A stretch of DNA of 61,920 nucleotides, filler included, from Blastocystis sp. subtype 4 (lineage: Eukaryota): NCBI RefSeq assembly GCF_000743755.1. It is 13 parts of 13 records of this genome, joined end to end, with 100 filler letters (N's around TTAATTAATTAA, not from the genome) between each part and the next. Parts side by side here need not be neighbours in the genome. Positions count along the whole stretch, not along the records: positions 43,403 to 47,747 come from NW_014569033.1; positions 47,848 to 52,230 come from NW_014569032.1; 11 more parts are not named here. One strand, written 5' to 3'. This document shows positions 1-61,920 of the stretch, in pieces. The notes below the pieces were generated by a model. That model ran no database searches and was not told the origin of the DNA. It was given only the letters and a program-made list of their open reading frames with translations. Both the position numbers and the translations under genes were made by a program. Numbering within the stretch: position 1 is the stretch's first letter; each line of letters starts with the position of its first letter.

Positions 1-1123
1 ATGTAGAAGAAGTGATATTGGAAACAATGAAAGGATTCTGGGATGATGCAATGGTTGTGTTAAAGTCGTCTATTAGTGATCATTTCATCATAGTGTTTCA
101 TCGAATCCTTCCATAGATCAATGTTTGAATGAAGTGAAGATACAGAAGGATGAGATGGTTTCAACTCTTGAATCCTTCATTGCTCACTTCACTGACTCAC
201 CTACAATGGATGTGTATCTCTTTCTCTCTTTACTCTCAGGTCATGATAAAGAAGAATTGATGATTGGACCTTCAGCACTGTTGAATCATATGAATGAAAC
301 TCCTGTAGGTGATTACTTGGAGATTATTCTGAAACGTCTTCAAACTCGTTTCTTTCTTCCTCCTCTTTTTTCCAATACAACAATGGGAGCTATTTCTGTC
401 AAAGAAACGATTGATGAAGGACGAAGTCATATTCTCCAATTCCTTCTTCATTCTCCTTCTGTTCGTTCTATTCTTCTGGAGAGTGTTCATTGGACAGTAG
501 TGAATGATGAGTCAGTTGCNGTTGCAGATATACAAATGAATGATACTTCAATCAATGCATTGGTTTCATATGCTCAAACATACAATATGGTGAAATCATC
601 CAATTCGACATTCATGATTCATCATCTCATTCAGAGTGGATTGGTACATTTGTATACGTTATCTCCACAATTCTCTTCAAATGGATGGTCTGAAATACTT
701 CCTTCTCTCTATCTCTCTCCTTCTCCTATTGCCTTACAAGCCTTTTCATCGCTTTCTGAAGATGTGAATCCTCTTCTCACTACACAACAATCGATTCTCA
801 TGATGCCACGACAATCCTTCCTTCATTCATATTACTTGAATCAGTTGAAGTCAGAATATCAGATCCTGATCCAGTTGCTNGAGGAATGGCTTCAGGGTTT
901 AATTGAATTGGAGAATTTGAGTTCATTGTTTCTTCTGCATTCTCAGATGTTGGTAAGGGAAACAACAGATCAGCAAGGTTGAGATGAGATTGGAGAATGA
1001 GGAATAGAAAAACTAGAATTAGCAAGAGAGTGTGAACAGTGGTCAAATGAATTAGTTCAACAGAAGAAGAACCTTCATGAAGTCTATTCTAAGAAGCTCA
1101 AGGAGAAGAAAACATGGTGGTGA
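1..1123 (+). CDS. 3' part of multi-exon hypothetical protein
   Basis: 285-aa ORF at 125-982 flanked by short GT..AG introns; a last exon appears to end at TGA 1121-1123; no recognisable domain. Confidence 0.4.
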
Positions 1124-1183
1124 TTCAAGGATTGTAGAATAACACAGGATATGACTTATTTCATAAGAACAAACACACTTCCT

Positions 1184-1490
1184 TTAAGCCAAAGGACTTG
1201 ATTCCATTTGACCATGAACAAGATTAGAATAGAAATCACAAGACTTCAATAACTCTTCATGAGTACCACTAGCAACAATTCCTCCTTCATGAACAACGAA
1301 GATGATATCACTATCAACAATCGTACTCAAACGATGAGCCACTGTGATAACAGTACAAGGATGTGTCTTTCTCCATGTATTCAAAGCAGTCAAGAACTTC
1401 TCTTGATTCTCACTATCGAGAGCACTTGTAGCCTCATCCAGCAGTAGAATTGAAGGCTTACGGAGAATCGCACGAGCCAACGCCTTCATT
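1184..1490 (-). pseudogene. C-terminal fragment of ABCB (MDR-type) transporter NBD
   Basis: ALARAILRKPSILLLDEATSALD, VAHRLSTI and GTHEELL motifs; LSGGQ and Walker A are missing upstream and there is no room for the rest of the gene; TGTTTGTT motif on minus strand at 1168-1175. Confidence 0.7.
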
Positions 1491-1842
1491 CTCTTCAGCA
1501 TGAAGTCTTGGTTATGTGATAAGAGGGTTGAAACCACAATTCAGTACACACAGCTATTGTATCTTGTACACTTCACAGCTCATCAGACCATCAATTGTTA
1601 TCCAGAATCCTGTTTTTCTTTTGATCATTATTACTGATTAGGATCACGGGGATCCTATTGTTACTACTCATTCAAGATTGTACTATTCTGTTGTTATTTC
1701 TTTTATCTACACTCTCATTTCACTTCATTTCTATCGTTATCTCAAAAGTGGTGGGAATCATCATTCTTCTCCTCCTCATTCTATATTGTGTTCAAAGGTA
1801 ATGAATTTGTTAGGCTAACTAATTGGGTCAGTTTTTTCTTTG

Positions 1843-4217
1843 ATGAGTGGAGTTGAAATTGAATTGAAGGAAGTGAAGGGATCTCCATCCTTTCTTGATG
1901 ACTATCATGTGAAAAGGATTGTAATGGAAAAAGAAGGTGAACCGAAATCAGGGAAAGGAACTGTTCATTATGTGAGAAATGGAAGGGGTTACACACTTGA
2001 AGTGGAATATGTCAATGGAATGAAGCAAGGAAAGGCTATTCTTCTCGACTCTAATCATATTGTTGTGGGCAATTTGACATTTTCCAATGATAAGTTGAAT
2101 GGAGAATGTGTACTTCGAAATGAGAAGTATATGGTTGTGTTTCGTGGCGTGATGAAGAATGGAGTAAAAGATGGAGAATGTCATGAGTATGATGATGAAG
2201 GGAAAGAGATATGGCATGGCATTTATGTTGATGGAAAGAAAGAGAAGGAATTGTCTGCCTCAACTTCAGTAACCATTTCCAATCCTATTTCTGGACTCGT
2301 TTGGGAAAAGGTGAAGGATGTTAAGTCATTAAAGGGTTATTATCGTGAGATTGTTGATGGTAAGATGGTTAGTATTAGTCGAGTGAATGGAAAGAAGGTG
2401 AAGAAAGGAAAGTGTTTCGAGTTTGTTGATGGAACACTAGTGAAAGAATGTTTGTATAAGAAAGGGAGAGTGAAGAGAGTTCTTCGTGAATTCAATGGAG
2501 ATGAAATGAAAGAATATGATTCAAAAGGGTTTCTTGTTTATGAAGGGAAGTATTCAGGGGATTACAAGTCATCATTCATACGAAATGGAAAAGGCAAGGA
2601 GTATGAGAATGCTGGAAAGGATTTGGTATATGATGGTGATCATGTGGATGGATATCGTGAAGGGCATGGTGTTTCATTTAAGAAAGGCCATGTTATGTAC
2701 AGCGGACAATGGAAAGAAGGATATCCATGTGGAGAAGGATCGATTTCTGATATGAATGGGAATACTACGCATTCAGGTGTGTGGAATAATGGATACTTAG
2801 TTAATGGGTCCATTGTAGTTGACTTTGAAAGTGGAAAGCGAAGACTCTGTTGTGGTGGTTGTAGCAATCGTATGAGACGAGTTCGATTCCGAAAGTGGTG
2901 GAATCGGAGATCGAAATGTTCTCGTTTTTGGCTTGGATTGTTATTCTGGGTAGTTCTTCTATTTGTCTGCTATGAGATGATCTTAACTATGGTGATGATT
3001 CTGAAGGCTGGATTTCAGAGCGAATTGACAGTTGAGACATGTGAAGGATTCACTCATATTCCATTCTTCATGAAAGGGTTTGTAAGACAACTGAGGTTTT
3101 ATGATGCATGTAATGCATCTCCATGGATAAAGAGATTGGATTTGAGTTCCTTCAAGAATCTAGAGAGTTTGACAATAGCAGGTAGCTTCAAGTATGTCAC
3201 TTCAGTGACCATCAAAAGTAGATGGAGTTGATTAGATGAACCATTAGATTTCAAGAGACTGAAGTTACTGAGTATTGGCTATTCCTTTTCTGATGGTTGT
3301 TCTTTTGATATTGATCGTATTGATCGTTGATTAGCTTACTATCAGAATTGCATTCTCTTCAGTCCTTTTATTTCCGTGGCCCATATCGATCCTTAACTCT
3401 TTCCCAGTTTCCGGAATTAGAAACAGTGGAAGTATATGGAACAGGGCCTCTTGTTATTAAGGACTGTCGATCTCTTGTGACTGTTAAGGCGGGAGGAAGT
3501 TCCTCTAATATGTTAAGTGTCAAACTGTCAGGATTACCTTCATTGTCTATTCTGGAACTAAGATCTGTTTCTTATGAAGATTCTCCGGATTTTTCAGGTG
3601 TGAAAATGACTGTTGCATTAGTAATAGGTTTTCCTAATCTTCGAGAAGTTCGATTATCTAGTTGTACGTTCAAGAGTTCTGATAGTTTGATTGTTAAAGG
3701 TTGTGATTATTCTGATTGTTGTAATATAGATTTGTATCAACTGACCTACTTTAATGTGTTATACCATGGAATAATAGGGTTTAATGAAATTGTATTTGAG
3801 AGTAAGAGAGTCTATTCCCTGTAATATCAGATTTGCCAAGATTGAATACTCTTACCTTGTACTATGTCAATGGCAATGGTGAGAATTATGTGAAGGAAGG
3901 TTCAAACTGGATCTACTTCAATACACTACGGATGAAAGGTTCATATCACATAGAACAGTATCACAGATAGACTTACCATCATTAAACAGATTATATCACG
4001 ATATATCGCTTGACTGTATTGGTATTGTCTATCTTGAAAGTAGTGCTTTATCAATCTTCTAAGCATTAGATATTCCAAACCTCAATAGCATCTCTGGAGA
4101 GGGTTTTAGTACTGTTCATACACTATTTCACAAAAGTGAGAATTGAATTGATCGTTTCGATCATTAGATGCCAATCAGCTCGCATCATATATTATTAAGA
4201 AAAGCCAGTACTTATAA
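1843..4217 (+). CDS. MORN-repeat + transmembrane + leucine-rich-repeat protein (multi-exon)
   Basis: Repeated YxGxWxxGxxxGxG MORN units, CCGGC/basic patch, hydrophobic segment FWLGLLFWVVLLFV, then short LRR-like exons (DLPRLNTLTL, DLPSL, DIPNL) split by ~30-nt introns. Confidence 0.75.
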
Positions 4218-4288
4218 CTTTGTTGTTCTGATAATGATTGTTGAATCACATAATGGAGTCTAATTCATGTTGAGATAAGATACTATCC

Positions 4289-4440
4289 AGTAGTAGTGTT
4301 TTGACGCATGTTACGTATTTTTATTATCCAGACAAACCGTCGCAAACATGGGCCTCCAACCCTGGGTAGCTATACACGCTTAACCCTGCCCATAAACAAG
4401 CTCGAAAAGGCAGACATTTTGATCATAATTTGGAAACATA
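4289..4440 (+). mobile_element. Polinton-like element terminus, copy 1
   Basis: Starts AGTAGTAGT; 4326-4377 is 52/52 identical to 53550-53601 and homologous to the 46837 and 48041 copies. Confidence 0.7.
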
Positions 4441-4617
4441 TTCAACCCATTTCAAGTCAAATCATGGGCAACAATGAAGCACATAATCTTTGTTCTTTGT
4501 TTTATCACAATGAAACATTTTTGAGATTAATAAACAGTATGAGATTTCCTAATGATATGATTCAACGATACATTTCAGAAATGATAAGTCACCTATTCAC
4601 AAACTATCAAACAACAC

Positions 4618-4717
4618 NNNNNNNNNNNNNNNNNNNNNNNNNNNNNNNNNNNNNNNNNNNNTTAATTAATTAANNNNNNNNNNNNNNNNNNNNNNNNNNN
4701 NNNNNNNNNNNNNNNNN
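4618..4717. other. Artificial contig spacer N44-TTAATTAATTAA-N44 (first of 12)
   Basis: Same 100-nt spacer at 10191, 15477, 20803, 25342, 29835, 34360, 38841, 43303, 47748, 52231 and 56659; the 12-mer gives stops in all six frames. Confidence 0.97.
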
Positions 4718-4764
4718 CTGGATACACTGATAGTGTCATCCGTGTGTGGGATGTCAGAGCCTAA
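4718..4764 (+). CDS. RACK1: C-terminus of RACK1-like WD40 protein (contig edge)
   Basis: GYTDSVIRVWDVRA* resembles the last WD repeat of RACK1; TGTTTGTT follows at ~4808. Confidence 0.6.
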
Positions 4765-5555
4765 GTGTGGATCAGATGAATTGTATATTTGTATTATTGG
4801 GTTGGGTTGTTTGTTTAGTCATTTGTTAACAAATCATCTTCTGCAGATTCTTTCACATGAATTGGCAACAGACACTACGTGAAGGTATGATTGTGTACTG
4901 AATTCGATGTAGTGGTTAACGATGCCTGTGTATTACTATTGTCTTTCAATTCAGGAAAGGCTGTATATTATTGACATTATGATGACTAGTAGCGGCCGTG
5001 GAATGAGTTTTTCACAGAGTTTACGATTCCTCCAACAAGTGGATATCATCTGGAAACACGGATAATGACTAACCTGTACTATTTCATGATCAACTACTTA
5101 CTTTTTATCGCTTGTATTGTTGTACTCCACATGTCGTCTTGGATTTCTTCTTTCATTTCTAGGATTATTGATCCTGTTATATCTCTAGTGTATTTGTTTA
5201 TTATTAGTCTGGCTTTGTTTGAATAAGGTAAAGCATTCATATCTAGGGTTCTCATTACATTTCGACGAATCCGAAAACAAAATCGAGTGGACGAACCTGA
5301 GCTCTTTTACATTGCTGTATATGTTGCAGGTATGTATATGGATTTGGGTTAATTGCTAGCTGTTTTACTAGTACTTATCCTAACAAGACACTTCTTTTCA
5401 TTGGTTCTTGAATTAGCCTTCTGTTGTCTGTGTATTGTCTGAGGCTTTTGTATGATTGTAGGTATTCTAATACATGCGCTATTGAGAAAACGATCGTTGA
5501 AGAGTCGAATCGCTTACAAATCATGTACTTGGCCGTGGCGGGAGAACAAAGGAAT

Positions 5556-7323
5556 CTACTTGTCAGAAGACTCATCTGAAGCAAACGAACATACGTTTCT
5601 TTTAGCGAAGGATGGGATGATAAACCGTTCTCCTACTTTTGTTAGTGAATGGATTGTTTGTAATGCAACAATACATTTCAGAGAGTTAATTACAGTATGC
5701 AAGTCAGAAGAGGAAATGCCCTGCTTCTCTAACACAGAAATAAAGTGACTCGTAATACGTTCTACATCTTCAAGATAGTGTTTGGTCACTTCATCCATAT
5801 CCGAATATCTACCACTCAATTCCCAGAGACGAAACTACAATTGTTCCTTCCTTCGACTCATCTCACTACTATACACATCAAATAATTTAAGAATAGATTC
5901 TGTTCCTATTGAAGATGGTTGTGGGACTGAATTAGGACTCACTAATCGAGAGTGAATTAGCGGTGAAGATGGATCAGTCCCTGATTTGGTTCGTAATCGA
6001 GGAGGTGAAGAGATGGGATTAGATAAGCGACGAGGAGCTGGGAGTGATGTTGTTTCAGTTAATTGAGGACGTGACTGATCGGGGTTTTCAAGTTCATGTT
6101 TATGGTATAATCGACTTTCTAATTCCACTTCAAATGGTAACTTGGAATGATAATTCTGTTTCCACTGATTCCACCTTTGAATATACATAGCATTTGTTAA
6201 CACCGAATCTAGTGATCAAAGGTGATAATTTCATACGATTCACAGCATCTGTATATTCCCACATTCCTATGCGATCTGGATTAGTTGATCGATTCACTTG
6301 AACTCCAAGTTCAGCAAACCGAGAATTCTTCAGTTCTTCTTGAATGGAGAGTGTAGTCTACATATGAATGCAGAAAAGGTTCTTACCATCAGGGCCTGCT
6401 TGTAGGGCAGTAGAATTCGCTGTTGTTCCCGTCGTTCCAGAGATCCACACTGAGATGCATTTATGATAGGGTGAGGATTCGCGAGTGGATACGAACTAGC
6501 AGTGACAATCAAATCTCGAAGGTGTTGGACATAAGAAGAAGAGACCGAAGAAGGATTCGATGTCTTGATGACGTATGTCTTAAGGAGATGTTGAATGTAC
6601 TAGAAATTAGAACGAAATGAGATTCAAAACGAGTTCTGAATTCTGGATTGTTTGATTGTATATGTTCTGTAGGGTTTGTCGTAACCGTGTTAGGTTTGTT
6701 CGTGATAGAGAAGCGTCCACTTCATCTTCGCATTCTTGAGATAGGACAAAGGTGTCACTGGAAGGAGATGGGCGATCCGACCAGAACTCGATTGTACAAT
6801 AGGGGACTTCAAATTGTTGCAAGAAGAACTGAGTATCCTTCACACGACTTAGTTCCCATCGAAGAATTACATCTATACCATTACAGAGTACAAACAACTC
6901 AACTTCGAGAATTCTCTGTCCAATACATGTATTCTGGCTCGATGAAAACGGATCCTACACCAACAGTAACCTACATCAGAACGACTCAAAACAATCTACA
7001 TTATCGATAATCAGAATGTAGTTATCAAACGTAACACTGGAAGAGGCTGGTAACTTTGTAGTACAATAGCATGACCATTTTGAACTCGATGAAGATGGCT
7101 TATCACCTAGAATCGACTAAATAAAACCAATAAAAGAGTAATACATCTTCAGAGTCACTTGAAACACAATGCAAGGATGATGGATGAGCTATGGAATAGT
7201 ATGTAAATTGAACCTACTATTTGGGTCATTTGGTGGTACCTTTGGAATCGATTGATCATTAGAATGAAGTTCCAAGGCACTCCTGAGTTCATCAGGTGTT
7301 GCCAACGATGTCCTTCTACTCAT
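5556..7323 (-). CDS. Multi-exon hypothetical protein
   Basis: Series of minus-strand exon-like ORFs (7189-7323, 6607-6897, 5835-6203, 5556-5819) separated by short GT..AG introns; no family recognised. Confidence 0.45.
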
Positions 7324-7389
7324 CGTATTCAATCCTTGGAATACAAAGATAGGTGAAAAACTAATTATCATATCTTCCTTTCTAGTACT

Positions 7390-9142
7390 ATGTATTTTTG
7401 CTGTTTATTTATTATATCGGTACTCGTATGCAAATTCATATTATTACAGATCCTTGCGCTGACAGATTCATCGATTGTGTATCCCTTAACGGGAGATATC
7501 AGCAATGGATATCTATCTGTGTCTGTAGAAGTGGGAAAGGACAATCAGTCCAAGAATGGAAATGTGTTCCCACTCCTAGTTGTATGTTTGAGGGATCTAG
7601 ATTCATGTGCATAGGATGTTTCATCTTCTGCAACGATGATTCCTGACAAAGACTGTACATCTTGTAAGCAGGATGTTCTATATGACAGCAGTCAATCCTC
7701 GCATTATGCTCCAGTAACTTGTAGCGATGACTTTTGTCAGATTGGTATTGTTTTGACTAGAAGTTCATTGTAGCATTGACAGAATACTGTCCTGTGCACC
7801 ACACATCGGATAACCGCTGTTGTGATTCACATGATAGGAATCTTTGTTTGTGGGATAGTACCATCCAGTTCAATACGAAATATCCGTAATTTCATTTATC
7901 CTAATCTATTTGTTTAGAGCTTCTGGAGGCATTGTTCGTGAAATGGTGACGGTTAGCAATGTGACCGTGGAAACTCACATTATTGACATTTTGTATTATT
8001 GGAATGGAAAAACAATCCATAGAGACTCTGAATTTACGAGACTTCCAGGAGATAATGTGGGCATTCTGGGAATTGGTGAGAAGAGTTGTAATCCTACATG
8101 TGTTGCTCCAATTTATCACGATATTATGAAGTCTATAGACCCATCATGTAGACTCGAGTGAGATTGTGAATTTGTAGATTCAGAGAAGGATATGAAAATA
8201 TCGATCTGTTTTGGTAGAAAAGAAGGCTATTTGGTGTTTGGTGATATTGATCCATCCATACAAGCCGATATTCCAGTAATCTCCAAACAGAGAGTAGGTG
8301 AAGTGGGATATACGTTCGATGTTCAAGATCTGCTGCTTAATCACGAATCTTTCACTGGAATGACAGCAGTAGGACCAATTGTTATCTTCGAGTAGTAGAT
8401 TGGTATTTCCCGTGTGGCTATTCTAGAGACTGCAGTTAAGGAGATCCAACTTCCCCAAGACTTGTATGATTTGTATCGGAAGAAGATGGAGAAGGAGTAT
8501 TCGCATCTCCCTGGTAGAAGAATGTGAGTGAATGAACTTGAAGGTGTGGCAAGTGGAGAGATTTTTGAGAACAAAGGGATTACTAGCGTTGATGGCTTCC
8601 CAACTTTTGACATCCACATTCCTGGAGCAATATTGCGTATTCCTCCCGAACTTTACTTCATGACAGAAACAGTCAGTGGATCTGAATATTACTTTTTACA
8701 GATCATTCCTAATGTGTTTGAGGTGATGAATGAACTTACTGTTTATGTATAGAATACGGTCCAAATTGGGTTATGCGCATTACGAGGGTTTGTAACTACA
8801 TTTAAGTATGACACTGTCTCATTCTCCATGGTTAATCATGATTTTTGTGGAAGTGGGATTCTTTGAATTTGATTCACTGAAGAGGATGAAATGATATCTG
8901 GACTCGTTGAAGTGGCTTCTGATAGCAATCAGAATGATCTATGGCATCCAGCGATTATACTTTCGATTTCGTTTTGCCTGCTGTGTATAATACTGATGGT
9001 ATATCTGTGTTGTAATCCAAAGTCAAAGAAGTGAGGAATTGATATTATGTTTCAGGATAGACTGAAGGTGACTGAATCCTTTAAACCAACACCACAGGAG
9101 CCATTTCGAGATACTCAACGTACCAGACTGTTGATGGTGTAA
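7390..9142 (+). CDS. Pepsin-fold (A1) aspartic protease homolog with degenerate catalytic motifs, signal peptide and C-terminal TM
   Basis: GYLSVSVEVG..PLLV/DVSSSATMIP..CTSC..YDSSQSS..VTC, GILGIG, SICFG..GYLVFG, AILETAVKEIQLP, FPTFDIHI..LRIPPELYF; hydrophobic C-terminal segment. Confidence 0.7.
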
Positions 9143-10122
9143 TGTGATAGAGAGTCTGATGTCAACAGTATGATTAAATGATATATTTAGTTATTTTCTG
9201 TTTATTTGGAAAGAAAACTAAATGAATAGTATAAAATGAAAGAAAAGAAGGAACTCATAATGAAAAAGATAGAGAAGTGATAGTATTAAATGAGGATGAA
9301 AATACATAATCGTTGCCGAAACAGACACATAACGTATAAATCTTTCGCCTTTTACTAAAGATTTCCGTGTGTATGTTTCATTAAAGGCACATTTCGTTGT
9401 TTCTTTGCCTGATATGATCAGGATTGTTGAATTGAATTGTTGATATTGGTTTTGTTATTGAATGATGATATTAGATACAGTTGACTTTGTCTTTGAGTAT
9501 GAGAAATTGAGTATTTGAAGAGTATCAAATGAAGAGTAACAGATTTGATTGATTGTACTATTCTTAACCACAAACAGGATTACATATCATTTCTTACCAA
9601 ACCTATTCATTCGTCATCATCATAATTAAGAAAGTGATTTGTTTTCATATTCTATAATTCGATTTCATTCAATAGTAAACAAATCACTTTCGTTTATCAC
9701 AATATCATATTCTATGTGAAATACTAATTGCTCTAAAACCGCGATTCTCATATTCTCCATTTGTGGTTCCATATTATTCCTTGTAAAAGAGGAAATAGAA
9801 GTGTAAGTGGAATGAATGGATGTTGTTTCGAGGATTAGTCAAATTCGGAAACCTCAAGCTACTATCGTGGCTGATGATGACCATTCTGAGGGAATGAGAA
9901 ACATCTTCATTATTTATTCTTGAATATATCTAATGAATGTCTAGGATCTAGTAGTAGGTTTAGTTTTGTTTGTTGTGTATTATCCTTTCTATCTTATTGG
10001 CACACATTCAATCAACGATTGTAGTACTATTAATGATATCCATTTGCAGAGGGGTACTTCGATCATGAACTGTTATTCCATGAAAGAGGACACTTAATTG
10101 TAAGTGTTATGATGTAAACTTT

Positions 10123-10190
10123 GGTGACCTCTTTGGGAGACATTGTTAGGTGGGGAGTTCGGCTGGGGCGGCACATCTGTTAAAGAATAA
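10123..10190 (+). rRNA. Short LSU (28S) rRNA fragment at contig end
   Basis: AGACATTGTTAGGTGGGGAGTTCGGCTGGGGCGGCACATCTGTTAAA matches the conserved eukaryotic LSU domain V (P-loop region); upstream DNA is not rRNA-like. Confidence 0.85.
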
Positions 10191-10290
10191 NNNNNNNNNN
10201 NNNNNNNNNNNNNNNNNNNNNNNNNNNNNNNNNNTTAATTAATTAANNNNNNNNNNNNNNNNNNNNNNNNNNNNNNNNNNNNNNNNNNNN

Positions 10291-11077
10291 CGAAACAACC
10301 AGCCACCATTCCAGCCACCAACAAACCACCAAGAGGAATGTTACCATGCTCATCCTTGTAGTAATTCTGAATTGTAGCATTCAGAGGGAAGAAAATCATC
10401 GAGTAAGGAACATCTCGAAGCAGAGTAATTGTTGAACCCTTATACATTCCCTTCACACCAAGCTCTTTGCACACTATACTCACACTCATCTTTTATCTAT
10501 ACCAGACCACAGACCCGTTCGCTGCTCCTTAGGAAGAGTTGCTTGAACTTGCATACGGATCTTCGTGATTTCCATAGGATTCGTAGCAATCACTTGACAG
10601 AATCCAGCACCTATCGATCAAACTACAACTCCTCTATTACTAGCACCAGCGAGAATACCATTGTACCAAGCAACATTACCATTCTCATCAGCTGTCTGCT
10701 CTCTCACAAAATCATTCACTGCCAACTTGATGGCCTTCTCAGGTGTCACTCCGATGAGATTTGCCAGAATACCTCTACCAAGAACACAACTTCCTAACAA
10801 CAAACCTGTAGAGACCGGAAGGACCTTCCTCTCTACAAATGGTCTTAAAGCAATCCCAAGGACCCTTATACTTCATTGGTCCTGTCGTCTGTCTCTATTT
10901 CTCAACTCTTCCAACCAAACTCTACTTGAAGACGAGTCTTCACCATATCCAGAGGATAAACAATCGAAGTACCCACAATTCCAGCGATACCACCAACGAC
11001 AAGTTTTTGAAGAAAGGGGACCTACTCCATCAATGAATCTCCTATATACCAACCTTTTTGACCTGATTATCAGGCAT
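10291..11077 (-). CDS. Mitochondrial carrier, glutamate carrier (SLC25A22)-like, 3' truncated
   Basis: GTSIVYPLDMVKTRLQ, GILANLIGVTPEKAIKLAVNDF, GMYKG..TLLRDVPYSMIFFP signature repeats. Confidence 0.85.
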
Positions 11078-11545
11078 GGCTCTTGGAGAAGCAATAACGA
11101 GTTAGTATTTGAAACGTGGAAATGATGGTTTCTACTGTAGTCTGATTCCTCCTATCCCGCTAAGAATGATGAAAAACCGCGGTTCTACAGAAATCGATAA
11201 TCAACAAATGGAGTATCTGAATAGAGAGTATGGAAATGGAATCGATATAACACTCTGAGTGTTGATAGTAAATGTTCGAGAAATTAGTTCAATGTCCTTA
11301 TGATGAATTGGACATCCTCCTCCTACTGTTCTAAAACTCAAAAAGGCCTTCAGAACCATTCTTTTCATTGAAAGAACAAATCTTGATAATTATAAACCAC
11401 TGAACATGTCTTCTTTTTAACGATGATTTCTCAAATCTGATAGAGTTTGAAGAGTCAATTCTATGTACATTGTACTAAAGGAGAGTTTATTGATAGTTGG
11501 ATTCATTCAAATACTCATTGTCTTCGAATCTCTTGAAGGAAGCAA

Positions 11546-14500
11546 ATGGATAATAGTATGTATCAGAAGAGAATTGGGTCACAACTAGTTGACGAAGAAA
11601 TCCGAAAGAACCAATTGGAGCGAAAACTAGCTAATGGTGAAGTAGCTGCATTTGGAGAGAAATATCAAGGTCAATTCGATCGAGACCTGTATGGTGGAGT
11701 GGATAAAGGTATAGGAATGGATTCGGAGTTGAACTTGTAGACAAATACAACGAAGAGATTATTGAAGAAGATGAATTGGAAGCAAATGAGGTTGGTGATT
11801 ATTCTGGACTGTAGAGATTCGAAGGAGATTGTGAGATTGTAGACATCCTGCTACAATCAATCGACGACGTAAAGAAGAAGCAGATCAACGTGAAAATGAG
11901 ATTGAAGATATGCGACAGCGAGGGGGAAGTGGTTTGGTGAATACTCGAATTGCTGACAGAGAAAGTGATTATCAGCGTCAACGAATTAAACGAATGTTAT
12001 CACCTGAGGTAGGTTGTATTCATGGAATTCTTAGGATTAGAGAAGCGATCCTTACAAGGATAGCGAACCAGTTCGTGGTTACAAGGAAGTAATGCGTGAG
12101 AAACTGTTGGATGAGGAGGAGAGTCGTGTATACAAACAGATTCTGGAGAAGCAACAAGAAGAGCAAGAACGTCAAGTGTGTATGATGGGAATCTATCATA
12201 ATTAGAGTCAGAAGCGATCTGAGGCCTCTACTGATAAGACAGTTTCTTCTACAGATAGTGTATGGGATGCTCCTACGCCTAGTTGGATTCTTCTATAACT
12301 TTCATGTGTAGCTCGTGGTTCTGAAGTGGGAGAGACACCATCTCGCAGTAAGTGGGGTGAGACACCTGCTCGTGGGAAATGGGATCAAGGGGAGAAGACG
12401 ATTGGAGATACGCCTGGAGCGAAACGTTCTCGATGGGATGAAACCCCTGTGAGTCGAGCCTTTGGAACTAGTACTCCAGGTTCTGGTGGTGTGACACCTG
12501 GAGGTCCAATGACTCTGTGGCAACAGGAGATGGCTTGGCGAAATCGTCCATTAACAGATGAGGAGCTGGATCAGTTGCTGCCTGGAGGTTATCGTATCGT
12601 GGTTCCACCTGAGAGCTATGTAGAGATAAAGAGAGAATATGAGATGTAGAAACCAAAGGTTCAAAGGAATCACAATCTAATGAGTACACCCACTCCAATG
12701 GCAACACCAGGATTCAATATTGGTGACACACCTACACGTGAGGTGTATGGTATGATGACACCAGGTAATAGAGGGATACAGAATGAATCGTAGTGGTTCA
12801 AGAGGTGCCTCTGTTTGCTCATGATCAACAACAATTTGCAGATCTGTTGAAGGATGTGGATGAGGCGAATATGACAAAGGAGGAAGCCCGAGATCGAAAG
12901 ATCATGATTCTTCTACTGAGGATTAAAAATGGAAACCCTCTTCAGAGGAAGGGTGCTCTTCGTCAGATTACAGAAGGAGCTGTTAGTTTTGGAGCTGGTC
13001 CTCTGTTCAATAGGTGCGTGAGTATAGCAAGAGAATGATTTATAGAATTCTCCCATTACTGGTAAGTACAGAACTGGAGGATCAGGAGCGTCATCTCCTT
13101 GTGAAGGTGGTGAATCGAGTGTTGTTTAAGCTGGATTCATTAGTCCGTCCATTCGTTCATAAGATTCTCGTAGTAGTCGAACCCATGTTAATTGATGCTG
13201 ACTACTATGCACGTGTTGAGGGTCGTGAGGTGGTATCGAATCTAGCAAAGGCAGCTGGTCTTGCATATATGATCTCCTCAATGCGAGAGGACCTGGATAG
13301 TCAGGATGAGTATGTTCGGAATGCTACGGCTGCTGCTTTCTCCGTGGTTGCTTCAGCACTGGGTATTCCTGCAATGATTCCATTCCTGAAAGCTGTATGT
13401 CGGAGTAAGAAGAGTTGGTTGGCTCGACACACTGGTATCAAGATTGTGAAGCGTATTGCTGAGTTGATGGGTTGTGCAGTATTGCCTCATCTCCGTCACT
13501 TGGTTGAGTGTGTGAAGGATGGAATCACAGATGAACAGCCGAAGGTCCGAACGATTACTGCTCTTGCTCTGGCTGCATTGGCTGAAGCTTCCTTCCCTTA
13601 CGGTATTGAATCCTTTGACTGTGTTTTGGCACCTCTGTGGTCTTCAGTGAAGGTTCTTCGAGGCAAATCACTGGCAGCCGTATTGAAAGCAGTGGGTTTC
13701 ATTATTCCTCTGATGGATGAGACACGAGCTTCTCAATACATCGATGATGTGATGTATATCCTGGTCCGTGAATTCAGTACTCCAGATGAGGAAATGAGGA
13801 AGATCGTTATCAAGGTAGTGAAGCAGTGTGTTCAAACTGATGGTATTGCTAGTGAAGTGAGATTAGAATGAATGTGTAACTGATAGTATATCAAGGAGTC
13901 AATTGTCCCTGAATTCTTCAAACATTTGTGGACACGACGTACTGCTGGGAATCGATACACAAGCAAAATCCTTGTAGAGACAACAAATGAGATCGCTCAA
14001 CGAGTGAGTATGAGGAGAGAGAGTAAGGATTTAGGTAGGAGCTCAGGAGGTGATTGCTCGTCTGGTACCGTGTATGAAAGATGAGAATGAGTGGTTCAGG
14101 TATATGGTACTCAACAGTATCACATCTGTACTCTCCATGTTGGGAGCTTCAGATCTGGATCTACGTCTTGAGGAACAATTAATGAATGGGCTGTTATTCG
14201 CTTTCCAGGAACAGGGTGGTGAAGACACATCTGCCCTGATCAACTGTTATGGAACAGTACTGAAGATGCTGGGTATTCGTGCTAAGCCCTATATGGATGA
14301 GATCACCTCTGCAATCAAATGGCGACTCAGTAATCGGAATGCGAATGTGCGTATGCAGGCAGCTGATCTGATTGCTCGAATTGCTCCCTCAATGAAGGCA
14401 TGTGGTGAAGACAACGCACTGAAGAATATGGGTCGAGTGCTATTTGAGTATTTGGGTGAAGAGTTCCCTGATGTGTTGGGATCCATTCTAGGCGCACTCA

Positions 14501-15423
14501 AATCTATTGTGAATGTGATGGGGATGGAGGAGATGGAACCTCCTATCCGAGATCTGCTCCCACGATTAACACCAATTCTCCGAAATCGAAATGAGAAGGT
14601 ACAAGAGAATTGTATTGATCTGGTGGGTCGAATTGCTGATCGTGGTCCTGAATTTGTTCCTCCAAAGGAGTGGTCTCGAATCTGCTTTGATTTGCTGGAT
14701 ATGCTGAATGCAAAGAAGAAGTCGATTCGACGAACCACAGTAAACACGTTTGGATACATTGCCAAGGCCCTGGGACCACAGGATGTGATGTACACACTCC
14801 TCAATAATTTGAAGGTCCAGGAGCGACAAAACCGTTTGTGTACCTCGATTGCTATTGCTATTGTAGCTGAGGCCTGCGAGCCATTTACTGTGTTACCAGC
14901 TCTTATGAATGAATACCGTCTACCTGAAATGAATGTCCAGAATGGCGTATTGAAGGCTCTCTCCTTCATGTTTGAGTATATCGGAGAGACAGCAGCCAAT
15001 TATATTTACAGCTGTGTTCCTCTTCTGGAAGATGCGCTTATGGATCGAGATCTGATCCATCGTCAACAAGCGAGTGCAGCTATTAGTCATCTTGCTGTAG
15101 GTGTATATGGAGAGGGATGTGAGGATGCGATTACTCATCTTCTGAACTATGTATTCCCAAACATCTTCGAAGTATCACCTCATTTGAACAAGGCTGTCTT
15201 GGCTGCTATCGAGTCATGTCGTCTGGCATTAGGTCCTCCTGTGGTCCTTATGTACGTGTTACAGGGATTGTTCCATCCAGCACGACGTGTGCGTGAGGTG
15301 TATTGGAAGATTTACAACAATCTATATATCTATGGAGCAGATGCTCTCACGATGGCTTATCCTCTACTGGAAGATGATGGTGTGAATACGTATAGAAGGG
15401 ATTATATTGAGATGTTTATATGA
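11546..15423 (+). CDS. SF3B1: Splicing factor 3B subunit 1 (multi-exon)
   Basis: RWDETP repeats, [23 protein letters not shown] region [18 protein letters not shown]-terminal [18 protein letters not shown]. Confidence 0.97.
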
Positions 15424-15576
15424 TATGTTTGTTACAATCATTTGTTCACAATTCACTTATATCAGTAACAAACACANNNNNNNNNNNNNNNNNNNNNNNN
15501 NNNNNNNNNNNNNNNNNNNNTTAATTAATTAANNNNNNNNNNNNNNNNNNNNNNNNNNNNNNNNNNNNNNNNNNNN

Positions 15577-18500
15577 AGTATTCCAATCACTTGACACATC
15601 ACTCTGTATCACCTTCCAATCTGTGTATTCAATCTGGAAAGGGAAATATGTTGAGAACACAGTTGATACATAGATTGGTTTCGTTCCACTGTTCATTTCC
15701 ATGATATCCAACTCCATCTCTCCAACGTCAACAGTCAGAGTGTAACCAGATCCAGCAGACCAACCATCTCCATATGAATCCTTTCCTTCCAATGTGTAGA
15801 TACCATCATTCAAACAGAAATCAACATAGTAGTAGGCACTTGCTACAGGGAATGAAGATACCGAATCCAACACAGTTCCTGAGTTTCCTCTTCCTTCATA
15901 CAGCTTCCATGAATTCTCATTGGTATAAGAATCAGCTCTGAATCGAACAGTCATCAGACTCTTGCCATCGGTACACACTATAACTCCAACCGAGATAGTA
16001 GCAGTCACATCTCCTCCAGTCACTTTAGTACCAGTGATAGTGTAGGTCTGAGTAGCACTTTCAACAGCAGCAGTACCTGAGATCCAACCAGTGTGAGGAT
16101 CCAATACAATACCAGCAGGAAGGGCAGGATTGATTCTGAAGTTCATGTAACGATCCGCATTCTCAGGAATCACTTCAGACATCTCAATATCCTTGTACAC
16201 AGTAACTGAAGCATCATAAGTGAAGTTTGGAATATCAACCATCATGTTATCAGCAAACAGATCGAGAGATTGAATTCTCCAAGCACAAGCAGAAGAATCA
16301 CCAGAACCAAAGTTCTCAAACTTGAATTGATTGTAAGGAGTGTTATTAGCCAAATAGATCTTTCTCTTCTGACCAGCAATCGAATAAGTGAGATCAGTGA
16401 CTTCCTTCAGAAGAGTCCAGTCCTCAGTACCTGTATTGCGACCATAGAACTTGAATTGAGTTGCTTTCTGATTACTATATGTTGTTGAATAGTAGTTTTG
16501 AACCTGAATCGAACTGATCCATTCACGACGATTGTTTGATAGAGTCAAAGTCAGATAGTTGGTAGAACAGGATGAATAATAGAGGTTGGTTCCGTAATAC
16601 ATATCAATTGCACTGATTGCAGTTCCACTAATTCCAGACATACTTGCCGTAAGTTCCCACAGGTGAGATTCAGATTGTTCTGAAGGCATCAAACGAACCA
16701 TTGCATCGAAATAGGATGTGGTGTAACTGTCAGCAATAGCAACAATCGCAATAGCAATCGTGTTACTTCCAGATTGAAGGAATGTTTACTGTTGAAGTTG
16801 GAACCTGTTTGCCTGGAAGAGTCACAACATTGTATATCAAGTCAGTATATGAATTGTCAACAGTGGATGAAGTCGACAAATCTCCAATCACTCCATTTCT
16901 CCATGCTTCATTTCCATTCAAATACACAATCACTCCATATTCAATCCAGACACTTCATTCAATGAGGCAATGTTGAATGTCTTCTTATACAACTGAATAC
17001 GATTTGAAGAAGTAGGGAATGATCCTCTAGCAGCCTGTTGCCAACCTGATGTATCAGCATTATGCCAATTTGTAGGCACTTCACCCATCTTATAATACCA
17101 TTGTTCTGAATCCTTGATAGAAGGACGACGAACATACACATTGTGAACATTGCTTTGATAGTTATCATATCGACCTTTCACAACCATCTCTTGCTCACCA
17201 TCAGGTAACATATAGTACATTCGATAATACGAATTAGAAGCCCAGGCAGTAGAAAGAGAATAGAATGAAATATCGAATCGATCGACAGTGATACAGACAT
17301 AATGAACCCACTCAGTGTTGGCAGGATGTGAATGACTAGACTGTATCTGATATAGAATACTATCATCAGATGAGTCACGAATACGGAAGTACTCATACTG
17401 AGGACTTGTTGTGTAACTTCGAGTGATCTTATAGAGAGTTCCCGAACAGTCAGTGAAAGCAATACTGAGAGTGGTCTGAAGCTGCAATGATCCCATTGTT
17501 GACGTAATTTGATAAGGAGTAGATGTTAACAACTGATCAGTCATACCAGAGATGATACAAGTATCGGGATCAATACTGATACCGTTAGGAAGTGCGGGAG
17601 AGATTGAACAGCCATAGTAACCGAAATCAGTAGGAGCAATATGCACCTGCTCTCGATTACGGTAGAACGAATACTGAGTCTCAGGATATTCAATAGACGT
17701 TGGGAGAGGACGATTACAAACAAGGAACTGGAGTTCATAGAGAATGATATTTCCAGACTGCGATGATTGAGCAGTAAATCGAATAAAGCTAAACTTCGGT
17801 GGCAGGGTCACCATGTCATACTGTTTCCACTGACTGGATACGTAGCCACCAGCAGTATTGACTAGAATCGTTTGCCAATTCGAAGTCGATGACTGAGATC
17901 CCTCAATCGTAAATGAGACTGGAGCATTAGTTGGACTTGAATAAGGCCAGATACGATACGAATTAATGAGTGGTATGGAAGTGCCAGTAAACTCAAAAGT
18001 AACGGTTCCAGGAGGAGTAGTGAGAGTGGCTCCACTGTTTCTGGTCCAAGAACCAGCATTGACTCCATTGAGGAATCCAGTAGCTGTAATGGTGGTGCTA
18101 GTAGGAGCAACATAACAGTTATTCTGCGTACTCAAACCAGCAAACAATGACAAGAAACTGTTGAACTGAATAATCTCTTGATAATCAGAAGTAAGAGGAT
18201 GGATTTCAACAGCCAGAACACTTGACTGAGTGACTGGCTGAGCAGAACGAATAATACCATGGTAATCAAAAGAATTATATTCTCCAGATGCAAGAGTGGA
18301 CGAACTAGGTTCTCCATCAGGCATATTATCACGATACACTTCATTTCCATTGATATAAGCTACAACACCATACCGATACTTCATCTGAAGTTCAAACGCA
18401 GCCATGTCATTAATTCCCTCGAATGTCTTACGGAAGTACTGAGTTCCAGGAGCCGACTGAGCAGAGATACCAAGAGTAACACTTGTCCAATCACTATCTG

Positions 18501-18960
18501 GGAAATTCACATCCTTCCAGTTTCCAGTAACACCATTCTTATACTTCCAATCAGAACCCAAGTTGATGGGTGAGTACAGAGATAAGGGTTCAGTTTGTGT
18601 TCTAGACTCTGTCATCATGACCTTATACATAACATTTCCGTTAATACCTTCAATCATGAGCCATGCACCATCCGACCAAGAATCACCAGCTGAATCGGAC
18701 ATCTGAAGTGTATACTGGTTATGATTCGAAGCAGTAATGCACTGTTCAATAACTCGTTCTTGATTATTCACAAGAGAAGGAGACGTGTAGACGACAGTTG
18801 AACCAGAAAGAATCTTGAACGACTCTTCGCCAGCCCAACTGGCCGTTTTCTTAGTCATCTTCACATAGACCTGATTTGAAGGACAGATCAGAGAACTAGC
18901 AAGTATTGCTAGAGATGACATAACAAACCTCAATAATACCGCATACAAGAAATAAAACAA
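15577..18960 (-). pseudogene. Large Ig-like (He_PIG-type) / jelly-roll surface protein, frameshifted, 3' truncated
   Basis: Repeated modules DSxGDxW, YGVxxYxNGNE, PALPxGIxxDPxTGxISG; at ~16940 NEVSGL jumps frame into YGVIVYLNGNEAWRNG, about 6 aa short relative to the first repeat. Confidence 0.7.
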
Positions 18961-19843
18961 ATCGATTCATTTCAAATAAATAATGACTATGCTAAATGAA
19001 ACATGAATAAGCGAATTCTAATAGAAGGCACGATCAGTGATGTGTATGATGATAAAGAAAATGACAATTACTAATGTTAATGTGTTCTCTATAATGGCAA
19101 CACCGCTTGTTATTGAAAAATACTCTCATCCAATAGTACTACTAACTGTGAGCGACAAATTGATAATGAAATGATTACATCCATTAATGTATCATTATTC
19201 GATGTGAATCCTATCGGTAATGGATTATTGTGGACTGTAATTATCTCAGGAACCTAGAAACAACTTTTCTCTCTTGATGAACTCATTAGAAGCTAACATA
19301 GACCTGAGCCAAGAGACTACAATCTAGTTGCTCATACTGTTGAATCTACTTCAATGTTCACAGTAACTGAAACTGGGTACCATCCAATAGGAAGAGAATG
19401 AAAAAGTAAATGATTGGACAATGTAGTTGTATGAACAGGTGTCATTGATTTATTGATTATTATAGAAGTAGTTGGTAATTGTTATGATTCGTAACCATGA
19501 AAACAGCACAGTTTGGATAAACCATAGACTTGCCATCTTCGAAAATGTGCCGGATAATCACTGAATGTCAATCTCATGCTTTTGTCCTCTTGAAGAAATG
19601 ATCATCTTGATTTGGTAACAAGCACTATTGTATTTACGATGAGATATCTATTTCCCACACAATTTACTAGGAAACTGACTAACATGAATCGACACATGTG
19701 TATCCAAAGACATAACAGAAAAATAAAGAATCCATAATATGGTTATTATCGTTCTAGATATAGAGAAGGCATCAAATTTGAGAGAATTCGCAGATAGCTG
19801 TTATCAAATCAAGTCATCATTTCACAATAATAATTGATATTTA

Positions 19844-20075
19844 TGAATGGATCAGTTCGATTCAGGTTCAAAACTACTATTCAACAACATACAGTAATCA
19901 GAAAGCAACTCAGTTCAAGTTCTATGGTCGCAATACAGGTACTGAGGACTGGACTCTTCTGAAGGAAGTCACTGGTCTCACTTATTCGATTGCTGGTCAG
20001 AAGAGAAAGATCTATTTGGCTAATAACACTCCTTACAATCAATTCAAGTTTGAGAACTTTGGTTCTGGTGATTCT
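19844..20075 (+). repeat. ~230-bp inverted near-identical copy of an internal part of the surface-protein gene
   Basis: Reverse complement of ~16295-16525 with only a few substitutions; no flanking coding context. Confidence 0.9.
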
Positions 20076-20395
20076 CGTACTTGTCACTATCTTACAGAGT
20101 AGAAGTTTCGATTATCATAACTATTATCACATCTTCATTTTTCAACCACTGATTTCTCGATCTCTAGAACCAGTCTTGTAACTAGATTGTAGTTCATATC
20201 GAACACTCATCTCCTTGTAGCGTTATCCAATAACTCACTATTATTTTTCCACTTATATCCATTATTCCATTCGCTATATATCTTATATCATTTGGGATCC
20301 CAATTCTTATAGGAGACGAAAAGAACCAAGAAATTTCCAGAAAACTTCTTGAAAAGCATAAAGATCAACCATTGTTCCCTCATACTAAATTTTAA

Positions 20396-20802
20396 ATGTC
20401 AGAACGAGAAATCGAGCTATCTGAATCTGGAAATAAGGATAAGAAAGTCACAGAGACTGTAGTTGAGACAAAACAACAGGAAGTGCGGCCAGCATCGATA
20501 TCTACTCTGTTCCTACGGTGGAGAACGAGTAATACTGTTTTTTGGATTTGCATGTACATGATTATCTTCTTTCTTCATTTCTAGTTGCTATTGCTTCGGG
20601 GATTCTAAATCCGTTGTCGTACATGTACTATGGAGATTTGCTGAATGCATTGATTCAAAAACCGCTGAATGCTTCTACAGTGGCTTTTGTTCTCAGTATG
20701 TTTTCATTATTTATGGGTCTATCTGCCATTTTTGCATTCTGTGAACGGTTCTGCTTGTCATTCTTTGCAGGTGGGTTTAGGAGTTGTCAATGATGTATAG
20801 AA
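20396..20802 (+). CDS. N-terminus of ABCB (MDR) transporter, truncated by contig end
   Basis: SISTLF..AIASGILNPLSYMYYGDLLNAL..FSLFMGLSAIFAFCE resembles TM1-TM2 of ABCB1-type proteins. Confidence 0.6.
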
Positions 20803-20902
20803 CNNNNNNNNNNNNNNNNNNNNNNNNNNNNNNNNNNNNNNNNNNNNTTAATTAATTAANNNNNNNNNNNNNNNNNNNNNNNNNNNNNNNNNNNNNNNNN
20901 NN

Positions 20903-21027
20903 NCATACTCTCCACAAATACGAAGCTCCTGGTCCAGACGCTCGCGTTCATAAGGACGACGGGGAGTACTGAAAGTAAGACGATCTAATAGGAGATTAGA
21001 AATGGTTGCGACACAACATACACCATT
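20903..21027 (-). CDS. RPS9: 40S ribosomal protein S9 (uS4), 5' end
   Basis: TFSTPRRPYERERLDQELRICGEY. Confidence 0.9.
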
Positions 21028-21069
21028 CACACAACTAAACAGTGAATGAAAGAATATTCAGGATCATAA

Positions 21070-22648
21070 TACTTACAGTTTCTATGGTGGGCACAAGTAA
21101 CCATTGTAGACTCTTCTTTGGCAAATAGAAAACGATATGTTCAGTGATCTTTTCTTTTTATGACTCTCATACTGTATTCAAAGAAACAACAAAACCCAAT
21201 CTGATTATAACTCCTTCTCTACACATAACAATTTGACTCTGTCATCACCTTCATAAGTATTCTCCGTGAGTGGAATAGCCAGACCCAGCGTGAAATCATT
21301 GATAAACTCAATAATATCAGAGTTCAATGATTCATTCGTCATTGCATGACGAGGCTGATACTTGTACCCATTTTCCTATCGATCACTTTTCATTCTCACT
21401 CAAACAAAGTCAATCAATAGAGCCGACGGTAATACGTCCGGATCCAGACCCGAATTCTTCATCCAAGCTGTATTCTCTTTACCATCACAGAAGACAATTG
21501 TGAAGTCCTTTCTCTTCATAATCTTATTTTCAACAACAGGAAGAGACACTTCATGGAAGATAAAATCTTGGAAATTGTTCCAGTCATTGTTGATGCTCTC
21601 AGGATCGATGAACAAGTGAACCAGGATTCCTGTCTTCCGGAAGTAATTCCGTAAACGTTGCGAATCAACAAAACCCACCGTAGGATGTTCCATCAAACGA
21701 GCCCATTCTTCAATCTTCTTAGCTTCCCAAGGACCGTCGTATACTGATTTCCGTTCATCATAATCACGGTAGATTACAATTGCTGATGTATTGGGTTCAA
21801 GGAAATATGCCTCTTGAATCTACTGATAATTGGACTTCAGGATTTATTACTGTATCACTAATAATCTCACAGGCACGATATAAACCGTCTAAGGCGATAA
21901 CGGCTTTGGTATACTCGTGATACTCTGGACTATCCATCTATCTATCAAATGTTTCAAGAACGACAAACTGAAGGGAAGAAACCATTGATCGATGGCTCGA
22001 GATGATTATCAACAGTTCCACGCCAAAATGAAAACTGATAATAACACCATTCCAGACCATCTTACACGATAGGCAGCTTCTTCGTCTTCAATATGAACTG
22101 CTGGAGAACCTGGATTCTCGTATCCGGCTTGACTCTAGAGGTTAAAACGTTCAGCTTCAACAACCTTGATAAAGAAGAGCATTGCCTCTTTGTTCTGCTG
22201 TCCACTGTATTTGATAGGGGTAGACATGTCCTAGTCTAAGACATCCACACAACTCTTACACCATGGAACAAGGCTAAAGTGGGCGTATGCGATACAGAGT
22301 ATGCGTTAATGACGCCCTGATTGGCATTCCCTTCCAATTGTGCAAAGACAATGGATTCATCCTTCAACGCACAAGATGTGTCTTCCCAGATTGGAGCAAA
22401 ACGGCGACATGCTGGACATGTTGCTGAGTAGAAAAAAACAAACACGATCTCTATACATGAATTCCCAATTTTGAACACCCACTCTTGGACTCAATCACCG
22501 ATTTGAAGTTTTCATCTGTCAATTCCACAGAACACTTGGTACTTACATGCAAATCTTCAGCGTTTCCAAATCTATGGAACATAACATTTCCAAACAAATA
22601 CATAGTGAATAGAACAAGAAATAGGAATAATTGCTTACGGGATATCAT
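21070..22648 (-). CDS. Protein disulfide isomerase-like thioredoxin-fold protein (multi-exon; 3' end approximate)
   Basis: Signal/anchor peptide, VELTDENFKSVI, VFFYSATCPACRRFAPIW (CxxC = CPAC), PTLALF..IKYSG, followed by further exons. Confidence 0.7.
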
Positions 22649-22751
22649 TCTTTTAGTAAATGCGTCACCTCTTTCGGCTAGTTTGCCCTCATTGGGCGCC
22701 CAATTCCGAATTCTGCAATTCTCGGTCATTTCAACCATTCGTCTAGAGAAT

Positions 22752-23971
22752 ATGACAAAACGAAGAAATCGACCCTCTACAAATACAAAGAAGGGGTGTG
22801 CTCCGTTGATTACTGATGTTCCTACTCTTCTTAAGAACGCACAAGAGAATATTGATACTATGAAGTGGAAGAATGCACTTGTGTTTTTGAAACAGGCTCT
22901 CAATATAGAACCAGAGAATGTAACTGTTATTGATACCATGGCTAGTGTTCTAATGGAGCTGGGAGAGACAGACGACGCTTTTCCTGTAGGTTTCATTTTG
23001 ATACTTGGTAATTCGCTCATTTGCTTGTAGTTGCTTGTCAAGAGTGCGCAGATGGATCCAGAACATAACTTTGAGAAATGGATGAATTTAGGGCAGCTTC
23101 AAGTCATCTTTGTTGGTGTATTTGATTCCTAGAGTGGTAACGATGCAGTTACATGCTACCGAAAGGGAATTCAGCTTCTGGAAGGTGAAATTAGCCAATT
23201 GCCAGAAGGAGAAGATAAGCTGTTGTTGTTGAATCGTCTTTGTGGAGCATACTGTTCTGTAGGAGAGCTCTATATGACTGATTTATGATATCCTTGCATG
23301 CTTTTGTCATAAGTATCCTTGATTGTACTGAAGAAGAAGGAGCAGAACAAAATTGTGAAGGATGCATTCTCCATGGTCTTTCGTTGTGCCCAAATAGTGT
23401 AGAAGGTCTTGTAATGCTTGCTAGTTGCCGAATGTCTCAATGTCGCTTTGATGAAGCTGAAGAGACTCTGATGAAGGTAAATGATATTATTGCTGCAATT
23501 GGTGGACTTTTTTCTGGAGAGTGATGTGCAGATACAACCAATGACATGCTCCCTGCCTATGGAGTTCGTCTGTTTGCTGGTAAGATGTTGTTGGAGTTGG
23601 ACAATGACGATTCTTGTGTTCGTATTGATCATGTTCATTATTTGTAGCGTGATCGTTGTGAAGCAGCCGTTAATTTGTTTGATCAATTATTGCTTGAAAA
23701 TGACGACAATAACGAGTTATTATTCTTGATGGCTACTGCTCACTACAATCTGGAGAGCTATTCAATGGGAATTGAATTTGCAACAGAGTTGAAGACTGTG
23801 AATGTGAGCTTTGTGATTGAGTGATAGAGGTTAAAAAAGGCTCTCAAAGAACATCCAAATGTTCCTGAGTTGAAGGCTCAAATGGAAGAAGTTCAAAAAC
23901 TGCTGGACGATCTGAAAGAAGGTCTTTCCAAGCAGCCTCAACCAACGTCGGAAAAAATGGAACCAGAGTGA
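22752..23971 (+). CDS. TPR protein, ACL4 (Rpl4 assembly chaperone)-like
   Basis: TPR units, FEKWMNLGQL, CYRKGIQLL, SVGELYMTDL, EEGAEQNCE, LASCRMSQ. Confidence 0.7.
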
Positions 23972-24008
23972 TTTTAGTTATGACTTTGTTTTAACATACA
24001 TATTAGCG

Positions 24009-25214
24009 CTACAATTTTGAAAGAATTTCTGGCACAAGGATATGCAAATCCCCAACGATTCCATAATCAGCAATCTAACTAATATCCCATTCCAATCTCT
24101 ACTCCAAATAACGGTGCTTCAGGATCTTTATTAATACACACAATTGTCTGGGATTCTTTCATTCCAGCTTGATGTTGAATTGAACCACTTACCCCCAACC
24201 CAATATACAGTGATGGAGCGATCACTTTCCCTGTTTGACCCACTTGGAGATTGGACTCAAGCATGTTCAGATCAACAGCTGCACGGGTTCCTCCCACTAT
24301 TCATCACAATCCATCACAGTCCACACCTGCTGCACCAAGCTTGTCAGCCAAAGCATACACCTTTTGGAATTCTTCCTTACTACCGACTCCACGACCTCCT
24401 ACAACTACACGACTGGCTGTAACAAGATCAGGACTAGTTATAGGGAAAGGAGAAATCATACCGATCTGACTTCAACACGGTTTCCGAATCTAGAGTAGAG
24501 TAACGATCTGAAACAGGTATTTCCAATGGAATAACTTCCGCTGTGTTGGACTCAACAGGTGTTGGAACAATGAAAGAAGAGGATCGAATTGTCATTACAA
24601 TCGGCTTTGCCGATACTTGGACTGTCTCAACAACATTTCCAGCATATACAAAACGCTGAAAGGTTGACTGATCCACAACTCGAAACACATCAGTGAGCAT
24701 CGGAATGTCGGTAACAGCAGAAAAACGAGCTAAAAGAGATTTGTAATCGGCAGTTGAACAACCACAAACGAAATCGAATGCTACCTATCAACTCCTTATT
24801 CAAACCTCACCATTCTCTTTCAACAATGATTGTAAAACATGACAACGATTCTCAGGAAGTTTACTTGATAGGACCTACAATCACAACGAATCGCCATTAA
24901 TACATTGGGTGCAGAAAGGTATATCTTTGCAACAGGGACATTACGGGCAAGTTCTGAACACTTCTGTTCAGTCAACGACAAATCACATAACCATAACGAT
25001 ACCTTTGATTAATAACGAGGAATGAATTTGATACGCTGCCATATCCCTTAGCAACTTCAATTGCTGAAAGGGTATTCTTTGTTAAACTACCATTTTCGTA
25101 TTGACCTAGAACCAAGGAACCGATACATCGCTTTAGTGGAACACTAGATCCAAGGATCGTGTTACACGTATTAAAACTACTTAATATTGTCAGCGAACAA
25201 GCTTTTGACAGCAT
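24009..25214 (-). CDS. ETFA: Electron transfer flavoprotein alpha subunit
   Basis: [66 protein letters not shown]-terminal presequence-like stretch. Confidence 0.93.
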
Positions 25215-25449
25215 GTCAAAAACCTCGTCAAGAAGAATCCCAAATCTGTATTCTTACGGCAGTTGAAGCAAACTCGTCATGTGGCACCTCAAATAGGAGA
25301 CAGAATATCGGTTGATTTTATCATTTGATTTCAAATCAACGNNNNNNNNNNNNNNNNNNNNNNNNNNNNNNNNNNNNNNNNNNNNTTAATTAATTAANNN
25401 NNNNNNNNNNNNNNNNNNNNNNNNNNNNNNNNNNNNNNNNNACAACCCC

Positions 25450-26968
25450 TTAGAATCCCAGGAATCCCAACTCTTCTCTCTCCTTCTTGAAGATTTCAAA
25501 GTACTGGAAGATGGTAGTAACAGCGAGGAGAATTCCAGTTCCAGAGCCAATGGCACCGAGGAAGTCAGCGAACACTGTGAGAGCACCAATACACATGCCT
25601 CCAAAGAGAGCAGCTGTGGGGATATAACGGTTGAGGACATCAATGAGAGCAGTGTCACGATATCCCTTCATTGTCAATCCATCATCTCGGAGTTGTTTTG
25701 CCACATCACGAGCCGAAGTACCAGAGAATTCGATCCAGAGTCTGGACACACCAGCACAAGCTCCCAGCATGAACAATACATACACAACCACTTGGAAGGG
25801 ATCGGCAAGAGCATCAGAGAAGGAAGCAGGAGGTGTGAGATAGTAGATCAGACCGCCAATGGGACGACTCTGCTGTTGATCATGAGACCACTTACCAAGG
25901 AGACCCACAAGGAAGTTGGCATCCCACTTCCGAGAGAGCATCTGAGAGATGATCATGAGATTTGAGGTGAGAGAGGAGATGATGATAATCGGAGTATTGC
26001 TGGTATAGAACAGCTTGATAGGATACACACCCTGTTGTCCACGATACTTCGGATTCTTCACTGGCAACTCCACACGGAAACCCTGGAAATAGACCACCAC
26101 CAGGAACACCACCACTGTGGCCAGCAGATTCGCAATGTTCGGGAGACCAGGACGATAGAAGGCATAACGCAGAGCACGCACCTTATCCTTTCGAGTGATC
26201 AGCAGATGGAACAGAGCAATGATTGCTCCCTCAAACTCCTTACCACGACCATTGTCAACAGTCGTGGGAGAGAATGCACGCCACACCACAGATTCACAGA
26301 TGTTCGTAGCAATGAACAGCGAGATACCCGAACCCAGACCATAACCCTTCTGAAGCATCTCATCCAACAACAGAGCAATAATACCTGCGAATGACAGCTG
26401 GAAGATCAACAGTGTGCATGTGAACCAACCCAACTCACTCGCTGGACCATACATACCAGACACCACATACACAAACGCTGTACAGATCGTCAGAATCACA
26501 CCAAACAGCTTCTGGACACTCTCGAACAACTGACGCTCTTCCTTCACGCTCTGGTCGAACACAATCAGCTTCAGACCAGTCAACAGCTGCATAATCATAC
26601 TTGAAGTCACAATTGGACTAATTCCCAATTCCATAATCGTGCCTCTAATCCATCACCTCTCACCTCTTCTCATACCTGTTTGAAGCCATGATTGCACGAA
26701 TCCAGTAAAGGGGATCTGAAGAACTGGCATTGGCAATTCCATACAGAGGAATCTGACAGCACACCAAATACACAAACAGAGCAACCACAGTCCACAAACA
26801 ACGCTCACGGAAAGGAACCTACACATGAGAGATCTAAATACACTCACCTTCTTCTCAGGGTTCTTCACCTCAGGAAGGAAGCCACATAAGGGCTCACAAA
26901 TGTGAAGGAGATCAACTACATCAATGTTAGATGTGGATTACGCAACCAATTCACGGCTTACATTTCAT
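25450..26968 (-). CDS. SEC61A: Sec61 translocon alpha subunit
   Basis: [60 protein letters not shown]. Confidence 0.97.
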
Positions 26969-27275
26969 GATGAACTGAAAATGAGGAAATGCAAAACACA
27001 AAACCGTACTACCGGTTTGAATAAGAAAAAAACCTTGAATAATTTGTAATGTGATAATGAAACCGGATTTGTGAGCCAAATGTTTGGAAACCATAATTAA
27101 CGAAGAAGCTAGCATTTCCAACCGTTCCATGACTATTCAAACCTCTGTGCATCCAGAGACATAATTTCAAGAACAACACAAAGATAACGCAAGAAAGGTG
27201 TCATTCTCTTTCTTATAATTCAATAGAAAATTAAGACCATTTCCATAATAATAGTACTACGAGAAAGAAACAATA

Positions 27276-29660
<2,385 letters not shown>

Positions 29661-29736
29661 GGTGTTTCATGTCACAAACAAAATCTAGAATACAATTTAA
29701 CCACAAGAAAACACAGAGAAACGAAAAATGTGTCTC

Positions 29737-29834
29737 TTAGTAGAAGAAACCAATGACCTTTCCACCCACATGCTTGCGCTTAGCCTCCTCGTGGTCCATA
29801 ATTCCCATCGAAGTGGTCAACACAATATGTCCGA
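29737..29834 (-). CDS. RPS15A: 40S ribosomal protein S15a (uS8), 3' end
   Basis: [31 protein letters not shown]. Confidence 0.92.
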
Positions 29835-29943
29835 NNNNNNNNNNNNNNNNNNNNNNNNNNNNNNNNNNNNNNNNNNNNTTAATTAATTAANNNNNNNNNN
29901 NNNNNNNNNNNNNNNNNNNNNNNNNNNNNNNNNNTAAAGTCAC

Positions 29944-31627
29944 TTAGAACAGTCTCTTCTCATAACTATGAAGGTTATGAACGCCTCCCTCAACCTGAGC
30001 ACTAGATGATCTCACTTCTGCACGCAGACGACCATCCTTTCGCTGTTCATTCAAATCTGTCATACTCTTTACACCAAGATCCTGGAATCCATGGCGTACA
30101 CCCTGTACTAGATAAGGAAGGTATTGACGCAATGATCCCTTATCCACAACAGAGCCCACAACACCCTGAGCTACACGCATCGATGCATGTGAGCTGGAGA
30201 AGTATCTCTGACTCGATCCATGTTCCATAGCTTCGAGAGATCCCATACCACGATACTTCTTCAGACGCACACCATCACGATAGAAATACTTGCCAGGAGC
30301 CTCTTCAGTTCCAGCAAGCATGCTTCCCATCATCACAGTGCTAGCACCCAGACACAAGGCCTTTGTGATGTGACCCACATTACCAATACCACCATCAGCA
30401 ATCACAGGAATACCAAACTGAGAACAATACTTTGCCAGGAAATAAACAGCTGAACCCTGACCACGACCCACAGCACACACCTCCTGTGTTGTGCAAATTG
30501 AACCCACACCCATACCAATACGAATACCATCCACACCAGCTTCGATAAGATGCTTGCACTGACGCACAGTTACCACATTACCACCCACCACATCAATCTG
30601 AGGATAATTCGTCTTCAACCAACGAATCATCTCCAACTGGAAACAGGAATCACCCTGTGAGGAATCCACCACCAACACATCCACACCAGCTTCGATAAGA
30701 GCCTTAGCTCGATCCTTATCAATAGGACGTGTGCCAACAGAAGCAGCACACACCAAACGGCCTTGTGAATCCGTAGTTGCCATAGGGAAATCACGGTTCT
30801 TGATGAGATCTGTACGAGACATCAATGCCACAATGTTGCCATCACTATCCACCACAGGAAGCTTTCCCACCTTACTCTTGCGCAGCAGTTCCACAGCCTC
30901 TGCAGAATCCATCTTATCACTCACAGTCTGGATATTCTCAGAAGTCATCACATCCTTTATCTTTGTGGTGGGATCTTCTACAAGATCGATATCACGACTA
31001 GCCACAATTCCAAGAAGCTTCTCTCCTAACTTTCCATTCTCCGTAATCGGGAAACCAGCAAACCCATACTCCTTCTTGTACTTCAAACAGTCACTCACAG
31101 TATGTTCAGGAGTCAGAATGATAGGATCAAGAATCACTCCATTACGATACTTCTTCACGAGTTGCACCTCATGAGCTTGAACTTCAATAGAACAGTTGTG
31201 ATGAACTACACCAAGACCACCATGTTGAGCCATTGCAATAGCCATGCTGTGCTCCGTTACAGTGTCCATGCATGAACTGACCATTGGGATATTCAACTTG
31301 ATATGCTTACTGAAGTAACTCGTCAGATCGACCTTATCAGGAAGGAAGTTGATATAACCTATACCCAATTAGTACAAGGATCAATGGAAGGAAACAATGT
31401 GTGCTCAGTTAGGACCAGTGTCTTCAAAGACTTCCACCTCAGAAGTCTATCACAGAAAAAAACATTAACCACATCAAATAACCATCTCACAACATACCAG
31501 GCATGAAAATGATGTCATCATAAGTGCATGTTGTTCCATCAAAAACCTTCGAGAAAATGTAATCCAGATCGTATCCATCTCCTCCAACAGCATAGTCAGC
31601 AATTTTGGTGGGCAAGGTGTACTCCAT
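29944..31627 (-). CDS. IMPDH: Inosine-5'-monophosphate dehydrogenase
   Basis: Exon 1 TYDDIIFMP, intron 31359-31497, then MDTVTE, CBS pair, DSSQG, GMGVGSICTTQEV, YRGMGS, VAQGV. Confidence 0.97.
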
Positions 31628-33059
31628 TATCTAAAGAAGTCAATTATTTGCACAATCAAGTAATGGAAGGAAAAGAAAGAATCAACCATGAAATATCATT
31701 GAACACTTCCTTTCGTATAAACACTTACCTATAGAACAACCGTTTAAAAAAAACTGTCGGAAACGAATGAATACACCAATCCTGAAGTGTTTATACCTCC
31801 CATATTCTTTCTAGATTCCCGTAGTGTTGTTTCAGCCCCAATTCTACAACCTGATATGGGTCATGAAGGGGATAACAGAATTATTCACCTTGTGTAATAG
31901 TTGGGGGTCGTCACTTCATCTACACTAAAGAGCATCTCAGTATGTTGGAATTGGCTTCAGTTCAAAGAGAATCAACAGTCAAAGAGTTTGAATCTTTACA
32001 ACTGATCTACTCTTCCCGAACCTTCTAATGACGATTCCTCTCCAACAATGAATAGTATGTCCCATATTAATATAGAATTGGATCAGAAATGGTTCACCGC
32101 GGGAATCCAGAAAGAGTGTAGGCATTCCAGTTCTTCCAATATAAACGTGCAGTTGGTACCAATTGACTTAACTATCATAGTTTTTGCTTTTCATATCTCT
32201 CATACAATGAGAAATAGATCAAATAGTATTCCCTGCGATTCTTCTCAGAATATGGGACAGAAGCAAAATGTTCTCTCTCGCATGGCTGAGCTTGCTTTTT
32301 GGACAATCTATCATTTCAGGAGCACGATTCTTCGCTAAGGCAGTATCTCAGAATGAGATCTATTTGGTTCTTGTCGAGAATCATACCATCTACACGATTT
32401 CTGCCTTTCAACGAGACCGTGATGGTAAAAACTACAATCGTTTCCTTCAAGAATGGAGCAATTCCTTTGTATTATATGGTCCAGATGGCAAGGGACAAGA
32501 TGCATGCACTTGTTTATGTACAAATGAGTGAGGTGGATCGATTCATGACACGATTGAATCTGAGTTTTGAGAGTACTCTTTCTTATCTAGATATTGAGGG
32601 GAACGTATAACGGTGTTTCTTCGTCAACTTTCCTGTCATCCAAGTAGTAGTTTTTTAGTCAAAGTGAGGTATAGTTATGGAGCGCCAGAATCATTGAATT
32701 TCATTCGAATGAACTTTATAAAGGGTACAGTTGTTCAGATTCCCATCCGATATTATAATAAAGATAAGAACAAAGAACATCATCTTTTGCTTTTTCGTCT
32801 GGAATGAGATAAGTGAATATACAATTAAAAAGACAAGGAGAATTGTTTTTATGATCTTTAAGAAGTAATACCCTATTTCAGAATCAACTCTTACAAATAC
32901 ATTTTCTTGTCGATAACTCATATACAACAACATTATGAGATGATGGAATCACTCATATAGCTCATTCCCTGACAAAGATGATAAACGATTGTAAACCTGT
33001 CAGAAAGATGAAAATGATATATCTACTTATTTCCATCATATTCACTCCACTGAACATGA

Positions 33060-34359
33060 ATGGATTTGGACCATTGAATCTCTCCTTGAGTGTTGGTACT
33101 TGTTATGATTCTGGCAACAGCTGGAATTCAAGAGGGCAGTAATGTATTCAGTTTCGAGATTCATCGTGGTTTGAATGGTTCTTCTTCTGATCCTGTTGTG
33201 TTTGATGCTACTGGAGTATTTGGAGTTGAAGACTGTTCTACTGTTGTTGATTCTTATTCTTTTCTCAATTCTACTAAACTGGAATCAGGTACTGTTGCTG
33301 ATATCATGGACTTGGATCCTTACACACAAGGTCAGCTTGCTGGCAGAAAGTCAGTTCATCGAATGGACTGTTGAGAATCTGGCTGGAAGCAGATCAAATT
33401 CATTTAACATTCTTTCATATGAAAATATCACTTCATTCGATTTCGCTCTCCGGGGTTTTTACACTCCTGAGAATACTACTGAAGAGCCAGCTACCATTCT
33501 GAAGGTTTCTGAACTAGACATATTGGAAAGAACGAAACCTCAGTTGTCTGTGCCTATCTCTATGGGTGCATTCAGGAAGTATCGATGGGAGATTCCATGG
33601 TCATCTGGTGGTATTCCACCACTAGCTTCGATTCATATGGCTTATTGTAAGCCTGTGGGAGCAATATGTGCTGGAGAAGGAGCATATCCTCCTGTGAATG
33701 AAGGTCAGATGTCTGTGAAGAATTGTGGATATGGATATCGTGGTTATTCATATCGTGAGTGTACAAATGGATCTTTGGGTCCTGAAGTGACTACTCATTG
33801 TGTACTATTGCCACCTGAGAATGTTCGTTATTCCTCAACAGGATTCGTATTTGTGATTGGTCAGACTGTATCTACTGGTATTCCATTAGTCAGAAACATT
33901 GCTACCAACTGGGAGATCAGTTCAACTTCCCTCCCGACTGGATTATCTTTCAACCCTAAAACAGGAGAGATTTCTGGAATTCCAACAAGGGCTTCTTTGT
34001 CTGTTACTTACTCCATAACTGCCAGAAATGCAGCTGGATCTGCCTCAGGTGAAGTATCACTCGAAGTGATTCCAGAGTATATCTTCTTCCCTCAAACTAG
34101 TTTCATCATTAGTGTGGAACAACCCTTCATGCTAACTCCCACACTTCAAAGAACAGCTGTTGTGTCTGTGTTCTCAGGATCTCTGCCTGCTGGTCTCACT
34201 GTTGATGCTTCAACTGGAGAGATTTCTGGAACTCCAACAGAAAGGGTTTCTTCTCGATTCGTGACTATCAATGCTCAGAGTGATGGAGCCAGTCAGAAGG
34301 TTGTTCTCACATTCACTGTTCTCCTTCCTCTCTCTGCCTTCTCCTATCCTCAATCAACC
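33060..34359 (+). pseudogene. Ig-like (He_PIG-type) surface protein fragment, frameshifted
   Basis: C..EG.YP.V.EGQ.S...C..GYRGYSYREC and LPxGLxxxxxTGEISGxP repeats; frame jump near 33345; no clear 5' end. Confidence 0.65.
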
Positions 34360-34459
34360 NNNNNNNNNNNNNNNNNNNNNNNNNNNNNNNNNNNNNNNNN
34401 NNNTTAATTAATTAANNNNNNNNNNNNNNNNNNNNNNNNNNNNNNNNNNNNNNNNNNNN

Positions 34460-34595
34460 CTCGAACTTTCTCTTCTTGATGTTAATCACAACCTTTCCTC
34501 CGGTCAAACGACGCTTATGACGAGAATCACGGCAAATACCTATACTTGGGTTAGAAAATCATCTAAATGCAATGAAACAAAGCCAACATACCCAT
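34460..34595 (-). CDS. RPS8: 40S ribosomal protein S8 (eS8), 5' end
   Basis: MG/ICRDSRHKRRLTGGKVVINIKKRKFE with an intron after ATG G. Confidence 0.9.
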
Positions 34596-34968
34596 CGATC
34601 ACAAATTCAATATACAAGTAATTGAGTTGTTTGAAAACAAGTCAATTGAAGATTAGACTCTACAGTAATTCGACTATTCAATAATTATAATACTACTGAA
34701 CATGTGTATGAAAGAAAGAGTTTGGATAATAGTATTTGAAATCATTGCAAATACAAGTTCCTGATCATGTTTTATAAGATAGAATGATCAACTCAAGAAC
34801 CTATTCATAGAGGAATGATATTCTTCACAATAACCTGATATACCTTCTATAATTCAATTTCATGTCTTTAGTGTTACAATACATTGTGTTTGCGCCTGTA
34901 CACAACAGAGCCAAAACCCCGGTTTTACATTCGTCTTGTTCGAAGAATGCAGTTTCTTGTCTACTTTC

Positions 34969-36512
34969 ATGTTGGCATTGTTTTCATTGATTCTATTGTG
35001 CCTTACTTCAGCTCAGTGTACATTTTACTTGTGTTTTTGTGAGTTATCTAGACTGTGGTCGTTTTACGAGGGACTGCACGTCATTGCAATGTTTGGAATG
35101 ATGTATGAGACTAATATTCATAGATCTAGGGTACAGACAGATCTATACAGTGGGAGTTTACAACGGAACTGTTTCTGAACTCTCGGAAACCTACCGATAT
35201 TACCCTTCAACGGACTGCTCAGATTCTCCTGCTATGATTGTGACAACAAAGTAGGATATGTATTGGAGTGTATTATTGTAGATATGATGTTGAGAAGAAC
35301 TCAACGGAAACTGATTACACAGAAAGTGAGTAACGAAGAACATCCTTAACTGTAGATTTTATTCGGCATACAGCAGTTGTTACTGACTATTTGATTATGG
35401 CAACGGATGTTTCATTGATCTCGCTTCTGGGAATCACTTGTGTTCCTGCTCTTGAGAACAATGTTGAAGTTTCCATAAAGTGTTTGCTTAGTTATTTTTT
35501 GATGAATAGAAAGACCCAGTGTACCTCTTCTACCGGAATTATCAAAGGTTCTGATTACATCAACTCGAATGCCACTTTTTATATCAATTTCGGTATTATC
35601 ATGAACTTTAGACTAATTTCTAGAATCCAAAAGTCATTTGCGGATGAGAACAACTGCAATTGGTATTTCTCAGTCTTATAGTCTTTTAGATAATACTGGT
35701 TGTATTGGTTGTGAGAAACAAGGTGTCTGGGAACCCATTGATATTGAACACTCCCAATCAGCTTTCTGTGAGGCTGATGAAAGTGGTTATGTGTACAAAG
35801 TGTGTATGAGAGGAGAATCTGGGAATGGTGAATGGAGTCCAGTGACCTCATCGGATTGTGTGAATGTAGTGGATCCAACCTTACAGAATGGAGAAGCATA
35901 TTATCGTGGTTCTATCTATGTAGGAAGAGTTGGAGGTTAATTAGATTTAGATTGAAATAGATCCTTCTCTCTTCGATACAGTAGAGCACAAGTATATGAC
36001 AAATCTATTACTGGATAATATTATGGAATCGGGATTGACAGCAAAGGCTCTCACAATGGAAGAAGTTATAAATGTGAATACTCCTTCATCGTCTGCTGAT
36101 AGTACCAAGCCAATTCAAGTGAATTTCTGTGTATTAGGAGAACAAGGACAGATTCGAAATTCATTATCTCTGATGAAATCAATGATGTCCAGAGGAGCAT
36201 TGCATCGAAGAATGATTATTCATGATGAGCGGTGGTATGATGTAGGATCAATGGTAGAATGATTGAATATAGGCAAAAATGGAGTTGAAAGGTGAATTGT
36301 CCATTCATGCTAATAATGATACAACCATTCTTATTACTGTTTGTATTGCAATTATTGTCGTATTAGTAGTGATTGTCATCGTTTTATGGTATATGTTGGC
36401 AAAGTCGAAGAAGGCAAAAAAGGGTGATATTGAGATGGCTGTTCAGTCAGAATCTAGTTCTGAAGATTATTCAGAGAGTTATAGTGAATCAACTTCCTCT
36501 GAGTCAGAATGA
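34969..36512 (+). CDS. Cys-rich type I membrane protein (multi-exon)
   Basis: Signal peptide MLALFSLILLCLTSAQ, Cys-rich exons, TM ILITVCIAIIVVLVVIVIVLWYML followed by basic and Ser/Glu-rich tail. Confidence 0.6.
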
Positions 36513-36553
36513 ATGTTATACTAGTAATTCTCTTGTTTTTGTAAACAAACACT

Positions 36554-38595
36554 TTACATCCATTGTGCATATTCACAATCTGGAGGAATATCTATAGGCT
36601 TCTATCCTTGAAACACCTTCATCATATGTACATTCTTCATTTTTACTTCCTCATAAAGATCAAGATCCTCTTTACTGAAAGGTGTTGCATTATCACAAGC
36701 CTGAGCACATTTGGCAATAGACTCATCTTTCCCAATCAGCTCCTCTAACATCGAACACAAATGAAGCATTACACCAAGACATCCCAACCCATCTCTACCA
36801 GTTTCATTTCTACCTCTCAATCTCTCTCCTCATACTCACTTCACTCTAACAGCATCAATAATCCTTCGACGGAGTAATGTGTACAGTCCTGTCTGTTGAA
36901 CCATTGCTACCTTCAATGATTCATCATGGCCTGTAATAACTTCTGTGACATAAACTTCACATGCATTGTGGAGAACACTATTCCAGGGATACTCAAATAA
37001 TAGAGACTATTTGTGAGAATGACACTCTTCTTCCTACTACAACACGACTCAACACATCATACTCTCTATAAAAAGTGATTACTTCTGGAATTGCAATATT
37101 CAGAAGTGTAGCTAACAAGACCACAATTTCAATACGAAGCTGACCACATCGCTTGATAGTTCCAGTTGTATTATGAAGTGATTCTCCCAAAGTGTAGTTC
37201 ACATCACTCGACCTTTTCTCAAACACCTTTCATAAGTCATATCAATCAATCGTACTGATGGTAAAGACAACGTAGCAATGAGAATAGGAAGATTTTGCGT
37301 AAATGCCAAAACAGTGGCATTTTGTCGTACAGCATCTATGAATAAGAGACCACAAGAGAATGAACCAGGACTTATCAAATAATTCAGTCCTTGAGAAACA
37401 ATGGAATCCTTCACATTACGAACATGAAGAGCAAGTATGGATTGTGATTGGGTAAATTCCATAATCATACCTACATCATACGAAATACCTGACCCTACTA
37501 GTTTCATTAGGAATCATGAATGATTGAGGTTGATTAACCTCAATGGTGTCAATACCTGCTATAGTCAGGTATCGTTTCATACTGTGAAGTATGATATACG
37601 CTTCATTCCGCAATCGTTCTTCTTCTGTTAGTTCTGAGAGAGGTTCCATAATCACGGGATTTAATGGTTCTTCTTCCATTTCCTCGTCTTCTTCAATTCC
37701 CGTGTTTGAACTAATCCTTCAGAGATGTATTAATTTCACACTTCTTTGCTTCTGTAATGATGATTTGACAATCTGAATAGCTTTTCACCAGAACTATATC
37801 AGTTTGGGCATCTGACGAGATTAATGATCCTCGAATATCAACAGTTCGCAATGACGTGTGCCTTCCTATACTAATTATATTCCATAGCATTGCTAACGAA
37901 TGAATGCAGACAAGGCAGGAATGGACTTTTCAGTGATACCATTATTCTCTAAATACAATTCTTCTAAACTGTGCTCATCATTTAGAATGTTCATCAACAA
38001 TGAAAAACCTTCATCGCCAAGCCGATTATTATTAAGAGAAATCACTGTGATACTTGACCTTGAAAATGTTGTATTGATTTCCTTTAATTCTTCTCCCCCA
38101 ATACTACACTTTACTGGAATCCGCCATATCTCACTTCACATCATCAACATACAATCGCTTCAGGGGCAGAGAACCAATAGTTGACATAAGATGCACAAAT
38201 GTGACACCTGACAAGTCAATGCCTCTATACATAAACAAGGGACGAAAATAGCACGATAGATTTAGCTCCTCAAGCGATTTTAAATTAACTAGGCATTCCA
38301 AGAAACAATCGACAGAAGAAGAACTCACCTACAAATTCAACCAACAACAATCAAAAACATGATTGTATGAAAGGTCTAGTTTCTTTAAATGATTATTACA
38401 TCTCAAAGCACTAGCGAGAGAGACCAAATCTTCATCCAAGAGATCGAAATCTACATATAACAATGCAATAACAACCTACGAGCAAAATCTGCTTCAGTTA
38501 CGTTTGGGTTGTCTGAAAGAAGTGAAGACACAGACTCTGAATATGCACTCTACGATTCAAGAAGTAGTTGTGATTAAAACATTTGTAGAATCCAT
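36554..38595 (-). CDS. RI-type leucine-rich repeat protein with C-terminal beta-rich region (multi-exon)
   Basis: LRKLDLSYN, LKSLEELNLS, VISLNNNRLGDEG, LEELYLENNGITE, LRTVDIRG; ends ..EYAQWM*TAA 5 nt before TGTTTGTT. Confidence 0.65.
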
Positions 38596-38741
38596 ATAGC
38601 ACTTACAGTTGAGGAGAATGCTTTGAATCGGTCACCGCGGTTTTTATTCATTTTTAGTGATGAAGTGATAGAATGTGTGTTTATTCGTTTGTTCTTAAAG
38701 AACTTAAATAGGAGACAATACATATGCTTTGGAAAAGTTTG

Positions 38742-39039
38742 GATGGAATCCATAGAATCCCATCTCCTCTTCAAACAATGTTTATGAATGGAATCTACAG
38801 ATTGGAAACAATAGAAATAATGGATTAGAAGAGTTCATCANNNNNNNNNNNNNNNNNNNNNNNNNNNNNNNNNNNNNNNNNNNNTTAATTAATTAANNNN
38901 NNNNNNNNNNNNNNNNNNNNNNNNNNNNNNNNNNNNNNNNGATGGAATCCATAGAATCCCATCTCCTCTTCAAACAATGTTTATGAATGGAATCTACAGA
39001 TTGGAAACAATAGAAATAATGGATTAGAAGAGTTCATCA
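38742..39039. repeat. 99-bp exact overlap across contig spacer (assembly k-mer overlap)
   Basis: 38742-38840 is identical to 38941-39039. Confidence 0.9.
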
Positions 39040-39271
39040 GATTCAAGGTCTGTCAATTTCTATCTCATTCATCACCATTTCCTTCAACAATCTCAATCAA
39101 AGTCAAATTAAGAGTTACTTCTATCAATTCATCAAATATCGAAACCGGGATTCATATCAGTCCATTCATTTATACCTCTTTTGATTCTGTTTGAAACCAC
39201 TCATCTGAAACTCCCACTACCTTTCGTTTCCTCTCACATCTACTTCATTCCTAAGTCGGTATCAATTAATC

Positions 39272-39824
39272 ATGGGTCGTATGTACGGAAAGGGGTATGG
39301 AGTGAAAAGGAGGAGTTGATAATGCGTAGAAAGGGAATGTCGGCTTCTTGCCTCCCCTACAAGAGAACTGCTCCTTCATGGTGCAAGTCTACTTCTGAGG
39401 AAGTAGAGGCTTCAGTGTGCCGTCTGGCTAAGAAGGGTTTGACTCCTTCTCAGATTGGTGTTCTGCTGAGAGATCAGAAGGGAATTGGTCAGGTGAAGGC
39501 TGTGACTGGTTCGAAGATTCTGCGTATTCTGAAGAAGAACGGTTTGATAGTTTGTGAGTGTGTGAGTTCTAGGACTTGCTCCTTCTCTTCCTGAGGATAT
39601 GTACTTCCTGATCAAGAAGGCTGTGGCTATCAGAAAGCACTTGGAGCGTAACCGAAAGGATCGTGACTCCAAGTTCCGTCTGATTATGGTGGAGAGTCGT
39701 ATTCATCGTCTGACTCGTTACTACAAGAGAACCGAGCAACTTCCTCCCACTTGGAAGTAGTAGGTGTTTATAAATGATTGTGAGGATTAGCAACTCTGCT
39801 ACTGCTTCTGCTCTGGTAGCGTAA
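39272..39824 (+). CDS. RPS13: 40S ribosomal protein S13 (uS15)
   Basis: [70 protein letters not shown]; three ~30-nt introns. Confidence 0.96.
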
Positions 39825-39935
39825 GTACGAAAGTTCCGTATCTCTTGGGAATAAGGTTGTTTGATGTTTGTTGGAATTTCATGATTATTATGAGAGGGAA
39901 TGACTGTACAGAATGATTTGGGATTGATTCATTTC

Positions 39936-41233
39936 ATGGGTAATAAGAACGGAAAAGTGAAAGAAGAAATGAAGAATGATCGATAGGAGAAAAGACAAGA
40001 GAATGAAGAGAGAAATCGGTCAACAGAGGAGTTGGTGAAACGAGAACCGATGAAAGAGTCTCCAAAAATGACAAAAGACGATTTTGAATTGCTAAAGACT
40101 GTAGGAAAAGGTTCATTTGGAAAAGTGTTTCAAGTAATAGAATGAAGAATTGGTGATGGGATAGGTTCGATATAAAGGAGATGGAAAGATCTATGCAATG
40201 AAGATCCTGGATAAACAAGTTGTACTAGAGTTTGTACTGAAATAGGATTTGATAGGATAGACGAAATCAATATGAACATACATTAGCAGAACGAAGAATT
40301 ATGGGTGAATGTGAACATCCCTTTCTTGTTTGGTAAGAGAATGGATTTAATATCATTTCTAGTCTTCGTTTTGCATTTCAATCTCAAACCAAGTTATATC
40401 TTATTTCAGACTTCTTTAATGGTGGTGAATTGTTCTTCTATCTTTCTAATGGGCGGTTTTCTGAGAACCGTGCTCGATTCTATGCAGCAGAAATTGCTTT
40501 GGGTCTTCATTATCTTCATAGTCAAGGAATTGTGTATCGAGATTTGAAACCAGAGAATCTCCTACTAGATGCAGATGGACATATCAAGATCACAGATTTC
40601 GGTTTATCGAAGCGTGAAGTCTCAGGTGATGAGTTACACAGTCTCTGTGGTACTCCAGAGTATTTGGCTCCTGAAATCATCATGAAGAAGGTATGTATGA
40701 ATGAATGGAGTAAGAAGAATAGTCATATGGAAAGGCAGTAGATTGGTGGTCGTTAGGTACTCTGATCTATGAGATGATATCAGGTCTGCCTCCATTTTAT
40801 GATCGAAATAAACGTATTATGTATAATAAGATATTGACCTCATCTCTGACGAAGTGTTCATATATGTCTCCAGAGATATCCTTGTGAATGATCAAATCAG
40901 ATTCCTTCATATCACGCTTTCGATATTTGTAGTCGTTTCTTGGATCGTAAGCCAGAAACTCGATTGGGCTCAGTGTCATTCGAGGAGATTTGTCATCATC
41001 CTTGGTTTGCTGATATTGACTGGGAGAAGCTATACAACAAACAAGTGATTCCTCCATTCAAACCAAATGTAAAGAGTGCTGAGGATGTGGAGAATGTGGA
41101 TCGTGAATTCTTAGCAGAAATGCCTGCTGTTACTCCAACCTTTGAAGGAAAGGTTCTAACTGATCCCTCTGCTTTTGAGGGGTTTTCATATAATCCCAAT
41201 GTAATCAATTCTAATCTATGGACTGTTTGTTAG
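39936..41233 (+). CDS. AGC-family Ser/Thr kinase (S6K/SGK/Akt-like)
   Basis: [49 protein letters not shown], hydrophobic motif FEGFSY. Confidence 0.92.
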
Positions 41234-41284
41234 TATGTTCAATCATTCTTCTCTCAAACAAGCTCATAAATGATCATACTAAAC

Positions 41285-42150
41285 TTATTCTTTCTTCATA
41301 TACACTCCAGCCTTACAAGGACGCAATACACGTTCCTTAAACATATATCCAGCTGTTACAATCTGACCCAACGTATTTGGTTCTGCACCTTCCTTCAATG
41401 GCATCTGGAACATTGCTTCATGAACATGAGGATTAAACGCTTCACCCACTTCACCAAACTACACTCATAACAACAACAATTCCCTCACCTTCTTAATACC
41501 TTGAGCACCCAATACCTTCTCCAACTCCTTCTGGGTCATCACAACACCTTGATACAGAGAAACAAGGACCTACCTTACAACACTTCCAAACTCACTACCT
41601 TATCAGCTTCTTCTCCTTCTACACTCTCCTTTGGAACACTACTCACAGCCAGATTCAGATAGTCACATACACACAACAAACTCTTTCCGAAACTCTGAAT
41701 AGAATACTGTCTCTCACTAACCAATCAATCTCTTTCTTAATTCACACTTCTGCACATCTCGTTTGGCAATCATTCGGACATTCTGCATTTCAGCAAGAAG
41801 ACGAATGTTCTTGTCTTTCAAATCCTTCAGCTACAGATCACACACCAGTTTCATTCACTACCTCCTTGCTACTGGCATCCAACTGTTTCTTAATCTCTTC
41901 AAGCTGTTCTTCAATCGTCTTCTCTTCCTGTTTAGATGCTTCAGGAGTTACTCCATCCGCAGCAGGAGTCTCTTCAAAGAGTGGAAGTGAAGAATGGAAG
42001 GCTTGTGTGAAAACAGCAGAACGGAGAGTCGGAAGGACTCTAGATGGAATTCCAATCTGAAGAGAACGAAGAGCTAAAGAAGTGAAACGGAACTACATGA
42101 GGTAAGTCGGGGAGAACACTTCCGACTGATGAACAATGTTTACTTACCAT
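41285..42150 (-). CDS. GRPE: Mitochondrial-type GrpE (Mge1) nucleotide exchange factor
   Basis: RLLAEMQNVR, IQSFGKSLL, YQGVVMTQKEL, FNPHVHEAMF, GYMFKERVLRPCKAGV; N-terminal presequence-like region. Confidence 0.88.
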
Positions 42151-42234
42151 TGATTCAATCTAATTAGGGTTAGGGAACACCTGTACAACTGATCAAATAA
42201 TCTCTGGCAATTGTGTTTCAACAAACAATCGCAT

Positions 42235-43085
42235 CTAATTCTTCTTTTTTCCTTTCAATAGAGAGACAGTAACAGGGGTAGGATAGATACTTCCATTAGG
42301 TACATAATAGTTGCTTCCTGCAACAGGTGTATCTGACAGAGTAACTTCAACGGTGAATTTCTTTTTATTTTTGATATACTTCTGGAGTTGCTCATTGTCA
42401 TCAAAAATCACTCCCTTCCTCTGTAGCAATATTAGCTCGGGTTTCACTTCCAGATCTGCGGCAATTGCAGAACGTAGTTCATACACATAACTGTTTAGAT
42501 AAGCAGCATATCGAGCTTTATTGTTATCCTTAATAGCATTGTAAGTAATAGCGCCAGCAATGAGAGGGAGAGCTAGACCTCCAGTAAACAACAGGGCAGC
42601 AGCACCCACACCAACACCAATCAAGGCGCTCTTTTCTTTATTCTCTTGCTTGTTATATTCAACAAGGACTGTAATAGTATCTCCCTTTGGCTGTTGTGGT
42701 AAAGGATAAGGAGAGTTGACATTTGGAGTAGTAGCAGGAGCAAAGAACTGAGCATCAGGAGACTGCAAAATCTGATCTGCAGACGACTGTGGAGGGACTG
42801 CTGGGGCTGGCTGAGCTGTATACACAGGAATCATACCTGGTACATATGCAGGAGCCATAGGGTTAACAGATGGATCATTTTGAGCAGGAGGAATCGTCTG
42901 CAGACTTTCTAAAGAAGGAAAAACAGATGTAGGATTCTCCTGAACATTTAAAGGAACTGGGGCAGGTTGAGCATATTGAGAATATATAGGATACGCAGGC
43001 TGACCGTTTTGAGGAACAGCACCATTATTAGCAAAATCGTTTGAAGACTACTATTTACCATCAAAGCATCTCCACTTACATTCAT
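42235..43085 (-). CDS. Pro/Gln-rich protein with hydrophobic segment and possible ubiquitin-like domain
   Basis: P/Q/Y-rich N-terminus, GVGVGAAALLFTGG segment, VYELRSAIA..V.PELILL..KG..FDDNEQL. Confidence 0.5.
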
Positions 43086-43264
43086 GAACAATACTACTGT
43101 TAAATAAGAATGATAATGACTTCTTTAAGGACAAGAGATACGGTTTTTTGAAGAGCAAGTTTCGAAGAAGTTCGATTCCTGTTAACAAACAAGCACATCA
43201 TGTATTAAGGTCGGCACACACGCACCGTAGTGTCGCCCACACTTTCCTTAACACGACAGAAAGC

Positions 43265-43302
43265 TTAATAAGCCTTAGCTCCCTTGCTCAGGAAGTCAGT
43301 AT
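43265..43302 (-). CDS. Possible C-terminus of 40S ribosomal protein S2 (contig edge)
   Basis: YTDFLSKGAKAY* only; very short. Confidence 0.35.
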
Positions 43303-44280
43303 NNNNNNNNNNNNNNNNNNNNNNNNNNNNNNNNNNNNNNNNNNNNTTAATTAATTAANNNNNNNNNNNNNNNNNNNNNNNNNNNNNNNNNNNNNNNNNN
43401 NNGATGAAGAGCGTCGTGCCAAATATCTTGAACGAAAACGGATTGTTGAAGAGTATGAGAAATCATTGAAGAATGCTGAACGAGCTCGAAATGATAAGAA
43501 TAGAAATCCAGAAGTGAAGGAACAAGATGCAAATGAATTGAAGTCTGGAAGTGTTGATCCAATTCGTCGTGAACTGGATAGTGTTAAGAAGAATGATATT
43601 GTTAGTCAAATCATTAACAAAGGTTAGTATAGTCGAAATAGTGGTATTCGATTGTTCGCGGCTAAGAACGGTCGCAATTAACAGATTCTCACTTTTGATG
43701 GAATATAATAATGTGTAGTGATATTCCAAGACACTGACCTGAATGATTTCGTCAGAGGAACCGGATACCTAATACCTATTATTCCTTGTATAATCCCTAT
43801 GTAACAGCAATAAAATAGGAAAGGTAATCCTTTATCTATCCTATGGGCTCGAAAACCAATCAAATATGTTCATTCATTACTGACACAAATCGCATAATTA
43901 ATTACATTGCTAATTGCCCAACTACCGTGTTTCTATCCAGTTATTATTCACAGCACAAATAGAGTGAATTTTGGTAATGAATATTGCGTTTGTTAGTCAC
44001 TTTGTTTATTGCCTATTTTTCGTGTTTATCACCAGTTATCTATGAATCAAACTCGTGCATACTTCTGTCATACCAGTTGCTGTGTAAGGGAGGTCAGAGG
44101 TGCACAGCGCCTCCGACCTCCCTCCAGAATCCGATTGGCCTCAGGTCTCATTATGCTGTATCTAATAATAGTTCTTATTCTCTTTCTCAATAACTCCTTT
44201 CACTCCGGATGCCAATTATGTAGTAATCATCATGTCACTTAATAGTAGCATTATCTACTCAATTGATAGTAGTTAAAGTG

Positions 44281-46577
44281 AGAAGGAAATCAGAGATAAC
44301 TTTATCATCACTATTTGTGAATGCTTCAGTGAATAGTGGAGACAGTGAAGGATAATCACCACTAGAATATGATTATGATGATATCAAGTATCCCATTCCA
44401 TTCAATGAGCTTGTTGGAAAGAAAGAGAATCGTTATGTTGATTTCAATGTGACGAGAGAAGGTTTTCCTTCATTCCTCAACTTTGGAGTTGTTCAGCCAT
44501 CTCTCAATCCTGATAATGAATATGTAATTGTGGCAGGTGCTTCACAGAATCATATTATATCTTTAGTAAATCTACTGTATTCCACATTGTTAGCTAATCC
44601 TTATTCTCCTCTTGTCATTGTGGATTATGGCATCTATGAAGCTGGGTTGATGTATCTACTATCCAATATTACTCAGATTCACTTACTTCGGAAACAAATT
44701 GGAAGTGAATCACCTATCTATTATCGCAAATTCAACTTTGATCATTTTCCAGAATGGTGTAGAATCACTGAACCTCTCTCTGTAGGAGGTTATTCATGGA
44801 AGATTATTACCATTTTCGATGTCATCACTGAATACAAAGGAGTAGTGTTATGGGCAGATGCAGGAAGTATCGTTGGAAACATTGATAAGGATATTCGAAG
44901 TGCCAGAATGAATGGTTTCTATTCCAATTCTGCTGGACACAGTATTCGGAAATGGACTCATCCTGGTACATATCAGTATCTTGAGGAGATGAAGTGGATA
45001 TCTGTTGTGAATTCTACTAAAGACAAATGGTGTTGTAATGTTGGATATCTGATTATTGACTACAGGAATAGAACAGTGATGGAGAATATCATATATCCAA
45101 CAGTCAAGTGTTCTTTGACTAAGAAATGTATCACTCCTATTGGTAGTCATCGAAGGAATCACAGACAAGATCAATCAGTTATCTCCATTTTCGTTCAGTC
45201 CTTGGGCATTCATCAATCATGTGATCCTCAACATCCTTCATCAGTTCAGTCTCATAAGGATGATGAGAAGCATAACTATCGAATTGATATAGATGGAAGA
45301 TTCCTTCAGACATTGAAATCCAAGTACAACGTCACAATCACCAATGCTTTATATTCAACTGTGATTGGTAATGACTATTCATCTTCAAATGGTTCACTCA
45401 ATACTGTTTCTTCTGATTCATTGAAATCGAATGGTGAAATAATCCTTCCTACAGTATCACAATCTTCATTCAAACAGTCTTCAACAGAAGAGGTCTATTA
45501 TGATTGGGGTGATTCTGTTAGTCAGTATTCAATGATCTCCTGATGTCTAGATTACAATCAGAAATGTTTGGATATTCTTAAGGTGATCAAGGGTCCAAAT
45601 GACTATAAGATCTTGCATGATGGATATCCAGGAGGACTGGGACACAAGTATTGGTCTTTCCATTTAACTCTCACTTATGCTCTATTACTCAAACGTCATT
45701 TTTATAGTAGAATTGATTCAATGAATTCATTCTAGTTTATCTTCCTCTGAACTTCTGGAGGAATACTGCCAATTGTATAACAACTGATCAATCTCTTTTG
45801 ATCTCTAATAGATCCAGTCTATTCACTGGATATAGGATAGTCAGTAAAAGTACTTGTCTCAAAGCTCGTTCAATAACCTCAGTATTTGGATCTGAAGATG
45901 TGGTGACTGTTGATTGTCATATCTCAGATGGAATTCTTGGCTCCAAGTCAAGTGTACTCACATTACAACAGAATGGAATCATTTCTCCTTCAGATTCATA
46001 TTGGAATTACAGACGATATGTCCATCGGATTCTTTTCAATCCATCCATTGAACTTCAAAATGTGATTCAAAACAACAAACGATTATTGTTCACTCGGAAG
46101 TATGTTGTTGGAGTTCAAGTTCGAATGGGAGGATGTCTGGCTGATTACCATGAGAGGTCTCAAATGATGACAATGGCTCAATTGAGATCATATCCCAATA
46201 CTATTGTGAAAGTGATGAGAAAATGGAATTATGATTCAAACAACACAGTGATCTATTTGTCTACTGATTCTTCTTATGCTGAGAGGTATATTCGACAGAA
46301 GCTGGGACCAAATTATGAAATTGGAGTTGCCAAGACATTCAAACGATCCCATTCTCGGAATCTGGGTAATGATGAACCAGTGAAGAATGCTCTTGTTGAT
46401 TTGTATCTGTTAGCAGATTCAGATGTATTGATAATATGTAAAAATAGTGCATTTGGTCGAGCTGCTTTGTCAATGACACGAGCTCGACGTACTCTAGTAT
46501 ACTATGTTACTCATTCCCTTCTTACCAATTGGAATGGTACTAATGGCCTATGTGAGGTAGAAAGAGATGTCATATAG
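44281..46577 (+). pseudogene. DUF1647-like domain fused to GT23/NodZ-like fucosyltransferase domain; 5' end disrupted
   Basis: YSWK, VLWADAG, NHRQDQS; after short introns GGLGH, VGVQVRMG, IYLSTDS, ALVDLYLLADSD..SAFG; in-frame TAA at 44353-44355 and no start codon. Confidence 0.6.
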
Positions 46578-46836
46578 ATAGCGATTGTTTCTTAATAGAA
46601 GACTTACAAATGAATAATTTCATATTCTTTCCCAACACTTCTTTCTAGGGGATATCTGATTTCATTCATCTGTGGGATCTTCATACGCCAACTGAAAGTT
46701 GATACGATGTGATTCACAGTAATGTTCATAATTATCATACAAAGGATATAGGAGAGATGGTTATTGTTTGTATACAAACCAATTACTATTAGAGGCCTGA
46801 GATTATCTTGTTCAGGAGACATTGATCCTCTGTAGG

Positions 46837-46980
46837 AGTAGTCAGGTTTGACATATATCACGTACAAATTGGAAGTAGACAAACCATCACCAACATCGCC
46901 TCAATCCTGGATAGCTATACAGGTTTACTTTCGGAATAAGATCAAAATGGAAGACTCACTTTACCCTTTCGAGACATATT
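46837..46980 (+). mobile_element. Polinton-like element terminus, copy 2
   Basis: AGTAGT start, AGACAAACC..AACAT..CCTGGATAGCTATACA core, GATCAAAATGGAAG shared with the 48041 copy. Confidence 0.7.
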
Positions 46981-47057
46981 GTCGGGTGATTAACAACGAG
47001 AATTGTGTCGTTAAAGTAAATGTACTACTCAATAATCATTCAAGGTTAACCATTGAA

Positions 47058-47560
47058 TGGATTATTCACTTGGGACAATCGTTATCGTTTTAATAATCCA
47101 TTCATTACAATGATGATAGTACTATTCACACCTTCTTCAGATGCTCTACTCTCAAACCAATACTGTATCTAATGGTAAAGGAGAATCTGTTGTGTTTGAT
47201 AAAGGATATTATACTCTACCTCACATTATTGCTATGCTCAGTCAAGTGCAATACATATCATCTCAATATCCAATGCTGTTACCAGTTATGATTGTATTCA
47301 TATTGATTCCAATTGTTCAGTTGATTGCTCACAAGCACCAGATTTCATCGATATTCTGGGTCTACAGAAACAGTATATGAACAAGGAAGTAATAGGGGAA
47401 CAAACATCATTGATATCACTAGAAAGAGACAAGTGATTCAAGTTCTTCAATTGTAAACATCTGATCTTAAGATTGTCAATCAGAACAACAATCTGATTAC
47501 TACAATATCACTGATGATCCTAGTCAGATGCTTGAATACTGCTGAAGATGAAACATTCGA
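47058..47560 (+). pseudogene. Degenerate minor capsid (penton)-like gene A
   Basis: Intronless and frameshifted; VFDKGYYTL..IIAML, APDF.DILGL, NIIDITR..QVIQV, NNLITT follow the GxY / LGF / D..I.V order of Polinton-type pentons. Confidence 0.5.
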
Positions 47561-47576
47561 AAGGAGTTGTTAGTAA

Positions 47577-47747
47577 ATGAACAATAGTCTGCCATTGAGT
47601 CAATTAGTGATAAGTGCTGTTATACCAGCTGGTGAATCTCATACAGTGATAGATATAGATAAGAAATCATTTCCAGATGATATCGATTTGACTATCAATA
47701 GTGTTGTAGTGAAGATTGATACTACATCTTTGTACAATGTGAAGACA
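47577..47747 (+). CDS. 5' part of minor capsid (penton)-like gene B
   Basis: ATG 47577; 47649-47747 identical to 57435-57533, where the penton-like motifs continue. Confidence 0.55.
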
Positions 47748-47959
47748 NNNNNNNNNNNNNNNNNNNNNNNNNNNNNNNNNNNNNNNNNNNNTTAATTAAT
47801 TAANNNNNNNNNNNNNNNNNNNNNNNNNNNNNNNNNNNNNNNNNNNNTCTCCCTGGTTGTGATGATGTGTTGATTGACTCAGCTATTGCTGCTACCAGAG
47901 GAGTAATCGAGCAGTTGGAGATTATTAAGAAGAAGATTTAATGTCAGCGCTTGTGAATG

Positions 47960-48040
47960 TCTTTGTTGTGGAATCATCGAAACTGATAGTATAACAATCA
48001 CCTGACACATCACTCTGTATCACCTACCAATCTCTGTATT
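47960..48040 (-). pseudogene. Remnant of Ig-like surface protein gene cut by element insertion
   Basis: 47999-48040 aligns to 15588-15629 and stops exactly at AGTAGT 48041. Confidence 0.7.
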
Positions 48041-48501
48041 AGTAGTAAGGTTTTGATGTATGCCACATTCAAATTTGAGGCATACAAGCTGTCATGAACA
48101 TGGGCCTTCCAATCCTGGGTAGCTATACAAGGTTACTTTCGAATTAAATGATCAAAATGGAAGGCTCCCTTACTATTTCGAACCAAGTTGTTGGATGACT
48201 AATAAAAGAAATGTGTTGATATCTTCAGACCAATCTGAGTTCAAATTTGGTTTCGTTTTATTCACTATTACTAGATGAGAATTCCATCACCTTCTTCCAT
48301 AAACGTTCCAAACGATTTGAGAAATCAATATCAAGGGAATCCATTCATAATGTTAGCCATTTCTCTCAGACTCTCCAATGTTTCAGATCATTTGGGTGAT
48401 AACACAAGATAAGATTGTTGTTCAATCCTTGAGTAATACAAATAATGTAAGAATGATTGGATTAAGGGTGATACAATTACTAATAACAAATCTACACCAT
48501 T

Positions 48502-49382
48502 GTGAATGAACTATCATACATTGCTTATGATGATGTCAGTAGTACAAATGCTGCTACACTTGGTCGTCCTTATGATGGTAAACTCTTCTATAATGTGTTG
48601 AAGTTAGTTCAGAAGTCAGGATCTACTGTTGCTTATTCAACTATCAATGTCAACTTTTCAGATATCTTTGAAGGATGTTCACAGGAACGATTCATCAATC
48701 TAACGCAAATGGATGCTCAGATCATTCCTACCAATGATGATGCATATTTCTACATTAGTAATGGTAAGATCAAGACAATGTCATCTCCTACTACAAATCC
48801 TGTAGATACTACATCTTTGATAGTTGTATTCTGTGGTATCATAGTTACAAGACTGCAAATGAAGATGCATTTGATCCTGAAGATACGAAACTGGTGAAGA
48901 ATCAGATTATGACGAAAACATTCAAGATTCCTGCAAATCAAGGATTCATTGATGATCGAGTCCTTGTGAACTTCCCAATTAAGATGATGTTTATGGTATT
49001 CACAGATGATAATGGTGATTTCAGCAGTTTGAAGGATGTACGATTTAAGCGTATTGCAATGAATATTGCTGGTGAACAGAAACGTATTCTGAATGTTGAT
49101 AATGGTAATAATCCTGATGGAATTGATCATACATTCTTTGAATGGGTTGATTATCTATGCAATTCTCGTAGTGATGAATATGATACTTTGTTGACCTATA
49201 AGACATGGCGAGATCAATTCCGTGTATTTGCATTCCCTATTGCAGAATGGTTCCCACAAAGAGCTCAAAATCAGTTGCAGTTTGAGATTGAATTGGATAA
49301 TTCTGATGATAATGCTCCTAACAAGACTGAAATATTGCAGATGCATTTGATAATGATTCGTGCTAATCAGGTTCAAGCATAG
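48502..49382 (+). pseudogene. Double-jelly-roll major capsid protein-like, frameshift near 48765
   Basis: INVNFSDIFEGCSQERFI, FDSCILWY, PIKMMFMVF, FKRIAMNIAG, LLTYKTWRDQFRVFAFPI, LQFEIEL resemble the motif series of Polinton/adintovirus-type MCPs. Confidence 0.65.
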
Positions 49383-49472
49383 GTTGAATTGAGTCTGTAA
49401 GGGTTAATCCATGCAACTGAACCCATAAGGACGAACACCATAAGTTTTTACTTTGTTCTAGTAAGAAATACT

Positions 49473-49960
49473 ATGCGAATGATAGAAATAGACAATTTCA
49501 CAAAGTCAGATTTCCAACCATACAATGATGATTATGTATACATTCCTATCAAACCAAAAGTTCATCAACAACATTCCAGAAAGATAATGGATAAGATGAT
49601 TCAGAAGTACTTTAACAAAGTTGAAGAAACAGCTCTTAATCCAACTCGTGTATTTGGTAACAAATGGCAATCTTTGAAAGCCACTTATGATACTTATATG
49701 GGTCTAACACCCAATGAACGTCGAAGAGTGGATGTTTCAAATATGCGTGGATATCAATTAGCAAGAAACTCTATTCATTTGAAGATAATTGTGTATACAA
49801 TGTAACAGTTGCTGATAAGTTCAACAAGATTGTTGTTGTTTCAAAAGATCACTTATTGTCTGACACTGAGAAACGAGCTGTGTTTGATAATCCATTTCAG
49901 TTTGAGCCTATATCTCCTTATAGAATTACTTGGCCTACTTCCACCATTCGAGATATGAAA
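49473..49960 (+). pseudogene. Unknown element ORF, frameshifted
   Basis: Intronless 110-aa ORF continuing in another frame (EDNCVYNVTVADKFNKIVVVSKDH). Confidence 0.4.
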
Positions 49961-50003
49961 GATTATTGAAATCAACAAGAGTGTTGATAAGCTCAGTGAT
50001 ACT

Positions 50004-52128
50004 ATGAATACCTTTACCACCAATATGAATACTGTTATGGATAACATATCTTCAACTACTTCTGCTCTAGTAAATCAAAATGCAATGATATACAATGACT
50101 TTAAACAACAAAGACAACAACAAGAACAACAAGAGCAAAAGATATTGAATAGTAATAGATTGTATTATAATAGAGATGGATCTTATGTTAGAAGCAAAGC
50201 CCTTTATGTTCATCGAGGTAGTAAAAACTACAATACATTAATAGAACATGGTTGGAAAGAAAATGGTGATGGAACAATGGTACACATTCGTTTCATTGAA
50301 GAACCTCAACCTGTGGTTCAGAATGTTATACAACAACAAATGGATATTCAACCCCTTATTATGCAAGTGAATAATGTTGTTGCTACACTATCCACTTTTG
50401 TAGATCAAATGACGAGTCTTGATCTTGCAACGAATATTGCAGATATCCATTCTATTCTTGGAGATATAGCAACAGTAGTACGAGGAATACCTAAGAATCA
50501 ATTAGTAATGAATAATGCAATGATTAAGTCAATTACAGATTTACAGAAACAAATAACAACCATAATTGATAAACAAGTACCTGCTTTAACAGATTTGAAT
50601 AATGCTTTCAATACAAGTAGTATTATGAATAGAGAGAATCGATTTGATGAACAAATAGGAAGATTGATTAATGCTCAGAATGATTTGTTCAAGAAGAGTG
50701 AGGATACAATAGCGGCTTTACAACAAAGAATTGATCCAGGTAGAGAAGTAGCAATTGCAAATGTTGTTCCTGGAGTAGATCCAGAAGTTCTTAAAGGGAT
50801 TAATTCGATGGAATCTTTCTTCAAGTTCTCAAATCCCAATTCCTTACTTACTTAACAAAGATGTTGGATGCAAATAATGCCCTAATAGAAAAGGTGATTC
50901 AAAATCAAAACAATCAAAGTGAAGCTTTGACAACGATATCAAGAACAAATTATCATGATCTAGTAGAACAACTACAGAAACAATCGTACAATCATTTCAA
51001 TCCACTTCTAGAAGATTTGAGTCAACAATCAACAAATACTCAAGAAATGTTAACAAATCTACAAAGAGACAAATCATTTGTTAATGGATATGCAAATTGA
51101 TAATCAGAATATGCATAAGGATAACCAGAATATGATGTTAGATATGTATGATGATAACAGAAACATGTTAGGAGTTATCAATCAGAATGTTGTAAATGGT
51201 AATCAACAAAGAGATGCTCAAATGCAAATGATTAATAGTCTACAAGATCAACAATCGTATTTGAATTGGATGATGGAAAATGGACTGACTCGAATTGAAA
51301 ATAGGGCTGATCAGTTCTATCAGGATTATCTTGAATTGCAGAGGAAGATTCCTCAAATTCAGTTTACTAACAATAACATACCATTATTGGATGGTACATC
51401 AGTTAGTCAATTACTATTAACAAATGATAATTCTACTATTGCTCCTGCAATTGTTGATAAAGTGAATACAATTGTACCAGTAATTGTGGAATATGATAAG
51501 TTCAATAATGCAAATATGGGTTATATTAATGAAAGGGATGTGATTCGTGATGACTTCTTATCATTCCTCAATGTTCTAGCAAAGAATCGTGATAACATAG
51601 TACTTATGCAGAAATGTCGTTCTAAAGGTCCAAGATTCTTATTCTCCATATTTCGTTTAAGACACAATTTTCCAAAGATATCAGAGTTCTTTGTTCGTCT
51701 TGCAAATGGAGTAATAACTACAGAAGAAGAAATGGATAGCTACTTTGATTATTTCGAGAATAACATATTAAATCATTATAAAGAGAAAGCTGATATAAAC
51801 CAAATGATTGATAGTGTAATCAATAGTGTGTTGTATTCAAACAAGGTACAATCAAGATTACAACCTATATCTCAGGGGTCTGAACAGACACAACCTCAGG
51901 ATTCAACACAATCTATAGTACAATCAAGTATGATATCTAGACAATATATCTCAGGGGTCTGAACAGACACAACCTCAGGACTCAACACAATCTATAGTAC
52001 AATCAAGTATGATATCTAGACAAAGAAGACCTTTCATAGGTACAAGATTACTAACACAAAAACCTGAACAGACAGATTATAGGATTATACATACAAATAA
52101 GCAATAATCTATGAATAGAAAGAACTGA
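50004..52128 (+). pseudogene. Long Gln/Asn-rich coiled-coil element ORF broken by frameshifts
   Basis: Consecutive ORFs 50004-50855, 50861-51100 and 51078-51962 with the same Q/N/M-rich composition and no introns. Confidence 0.55.
51866..52023 (+). repeat. 79-bp tandem duplication (2 copies, 1 mismatch)
   Basis: TATATCTCAGGGGTCTGAACAG...GATATCTAGACAA at 51866-51944 and 51945-52023. Confidence 0.92.
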
Positions 52129-52330
52129 AAGTAATTTCACTTTGTTTTTCTTATTAATAAACTACACAACATGAGTATTCCATTTACAGTTGATATATCT
52201 GCATTCTATGGTGAACCCGACTTTCGTGAANNNNNNNNNNNNNNNNNNNNNNNNNNNNNNNNNNNNNNNNNNNNTTAATTAATTAANNNNNNNNNNNNNN
52301 NNNNNNNNNNNNNNNNNNNNNNNNNNNNNN

Positions 52331-53240
52331 CCTGAGACCAACCTGATGTATCATCACCAAACCAATTGGTAGGCACTTCACCCATCTTATAATACCATTG
52401 TTCTGAATGATTGATAACAGGACGACGAAGATAGTGATGATGAATATTGCCTTGATTCGCATCATATCGTCCTTTCAGAACCATCTCCTCTTCACCATCA
52501 GGTAACATGTGATACAAGTAGAAATAAGACTTAGACGGCCACAAGGAAAATGTTGAATTGAACACAACATCAAATCGATCCACATCAATATCAATACAAT
52601 GAATCCAATCCTGACTAGCAGGATGTGTATGGTTAGCTGGAACTTCAAATATCACATTACCAGTGGCTGTATCATAAATACTGAAGAATTCTGACTCAGG
52701 ACGCGATTGATAGGTTCTAACAATCTTATAATCTAAGCATTCATCTCTTGTTGATTGCAAAGGATTCATATTGATAATGGAGGAAGAAAGTGAAAACTGT
52801 ACAATTTGAACACTCTTCTCTGTCATTATGGTTTCTATCACAATGGCACCAGTCATATCTCGAATCACAATCCAAGCACCATTACTCCAACCATCATTTC
52901 CAGTATCCAGCATCTTGAGAGAATACAATGAAGAAACAGAGAAAGGTAAACACACTTCCAATACTTTTTCTTGATTATCTTCAAACAATGGAGAAGAATA
53001 CAACAACATATCTCCTCCAAAGATCTGAAACGATTCCTCCTTCGCAAATAGAAGAGTTCTTTTAGTAATATTCACATACACTTCATTAGGAGCACATTCA
53101 ATACCATAAACAAGTCCAACTAACGATTAAGAGTCATCATCAATACTACATAGTAATAATACAAGAACGATATGGCCACACATAGTAGAACAAATTCCAA
53201 CAACCACAATATAGAAGTACTGTTTTTGGTGAAGTCTTCA
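52331..53240 (-). pseudogene. Internally deleted paralog of the Ig-like surface protein family
   Basis: Aligns to the N-terminus of 16930-18960, then jumps to the YKIVRTY..LPDGEEEMVLKGRYD..EQWYYKMGEVPTNW segment; 5' end frameshifted. Confidence 0.7.
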
Positions 53241-53515
53241 TTTCTAGGTGTAATATAATAATCATAACATACCTAACTACTGAACGTGCATGATGGTTAT
53301 TTGTTCTTTGTATTACAACACCTCAATTCTCTCTTTTAGAAAGCAACACTTTATTACTTAGTCTATAACTGATTTCAATGGTATTATACTCACTTTTGGT
53401 TAGTTCAGTTTTGAAGGGAGCTGTGATACCAGAGGAACTATTATGAGACCTAAGTCTATTGAGTTTGGGAGGCGCTGCATACCTACCGAACTCAATAGAC
53501 TCACACCGTAGTAAC

Positions 53516-53601
53516 AGTAGTAATCTGATGCATGATACGTATTCTTAACATCCAGACAAACCGTCGCAAACATGGGCCTCCAACCCTGGGTAGCTATACA
53601 C
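53516..53601 (+). mobile_element. Polinton-like element terminus, copy 4
   Basis: AGTAGT start; colinear with 4292-4377, last 52 bp identical. Confidence 0.7.
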
Positions 53602-55645
53602 TGTAAACACTATAAACACTACTTAGATGCCCTAGAGGGCACTTTACGTCCATACCGTGAGGCCTCGGACTAGTTCCCGAGTAATTCTAATATCCAGTGA
53701 TTGCTTGACAGCTCATGAACCCAACCACTAGCTATTCAGGAGAATAGAGTGGTGACATCCAGCTGGGAAATCACCGATGACATCGTGGAAACATAATGAT
53801 GTCATCATCACCTTAGAGAACACAGGATCCCATAGGTGATAGAATAAGATGAATACCACAACCAAATCACAAGAGAAAGAGGTTCATACATGACAGACGA
53901 ACAAGAAAAGACAGGACAGAGCTTGAGAAGATCATGAAATCTCCTCAGGAAAATAAGAACGACAATACTTGCAGAAGGTGTTCTGTATCCTTGTCGACTG
54001 GCAACAAGCAACAGGAAGCAGTAATCCAACTTGAAAAACGAAATAGAAAAACTCCAAGAGAACAACCGAAAGGTTAAAAACTCACAGAGAAAACTCAGCA
54101 AAACAAGAAAAAGCCCGAAACGAAGGATCGAGAACCAATCCTATAAAGCTAAAGTAAGAAGTAAGGGTCAAAGACCGACCCTATGGACCAACACAATGAA
54201 CCAAGGACCAATACCACAACGAATACAAACACTAAGGACCAAGGTTCAAGAATGAGAAGCCAACACTACCGGTCAAAGACCAGAAATGAAGACCTTATCC
54301 GATATCTATCAAGACAAGTAAGAAGTCAATTCAATCACTATGGCAAGGGATGAGGACCAGGGACCAAAGCGAAGACTAAGGACGATGGATCAACCCTATG
54401 AACCAAATACCAAGATTTAAGGCCAAAACTCAAGAAACAAGGGTTACGAGTTAAAACCCAAAACCAACACTAAGATTCGAGAAACTAAGGACGAATGACC
54501 AGAACCATTGAGAATAACAATGTAATGAGCCAACTTGAAAAGTAAAGAGCCAATGTGAAGAGCTAAGGCTGGAGGGAAGCAAAGAGCCATTGATCGATAA
54601 TACAATCACGAAGCAAGGTCAAGAATGATTGGAAGTAGTGCGTTTAAGAGGCAAAGACAGGAACCACGTCGAAACAATGGAAGGCTTAAGGCAAAGACCA
54701 AGAAGCATTGAGAGCAGCAACAATAGGAGCCACGACCAAGGACATAAGTGAGGGGGGTGAAGAAACAAGGTCTAAGGACCAAGAACTAGGAACGAGATGA
54801 ATGACAATCAAGGGTGAGCGGTATAGACGAGGATGGTTGGGGATACTTAGTAGTATGGCTGGAGACGAAGAGAAGAGTTATGGAGACTAGCTGTAAGAAA
54901 AGTAGAGTCGAAGAATGAGCCGAAATTAGAGGGAGTAGGTAGCCGAGTTTTCAGAAATGAGGAGAGTTATCCCGATTTAGCCAGGCGAGTGTCTAAAGTG
55001 AAGAAGGAGTGTGGATGACGAGAACTGAAAACTGTACTGAAACCTGTAGCAAAGGAATCAAGGAGTTTCACTAGGTCCAGGACGAAGTGCCGAGTTCACG
55101 AAATGACCATTGATACGAAGCTTGTTGACTGCCAGTATTAGCAATTTGCAGTAATATGGGATTCCAGATAGGAGAAACTGCGAAGCCAAAGATCAAGAGA
55201 GATACCGATAAAGAGTTGAAATATGTTGATGATTGGATGTGGCAGAGAGAATAGAGAATAATATGAAGGAGAATAGAGTGGATGTTTGTTATAGAAGAAA
55301 AGGCTGGAGCTTTGGTATAGGAAGTATAAGACATACGAAAGAGAATAATAGTAAAGCATATGATAGGATAGTTGCAAGAAATAAGAAAAAGAATGAGTAT
55401 AAGAGTGGAGTAGGTTAGTAGATCCAGTGAAACATAATGATAATAAGTAGGGTATAAGGTGTAAGTAGATTATAAGGTAGAGTACAAGTTGAATACAGTA
55501 AACTTTACAGGTCACGTGATTGATGTGGCTGTAGACATAGTGTTATGTATGGCTTTAGGTTTGTGAATGTTGGAATGAAGTATAGGAATTGAAGATTGGA
55601 TGAATGGATGGATGGAAACTGAATCATGTGGTATTGGTTAGAATA

Positions 55646-56144
55646 TGAATGAAATATGAAAGAATGAATGAAAAGTGTTTTGAAGAAAGTGTGAGAAGAC
55701 ATGTACAATTTGAATTATCGATTTTGGTAAGTTGGTTTGATTTGACTAGTTGTAAGATGTATAATTGAATGGCATTATAGAAAGGATGAAGTTCGAAGTA
55801 TTAGTGGAGATCAGGTTGTGAGTAAGATTTGTAGTATTAGAATAGCATATTTAGCATGAATGATGATGGCGGTTTGAATGAAGTACAGTAATTGAAGATT
55901 GGAGTAGTAGATGAGAGATGAAACCTGTAGTGTTGTTAGAATTGGAATTGAATGTAATGATTGTAATAGAGATAGTATTAGTATGGTGTTTGTTATGAAT
56001 AGAAGTGTATTAGAGTGTTAGAGTGAGTGAGGATGTTTAGATAGTATGATTCGAATAGAAATGTGAATGTGAATGAAATATGAAAGAATAAAAGAAAGTT
56101 GTGTTTTGAAGAAAGTGTGAGAAGACATGTACAATTTGAATTAT
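55646..56144 (+). repeat. Direct repeat pair, 44-bp identical core
   Basis: GTGTTTTGAAGAAAGTGTGAGAAGACATGTACAATTTGAATTAT at 55675-55718 and 56101-56144, with a shared TGAATGAAATATGAAAGAAT upstream. Confidence 0.88.
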
Positions 56145-56758
56145 GGAGAGGCCTGAGGCCGTGTATGCTCTGCGGAGGGCGCGGCGCAAGCGCCGCACCT
56201 CCTTGAGCTGAAGCAATAAATGTGTACAAAAATGGTTAAGTAATCAGTCAAATGGTGTGAACAAAGTAAAACAAACTTTCTAACACTAAAGACAGTGCAG
56301 TAAACAGGGTGACGACCAGACCTCCAAATTCTGCGACAATCGGCAAGCCCTAGATGCGGCGCCGCAACAGGGTCCCGATAATTGCCGATTGCGCCATATT
56401 TGCCGCAGAATGCGCAATAATGCCGCAAATATGGCGCAATTACCTAATGTTTCTGTTTATCAGTTAGTGATTGCTTACAAACAACTTTCTTTAACTCAAT
56501 TGTATTTAGGAATCAATGTCGTTCCTTTTTCTTTAAGATAATCATATTCACTCAAGTAATGTCTCAGGAGAGCCAGTCTTCCACTTTTCTCACAACAAGT
56601 GGAATTCTGCTTAACTCGCAGTAAGCATCGAAGTGTATCTGTAGAAAGGCAGCTTCTTNNNNNNNNNNNNNNNNNNNNNNNNNNNNNNNNNNNNNNNNNN
56701 NNTTAATTAATTAANNNNNNNNNNNNNNNNNNNNNNNNNNNNNNNNNNNNNNNNNNNN

Positions 56759-57339
56759 CAATGAGTGGAACAGCAATTGAAACTGTTGTTCTTTCATTCA
56801 CTGTTATCACTCCTATCTCTTCATTCTCTTATCCTCAATCATCTTATGTTCTATCAAAGAATCATCCATTCTCAATCACTCCTTCTGTCAATGGAGATGA
56901 GATCTCATTCTCTATCATCTCAGGATCTCTTCCTCCTGGTCTATCTCTCAACTCATCTTCTGGAATCATTTCAGGAATTCCTTCAGCTACCATCAAAAGT
57001 ACGCTTCTCACAGTTGAGGCATCAAATGGAATCGGATCTCTCCAAACTCAACTTTCCTTAAGTATGAAGACTCTGTCAATTCTTTCAATCTTTCTTATCT
57101 CTCTTGCTGCTGTTATCATTATCATAATTGTTGTTCCTATTATTGTTATTCAGATGAATTCTCATCACGAACGTCCAGCTTCGAGATCATATCCATGTTG
57201 GTATGACCGTCCTCCTCAGACTGAGAATCCATACATCTCAGTTAATCATCCTCCCAACATGCTATGTAATATCGCAGTTTATGATCCTTCTACAGGTTCA
57301 TATTCATCAAGAACTTCTAAGGTGAATCATTTTGTGTAG
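56759..57339 (+). CDS. C-terminal part of Ig-like surface protein with TM anchor
   Basis: SFSYPQSSY..LPPGLSLNSSSGIISGIP, TM IFLISLAAVIIIIIVVPIIVI; TGTTTGTT at 57364. Confidence 0.75.
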
Positions 57340-57434
57340 TTACTCTTGTTATTAGTTGTATCCTGTTTGTTATGTTATCATACTTGTAAATGACTAGTAC
57401 CAATAACATCTACAACCTATTAATGCATCCTTGT

Positions 57435-57875
57435 ATAGATATAGATAAGAAATCATTTCCAGATGATATCGATTTGACTATCAATAGTGTTGTAGTGAAG
57501 ATTGATACTACATCTTTGTACAATGTGAAGACAACGAATACAGTAGTAGCTCGAAATGATTCAGGACCAAAGAATATCGTTGTTGAAGCAGGATACTGTG
57601 ATCAAGAATCATTAGAAGAGATGTTTGGTTCATATCTCACATTCACAGAAGATGGATATGCACATCCTTCTGGTCCTGCTTATGATTTAGTATTTCAACA
57701 AGTACCTGACTTGAGTCGAATATTGGGATTTGATAAGATTCAGGCAAGTGGTGTGAAAGGGAAAGAACCAGTAGATCTATCAAATGGATTGAACTGTATT
57801 CGAATCTACAGTAATCTGGTAAAGCAGATGATATCATTTGAAACAAGTCCATTAGTGGATTGTATGATCTATTCA
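57435..57875 (+). mobile_element. Isolated fragment of penton-like gene B between host genes
   Basis: IVVEAGYC, LSRILGF, PVDLSNGLNCIRIYSNLVKQ..PLV motif order; first 99 bp identical to 47649-47747. Confidence 0.65.
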
Positions 57876-57950
57876 ATTGAACAATGTGTGTTCGTTTGTT
57901 ATTCAGTATGTACTAGTTCCATTCAATTAGCAGTACTTCAAACAAACACA

Positions 57951-59753
57951 CTAGGAACGATTCTTGACTTCTCTAATAACTTGTCCTTTATCTCTAGTTC
58001 GGTCGTATGTATTTTGTAAGAGAATCAGCATCTTAATCATTATCAACTTATCAAATTTACTCAAACTGTTCAGTTCTATCACATTAATGAATGATTCATT
58101 CAACTGAATACCTTCATCCGTGAGTGATGGAATGTCTAATTCATATTCAAGCATCAATCATCACTCTCCAATTGTACTTTGCTCATGTACATGAAGCCAC
58201 TCCTATCTCCCTTGAGTAGAGTAAGAGAAGGGAGATCTAATAAATCAATCATCATTATCATTTATGCTCTTCATTATCAATTTATTTCTACTTCTATCGT
58301 AATCATCACCTTGAACGGAAGTTGATCCAAGAGTGATTGTTTCAAGTTGATTCAAATCTCATTCATCAATCATTCAATCATTCATACTCTCAAATACCAC
58401 TGAATGACACATACCAAAGGTGGACATATCTAATTGAATGGATTTAAGTAAAGGGAGATTCTTCAATTCAAATGAATCATACCAACGGAATGAATAATCC
58501 CCAAAGTGGATTTGTCTCAATTGATCACAATTCCTTATAACGCATTTGCTCCCTTCTCTTCTGCCATTCAGATAGAAACTATTCTTACCAATCTTCACAC
58601 TCCTCAGTGTATTTAACCCTTCCAGTACAAATTGACTTACTTCTTTAAAACAATCATTTCCAATTTCAACTCTCTCAATTCCATTAAGCCAAGTTGCACT
58701 AAACGAATTCAGATCATTCCCATAATCATTTTTATAACGTAGAACACCATACTCTCCTTTTATCCATCTCCCACTTCTAACCAATTCATCATTCTCATTG
58801 TACTCTTCTCCGTTTCCATCCCTCATTCCATCCTTCCATTCTCCAATATACACTAGATTCAGGTCTTTGAATTCACTTCCCTTCCCTTCTCTCTTCCCAT
58901 TCTTCCAATCACCATAATACAAGGCTCTCTTTCCATCACTCTCATACTCTGTTCCACTCTTTGCTCGAACAAATCCTTTTATAATATCTCCTTCAAATCC
59001 TCCTTCATATACTCTCACTCCATTCTCATCATACTCAATCATGTTACATGATGGATAGGGATTATTATAACGATTACCAAAACCAGTATTAGGGTTACCA
59101 AAACCAGTATTGTTAGGTAAATTCAAACCATATCCTGCCACTCCACTACCAGTAAACTCTCGAATAAGTTTCTTCTTCACTCCATTCTCATATAAACATT
59201 CTCTCTTCAAGCGTCCTGATTCGCCCTCAAAACATCTTCCATTCTTTCTCCACCTATCATCATATTCACTCACACTCAACAGTTCTCCTCCATTTACGTT
59301 GGCCTCTGAATAGAATCCATCCATTCCTTCCTTTTTTTTCAGTTCTCTGTATCGCTTTCCATTTTGATAGAATCCCCTCCATGTCACATTTCGAGAACTG
59401 TCATACTCTTCAAAAACACTGCATTCTTTCCCATGTTCCAATTCACCTCTAAGGATAGTTCGACCATTCTGTTCCTTCTTCAATACTATCCCTTCTGCCA
59501 AGTCATTTACAAATTTCAATTTCATAAACAATGTTCCATTAGCATATAGAATCAATCCATCTCCTTCTTTCTTTCCATCTTTCATATTTACTAACATTTC
59601 ATAATTAGAAGACTGATAGGATATATGGACGGTTGCTTTTCCTGTTTTTGATCCATCATCATTCTCAATCTCGACACTGCTAACCTGGAAGTCAGCTAGA
59701 AAGGAATCCTGTGGAAAACCTAGTCGTTCATTTGGAATATTTCCAGTAAACAT
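57951..59753 (-). CDS. MORN-repeat + LRR protein without TM (multi-exon, possible terminal frameshift)
   Basis: Paralog of 1843-4217: YxGxWKxGxRxGxG repeats, IGNDCF/IGKNSF LRRs, DLPSL and DIPSL exons; 21-bp NTGFGNP duplication at 59074-59111. Confidence 0.8.
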
Positions 59754-60399
59754 TTCCTAAAACTAAAATAGTAATGAAGAGTTCATTGAACTAAACTCCC
59801 TAAGATTTAGAATACTGAACGCGGGCACTTATCTAATATCGAACTGGCAGGAGTTCTTTTTTATGGATTGAGAACACTGTGAGCTACAATTTCTTAATGG
59901 ATCGTCTATTTTCAAAGCTCATCTCCTTTTAGAACTGAAACAATGAAAAGCGGTAATGAAGGCAAGTTAAATTCCTAATATGATAAGGATAATGGTGTTC
60001 GACAGCTGAAAAACTATATTAAGGTGTTTGAATACCAAAGCAGATAATACTATGCATGTTCAGTAGTTCATTCAATATGTTATGAATATTATATCATTAC
60101 CAAGAAGGGCAACTACACAAGTAATTGTTTTCTGGAGGCCTGATGTAACTGGATTCGGTGATGATTATGTGATATTACAGTTCAAACAAAGAGATCCTAT
60201 CAACCAAGTAGCAGAAGGCCATATGATTACTCCAACATACTTGAAGATTGCTTGTGACAATTACTATTCGATGTATCATCACATTGTATTTAGTATTCAG
60301 TTTTCTATATATCATATTGGTGTATTTTTGTCTTAGTGAGGGAAGAAGCCTTCGATCCCCCAAAGCTGATGACCTCAGGTCTCTATGATATCTTAACAA

Positions 60400-60660
60400 G
60401 GTTTCTAGTAGATTATTGTACAACAGCTCCATGTCGAATGTAGTATTCAAGAGAATCAGCATCTCAATCATTATCAATTCATCAATCATACTCTAACAAT
60501 ACACATTATTCACATATTTGATGCAAAATACCCAACTGAAATCGTATGGAGTGATGGAATATCTAATTCAAGTTTTATCATCAATCACTATTATCCACAA
60601 TGGAAGTCTTTTTTATCAGTTGATCCTCTATCATCCCATACAATCAAATCAGACACATTC
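60400..60660 (-). pseudogene. 3' remnant of a MORN/LRR family gene
   Basis: DIPSLHTI and DADSLEYYIR exons homologous to 57951-58160, with stops. Confidence 0.5.
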
Positions 60661-61249
60661 CACTTCTTTCTGTATGTATCTAATGTAACTCTCATCTTTC
60701 TCTATTTCAAATCGTAAATATCTATTCTCTTATCCATCTTTCTTATCATCTCTCTCACTTCGCTACTTATCTAACCACTTTCTCAATCAAATCCATCAAT
60801 CTTATTCTATTGAATCTCAATTCACACTGCACCTTTTCTCACAGGGATTACAAACTGTTAGCGAATAACAATCTATCCTGTATTCAGAATTCTCTTTCAG
60901 TATCATTGTTTTCAACAACTTATCATTACTCCCCTCATTCTCTATTCATATTGCCTCTATCATTCTTCAGTCTCATCAAATCGAGTTTTCTCATCATTCA
61001 ATGATTTTTTGTTTGGTTTAGTAGTTGTGAGAGTTACGGCGTGTGATTATGAAGTGTACTAGGGGGTCTGAGACGATTACATGATAGGAGAGGGATATGT
61101 GAAGTGACTCCTTATTGAACAAGTGTTCTCAGGCCTCTCATCATTATGTTATGTTGATTAGTTCGATATACAAAGAACCTCAGAATAACTAAAGATAATG
61201 ACTGTGACTACGAATGAAACTCTCTAAACCATCTGCATCTTATTGTTAC

Positions 61250-61920
61250 ATACAATCATTCATTCTGACTTTTTGAAACAATAGTCCTTGTATTGTAGAA
61301 AGGATCACGGTATAGGTGAATGTTGTTTGAGTTCAATAGAGGTACATCTCCAATTCAATTCATTTCAATCAAATACTCTCCAATATCACATTATACAAGA
61401 GAAAGAAGTTGTAATAACTACCATATAGATAAGATAATGAAGGCAAATCTGATTATCAATCCAATCAATCCACTACTCTTCATTATCAGACTATTATCAT
61501 TACTATCAAATGATCCTTGTAGAGCACCATCACCTAATCTAATAGATTTGAGTTCAGGAAGATCTATCTCTCATTAATCTCATATCATCACTCTCAAATC
61601 GAATTGAAGAAGGATTCATTAATGACCAATAGTTAATAGTCACACTCTCCAATTGATTCAATCCACTTATCTTAACTCGTTCCACATAATAGAAACTATC
61701 TCTGTCAATTACTACAGTCTTAAGATTCTTGAATCGACTCAAATCAAACAATCTCACCCGAGGCAAATTACAAATACCAATATATATCCTGAGATTCTTC
61801 ACTTTCCAACTCCACCATATCGGTATATGTTCCCATTCCCAACAATTGTGAATCACAACATCACTGTTGATAGCGATTCGAATACCCATATAAGTGTAAC
61901 TCACTATCTTGTAGAATGGG
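61250..61920 (-). CDS. LRR portion of another MORN/LRR family member (window edge)
   Basis: FDLSRFKNLKTVVIDRDSFYYVERVKISGLNQLESVTI, DLPELKSIRLG. Confidence 0.6.

Follow-up and report, generated by a model that had tools for sequence, protein, structure and literature searches.

The four AGTAGT-type repeats found in a 61,920-nucleotide stretch of Blastocystis sp. subtype 4 DNA (the window, in which N44-TTAATTAATTAA-N44 linkers connect 13 contigs, each 4.3-5.6 kb long) are the outer ends of terminal inverted repeats (TIRs) of about 223 bp. We put at roughly 96% the probability that they belong to integrated Blastocystis MELD virus, an element of the Polinton/Maverick type that is likely to be ~23 kb long, and whose AGTAGT tips are likely to be both the start of protein-primed replication and the ends joined by its integrase. 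Both the element and its end motif are already known. What is added here is a map of the terminus and junction evidence of integration in Blastocystis; the deposited record or published supplements may already describe the termini. Junctions at 24 flanks, along with several copies in the assembly of a cultured strain, tie the virus to Blastocystis chromosomes, and with the terminus mapped, strains can be typed by insertion site and excision and virion production put to the test.

Repeat copies in the window

The original prediction of four homologous copies was borne out: a 21-nt core pattern matched the window four times, against no match in 100 shuffles, and over a core of ~88 bp the four copies are 66-89% identical in pairwise comparison. 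The predicted starts of copy 2 (46837) and copy 3 (48041) are correct, but copy 1 begins at 4289, with AGTAGTAGT, and not at 4292. The internal spacing of copy 4 in the alignment puts its start at 53513, with AACAGTAGT, or at 53510, and the AGTAGT at 53516 is therefore not its true tip. Copies 1 and 4 do share an exact run of 52 bp, as had been claimed, and are 89% identical overall, while the further block common to copies 2 and 3 amounts to ~180 bp at 75% identity. The two subfamilies that this pattern had suggested survive in part. Copies 2 and 3 are a diverged TIR variant, present too in the metagenome loci L003 and L022, but they represent opposite end types, copy 2 the capsid side and copy 3 the polymerase side. 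A repeat length of 90-140 bp had been given, which is too short: the repeat extends for ~223 bp in intact copies and from 4289 to 4475 in copy 1. Sequence 5' of AGTAGT does not align, in agreement with the prediction, mean pairwise identity among 22 flank groups of the family being 0.22-0.44 over the 20 nt upstream; copies 2 and 3 have seven of the nine nucleotides immediately upstream of the tip in common, a match that we take as chance. Since the four copies sit on four separate contigs of a concatenated assembly, their common orientation and spacing are uninformative.

Copy 1 (4289..4475, plus strand), aligned with loci L006, L010, L013, L018 and L035, has a TIR that lacks 36 bp because of an internal deletion after 4387. 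It is followed by the polymerase-side interior (4476..4617, plus strand), which runs to the contig end at 4617. Window positions 4388-4617 are 97-98% identical to L006, L010 and L014, and apart from the 36-bp deletion copy 1 hardly differs from intact ones (97-98% identity) up to the end of its contig, 329 bp in. A step in depth at 4289 was seen in three of four runs.

Window copies 2-4 are decayed, each being deleted, frameshifted or interrupted by a second repeat. Copy 2 (46837..47546, plus strand) comprises a diverged TIR and the decayed 5' part of a 1019-aa capsid-side gene; its positions 47017-47546 are 79% identical to L013 and L035, and tblastn aligns it with the 1019-aa protein at 50-65%, in two frames. 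A NodZ/O-fucosyltransferase-like ORF (45798-46577) lies directly 5' of copy 2. Copy 3 (48041..48402, plus strand) is a diverged TIR with a remnant of the polymerase-side interior, of which 48266-48402 is 71% identical to the L006 interior. After its end come a large internal deletion, a broken capsid gene and a frameshifted 830-aa gene; copy 3 joins a polymerase-side end to capsid-side genes, oriented as inverted ends would predict. The broken major capsid protein gene (48502..49379, plus strand) is without its first 128 codons and retains only residues 129-425, in two frames, the two pieces being 90% and 100% identical to a protein of 425 aa (P0191); the 100% identity covers residues 238-425. 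The decayed interior continues at 49587..52230 (plus strand, from tblastn) with the frameshifted 830-aa gene and the start of a 338-aa gene, and is 97% identical to L013 in nucleotides, with eight gap openings. Because this interior is 97% identical to L013 and the copy 3 TIR only ~75% identical to copy 1, copy 3 may be a mosaic. The decayed 830-aa gene also carries a 79-bp tandem duplication (51866-52023).

Copy 4 (53513..53601, plus strand) is a TIR fragment with the variant tip AACAGTAGT, which a second, unrelated repeat starting with TG (53602..54249, plus strand) cuts off after 89 bp. This second repeat, which we presume to be LTR-like, is 90-95% identical to sequence in loci L004, L015, L022, L026 and L027, where it begins at the same base in a different context. 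A search of 53602-56658 for coding frames found none; pieces of the 3' part of the second repeat in this interval match L009, L029 and L032. In L004, L015, L022, L026 and L027, the virus is inserted ~0.75-0.85 kb inside another copy of the second repeat, and nesting of virus and second repeat is mutual. A further diverged remnant, at 57390..58019 (plus strand), is related to the 227-aa gene of the virus (32% identity to the L013 protein, E 3e-14), and its positions 57435-57533 equal the last 99 bp of the copy 2 contig. For this remnant, a cluster with 18% Adeno_Penton_B appeared at rank 11 in the Atlas, which is a lead only.

Structure of the terminal inverted repeats

In the alignment of loci, the same ~223 bp precede polymerase-side and capsid-side ends, and inward of them the loci split into two end types. 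The polymerase-side loci L006, L010 and L014 lead into open frames for a 1602-aa polymerase and a 339-aa integrase, and are more than 99.5% identical over 10 kb while lying at three different sites. The capsid-side loci L013, L018 and L035 lead into genes for proteins of 1019, 227, 445, 338 and 830 aa. Independent runs branch at the same base (window 4475, L006 2684), and at window 4475 one such run turns into the capsid-side end. No single record or locus carries the two tips of an intact copy of this family; the evidence for their inverted arrangement and for a length of ~23 kb is pieced together from several records, the length from the sizes of contigs with 10 kb read from each end.

The direct continuation of the repeat into viral genes bears on two other readings of the four copies. 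If the repeat were a host gene for a non-coding RNA, or a promoter of the snRNA type, a conserved block of ~90 bp in intergenic DNA would be accounted for, as would the TACTTT..GATCA that follows copies 2 and 3, which to us resembles U3 boxes. However, no copy has an Rfam match up to E 10, the TIR folds worse than its shuffles (z +0.85, with DNA parameters), and no repeat copy stands upstream of the window's U5 gene. Neither upstream homology nor a stable fold was found, and linkage to viral genes refutes this reading, to which we give practically no credence. It is also very improbable that the copies mark the ends of cut-and-paste DNA transposons, or of a MITE family, with no connection to the viral genes, a reading at odds with the direct link between the repeat and the genes for polymerase and capsid. 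In its favour, a stretch of ~0.96 kb (L003:176-1137) carries a terminus and a degraded inverted copy at opposite ends, but what lies between them is a decayed part of the viral 1019-aa gene, and no separate transposase was found beside any terminus. This stretch is possibly a non-autonomous mini-element of the virus.

L009:5333-5750 and L035:2315-2900 have the same host flank and TIR variant with opposite interiors, one leading into the polymerase side and the other into the capsid side, through either inversion of the interior by recombination of one TIR with the other or an assembly path that crossed the repeat. A 142-bp insert after the L035 TIR is present too in run X4. At L006:1686-2461 the insertion lies ~45 bp upstream of a frame for the C-terminal part of an ABC transporter, possibly splitting a host gene. 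At window 1184-1540 there is a fragment of a related ABC ATPase.

Insertion junctions

A metagenome scan with a 19-nt core returned 33 loci, the named ones being human-gut assemblies, and the terminus is present in 31 of them; the other two (L021, L033) were dropped as chance matches. Both matches from a pattern scan of IMG/VR were likewise due to chance. A profile search gave 35 full termini, 31 in loci and four in the window, leaving out L013, which begins inside the repeat, and the degraded inverted copy in L003. Two of the loci are not independent of the window, L008 and L031 being letter-identical to copies 4 and 2, respectively. The 35 termini fall into 24 unrelated flank groups; as the flanks of L025 and L029 are related and L018 has only ~5 nt of genomic flank, independent insertions may number slightly fewer than 24.

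The sharp 5' boundary that had been predicted is present in this larger set. Identity falls to background directly upstream of the tip, and over the first 8 nt inside it is 0.69-1.0, as calculated from 22 of the 24 flank groups with the two that do not start with AG excluded, which forces positions 1-2 to 1.0. The tip reads AGTAGT in 17 of 24 flank groups, and ten begin with AGTAGTAGT. Six have one base changed in the first six, and copy 4 begins AACAGT. Conservation of the inner CCTGGRTAGCTATAC block is inflated, since that block served as a search pattern.

Uninterrupted paralogous host sequence aligns with three flanks as far as the junction (L016 with L009 at 97%, copy 3 with window 15577-15629 at 91%, and L011 with L028 at 80%); these are insertions with a sharp end. 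In copy 3 the junction is at 48040/48041. Flank pairing yielded no target-site duplication (TSD) of 5-8 bp among 24 flanks and 276 pairs, none of which is known to derive from one insertion, and host-gene continuity likewise gave nothing at 5-8 bp. Four of the 276 pairs match over 4 bp, about the chance expectation; one of these, L005/L012, has a common TIR variant and flanks that are not demonstrably contiguous.

Gene content of the element

Several features expected of a Polinton or Maverick (for which see the general account in the text of bioRxiv 10.1101/2023.08.22.554363) are found here: a protein-primed family-B polymerase (pPolB), an rve integrase, a TIR within 100-1500 bp, a short tip motif, (AGT)2 or (AG)3, and a double jelly-roll major capsid protein (MCP). 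Such elements also have a 5-8-bp TSD, a total size of 13-25 kb, an A32/FtsK-like packaging ATPase, a minor capsid protein and a maturation protease, and for the last three there are candidates here. The integrase in L006 matches rve (PF00665, E 5.8e-11), as does that of a relative, L036 (E 3.8e-16). Exonuclease and family-B polymerase motifs are present in the 1602-aa ORF, which has 132 homologues, many with PF03175; 25 clusters among the homologues lie at 44-100% identity, its own cluster holding more than 1,000 sequences. The L006 polymerase itself gave no Pfam PolB match and no PDB match, and a relative that is 56% identical (P0014) matches PF03175 at E 5.8e-16. These results agree with the prediction that the copies form the ends of an element that encodes an integrase and replicates by protein priming, with a TIR at both end types beside a family-B polymerase and an rve integrase.

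Among the homologues found, the capsid protein has no sequence relatives outside a clade of 57-100% identity. An AlphaFold2 model of P0191, built from a 39-sequence alignment (pLDDT 79), is a predicted double jelly-roll: in Foldseek its best structural match is the MCP of the mavirus virophage (E 7.3e-11), followed by PRD1 P3 and STIV, though sequence identity to the mavirus protein is only 7-8% and the TM-score is ~0.5. Mavirus, which integrates in a stramenopile, likewise encodes a pPolB and an rve integrase.

Other assignments are more tentative. The packaging ATPase candidate is the 445-aa ORF, which has a Walker A-like motif; Pox_A32 was detected in only two of 25 of its homologues (best E 2.4e-4), and a PDB sequence search with it gave no match. 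The product of the 227-aa gene is likely to be a minor capsid protein, and from their motifs we would take both the 227-aa and the 1019-aa proteins as minor capsid (penton) candidates. A 137-aa ORF with His and Cys motifs is presumably a candidate for an adenovirus-like maturation protease; it had no match in Pfam or PDB, and its single-sequence fold reached a pLDDT of 38.6. The 338-aa protein (L013:6464-7480) is rich in GGA repeats, which look to us like the sites at which adenovirus-type proteases cleave core proteins.

Relation to Blastocystis MELD virus and other elements

The 227-aa protein of L013 falls in the same 90% cluster as DAC81484.1, 'Blastocystis MELD virus'; this is a comparison of one protein. 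The text of Starrett 2021 (PMC8502044) presents that virus as having an adintovirus-like PolB and an integrase with divergent virion proteins; it has the same host and the same combination of PolB, integrase and divergent virion genes as the element described here. Its passages on the virus carry no description of termini, copy number or insertion sites, which is where our analysis differs; its Fig. 5 or the deposited record may show repeats, and one supplement gave no match for Blastocystis. In the literature searched, with subscription journals mostly outside its scope, the virus is described in Starrett 2021 only. A preprint names it in a tree, the main text of a long-read Blastocystis genome paper (PMC10690189) mentions neither integrase nor MELD, and a 2026 review, in its passage on the subject, calls the source of Blastocystis virus sequences unclear (PMC12835684).

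The viral proteins cluster with proteins of the cultured strain BT1 on contigs of 0.6-2.05 Mb. The BT1 polymerase (WA171_005202), integrase (_005203) and 227-aa gene (_005209) have neighbouring tags and are listed with a 979,865-bp contig, and there are at least five integrase accessions and four identical ATPase entries, on contigs of up to 2.05 Mb. The BT1 assembly holds several copies of the virus.

Vertebrate Mavericks/Polintons, as treated in the text of Barreat and Katzourakis 2021 (PMC8097293), likewise have (AGT)2 ends, TIRs, pPolB, an rve integrase and a capsid module, mostly in decayed copies. There the commonest end is (AGT)2//(ACT)2, in accordance with the prediction of a protein-primed origin at the AGT repeat. 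The same text gives 6-bp TSDs; among the 24 Blastocystis flanks, no two of them known to come from one insertion, there was no 5-8-bp pair. The host here is also a protist, and beyond the 25 polymerase clusters there is a gap, down to at most ~31-32% identity, before the next group, proteins with PF03175 and PF02945, some of them from animal genomes.

Scans of IMG/VR proteins with the integrase and a capsid alignment found no relatives. A relative does occur on a 23,175-bp contig, G001:C142 (L036, L038, L039), with 72% capsid identity. It has the same gene set in a different order, with all frames open, and an extra KilA-N gene, and its 85-bp contig ends are inverted at 100% identity, in a sequence unrelated to the ~223-bp TIR. 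The bacterial metagenome bin in which it is placed probably reflects misbinning.

Activity of the element

Whether these copies still move is a separate matter from what they are. There is close to an even chance that this true Polinton survives in its host only as a fixed or decaying transposon that neither forms virions nor moves at present, a reading that bears on activity alone and does not conflict with the main identification. The broken state of window copies 2-4 favours it, as do the missing relatives among IMG/VR viral contigs and the recurrence of the same sites in independent samples (L006/L019, L014/L020/L028, and runs X1, X3 and X4), from which it follows that some copies are old. 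Set against this are the near-identity of L006, L010 and L014 over 10 kb with their polymerase and integrase frames open, the common occurrence of full-length capsid genes, and at least 11 flank groups that were seen in one metagenome locus only. That the Polinton of subtype 4 is still active, forms virions, keeps inserting at new sites and is part of a wide gut radiation is a tentative reading, which we consider rather doubtful. If it is true, the commonest protist of the human gut would have a DNA virus that is inducible from cultured BT1 and may correspond to virus-like particles observed decades ago by electron microscopy.

Summed contig depth in run X1 was at least 10-fold higher inside the element than in the copy 1 flank, a figure that gives no copy number. 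The runs compared are assembled contigs, which cannot show the ends of molecules. RNA run X17 gave patchy contigs that we do not count as transcription.

Model of replication and integration

By analogy with other protein-primed systems, we suggest that excised or incoming linear DNA of the MELD virus would be copied from both ends by its family-B polymerase, priming on a terminal protein. With a 3-nt AGT repeat at the tip, initiation could take place one unit in, and a jump back would then restore the tip; in adenovirus (CATCAT) and phi29, terminal repeats take part in jump-back initiation. The presence of two versus three AGT units among tips fits such a mechanism, without proving it. The rve integrase would join the ends of the linear DNA to host DNA with a short target duplication, and the capsid module would package the genome. 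The inner blocks (TGACG, AGACAAA repeats and CCTGGRTAGCTATAC) may bind replication, packaging or transcription proteins. Slide-back priming and a role for the inner core, both put forward in the original prediction, are what we infer from these features.

Other features of the window

Eukaryotic genes in the window include SF3B1, Sec61/SecY, RPS13, IMPDH, a kinase, several genes with He_PIG domains and a U5 snRNA gene (9312-9423; Rfam, E 1.9e-11). Three of four host ORFs that were looked up cluster with Blastocystis proteins, two with those of subtype 4 and strain BT1 and the conserved Sec61 with those of strains NMH and DL; the remaining ORF is absent from the collection. About 40 bp at a contig end (10150-10190) resemble, we presume, large-subunit rRNA. 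Exact 99-bp overlaps occur at contig ends (38742-38840 with 38941-39039, and 47649-47747 with 57435-57533), and are typical of assembly-graph joins. Finally, one contig carries a 241-bp inverted duplication at 97.5% identity (16285-16525 and 19844-20084), around a He_PIG-family region.

What the first reader, a model, noticed from the sequence alone, without database searches (positions are those of the whole stretch)
46837..52230. Multi-copy endogenous Polinton-like (capsid-encoding) DNA virus in a Blastocystis-like genome
Seen: two contigs carry a conserved AGTAGT-starting terminus followed by intronless, co-oriented ORFs, unlike the intron-dense host genes. The ORFs include one major-capsid-like gene, two penton-like genes and unknowns. 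Related pieces occur on five contigs (4289, 46837, 48041, 53516, 57435). Established: Polintons/Mavericks and related viruses have 5'-AG termini, often with short terminal microsatellites, and encode a double-jelly-roll MCP plus a single-jelly-roll penton. Inference: this is a dispersed, decaying family of integrated viruses in a gut protist. The genes next to the terminus differ between copies, implying internal deletions or several subfamilies. No pPolB, integrase, ATPase or protease is visible here, and the two contigs are not truly adjacent.
Basis: partly seen in the sequence, partly recalled or inferred. Interest (0 to 1): 0.9.

Follow-up and report, generated by a model that had tools for sequence, protein, structure and literature searches.

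The report
Integrated Polinton-type virus of gut Blastocystis
The genome of the common gut protist Blastocystis carries broken copies of a mid-sized DNA virus with predicted capsid-shaped proteins, and almost identical unbroken versions of about 21,000 letters occur in gut samples, so this protist likely hosts a still-spreading integrating virus of a kind reported once before.

Summary
Confirmed. The window is a set of unlinked Blastocystis (likely ST4) contigs. 48505-52230 is 97.6% identical to the middle of an intact element of about 21.6 kb found in metagenome contigs. The intact 425-aa capsid protein folds as a double jelly roll and the 227-aa family as a penton. Intact copies add a PolB-like polymerase, an rve integrase, and a likely ATPase and protease, with inverted termini of about 220 bp starting (AGT)3. 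Eight pieces of the family are annotated in the long-read BT1 genome. Both relics in the finding are chimeras of an old end and a young capsid-gene piece; the 48505 junction is real DNA in two other runs. Intact-virus contigs are about 3 to 17 times deeper than single-copy flank in three runs. A Blastocystis MELD virus with this gene set was reported in 2021 and a 71%-identical capsid is deposited, so this is a new member of a known kind. It does supply the host link that a 2026 review called uncertain. Particles, expression and target-site duplications are not shown. The scan had no earlier finding on this sequence.

The parts
46837..47016 (+). Old, diverged terminus (right-end type) starting AGTAGT, with the conserved core at 46901-46921
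   Evidence: 75% to 48032-48216 over 187 bases; core search; followed by the gene that lies next to the right end in L003
47017..47560 (+). Decayed 5' part (about residues 1-185) of the 1019-aa penton-domain gene; several frameshifts
   Evidence: 79% nucleotide identity to L003 21257-20693; tblastn in different frames; domain aligns with the 227-aa penton family
47577..47747 (+). Residues 1-57 of the 227-aa penton-like gene of a second lineage (P0001 family), cut by the contig end
   Evidence: 98% to P0001; only about 32% to the 227-aa gene of L003; fold
47748..47847 (.). Artificial N-linker between two unlinked contigs
47968..48040 (-). Piece of a high-copy host gene family into which the 48041 end is inserted
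   Evidence: paralogue at 15577 runs on without the element at exactly this base; very deep contigs over this stretch in 4 of 4 runs
48041..48504 (+). Old, diverged terminus (left-end type) plus decayed start of the 163-aa gene
   Evidence: 70-77% to L003 522-821 with many indels; host-terminus junction bridged with 0 differences in X1, X5, X8
48505..49382 (+). Major capsid protein gene, residues 129-425 only, 13-base deletion after 48814 shifts the frame
   Evidence: 100% to P0158 over residues 238-425; indel list; double jelly roll for P0158
49473..52107 (+). Broken copy of an 868-aa gene of unknown function (N/Q-rich, coiled-coil-like); four frameshifting indels, four in-frame deletions, 79-base tandem duplication at 51866-52023
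52171..52230 (+). First 20 codons of a 326-338-aa gene with repeated Gly-Gly-Ala motifs, likely a protease-processed core protein (role recalled by analogy)
   Evidence: 100% to L003
4289..4617 (+). Young left end of the intact type: (AGT)3 start, inverted repeat to about 4475, lacking 36 bases after 4387, then the first gene
   Evidence: 97-100% to L003 1-297; deep contig begins exactly at 4289 in X1; join to the right end in X8
53513..53618 (+). Solo terminus remnant, followed by unrelated sequence
   Evidence: 85% to 4292-4398; no further match to 40 loci
57435..57881 (+). Fragment (about residues 25-173) of the 227-aa penton-like gene between host genes; decayed
   Evidence: 7 changes in 147 residues against P0001, 2 at nearly invariant columns

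Best explanation
These are broken, integrated copies of a Polinton-type (MELD) double-stranded DNA virus of Blastocystis, likely subtype 4, whose intact form of about 21.6 kb still exists and likely spreads by integrase-driven insertion and protein-primed copying from its inverted ends, and is predicted to build an icosahedral particle. Shown: the relics, their near-identity to intact elements, the gene content of those elements, pieces in a chromosome-scale Blastocystis assembly, and purifying selection on the capsid gene. Predicted: double-jelly-roll capsid and single-jelly-roll penton. Inferred from Polinton biology: integration by the rve integrase, replication by the PolB from the termini, packaging by the ATPase, maturation by the protease, host RNA polymerase in the nucleus. 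Inferred for the relics: a young copy landed in or recombined with an old terminal remnant, and deletion then removed most of it, leaving old end plus young capsid piece.
For: MCP: AlphaFold pLDDT 91; Foldseek best hit Sputnik MCP, E 1e-13, TM 0.58; VIA Z 21.0, rmsd 3.8, 315 aligned to a PBCV-1 capsid chain, top 16 rows all capsid or scaffold proteins of this virus lineage. Penton: pLDDT 81; top 6 Foldseek hits mavirus penton, E 7e-8 to 1.5e-6; VIA Z 11.9, rmsd 4.9, 218 aligned. Intact loci L002, L003, L006 are 99.3-99.5% alike over 21 kb and carry rve integrase (Pfam E 6e-11). The polymerase orthologue in L008 hits DNA_pol_B_2 at E 3e-15. An X8 contig joins left-terminal sequence (4406-4475) to the sequence upstream of the right-most gene of L003. 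Eight BT1 proteins of the family lie on 7 contigs of 0.48-2.05 Mb. MCP dN/dS 0.04-0.18 in 13 of 18 chosen pairs; 1 saturated, 4 too close to judge. Junction contig 47917-48567 has 0 differences in X1 and X5.
Against: No target-site duplication was seen, and the flanks of the intact contigs were not read. The polymerase hit came from 1 of 5 aligned members; L003's own protein has no PolB hit. The A32 ATPase hit is weak (E 0.0035, below cut-off) and the protease-like ORF hits no library. Penton TM-scores are low (0.35-0.41). The folds are of intact homologues, not of the broken window products. No particle or expression data. The small deletions beyond 48567 were not seen in the listed contigs of 4 runs (contigs drop rare variants), so they rest on this assembly alone. 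The inverted repeat rests on one contig join with a 12-base overlap plus about twofold depth.
Confidence: 0.9

Rival explanations
1. The element is Polinton-type but now lives only as a transposon: many recent integrated copies, no particles.
For: Depth excess of 3-17 times fits several integrated copies; several distinct flanks meet the terminus; L003 and L006 contigs run about 1.3-2.5 kb beyond the estimated ends (lengths). PMC8097293 (passages) notes that Maverick particles have not been seen.
Against: Capsid gene is open in 19 of 19 full-length copies examined and under purifying selection; 83 capsid clusters with shuffled gene order between lineages fit a virus population better than single-genome transposons.
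Confidence: 0.35
2. It is a virophage-like virus that needs a giant helper virus and may defend Blastocystis.
For: Best solved-structure hits by Foldseek are Sputnik and mavirus MCP and mavirus penton; mavirus also has PolB plus rve integrase (recalled).
Against: Identity to virophage MCPs is only 8-11%, and VIA ranks PBCV-1, faustovirus and ASFV chains as high or higher. The egovirus preprint (passages) found no gene flux between gut giant viruses of that group and Blastocystis.
Confidence: 0.1
3. The chimeric relics are assembly artefacts, or the viral DNA comes from a contaminant and not from Blastocystis chromosomes.
For: Short-read contigs with 99-base overlaps; the virus is deeper than the host, which invites misjoins; X1 or X5 could be related to the window's source.
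Against: Same junction in two studies with 0 differences, host-terminus junction in a third; exact empty-site paralogue; family pieces on megabase contigs of a Nanopore and Hi-C assembly. The 47577 and 57435 junctions were not tested against runs.
Confidence: 0.04
4. The 227-aa penton gene (P0001 family) has been domesticated by Blastocystis ST4.
For: 408 member sequences, many full length, mostly on contigs of about 1 kb, with no virus-length contig among the 15 listed; 11 of 14 full-length variants keep all 17 nearly invariant columns; open frame beside a heavily decayed neighbour at 47017-47560.
Against: Most related clusters are fragments of mixed length; the 57435 copy is truncated with 2 changes at invariant columns; relatives at 55% identity lie on 27-30 kb contigs, as expected for a second virus lineage.
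Confidence: 0.08

Closest known systems
Blastocystis MELD virus of Starrett et al. 2021 (PMC8502044, section 3.4 read; named 'Blastocystis MELD virus 3996' in 10.1101/2022.05.25.493380, one passage)
   Same: Same host genus; PolB plus integrase plus virion proteins with no recognisable sequence similarity to known ones.
   Different: Its sequence was not seen (supplement held only in part), so whether it is this virus or a relative is untested. The section read gives no endogenous copies, termini, subtype or copy number.
'MELD virus sp.' UniProt A0A8S5L5M3 (BFVD)
   Same: 420 aa, 71% identical to P0158, TM 0.95: same capsid family.
   Different: Listed as uncharacterized protein with no host; a different lineage at 71%.
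Mavericks/Polintons and adintoviruses of animals (PMC8097293, passages)
   Same: (AGT)2 terminal motif, inverted termini, intronless genes, PolB, integrase, ATPase, protease, two capsid types; most copies decayed, some intact.
   Different: Capsid not alignable by sequence; several penton-domain genes; 1602-aa polymerase; host is a stramenopile; 6-bp duplication not shown here.
Virophages (mavirus/EMALE, Sputnik; PMC9952930, passages)
   Same: Fold of MCP and penton; size range; integration in a stramenopile genome.
   Different: 8-12% identity; shorter MCP (425 aa); no helper virus known; marker-profile test not available.

Membership tests
Maverick/Polinton-type endogenous virus | Double-jelly-roll major capsid protein | tested here: met
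   Predicted fold of intact homologue P0158, 100% identical to the window over residues 238-425
Maverick/Polinton-type endogenous virus | Single-jelly-roll penton | tested here: met
   P0001 model matches mavirus, adenovirus and Sputnik pentons; low TM-scores
Maverick/Polinton-type endogenous virus | Protein-primed family B DNA polymerase | tested here: met
   Absent from the window; in intact loci. PF03175 E 3e-15 for the L008 orthologue, 58% identical to L003's; 1 of 5 members hit
Maverick/Polinton-type endogenous virus | Retroviral-like (rve) integrase | tested here: met
   Absent from the window; L003 7460-8476, PF00665 E 5.8e-11, above cut-off
Maverick/Polinton-type endogenous virus | A32-like packaging ATPase | tested here: inconclusive
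   Walker-like motifs by eye; Pox_A32 E 0.0035, below cut-off, for the L027 orthologue only
Maverick/Polinton-type endogenous virus | Adenain-like cysteine protease | tested here: inconclusive
   About 140-aa ORF with His, Asp, Gln, Cys in the expected order (pattern recalled); no library hit
Maverick/Polinton-type endogenous virus | Terminal inverted repeats starting 5'-AG / (AGT)2 | tested here: met
   (AGT)3 start; one X8 contig joins the left-terminal sequence to the right end of L003; about twofold depth over the repeat in X1 and X5; motif as in PMC8097293. No single record with both ends was read
Maverick/Polinton-type endogenous virus | 6-bp target-site duplication | tested here: inconclusive
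   Flanks were too few and could not be paired; both flanks of one insertion were never in view
Maverick/Polinton-type endogenous virus | Integrated in the host nuclear genome | tested here: met
   Host-terminus junctions; BT1 contigs of 0.48-2.05 Mb
Virophage (PMC9952930 criteria) | Hits to the virophage-specific MCP, ATPase and protease profiles | not testable with these tools
   Those profiles are not held; structural identity to virophage MCPs 8-11%
Virophage (PMC9952930 criteria) | Dependence on a giant virus | not testable with these tools
   Needs culture experiments
Blastocystis MELD virus 3996 (same species) | Sequence identity to the deposited genome | not testable with these tools
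   Supplement cut at 4 million characters; no hit for the host name in the part held

The most novel reading that the evidence does not exclude
Blastocystis hosts a large, still-replicating family of particle-forming integrating DNA viruses (at least 83 capsid clusters, two genome sizes near 21 and 28 kb) whose load differs several-fold between infections, and the host disables integrated copies by an indel-rich process: the window's copy has more small indels than likely neutral point changes. This would be the first well-founded DNA virus of the commonest human gut eukaryote and a hidden variable in its disputed effects on health.
Probability: 0.35. Interest if true: 0.75.

Novelty: new member of a known kind. 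Interest (0 to 1): 0.5.

Why it matters
Blastocystis is the most common eukaryote of the human gut (PMC10690189, abstract passage). A 2026 review (PMC12835684, passages) treats its viruses as unresolved: two old microscopy reports of virus-like particles, and the 2021 metagenomic genomes whose source it calls unclear. Copies joined to host genes settle the host for this family. A survey of protist genomes screened 10 Blastocystis assemblies, yet the name appears only in its list of screened genomes in the supplement part held (PMC10120064; Table S5 is cut), so the family may have been missed there because the capsid is so divergent. Intact copies at several times host depth make a direct test possible: do ST4 cultures release particles, and does viral load track strain behaviour?

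Tried and rejected
No whole genome is held for the window, so genome-wide pairing of termini was not possible. Pfam and PHROGs gave nothing useful for the window's viral ORFs; a baseplate-hub hit (E 1e-6) on the N/Q-rich coiled coil is judged compositional. IMG/VR: no relative in 4 scans. GTDB genomes: nothing in 2 scans. PDB sequence searches and a phage tblastn with the polymerase found nothing. Microhomology at the six deletions of 6 or more bases is not above chance (sum 8 against mean 4.9, p 0.16), so microhomology-mediated repair is not supported. The MCP tree is the quick version only, with long-branch warnings; it is used only to say that P0158 groups with the BT1 protein (38 chosen proteins). 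Rfam found only a U5 snRNA elsewhere. The Atlas gave unnamed viral clusters and some Capsid_N clusters, a lead only. Literature searches listed no paper on endogenous Polinton-type copies in Blastocystis; the library lacks most subscription journals. The 30-nm particles of the old microscopy came with dsRNA in one report and are probably too small for this virus (size expectation recalled), so I do not equate them.
Full report
Setting. The window is 13 short contigs joined by N-linkers; the finding spans the end of one (to 47747) and all of the next (47848-52230). Homologues named in NCBI come from Blastocystis sp. BT1, an ST4 strain assembled with Nanopore and Hi-C (PMC10690189, passages). 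Of 24 listed runs, 16 hold half or more of the words of 46600-52230; 10 of these are labelled mouse or rat (gut) metagenome. ST4 is therefore likely, not proven.

Terminal motif. Four places share a core found 4 times in the window and never in 100 shuffles, 64-68 bases behind an AGT-repeat start. For 48041 the boundary is fixed independently: a paralogue of the flanking host gene at 15577 matches up to 48040 and then runs on without the element. Contigs with 0 differences bridge this junction in X1, X5 and X8. (AGT)2 is the commonest Maverick end motif (PMC8097293, passage).

Capsid gene. The C-terminal piece found 17 relatives among 1.84 billion representatives. A profile of 7 of them found 83 clusters among 2442 candidates. 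P0158 (425 aa) is 100% identical to the window over residues 238-425; its cluster has 105 members, among them a partial BT1 protein on a 2.05-Mb contig. With an 84-row alignment the model has pLDDT 91 and matches double-jelly-roll capsids: Sputnik E 1e-13; PBCV-1 chain Z 21.0, rmsd 3.8, 315 aligned. In BFVD the top hit is an uncharacterized protein of 'MELD virus sp.', 71% identical.

Penton genes. The 57435 ORF and the 47577 start belong to a 227-aa family (P0001). It aligns with the 227-aa gene and with the N-terminal domain of the 1019-aa gene of the intact element. Its model (pLDDT 81) matches mavirus penton first. Relatives at 55% identity lie on contigs up to 27-30 kb, which points to a second, larger lineage that I could not read.

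Intact element. A metagenome scan gave 40 loci (41 of 81 pattern matches confirmed); 9 of 40 are labelled human gut metagenome, the rest bear accession names only. L002, L003 and L006 hold 21 kb of open genes on both strands and are 99.3-99.5% alike. They encode an rve integrase, a 1602-aa protein whose orthologue in L008 hits DNA_pol_B_2, a P-loop protein with a weak A32 hit, a protease-like ORF seen by motif only, the capsid and penton genes, and unknowns. Gene order changes between lineages. Window 4289-4617 is the left end of this type. An X8 contig follows 4406-4475 and then runs into the sequence just upstream of L003's right-most gene (table 7), and contigs over the repeat are about twice as deep as the interior in X1 and X5. 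I infer inverted repeats of about 220 bases and a length of about 21.6 kb. Capsid genes are open in 19 of 19 full-length copies examined (of 40 loci), with dN/dS 0.04-0.18 in the 13 informative of 18 chosen pairs.

Anatomy of the relics. 48505-52230 equals L003 10388-14101 at 97.6-98.3%, with 21 substitutions, 9 deletions of 1-18 bases, a 1-base insertion and a 79-base tandem duplication. It lacks the first 128 capsid codons. In front of it, 48041-48504 is only 70-77% like the left end of L003. The join is real: one 651-base contig, 47917-48567, has 0 differences in X1 and X5, though one of these could be related to the window's source. The 46837 relic has the same build: an old end and a 79%-identical, frameshifted gene piece, then a 98%-identical start of the P0001 gene; this join was not tested against runs. 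L040 shows a third, independent end-plus-capsid-fragment relic. The simplest account, which is inferred, is nested insertion or recombination at old termini followed by deletion. Of 14 substitutions private to the window against four intact copies, 9 are synonymous (p 0.0004 against a neutral share of 0.20), so most arose while the virus was active. That leaves about 5 or 6 later point changes against 11 indel events. Microhomology is not enriched. The indels rest on this assembly alone.

Abundance. In one search the intact-type contigs have depth 172-224 against 22 for the junction contig in X1, 51-68 against 4.1-4.6 in X5, and 10-11 against 2.8-3.8 in X8; X12 lists no single-copy flank. The tool warns that contig depth is not copy number, and each baseline is one or two contigs. 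Read cautiously, intact copies outnumber single-copy DNA by about 3 to 17 times and differ between samples. Many integrated copies and free replication both fit.

Relation to what is known. PMC8502044 (section 3.4 read in full, other passages, supplement held only in part) reports Blastocystis MELD virus sequences with PolB, integrase and virion proteins inferred by HHpred. PMC12835684 (passages) calls the source of those genomes unclear. PMC10120064 (passages and supplement search) screened 10 Blastocystis assemblies; the name occurs only in that list in the part held. PMC9952930 (passages) defines virophages by profile hits that I could not run. Searches listed no paper on endogenous copies. 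Supplements I could not see (the sequence files of PMC8502044, the rest of Table S5 of PMC10120064) could lower the novelty. The scan's own index had no look-alike.

Verdict. Observation confirmed and interpretation supported. It works like a Polinton and meets six defining features tested; ATPase, protease and target-site duplication are inconclusive. New member of a known kind; interest 0.5, higher if particles or targeted inactivation are shown.

Noticed in passing
window 47987-48075 and 15577: In X1 and X12 a contig joins a reversed 48041-type terminus to the same host gene family at 47987/47988, 53 bases upstream of the 48041 site (tables 5, 8); the window contig at 15577 begins at exactly the paralogous base. 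Either a second insertion in a paralogue (possible target preference) or a 53-base flanking direct repeat.
   Followed up: partly
L002 1-191: An otherwise intact copy lacks the left terminal repeat; its first 191 bases match neither the window nor the other loci.
   Followed up: partly
L003 15001-15435: The protease-like ORF has no in-frame ATG where the L027 orthologue starts.
   Followed up: no
L040 576-1000: Independent relic: right-type terminus, start of the 1019-aa gene, then a reversed capsid fragment; its flank resembles window 58002-58492.
   Followed up: partly
window 38742-38840 and 38941-39039: Two neighbouring contigs overlap by 99 identical bases, an assembly-graph overlap.
   Followed up: no
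window 16285-16525 and 19844-20084: 241-base inverted duplicate (97.5%) of a piece of a long intronless surface-protein-like gene; same family as 52332-53126.
   Followed up: partly
window 45717-46577: Host gene with a NodZ-like fucosyltransferase hit (Pfam E 1.6e-7) just upstream of the 46837 insertion.
   Followed up: no
window 9312-9423: U5 snRNA gene.
   Followed up: no
window 53620-55000: Stretch of 43% G+C with no long ORF behind the solo terminus; no match to the 40 loci; possibly another mobile-element remnant.
   Followed up: partly
proteins P0053, P0057, P0059, P0061, P0063: Much more distant capsid lineages (23-42% identity) on contigs up to 20-26 kb; hosts unknown.
   Followed up: no

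Follow-up and report, generated by a model that had tools for sequence, protein, structure and literature searches.

In the genome of Blastocystis sp. subtype 4 (ST4), two partly overlapping open reading frames (ORFs) around positions 48502-49382 of the DNA analyzed here together resemble the capsid gene of a DNA virus. What kind of virus left this gene, and can it still work? We examined it in the window, by which we mean the whole stretch of 61,920 nt (filler included), made up of 13 contigs of ~4.3-5.5 kb joined together; the capsid-like frames lie on the contig at 47848-52230. Since the window is a set of joined short contigs, genes on its other contigs are not true neighbors of this locus.

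The capsid gene remnant

The preliminary description had joined frame A to frame B at ~48765 to give a frameshifted gene of ~290 aa. Frame A is a stop-to-stop ORF at 48487-48897 (136 aa) and frame B one at 48768-49382 (204 aa); both frames and all of the motifs originally quoted are present. The top match in a search with the frame-B protein is P0001, a 425-aa intact homolog of the window remnant. Frame A over 48502-48813 corresponds to P0001 residues 129-232 (97% amino acid identity over 104 aa), and frame B over 48816-49379 corresponds to residues 238-425 (100% over 188 aa; E = 1e-116, far beyond chance). The two frames together hold ~292 aa of capsid protein when measured against P0001, very close to the length first proposed. 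The switch itself, however, lies at 48813/48816. There the window lacks 13 nt that intact relatives have, and five capsid residues are lost relative to P0001 (at ~48814); the part of frame B upstream of 48816, which had been counted as coding, is out-of-frame sequence. The N terminus had been called decayed but is instead missing: DNA identity to intact elements begins abruptly at 48505, and no part of the window contains codons 1-~129. With these codons absent and a frameshift at ~48814, the window copy is not a complete single-frame ORF.

An intron or a programmed frameshift at the break was rejected, since the homologs are single-frame and need the missing residues. We consider it very improbable that the gene is nevertheless expressed, by programmed frameshifting or splicing, or that the host has co-opted it as a shortened capsid fragment. 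Frame B does stay open for 188 codons at full identity, and three of the four private substitutions in the capsid part of the window are synonymous; but the young age of the copy accounts for the intact identity, and the synonymous changes may come from the parent lineage. Against expression also stand the absent 5′ codons and the five deleted residues, the neighboring 868-aa gene, which is broken likewise, and the metagenome loci described below, where a two-frame capsid gene occurs in none of 40. In one RNA run, 48838-49354 is covered by two short contigs of low depth that may derive from DNA. In our judgment, the window copy is very likely a truncated, frameshifted pseudogene of a predicted double-jelly-roll major capsid protein (MCP) gene from a ~21.5-kb Polinton-type (MELD) virus, and a likely nonfunctional relic integrated in the Blastocystis genome.

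Table 1. Features of the contig that carries the relic and of related sequences on other contigs of the window
Feature	Position	Strand	Basis
Host flank, with high-copy host repeat at 47968-48040	47848-48040		Match inside host ORF; deep contigs diverge at 48040
Terminal-repeat-like end of older related element, starting AGTAGT	48041-48216	+	Likeness to two other ends
Decayed homolog of the left-end 163-aa gene of the intact element	48266-48481	+	Nucleotide identity to L003 537-821
MCP gene remnant, codons ~130-232, frame A	48505-48813	+	97% amino acid identity to P0001
Frameshift site, 13 nt shorter than intact copies	48814-48815	+	Comparison with intact relatives
MCP gene remnant, codons 238-425 plus stop, frame B	48816-49382	+	100% amino acid identity to P0001
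Broken homolog of the 868-aa gene of the element	49473-52107	+	Indels and duplication compared with intact copies
First 20 codons of the 326-aa GG-motif-rich protein (contig ends there)	52171-52230	+	100% amino acid identity
Left end of L003-type element, separate contig	4290-4617	+	97-100% nucleotide identity to L003 1-297, 36-nt gap
Right end of related element and decayed 5′ part of 1019-aa penton-like gene, separate contig	46837-47546	+	Nucleotide identity, tblastn
Diverged homolog of 227-aa penton-like gene, separate contig	57456-57872	+	31% amino acid identity, E = 2e-14

Fold and family of the intact protein

We modeled the intact protein with AlphaFold2 from a 68-sequence alignment led by the natural protein P0001. 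The model (mean pLDDT 84.8, pTM 0.85) has two strand-rich halves. Its best Foldseek match in the PDB is the MCP of the Sputnik virophage (E = 2e-12, TM 0.56, 11% identity), followed by mavirus, PRD1 P3, an iridovirus, STIV, and PBCV-1, in this order; the Sputnik and mavirus structures matched are 3j26 and 6g43-6g45 (E = 2e-12 to 8e-10). Matches to double-jelly-roll capsids span 430-500 columns, and all 21 PDB matches listed, together with the named top matches in the viral library, are viral double-jelly-roll capsid or capsid-like proteins. The intact homolog is predicted to form two tandem beta-barrels, and no cellular family competes in the structure search, which bears out the capsid fold first proposed. 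The protein is predicted to be a double-jelly-roll MCP of Bamfordvirae type, of whose first barrel the window copy lacks a part. Because strands of that barrel are gone and the frame is broken, the window copy would be unable to yield a capsomer.

The best match in BFVD is A0A8S5L5M3, "Uncharacterized protein [MELD virus sp.]" (TM 0.93, 71% identity). It is the same protein as DAD57294.1, which is encoded on a 28,117-bp contig, is 71.5% identical to P0001, and was deposited as "hypothetical protein." A second named relative, KAK8793536.1 ("hypothetical, partial"), comes from Blastocystis sp. BT1; it has 99.5% identity over 376 aa and lies on a contig of 2,054,810 bp. A protein this similar on a 2.05-Mb Blastocystis contig shows chromosomal integration. 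These deposited names agree with the expectation that automated annotation would call the gene hypothetical, as do the searches with P0001, which found no Pfam match at E ≤ 1 and no PHROG match.

Among proteins of 316-2000 aa, the frame-B search gave 76 matches, each a cluster at 90% identity, from 196 candidates (58-100% identity to frame B, mostly 415-455 aa). A profile search of 1.84 billion representative proteins gave 40 matches, including full-length relatives at 17-41% identity; Pfam capsid models matched none of the 14 relatives from this search that were tested. Capsid relatives were not found in scans of IMG/VR. An atlas feature search returned viral "hypothetical" clusters at 0.97, some with Capsid_N on 12-33% of members, which is a lead only. 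Pfam and PDB sequence searches with fragments and the family profile gave no meaningful match; weak ones to Chd1 and PRDM9 were set aside as chance. In a quick tree of 26 of 84 sequences (thinned at 80% identity, no known-virus outgroup), which cannot place the family, P0001 falls inside a supported 15-row clade. Judged by sequence, the capsid belongs to a separate lineage together with the "MELD virus sp." protein at 71.5% identity.

The intact element and its relation to known viruses

Intact copies, for which the preliminary description had proposed a search, do exist: Near-identical intact genes occur in human gut contigs, in addition to the BT1 protein. A metagenome scan for the capsid gene gave 40 loci (designated by L numbers). 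There are 25 single-frame, stop-free matches of at least 400 aa, none with a frame change, and two matches with a stop; the remaining loci are partial, nearly all cut by contig ends. L002, L003, and L006 (on contigs of 23.0, 24.0, and 24.7 kb, the last named as a human gut metagenome contig) are mutually >99.4% identical. Alignment of the end fragments in the window to L003 suggests that the element is ~21.5 kb long.

L003 opens with three small ORFs and a 1602-aa PolB. Two ORFs separate the polymerase from a 339-aa rve integrase, and a 369-aa ORF lies between the integrase and the capsid. After the capsid come an 868-aa ORF, a 326-aa protein, a putative adenain-like protease, and a 445-aa ATPase, with three penton-like ORFs last. 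The integrase matches PF00665 (rve) above the cutoff (E = 5.8e-11). The PolB ORF, of the protein-primed type, has Exo I/II and polymerase motifs; PF03175 (DNA_pol_B_2) gave no Pfam match in the PolB of L003 or L020 but matches that of L008, which is 56% identical (E = 3.6e-15). Walker A/B-like motifs are present in the ATPase, and Pox_A32 matches one of four copies scanned (L027, E = 0.0035), a hit below the curated cutoff that is weak but consistent. The protease ORF is conserved (129-141 aa, with H/D/Q/C residues in an order, H, D, Q, C, that we take to be adenain-like) and has no Pfam match in four copies. With its eight GG[A/R] motifs, the 326-aa protein is likely a core or cement protein cleaved by the protease. 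The penton candidates of 227, 114, and 1019 aa, which we assigned by motifs presumed to be diagnostic, have no Pfam match, and a single-sequence fold of the 227-aa candidate (pLDDT 31) is uninformative. Relatives at 67-77% capsid identity have the same gene core in shuffled order.

The protease ORF of L003 (14908-15435, + strand) lacks an ATG and has a CTA codon close to the Met position of its relatives, which start with ATG; its first part shares sequence with the end of the GG-motif gene but is read in a different frame. A non-AUG start, splicing, or recoding possibly explains this. GC content is 31%-32% in L003 and L027 versus 42%-48% in L008, L020, and L028, a spread that possibly tracks Blastocystis subtypes of different GC.

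The label "Polinton/adintovirus-type" holds in its first half only: The intact relatives sit in elements with a Polinton gene set, but the capsid is by sequence not that of an animal adintovirus. Like Polintons/Mavericks, the element is ~21.5 kb long and combines a pPolB-type polymerase, an rve integrase, and an A32-like ATPase with a predicted double-jelly-roll capsid, a putative adenain-like protease, and candidate terminal repeats that start with AG. These features, including terminal repeats starting AG, define Polintons. In contrast to Polintons and adintoviruses, Pfam capsid models do not match its capsid by sequence, and its host, Blastocystis, is a stramenopile and not an animal; the best adintovirus match to the virion protein in the structure search has 10% identity (TM 0.53).

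The closest solved capsid folds are those of the virophages Sputnik and mavirus (Lavidaviridae in the older sense), and mavirus-type elements have PolB and integrase in common with ours. One might therefore suppose that the intact element is not an autonomous polinton-type virus or transposon but a virophage-like satellite dependent on a large DNA virus that infects Blastocystis; abstracts on related elements describe helper-triggered reactivation. We think this unlikely. Identity to virophage capsids is 8%-11%, with TM scores of ~0.5-0.56 that are near those for PRD1 and the iridovirus; the 1.84-billion-protein search gave only 40 matches, and none of the 14 tested matched a Pfam capsid model. 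The capsid, with 425 aa, is also shorter than the ~500-600 aa of those of Sputnik and mavirus.

Viruses of a similar kind are already known from this host genus. According to Starrett et al. (2021; PMC8502044), Blastocystis MELD virus sequences join adintovirus-like PolB and integrase to virion proteins unrecognizable by sequence, the combination found here; the PolB of "Blastocystis MELD virus 3996" is used in 10.1101/2022.05.25.493380. The capsid of "MELD virus sp." (DAD57294.1), which possibly comes from the MELD virus 3996 genome, is the relative at 71.5% identity. Our element is a distinct lineage (~71% capsid identity), present at 99.5% in the ST4 strain BT1, and the window copy is a relic. 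The window holds, then, a newly recognized, defunct copy of a MELD/polinton-type virus of Blastocystis, a kind of virus described in 2021 but little studied. We found no dedicated study of this capsid clade in the literature outside subscription papers. Blastocystis is unmentioned in PMC13215967 and 10.64898/2026.10.13.758929; its genomes are listed in Table S1 of PMC10120064, and the main text of PMC12129017 contains neither "polinton" nor "maverick."

Higher-GC members of the family carry KilA-N genes (PF04383, E = 5e-10; L008 12712-13623 and L020 8151-9032). The available part of the egovirus preprint (10.1101/2024.03.23.586382), a study of other viruses in which no gene flux involving Blastocystis is reported, describes KilA as apparently restricted to parabasalid polintons; these genes may be an exception.

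The relic itself is of little weight; the interest lies in the intact, apparently multicopy family and in the indel-rich decay. The relic does reveal that the commonest human gut protist has a large virus family with hardly any annotation and with relatives down to ~17% identity. The family is invisible to Pfam and PHROGs, and the capsid assignment supplies a marker with which to survey it. Should intact copies form particles, cultures of Blastocystis would be a tractable system for asking whether polinton-type elements make virions, and the decay offers a direct view of how a compact protist genome removes inserted DNA.

Junction, decay, and host genome

From 48505 onward, 3.7 kb of the contig is 97.6%-98.3% identical to L003 10388-14101. 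To the left, pieces of the left-end gene have 71.5% (48266-48402) and 77% (48421-48481) nucleotide identity to L003, and the end at 48041 resembles those at 46837 (75% identity over 178 bp) and 4290 (74% over 96 bp), which run into the right and left ends of L003, respectively. From this contrast (~73% vs. ~98%) we infer that a young piece was joined to the end of an older relative. The right-end fragment at 46837 has 79.7% nucleotide identity to L003 20706-21257, and its penton-like gene gives a tblastn E-value of 5e-31. Four related ends starting AGTAGT occur in the window (4290, 46837, 48041, and 53516), three of them adjoining left- or right-end genes; within the window they look like terminal repeats (TIRs). 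Four such ends among small contigs totaling 62 kb mean that relics of this family are common, and they probably cause assembly breaks.

On its left the relic is joined to a host repeat: Positions 47988-48040 are 90.6% identical to 15577-15629, inside a host ORF, and contigs of very high depth span 47968-48040 before diverging at 48040. Members of a large family of host proteins, beta-rich and putatively surface-located, are encoded at 15529-18966, 33175-34407, 52275-53126, and 56707-57339, and the left flank of the relic is a decayed piece of this family.

The young piece differs from L003 by 21 substitutions, 13 of them private among eight near-identical loci, and by 10 indels, each 1-18 nt long, and one tandem duplication of 79 bp in 3.7 kb. 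Over the same 3,714 bases, L002, L004, and L006 have 12, 17, and nine substitutions and zero, zero, and two indels. The homolog of the 868-aa gene holds four frameshifting and four in-frame indels as well as the duplication (51866-52023). Microhomology is not enriched at the six deletions of at least 6 nt (summed 8, null mean 4.9, P = 0.16), leaving microhomology-mediated repair unsupported as their cause; the word "Blastocystis" is absent from the main text and four supplements of a paper on loss of C-NHEJ (PMC6635534).

Independent sequencing bears on the junction and on the frameshift in different ways. Part of the stretch is carried by 20 of 24 listed runs, from 11 studies, and we compared the contigs of eight runs. 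A 651-bp contig identical to 47917-48567 (zero differences) reaches from the host flank through the element end and across the junction at 48505; it occurs in X1 and X2 (one sample of study P1) and in X4 (study P2), one of which may be the window's own source. Junction contigs are shallow (depth 8.3, 22.4, and 4.1 in X1, X2, and X4, against 82, 172, and 68 for intact capsid contigs; 2.1 against 9.0 in X7 and 2.1 against 5.3 in X6), which suggests a single relic beside several intact copies, although contig depth is not copy number. The 13-nt deletion is absent from the contigs of the six runs that cover 48814, all with the intact allele; since contigs drop minority variants, this absence neither confirms nor refutes the lesion. 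X17 does not reach the site, and the raw-read run X22 contributed zero reads. The other indels of the young piece were likewise seen only in the window. The deletion is in none of the 40 metagenome loci, and no protein with the frameshifted capsid tail was found in the protein collection.

Could the 5′ truncation be real and the small deletions, the 13-nt frameshift included, be an assembly mosaic of several copies? The 13-nt allele appears in no independent data set, the window is a string of ~4.4-5.5-kb contigs with 99-bp end overlaps, and the relic contig crosses ~940 bp identical to the intact element, a stretch in which short-read assembly usually stops when intact copies are there as well. 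A mosaic, however, would be expected to favor the deeper, intact allele, and deletions of 3-18 nt are atypical as short-read errors. The window-private substitution at 48537 recurs in the low-depth junction contig of X1, X2, and X4, so the allele is truly distinct. On balance a mosaic seems to us improbable, and we retain the reading of a genuinely decayed copy.

For such a copy, the course of events may be sketched as follows. The intact element would integrate by its rve integrase, be copied by its protein-primed PolB, and build icosahedral particles from the capsid protein, penton-like proteins, the A32-like packaging ATPase, and the adenain-like protease. The window copy would be a recent offshoot of the intact family: Deletion or recombination would have brought codon ~130 and the rest of the capsid gene next to an older relative's left end, and small deletions would have accumulated after the joining, with a capsomer no longer possible. 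More speculatively, and with some doubt on our part, ST4-type cells might carry several near-identical intact copies of a particle-forming ~21.5-kb DNA virus that still moves or replicates. The clade would then rank with the commonest DNA viruses of eukaryotes in the human gut, and the host would be destroying inserts through small deletions at an unusually fast rate, with about one indel for each new substitution.

Exact 99-bp overlaps join contig ends (47649-47747 = 57435-57533 and 38742-38840 = 38941-39039), the first linking the right-end relic at 46837-47747 to a penton-like ORF at 57390. Repeats at 58002-58492 and 60431-60597 are 73%-76% identical to L040. Another relic, at L040 218-776, is a short capsid fragment at ~90% DNA identity with an AGTAGT-type end upstream; it also appears in X1, X2, and X4, from two studies, as a low-depth contig matching 48607-48743.

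Host sequence in the window matches Blastocystis. A Sec61-alpha exon at 25453-26652 is 95.5% identical to proteins of Blastocystis sp. NMH and DL. The GC content of the window contigs is 33%-43%, a better fit to ST4 (39.4% in BT1) than to ST1 or ST3 (51%-55%) according to a table in PMC12129017.
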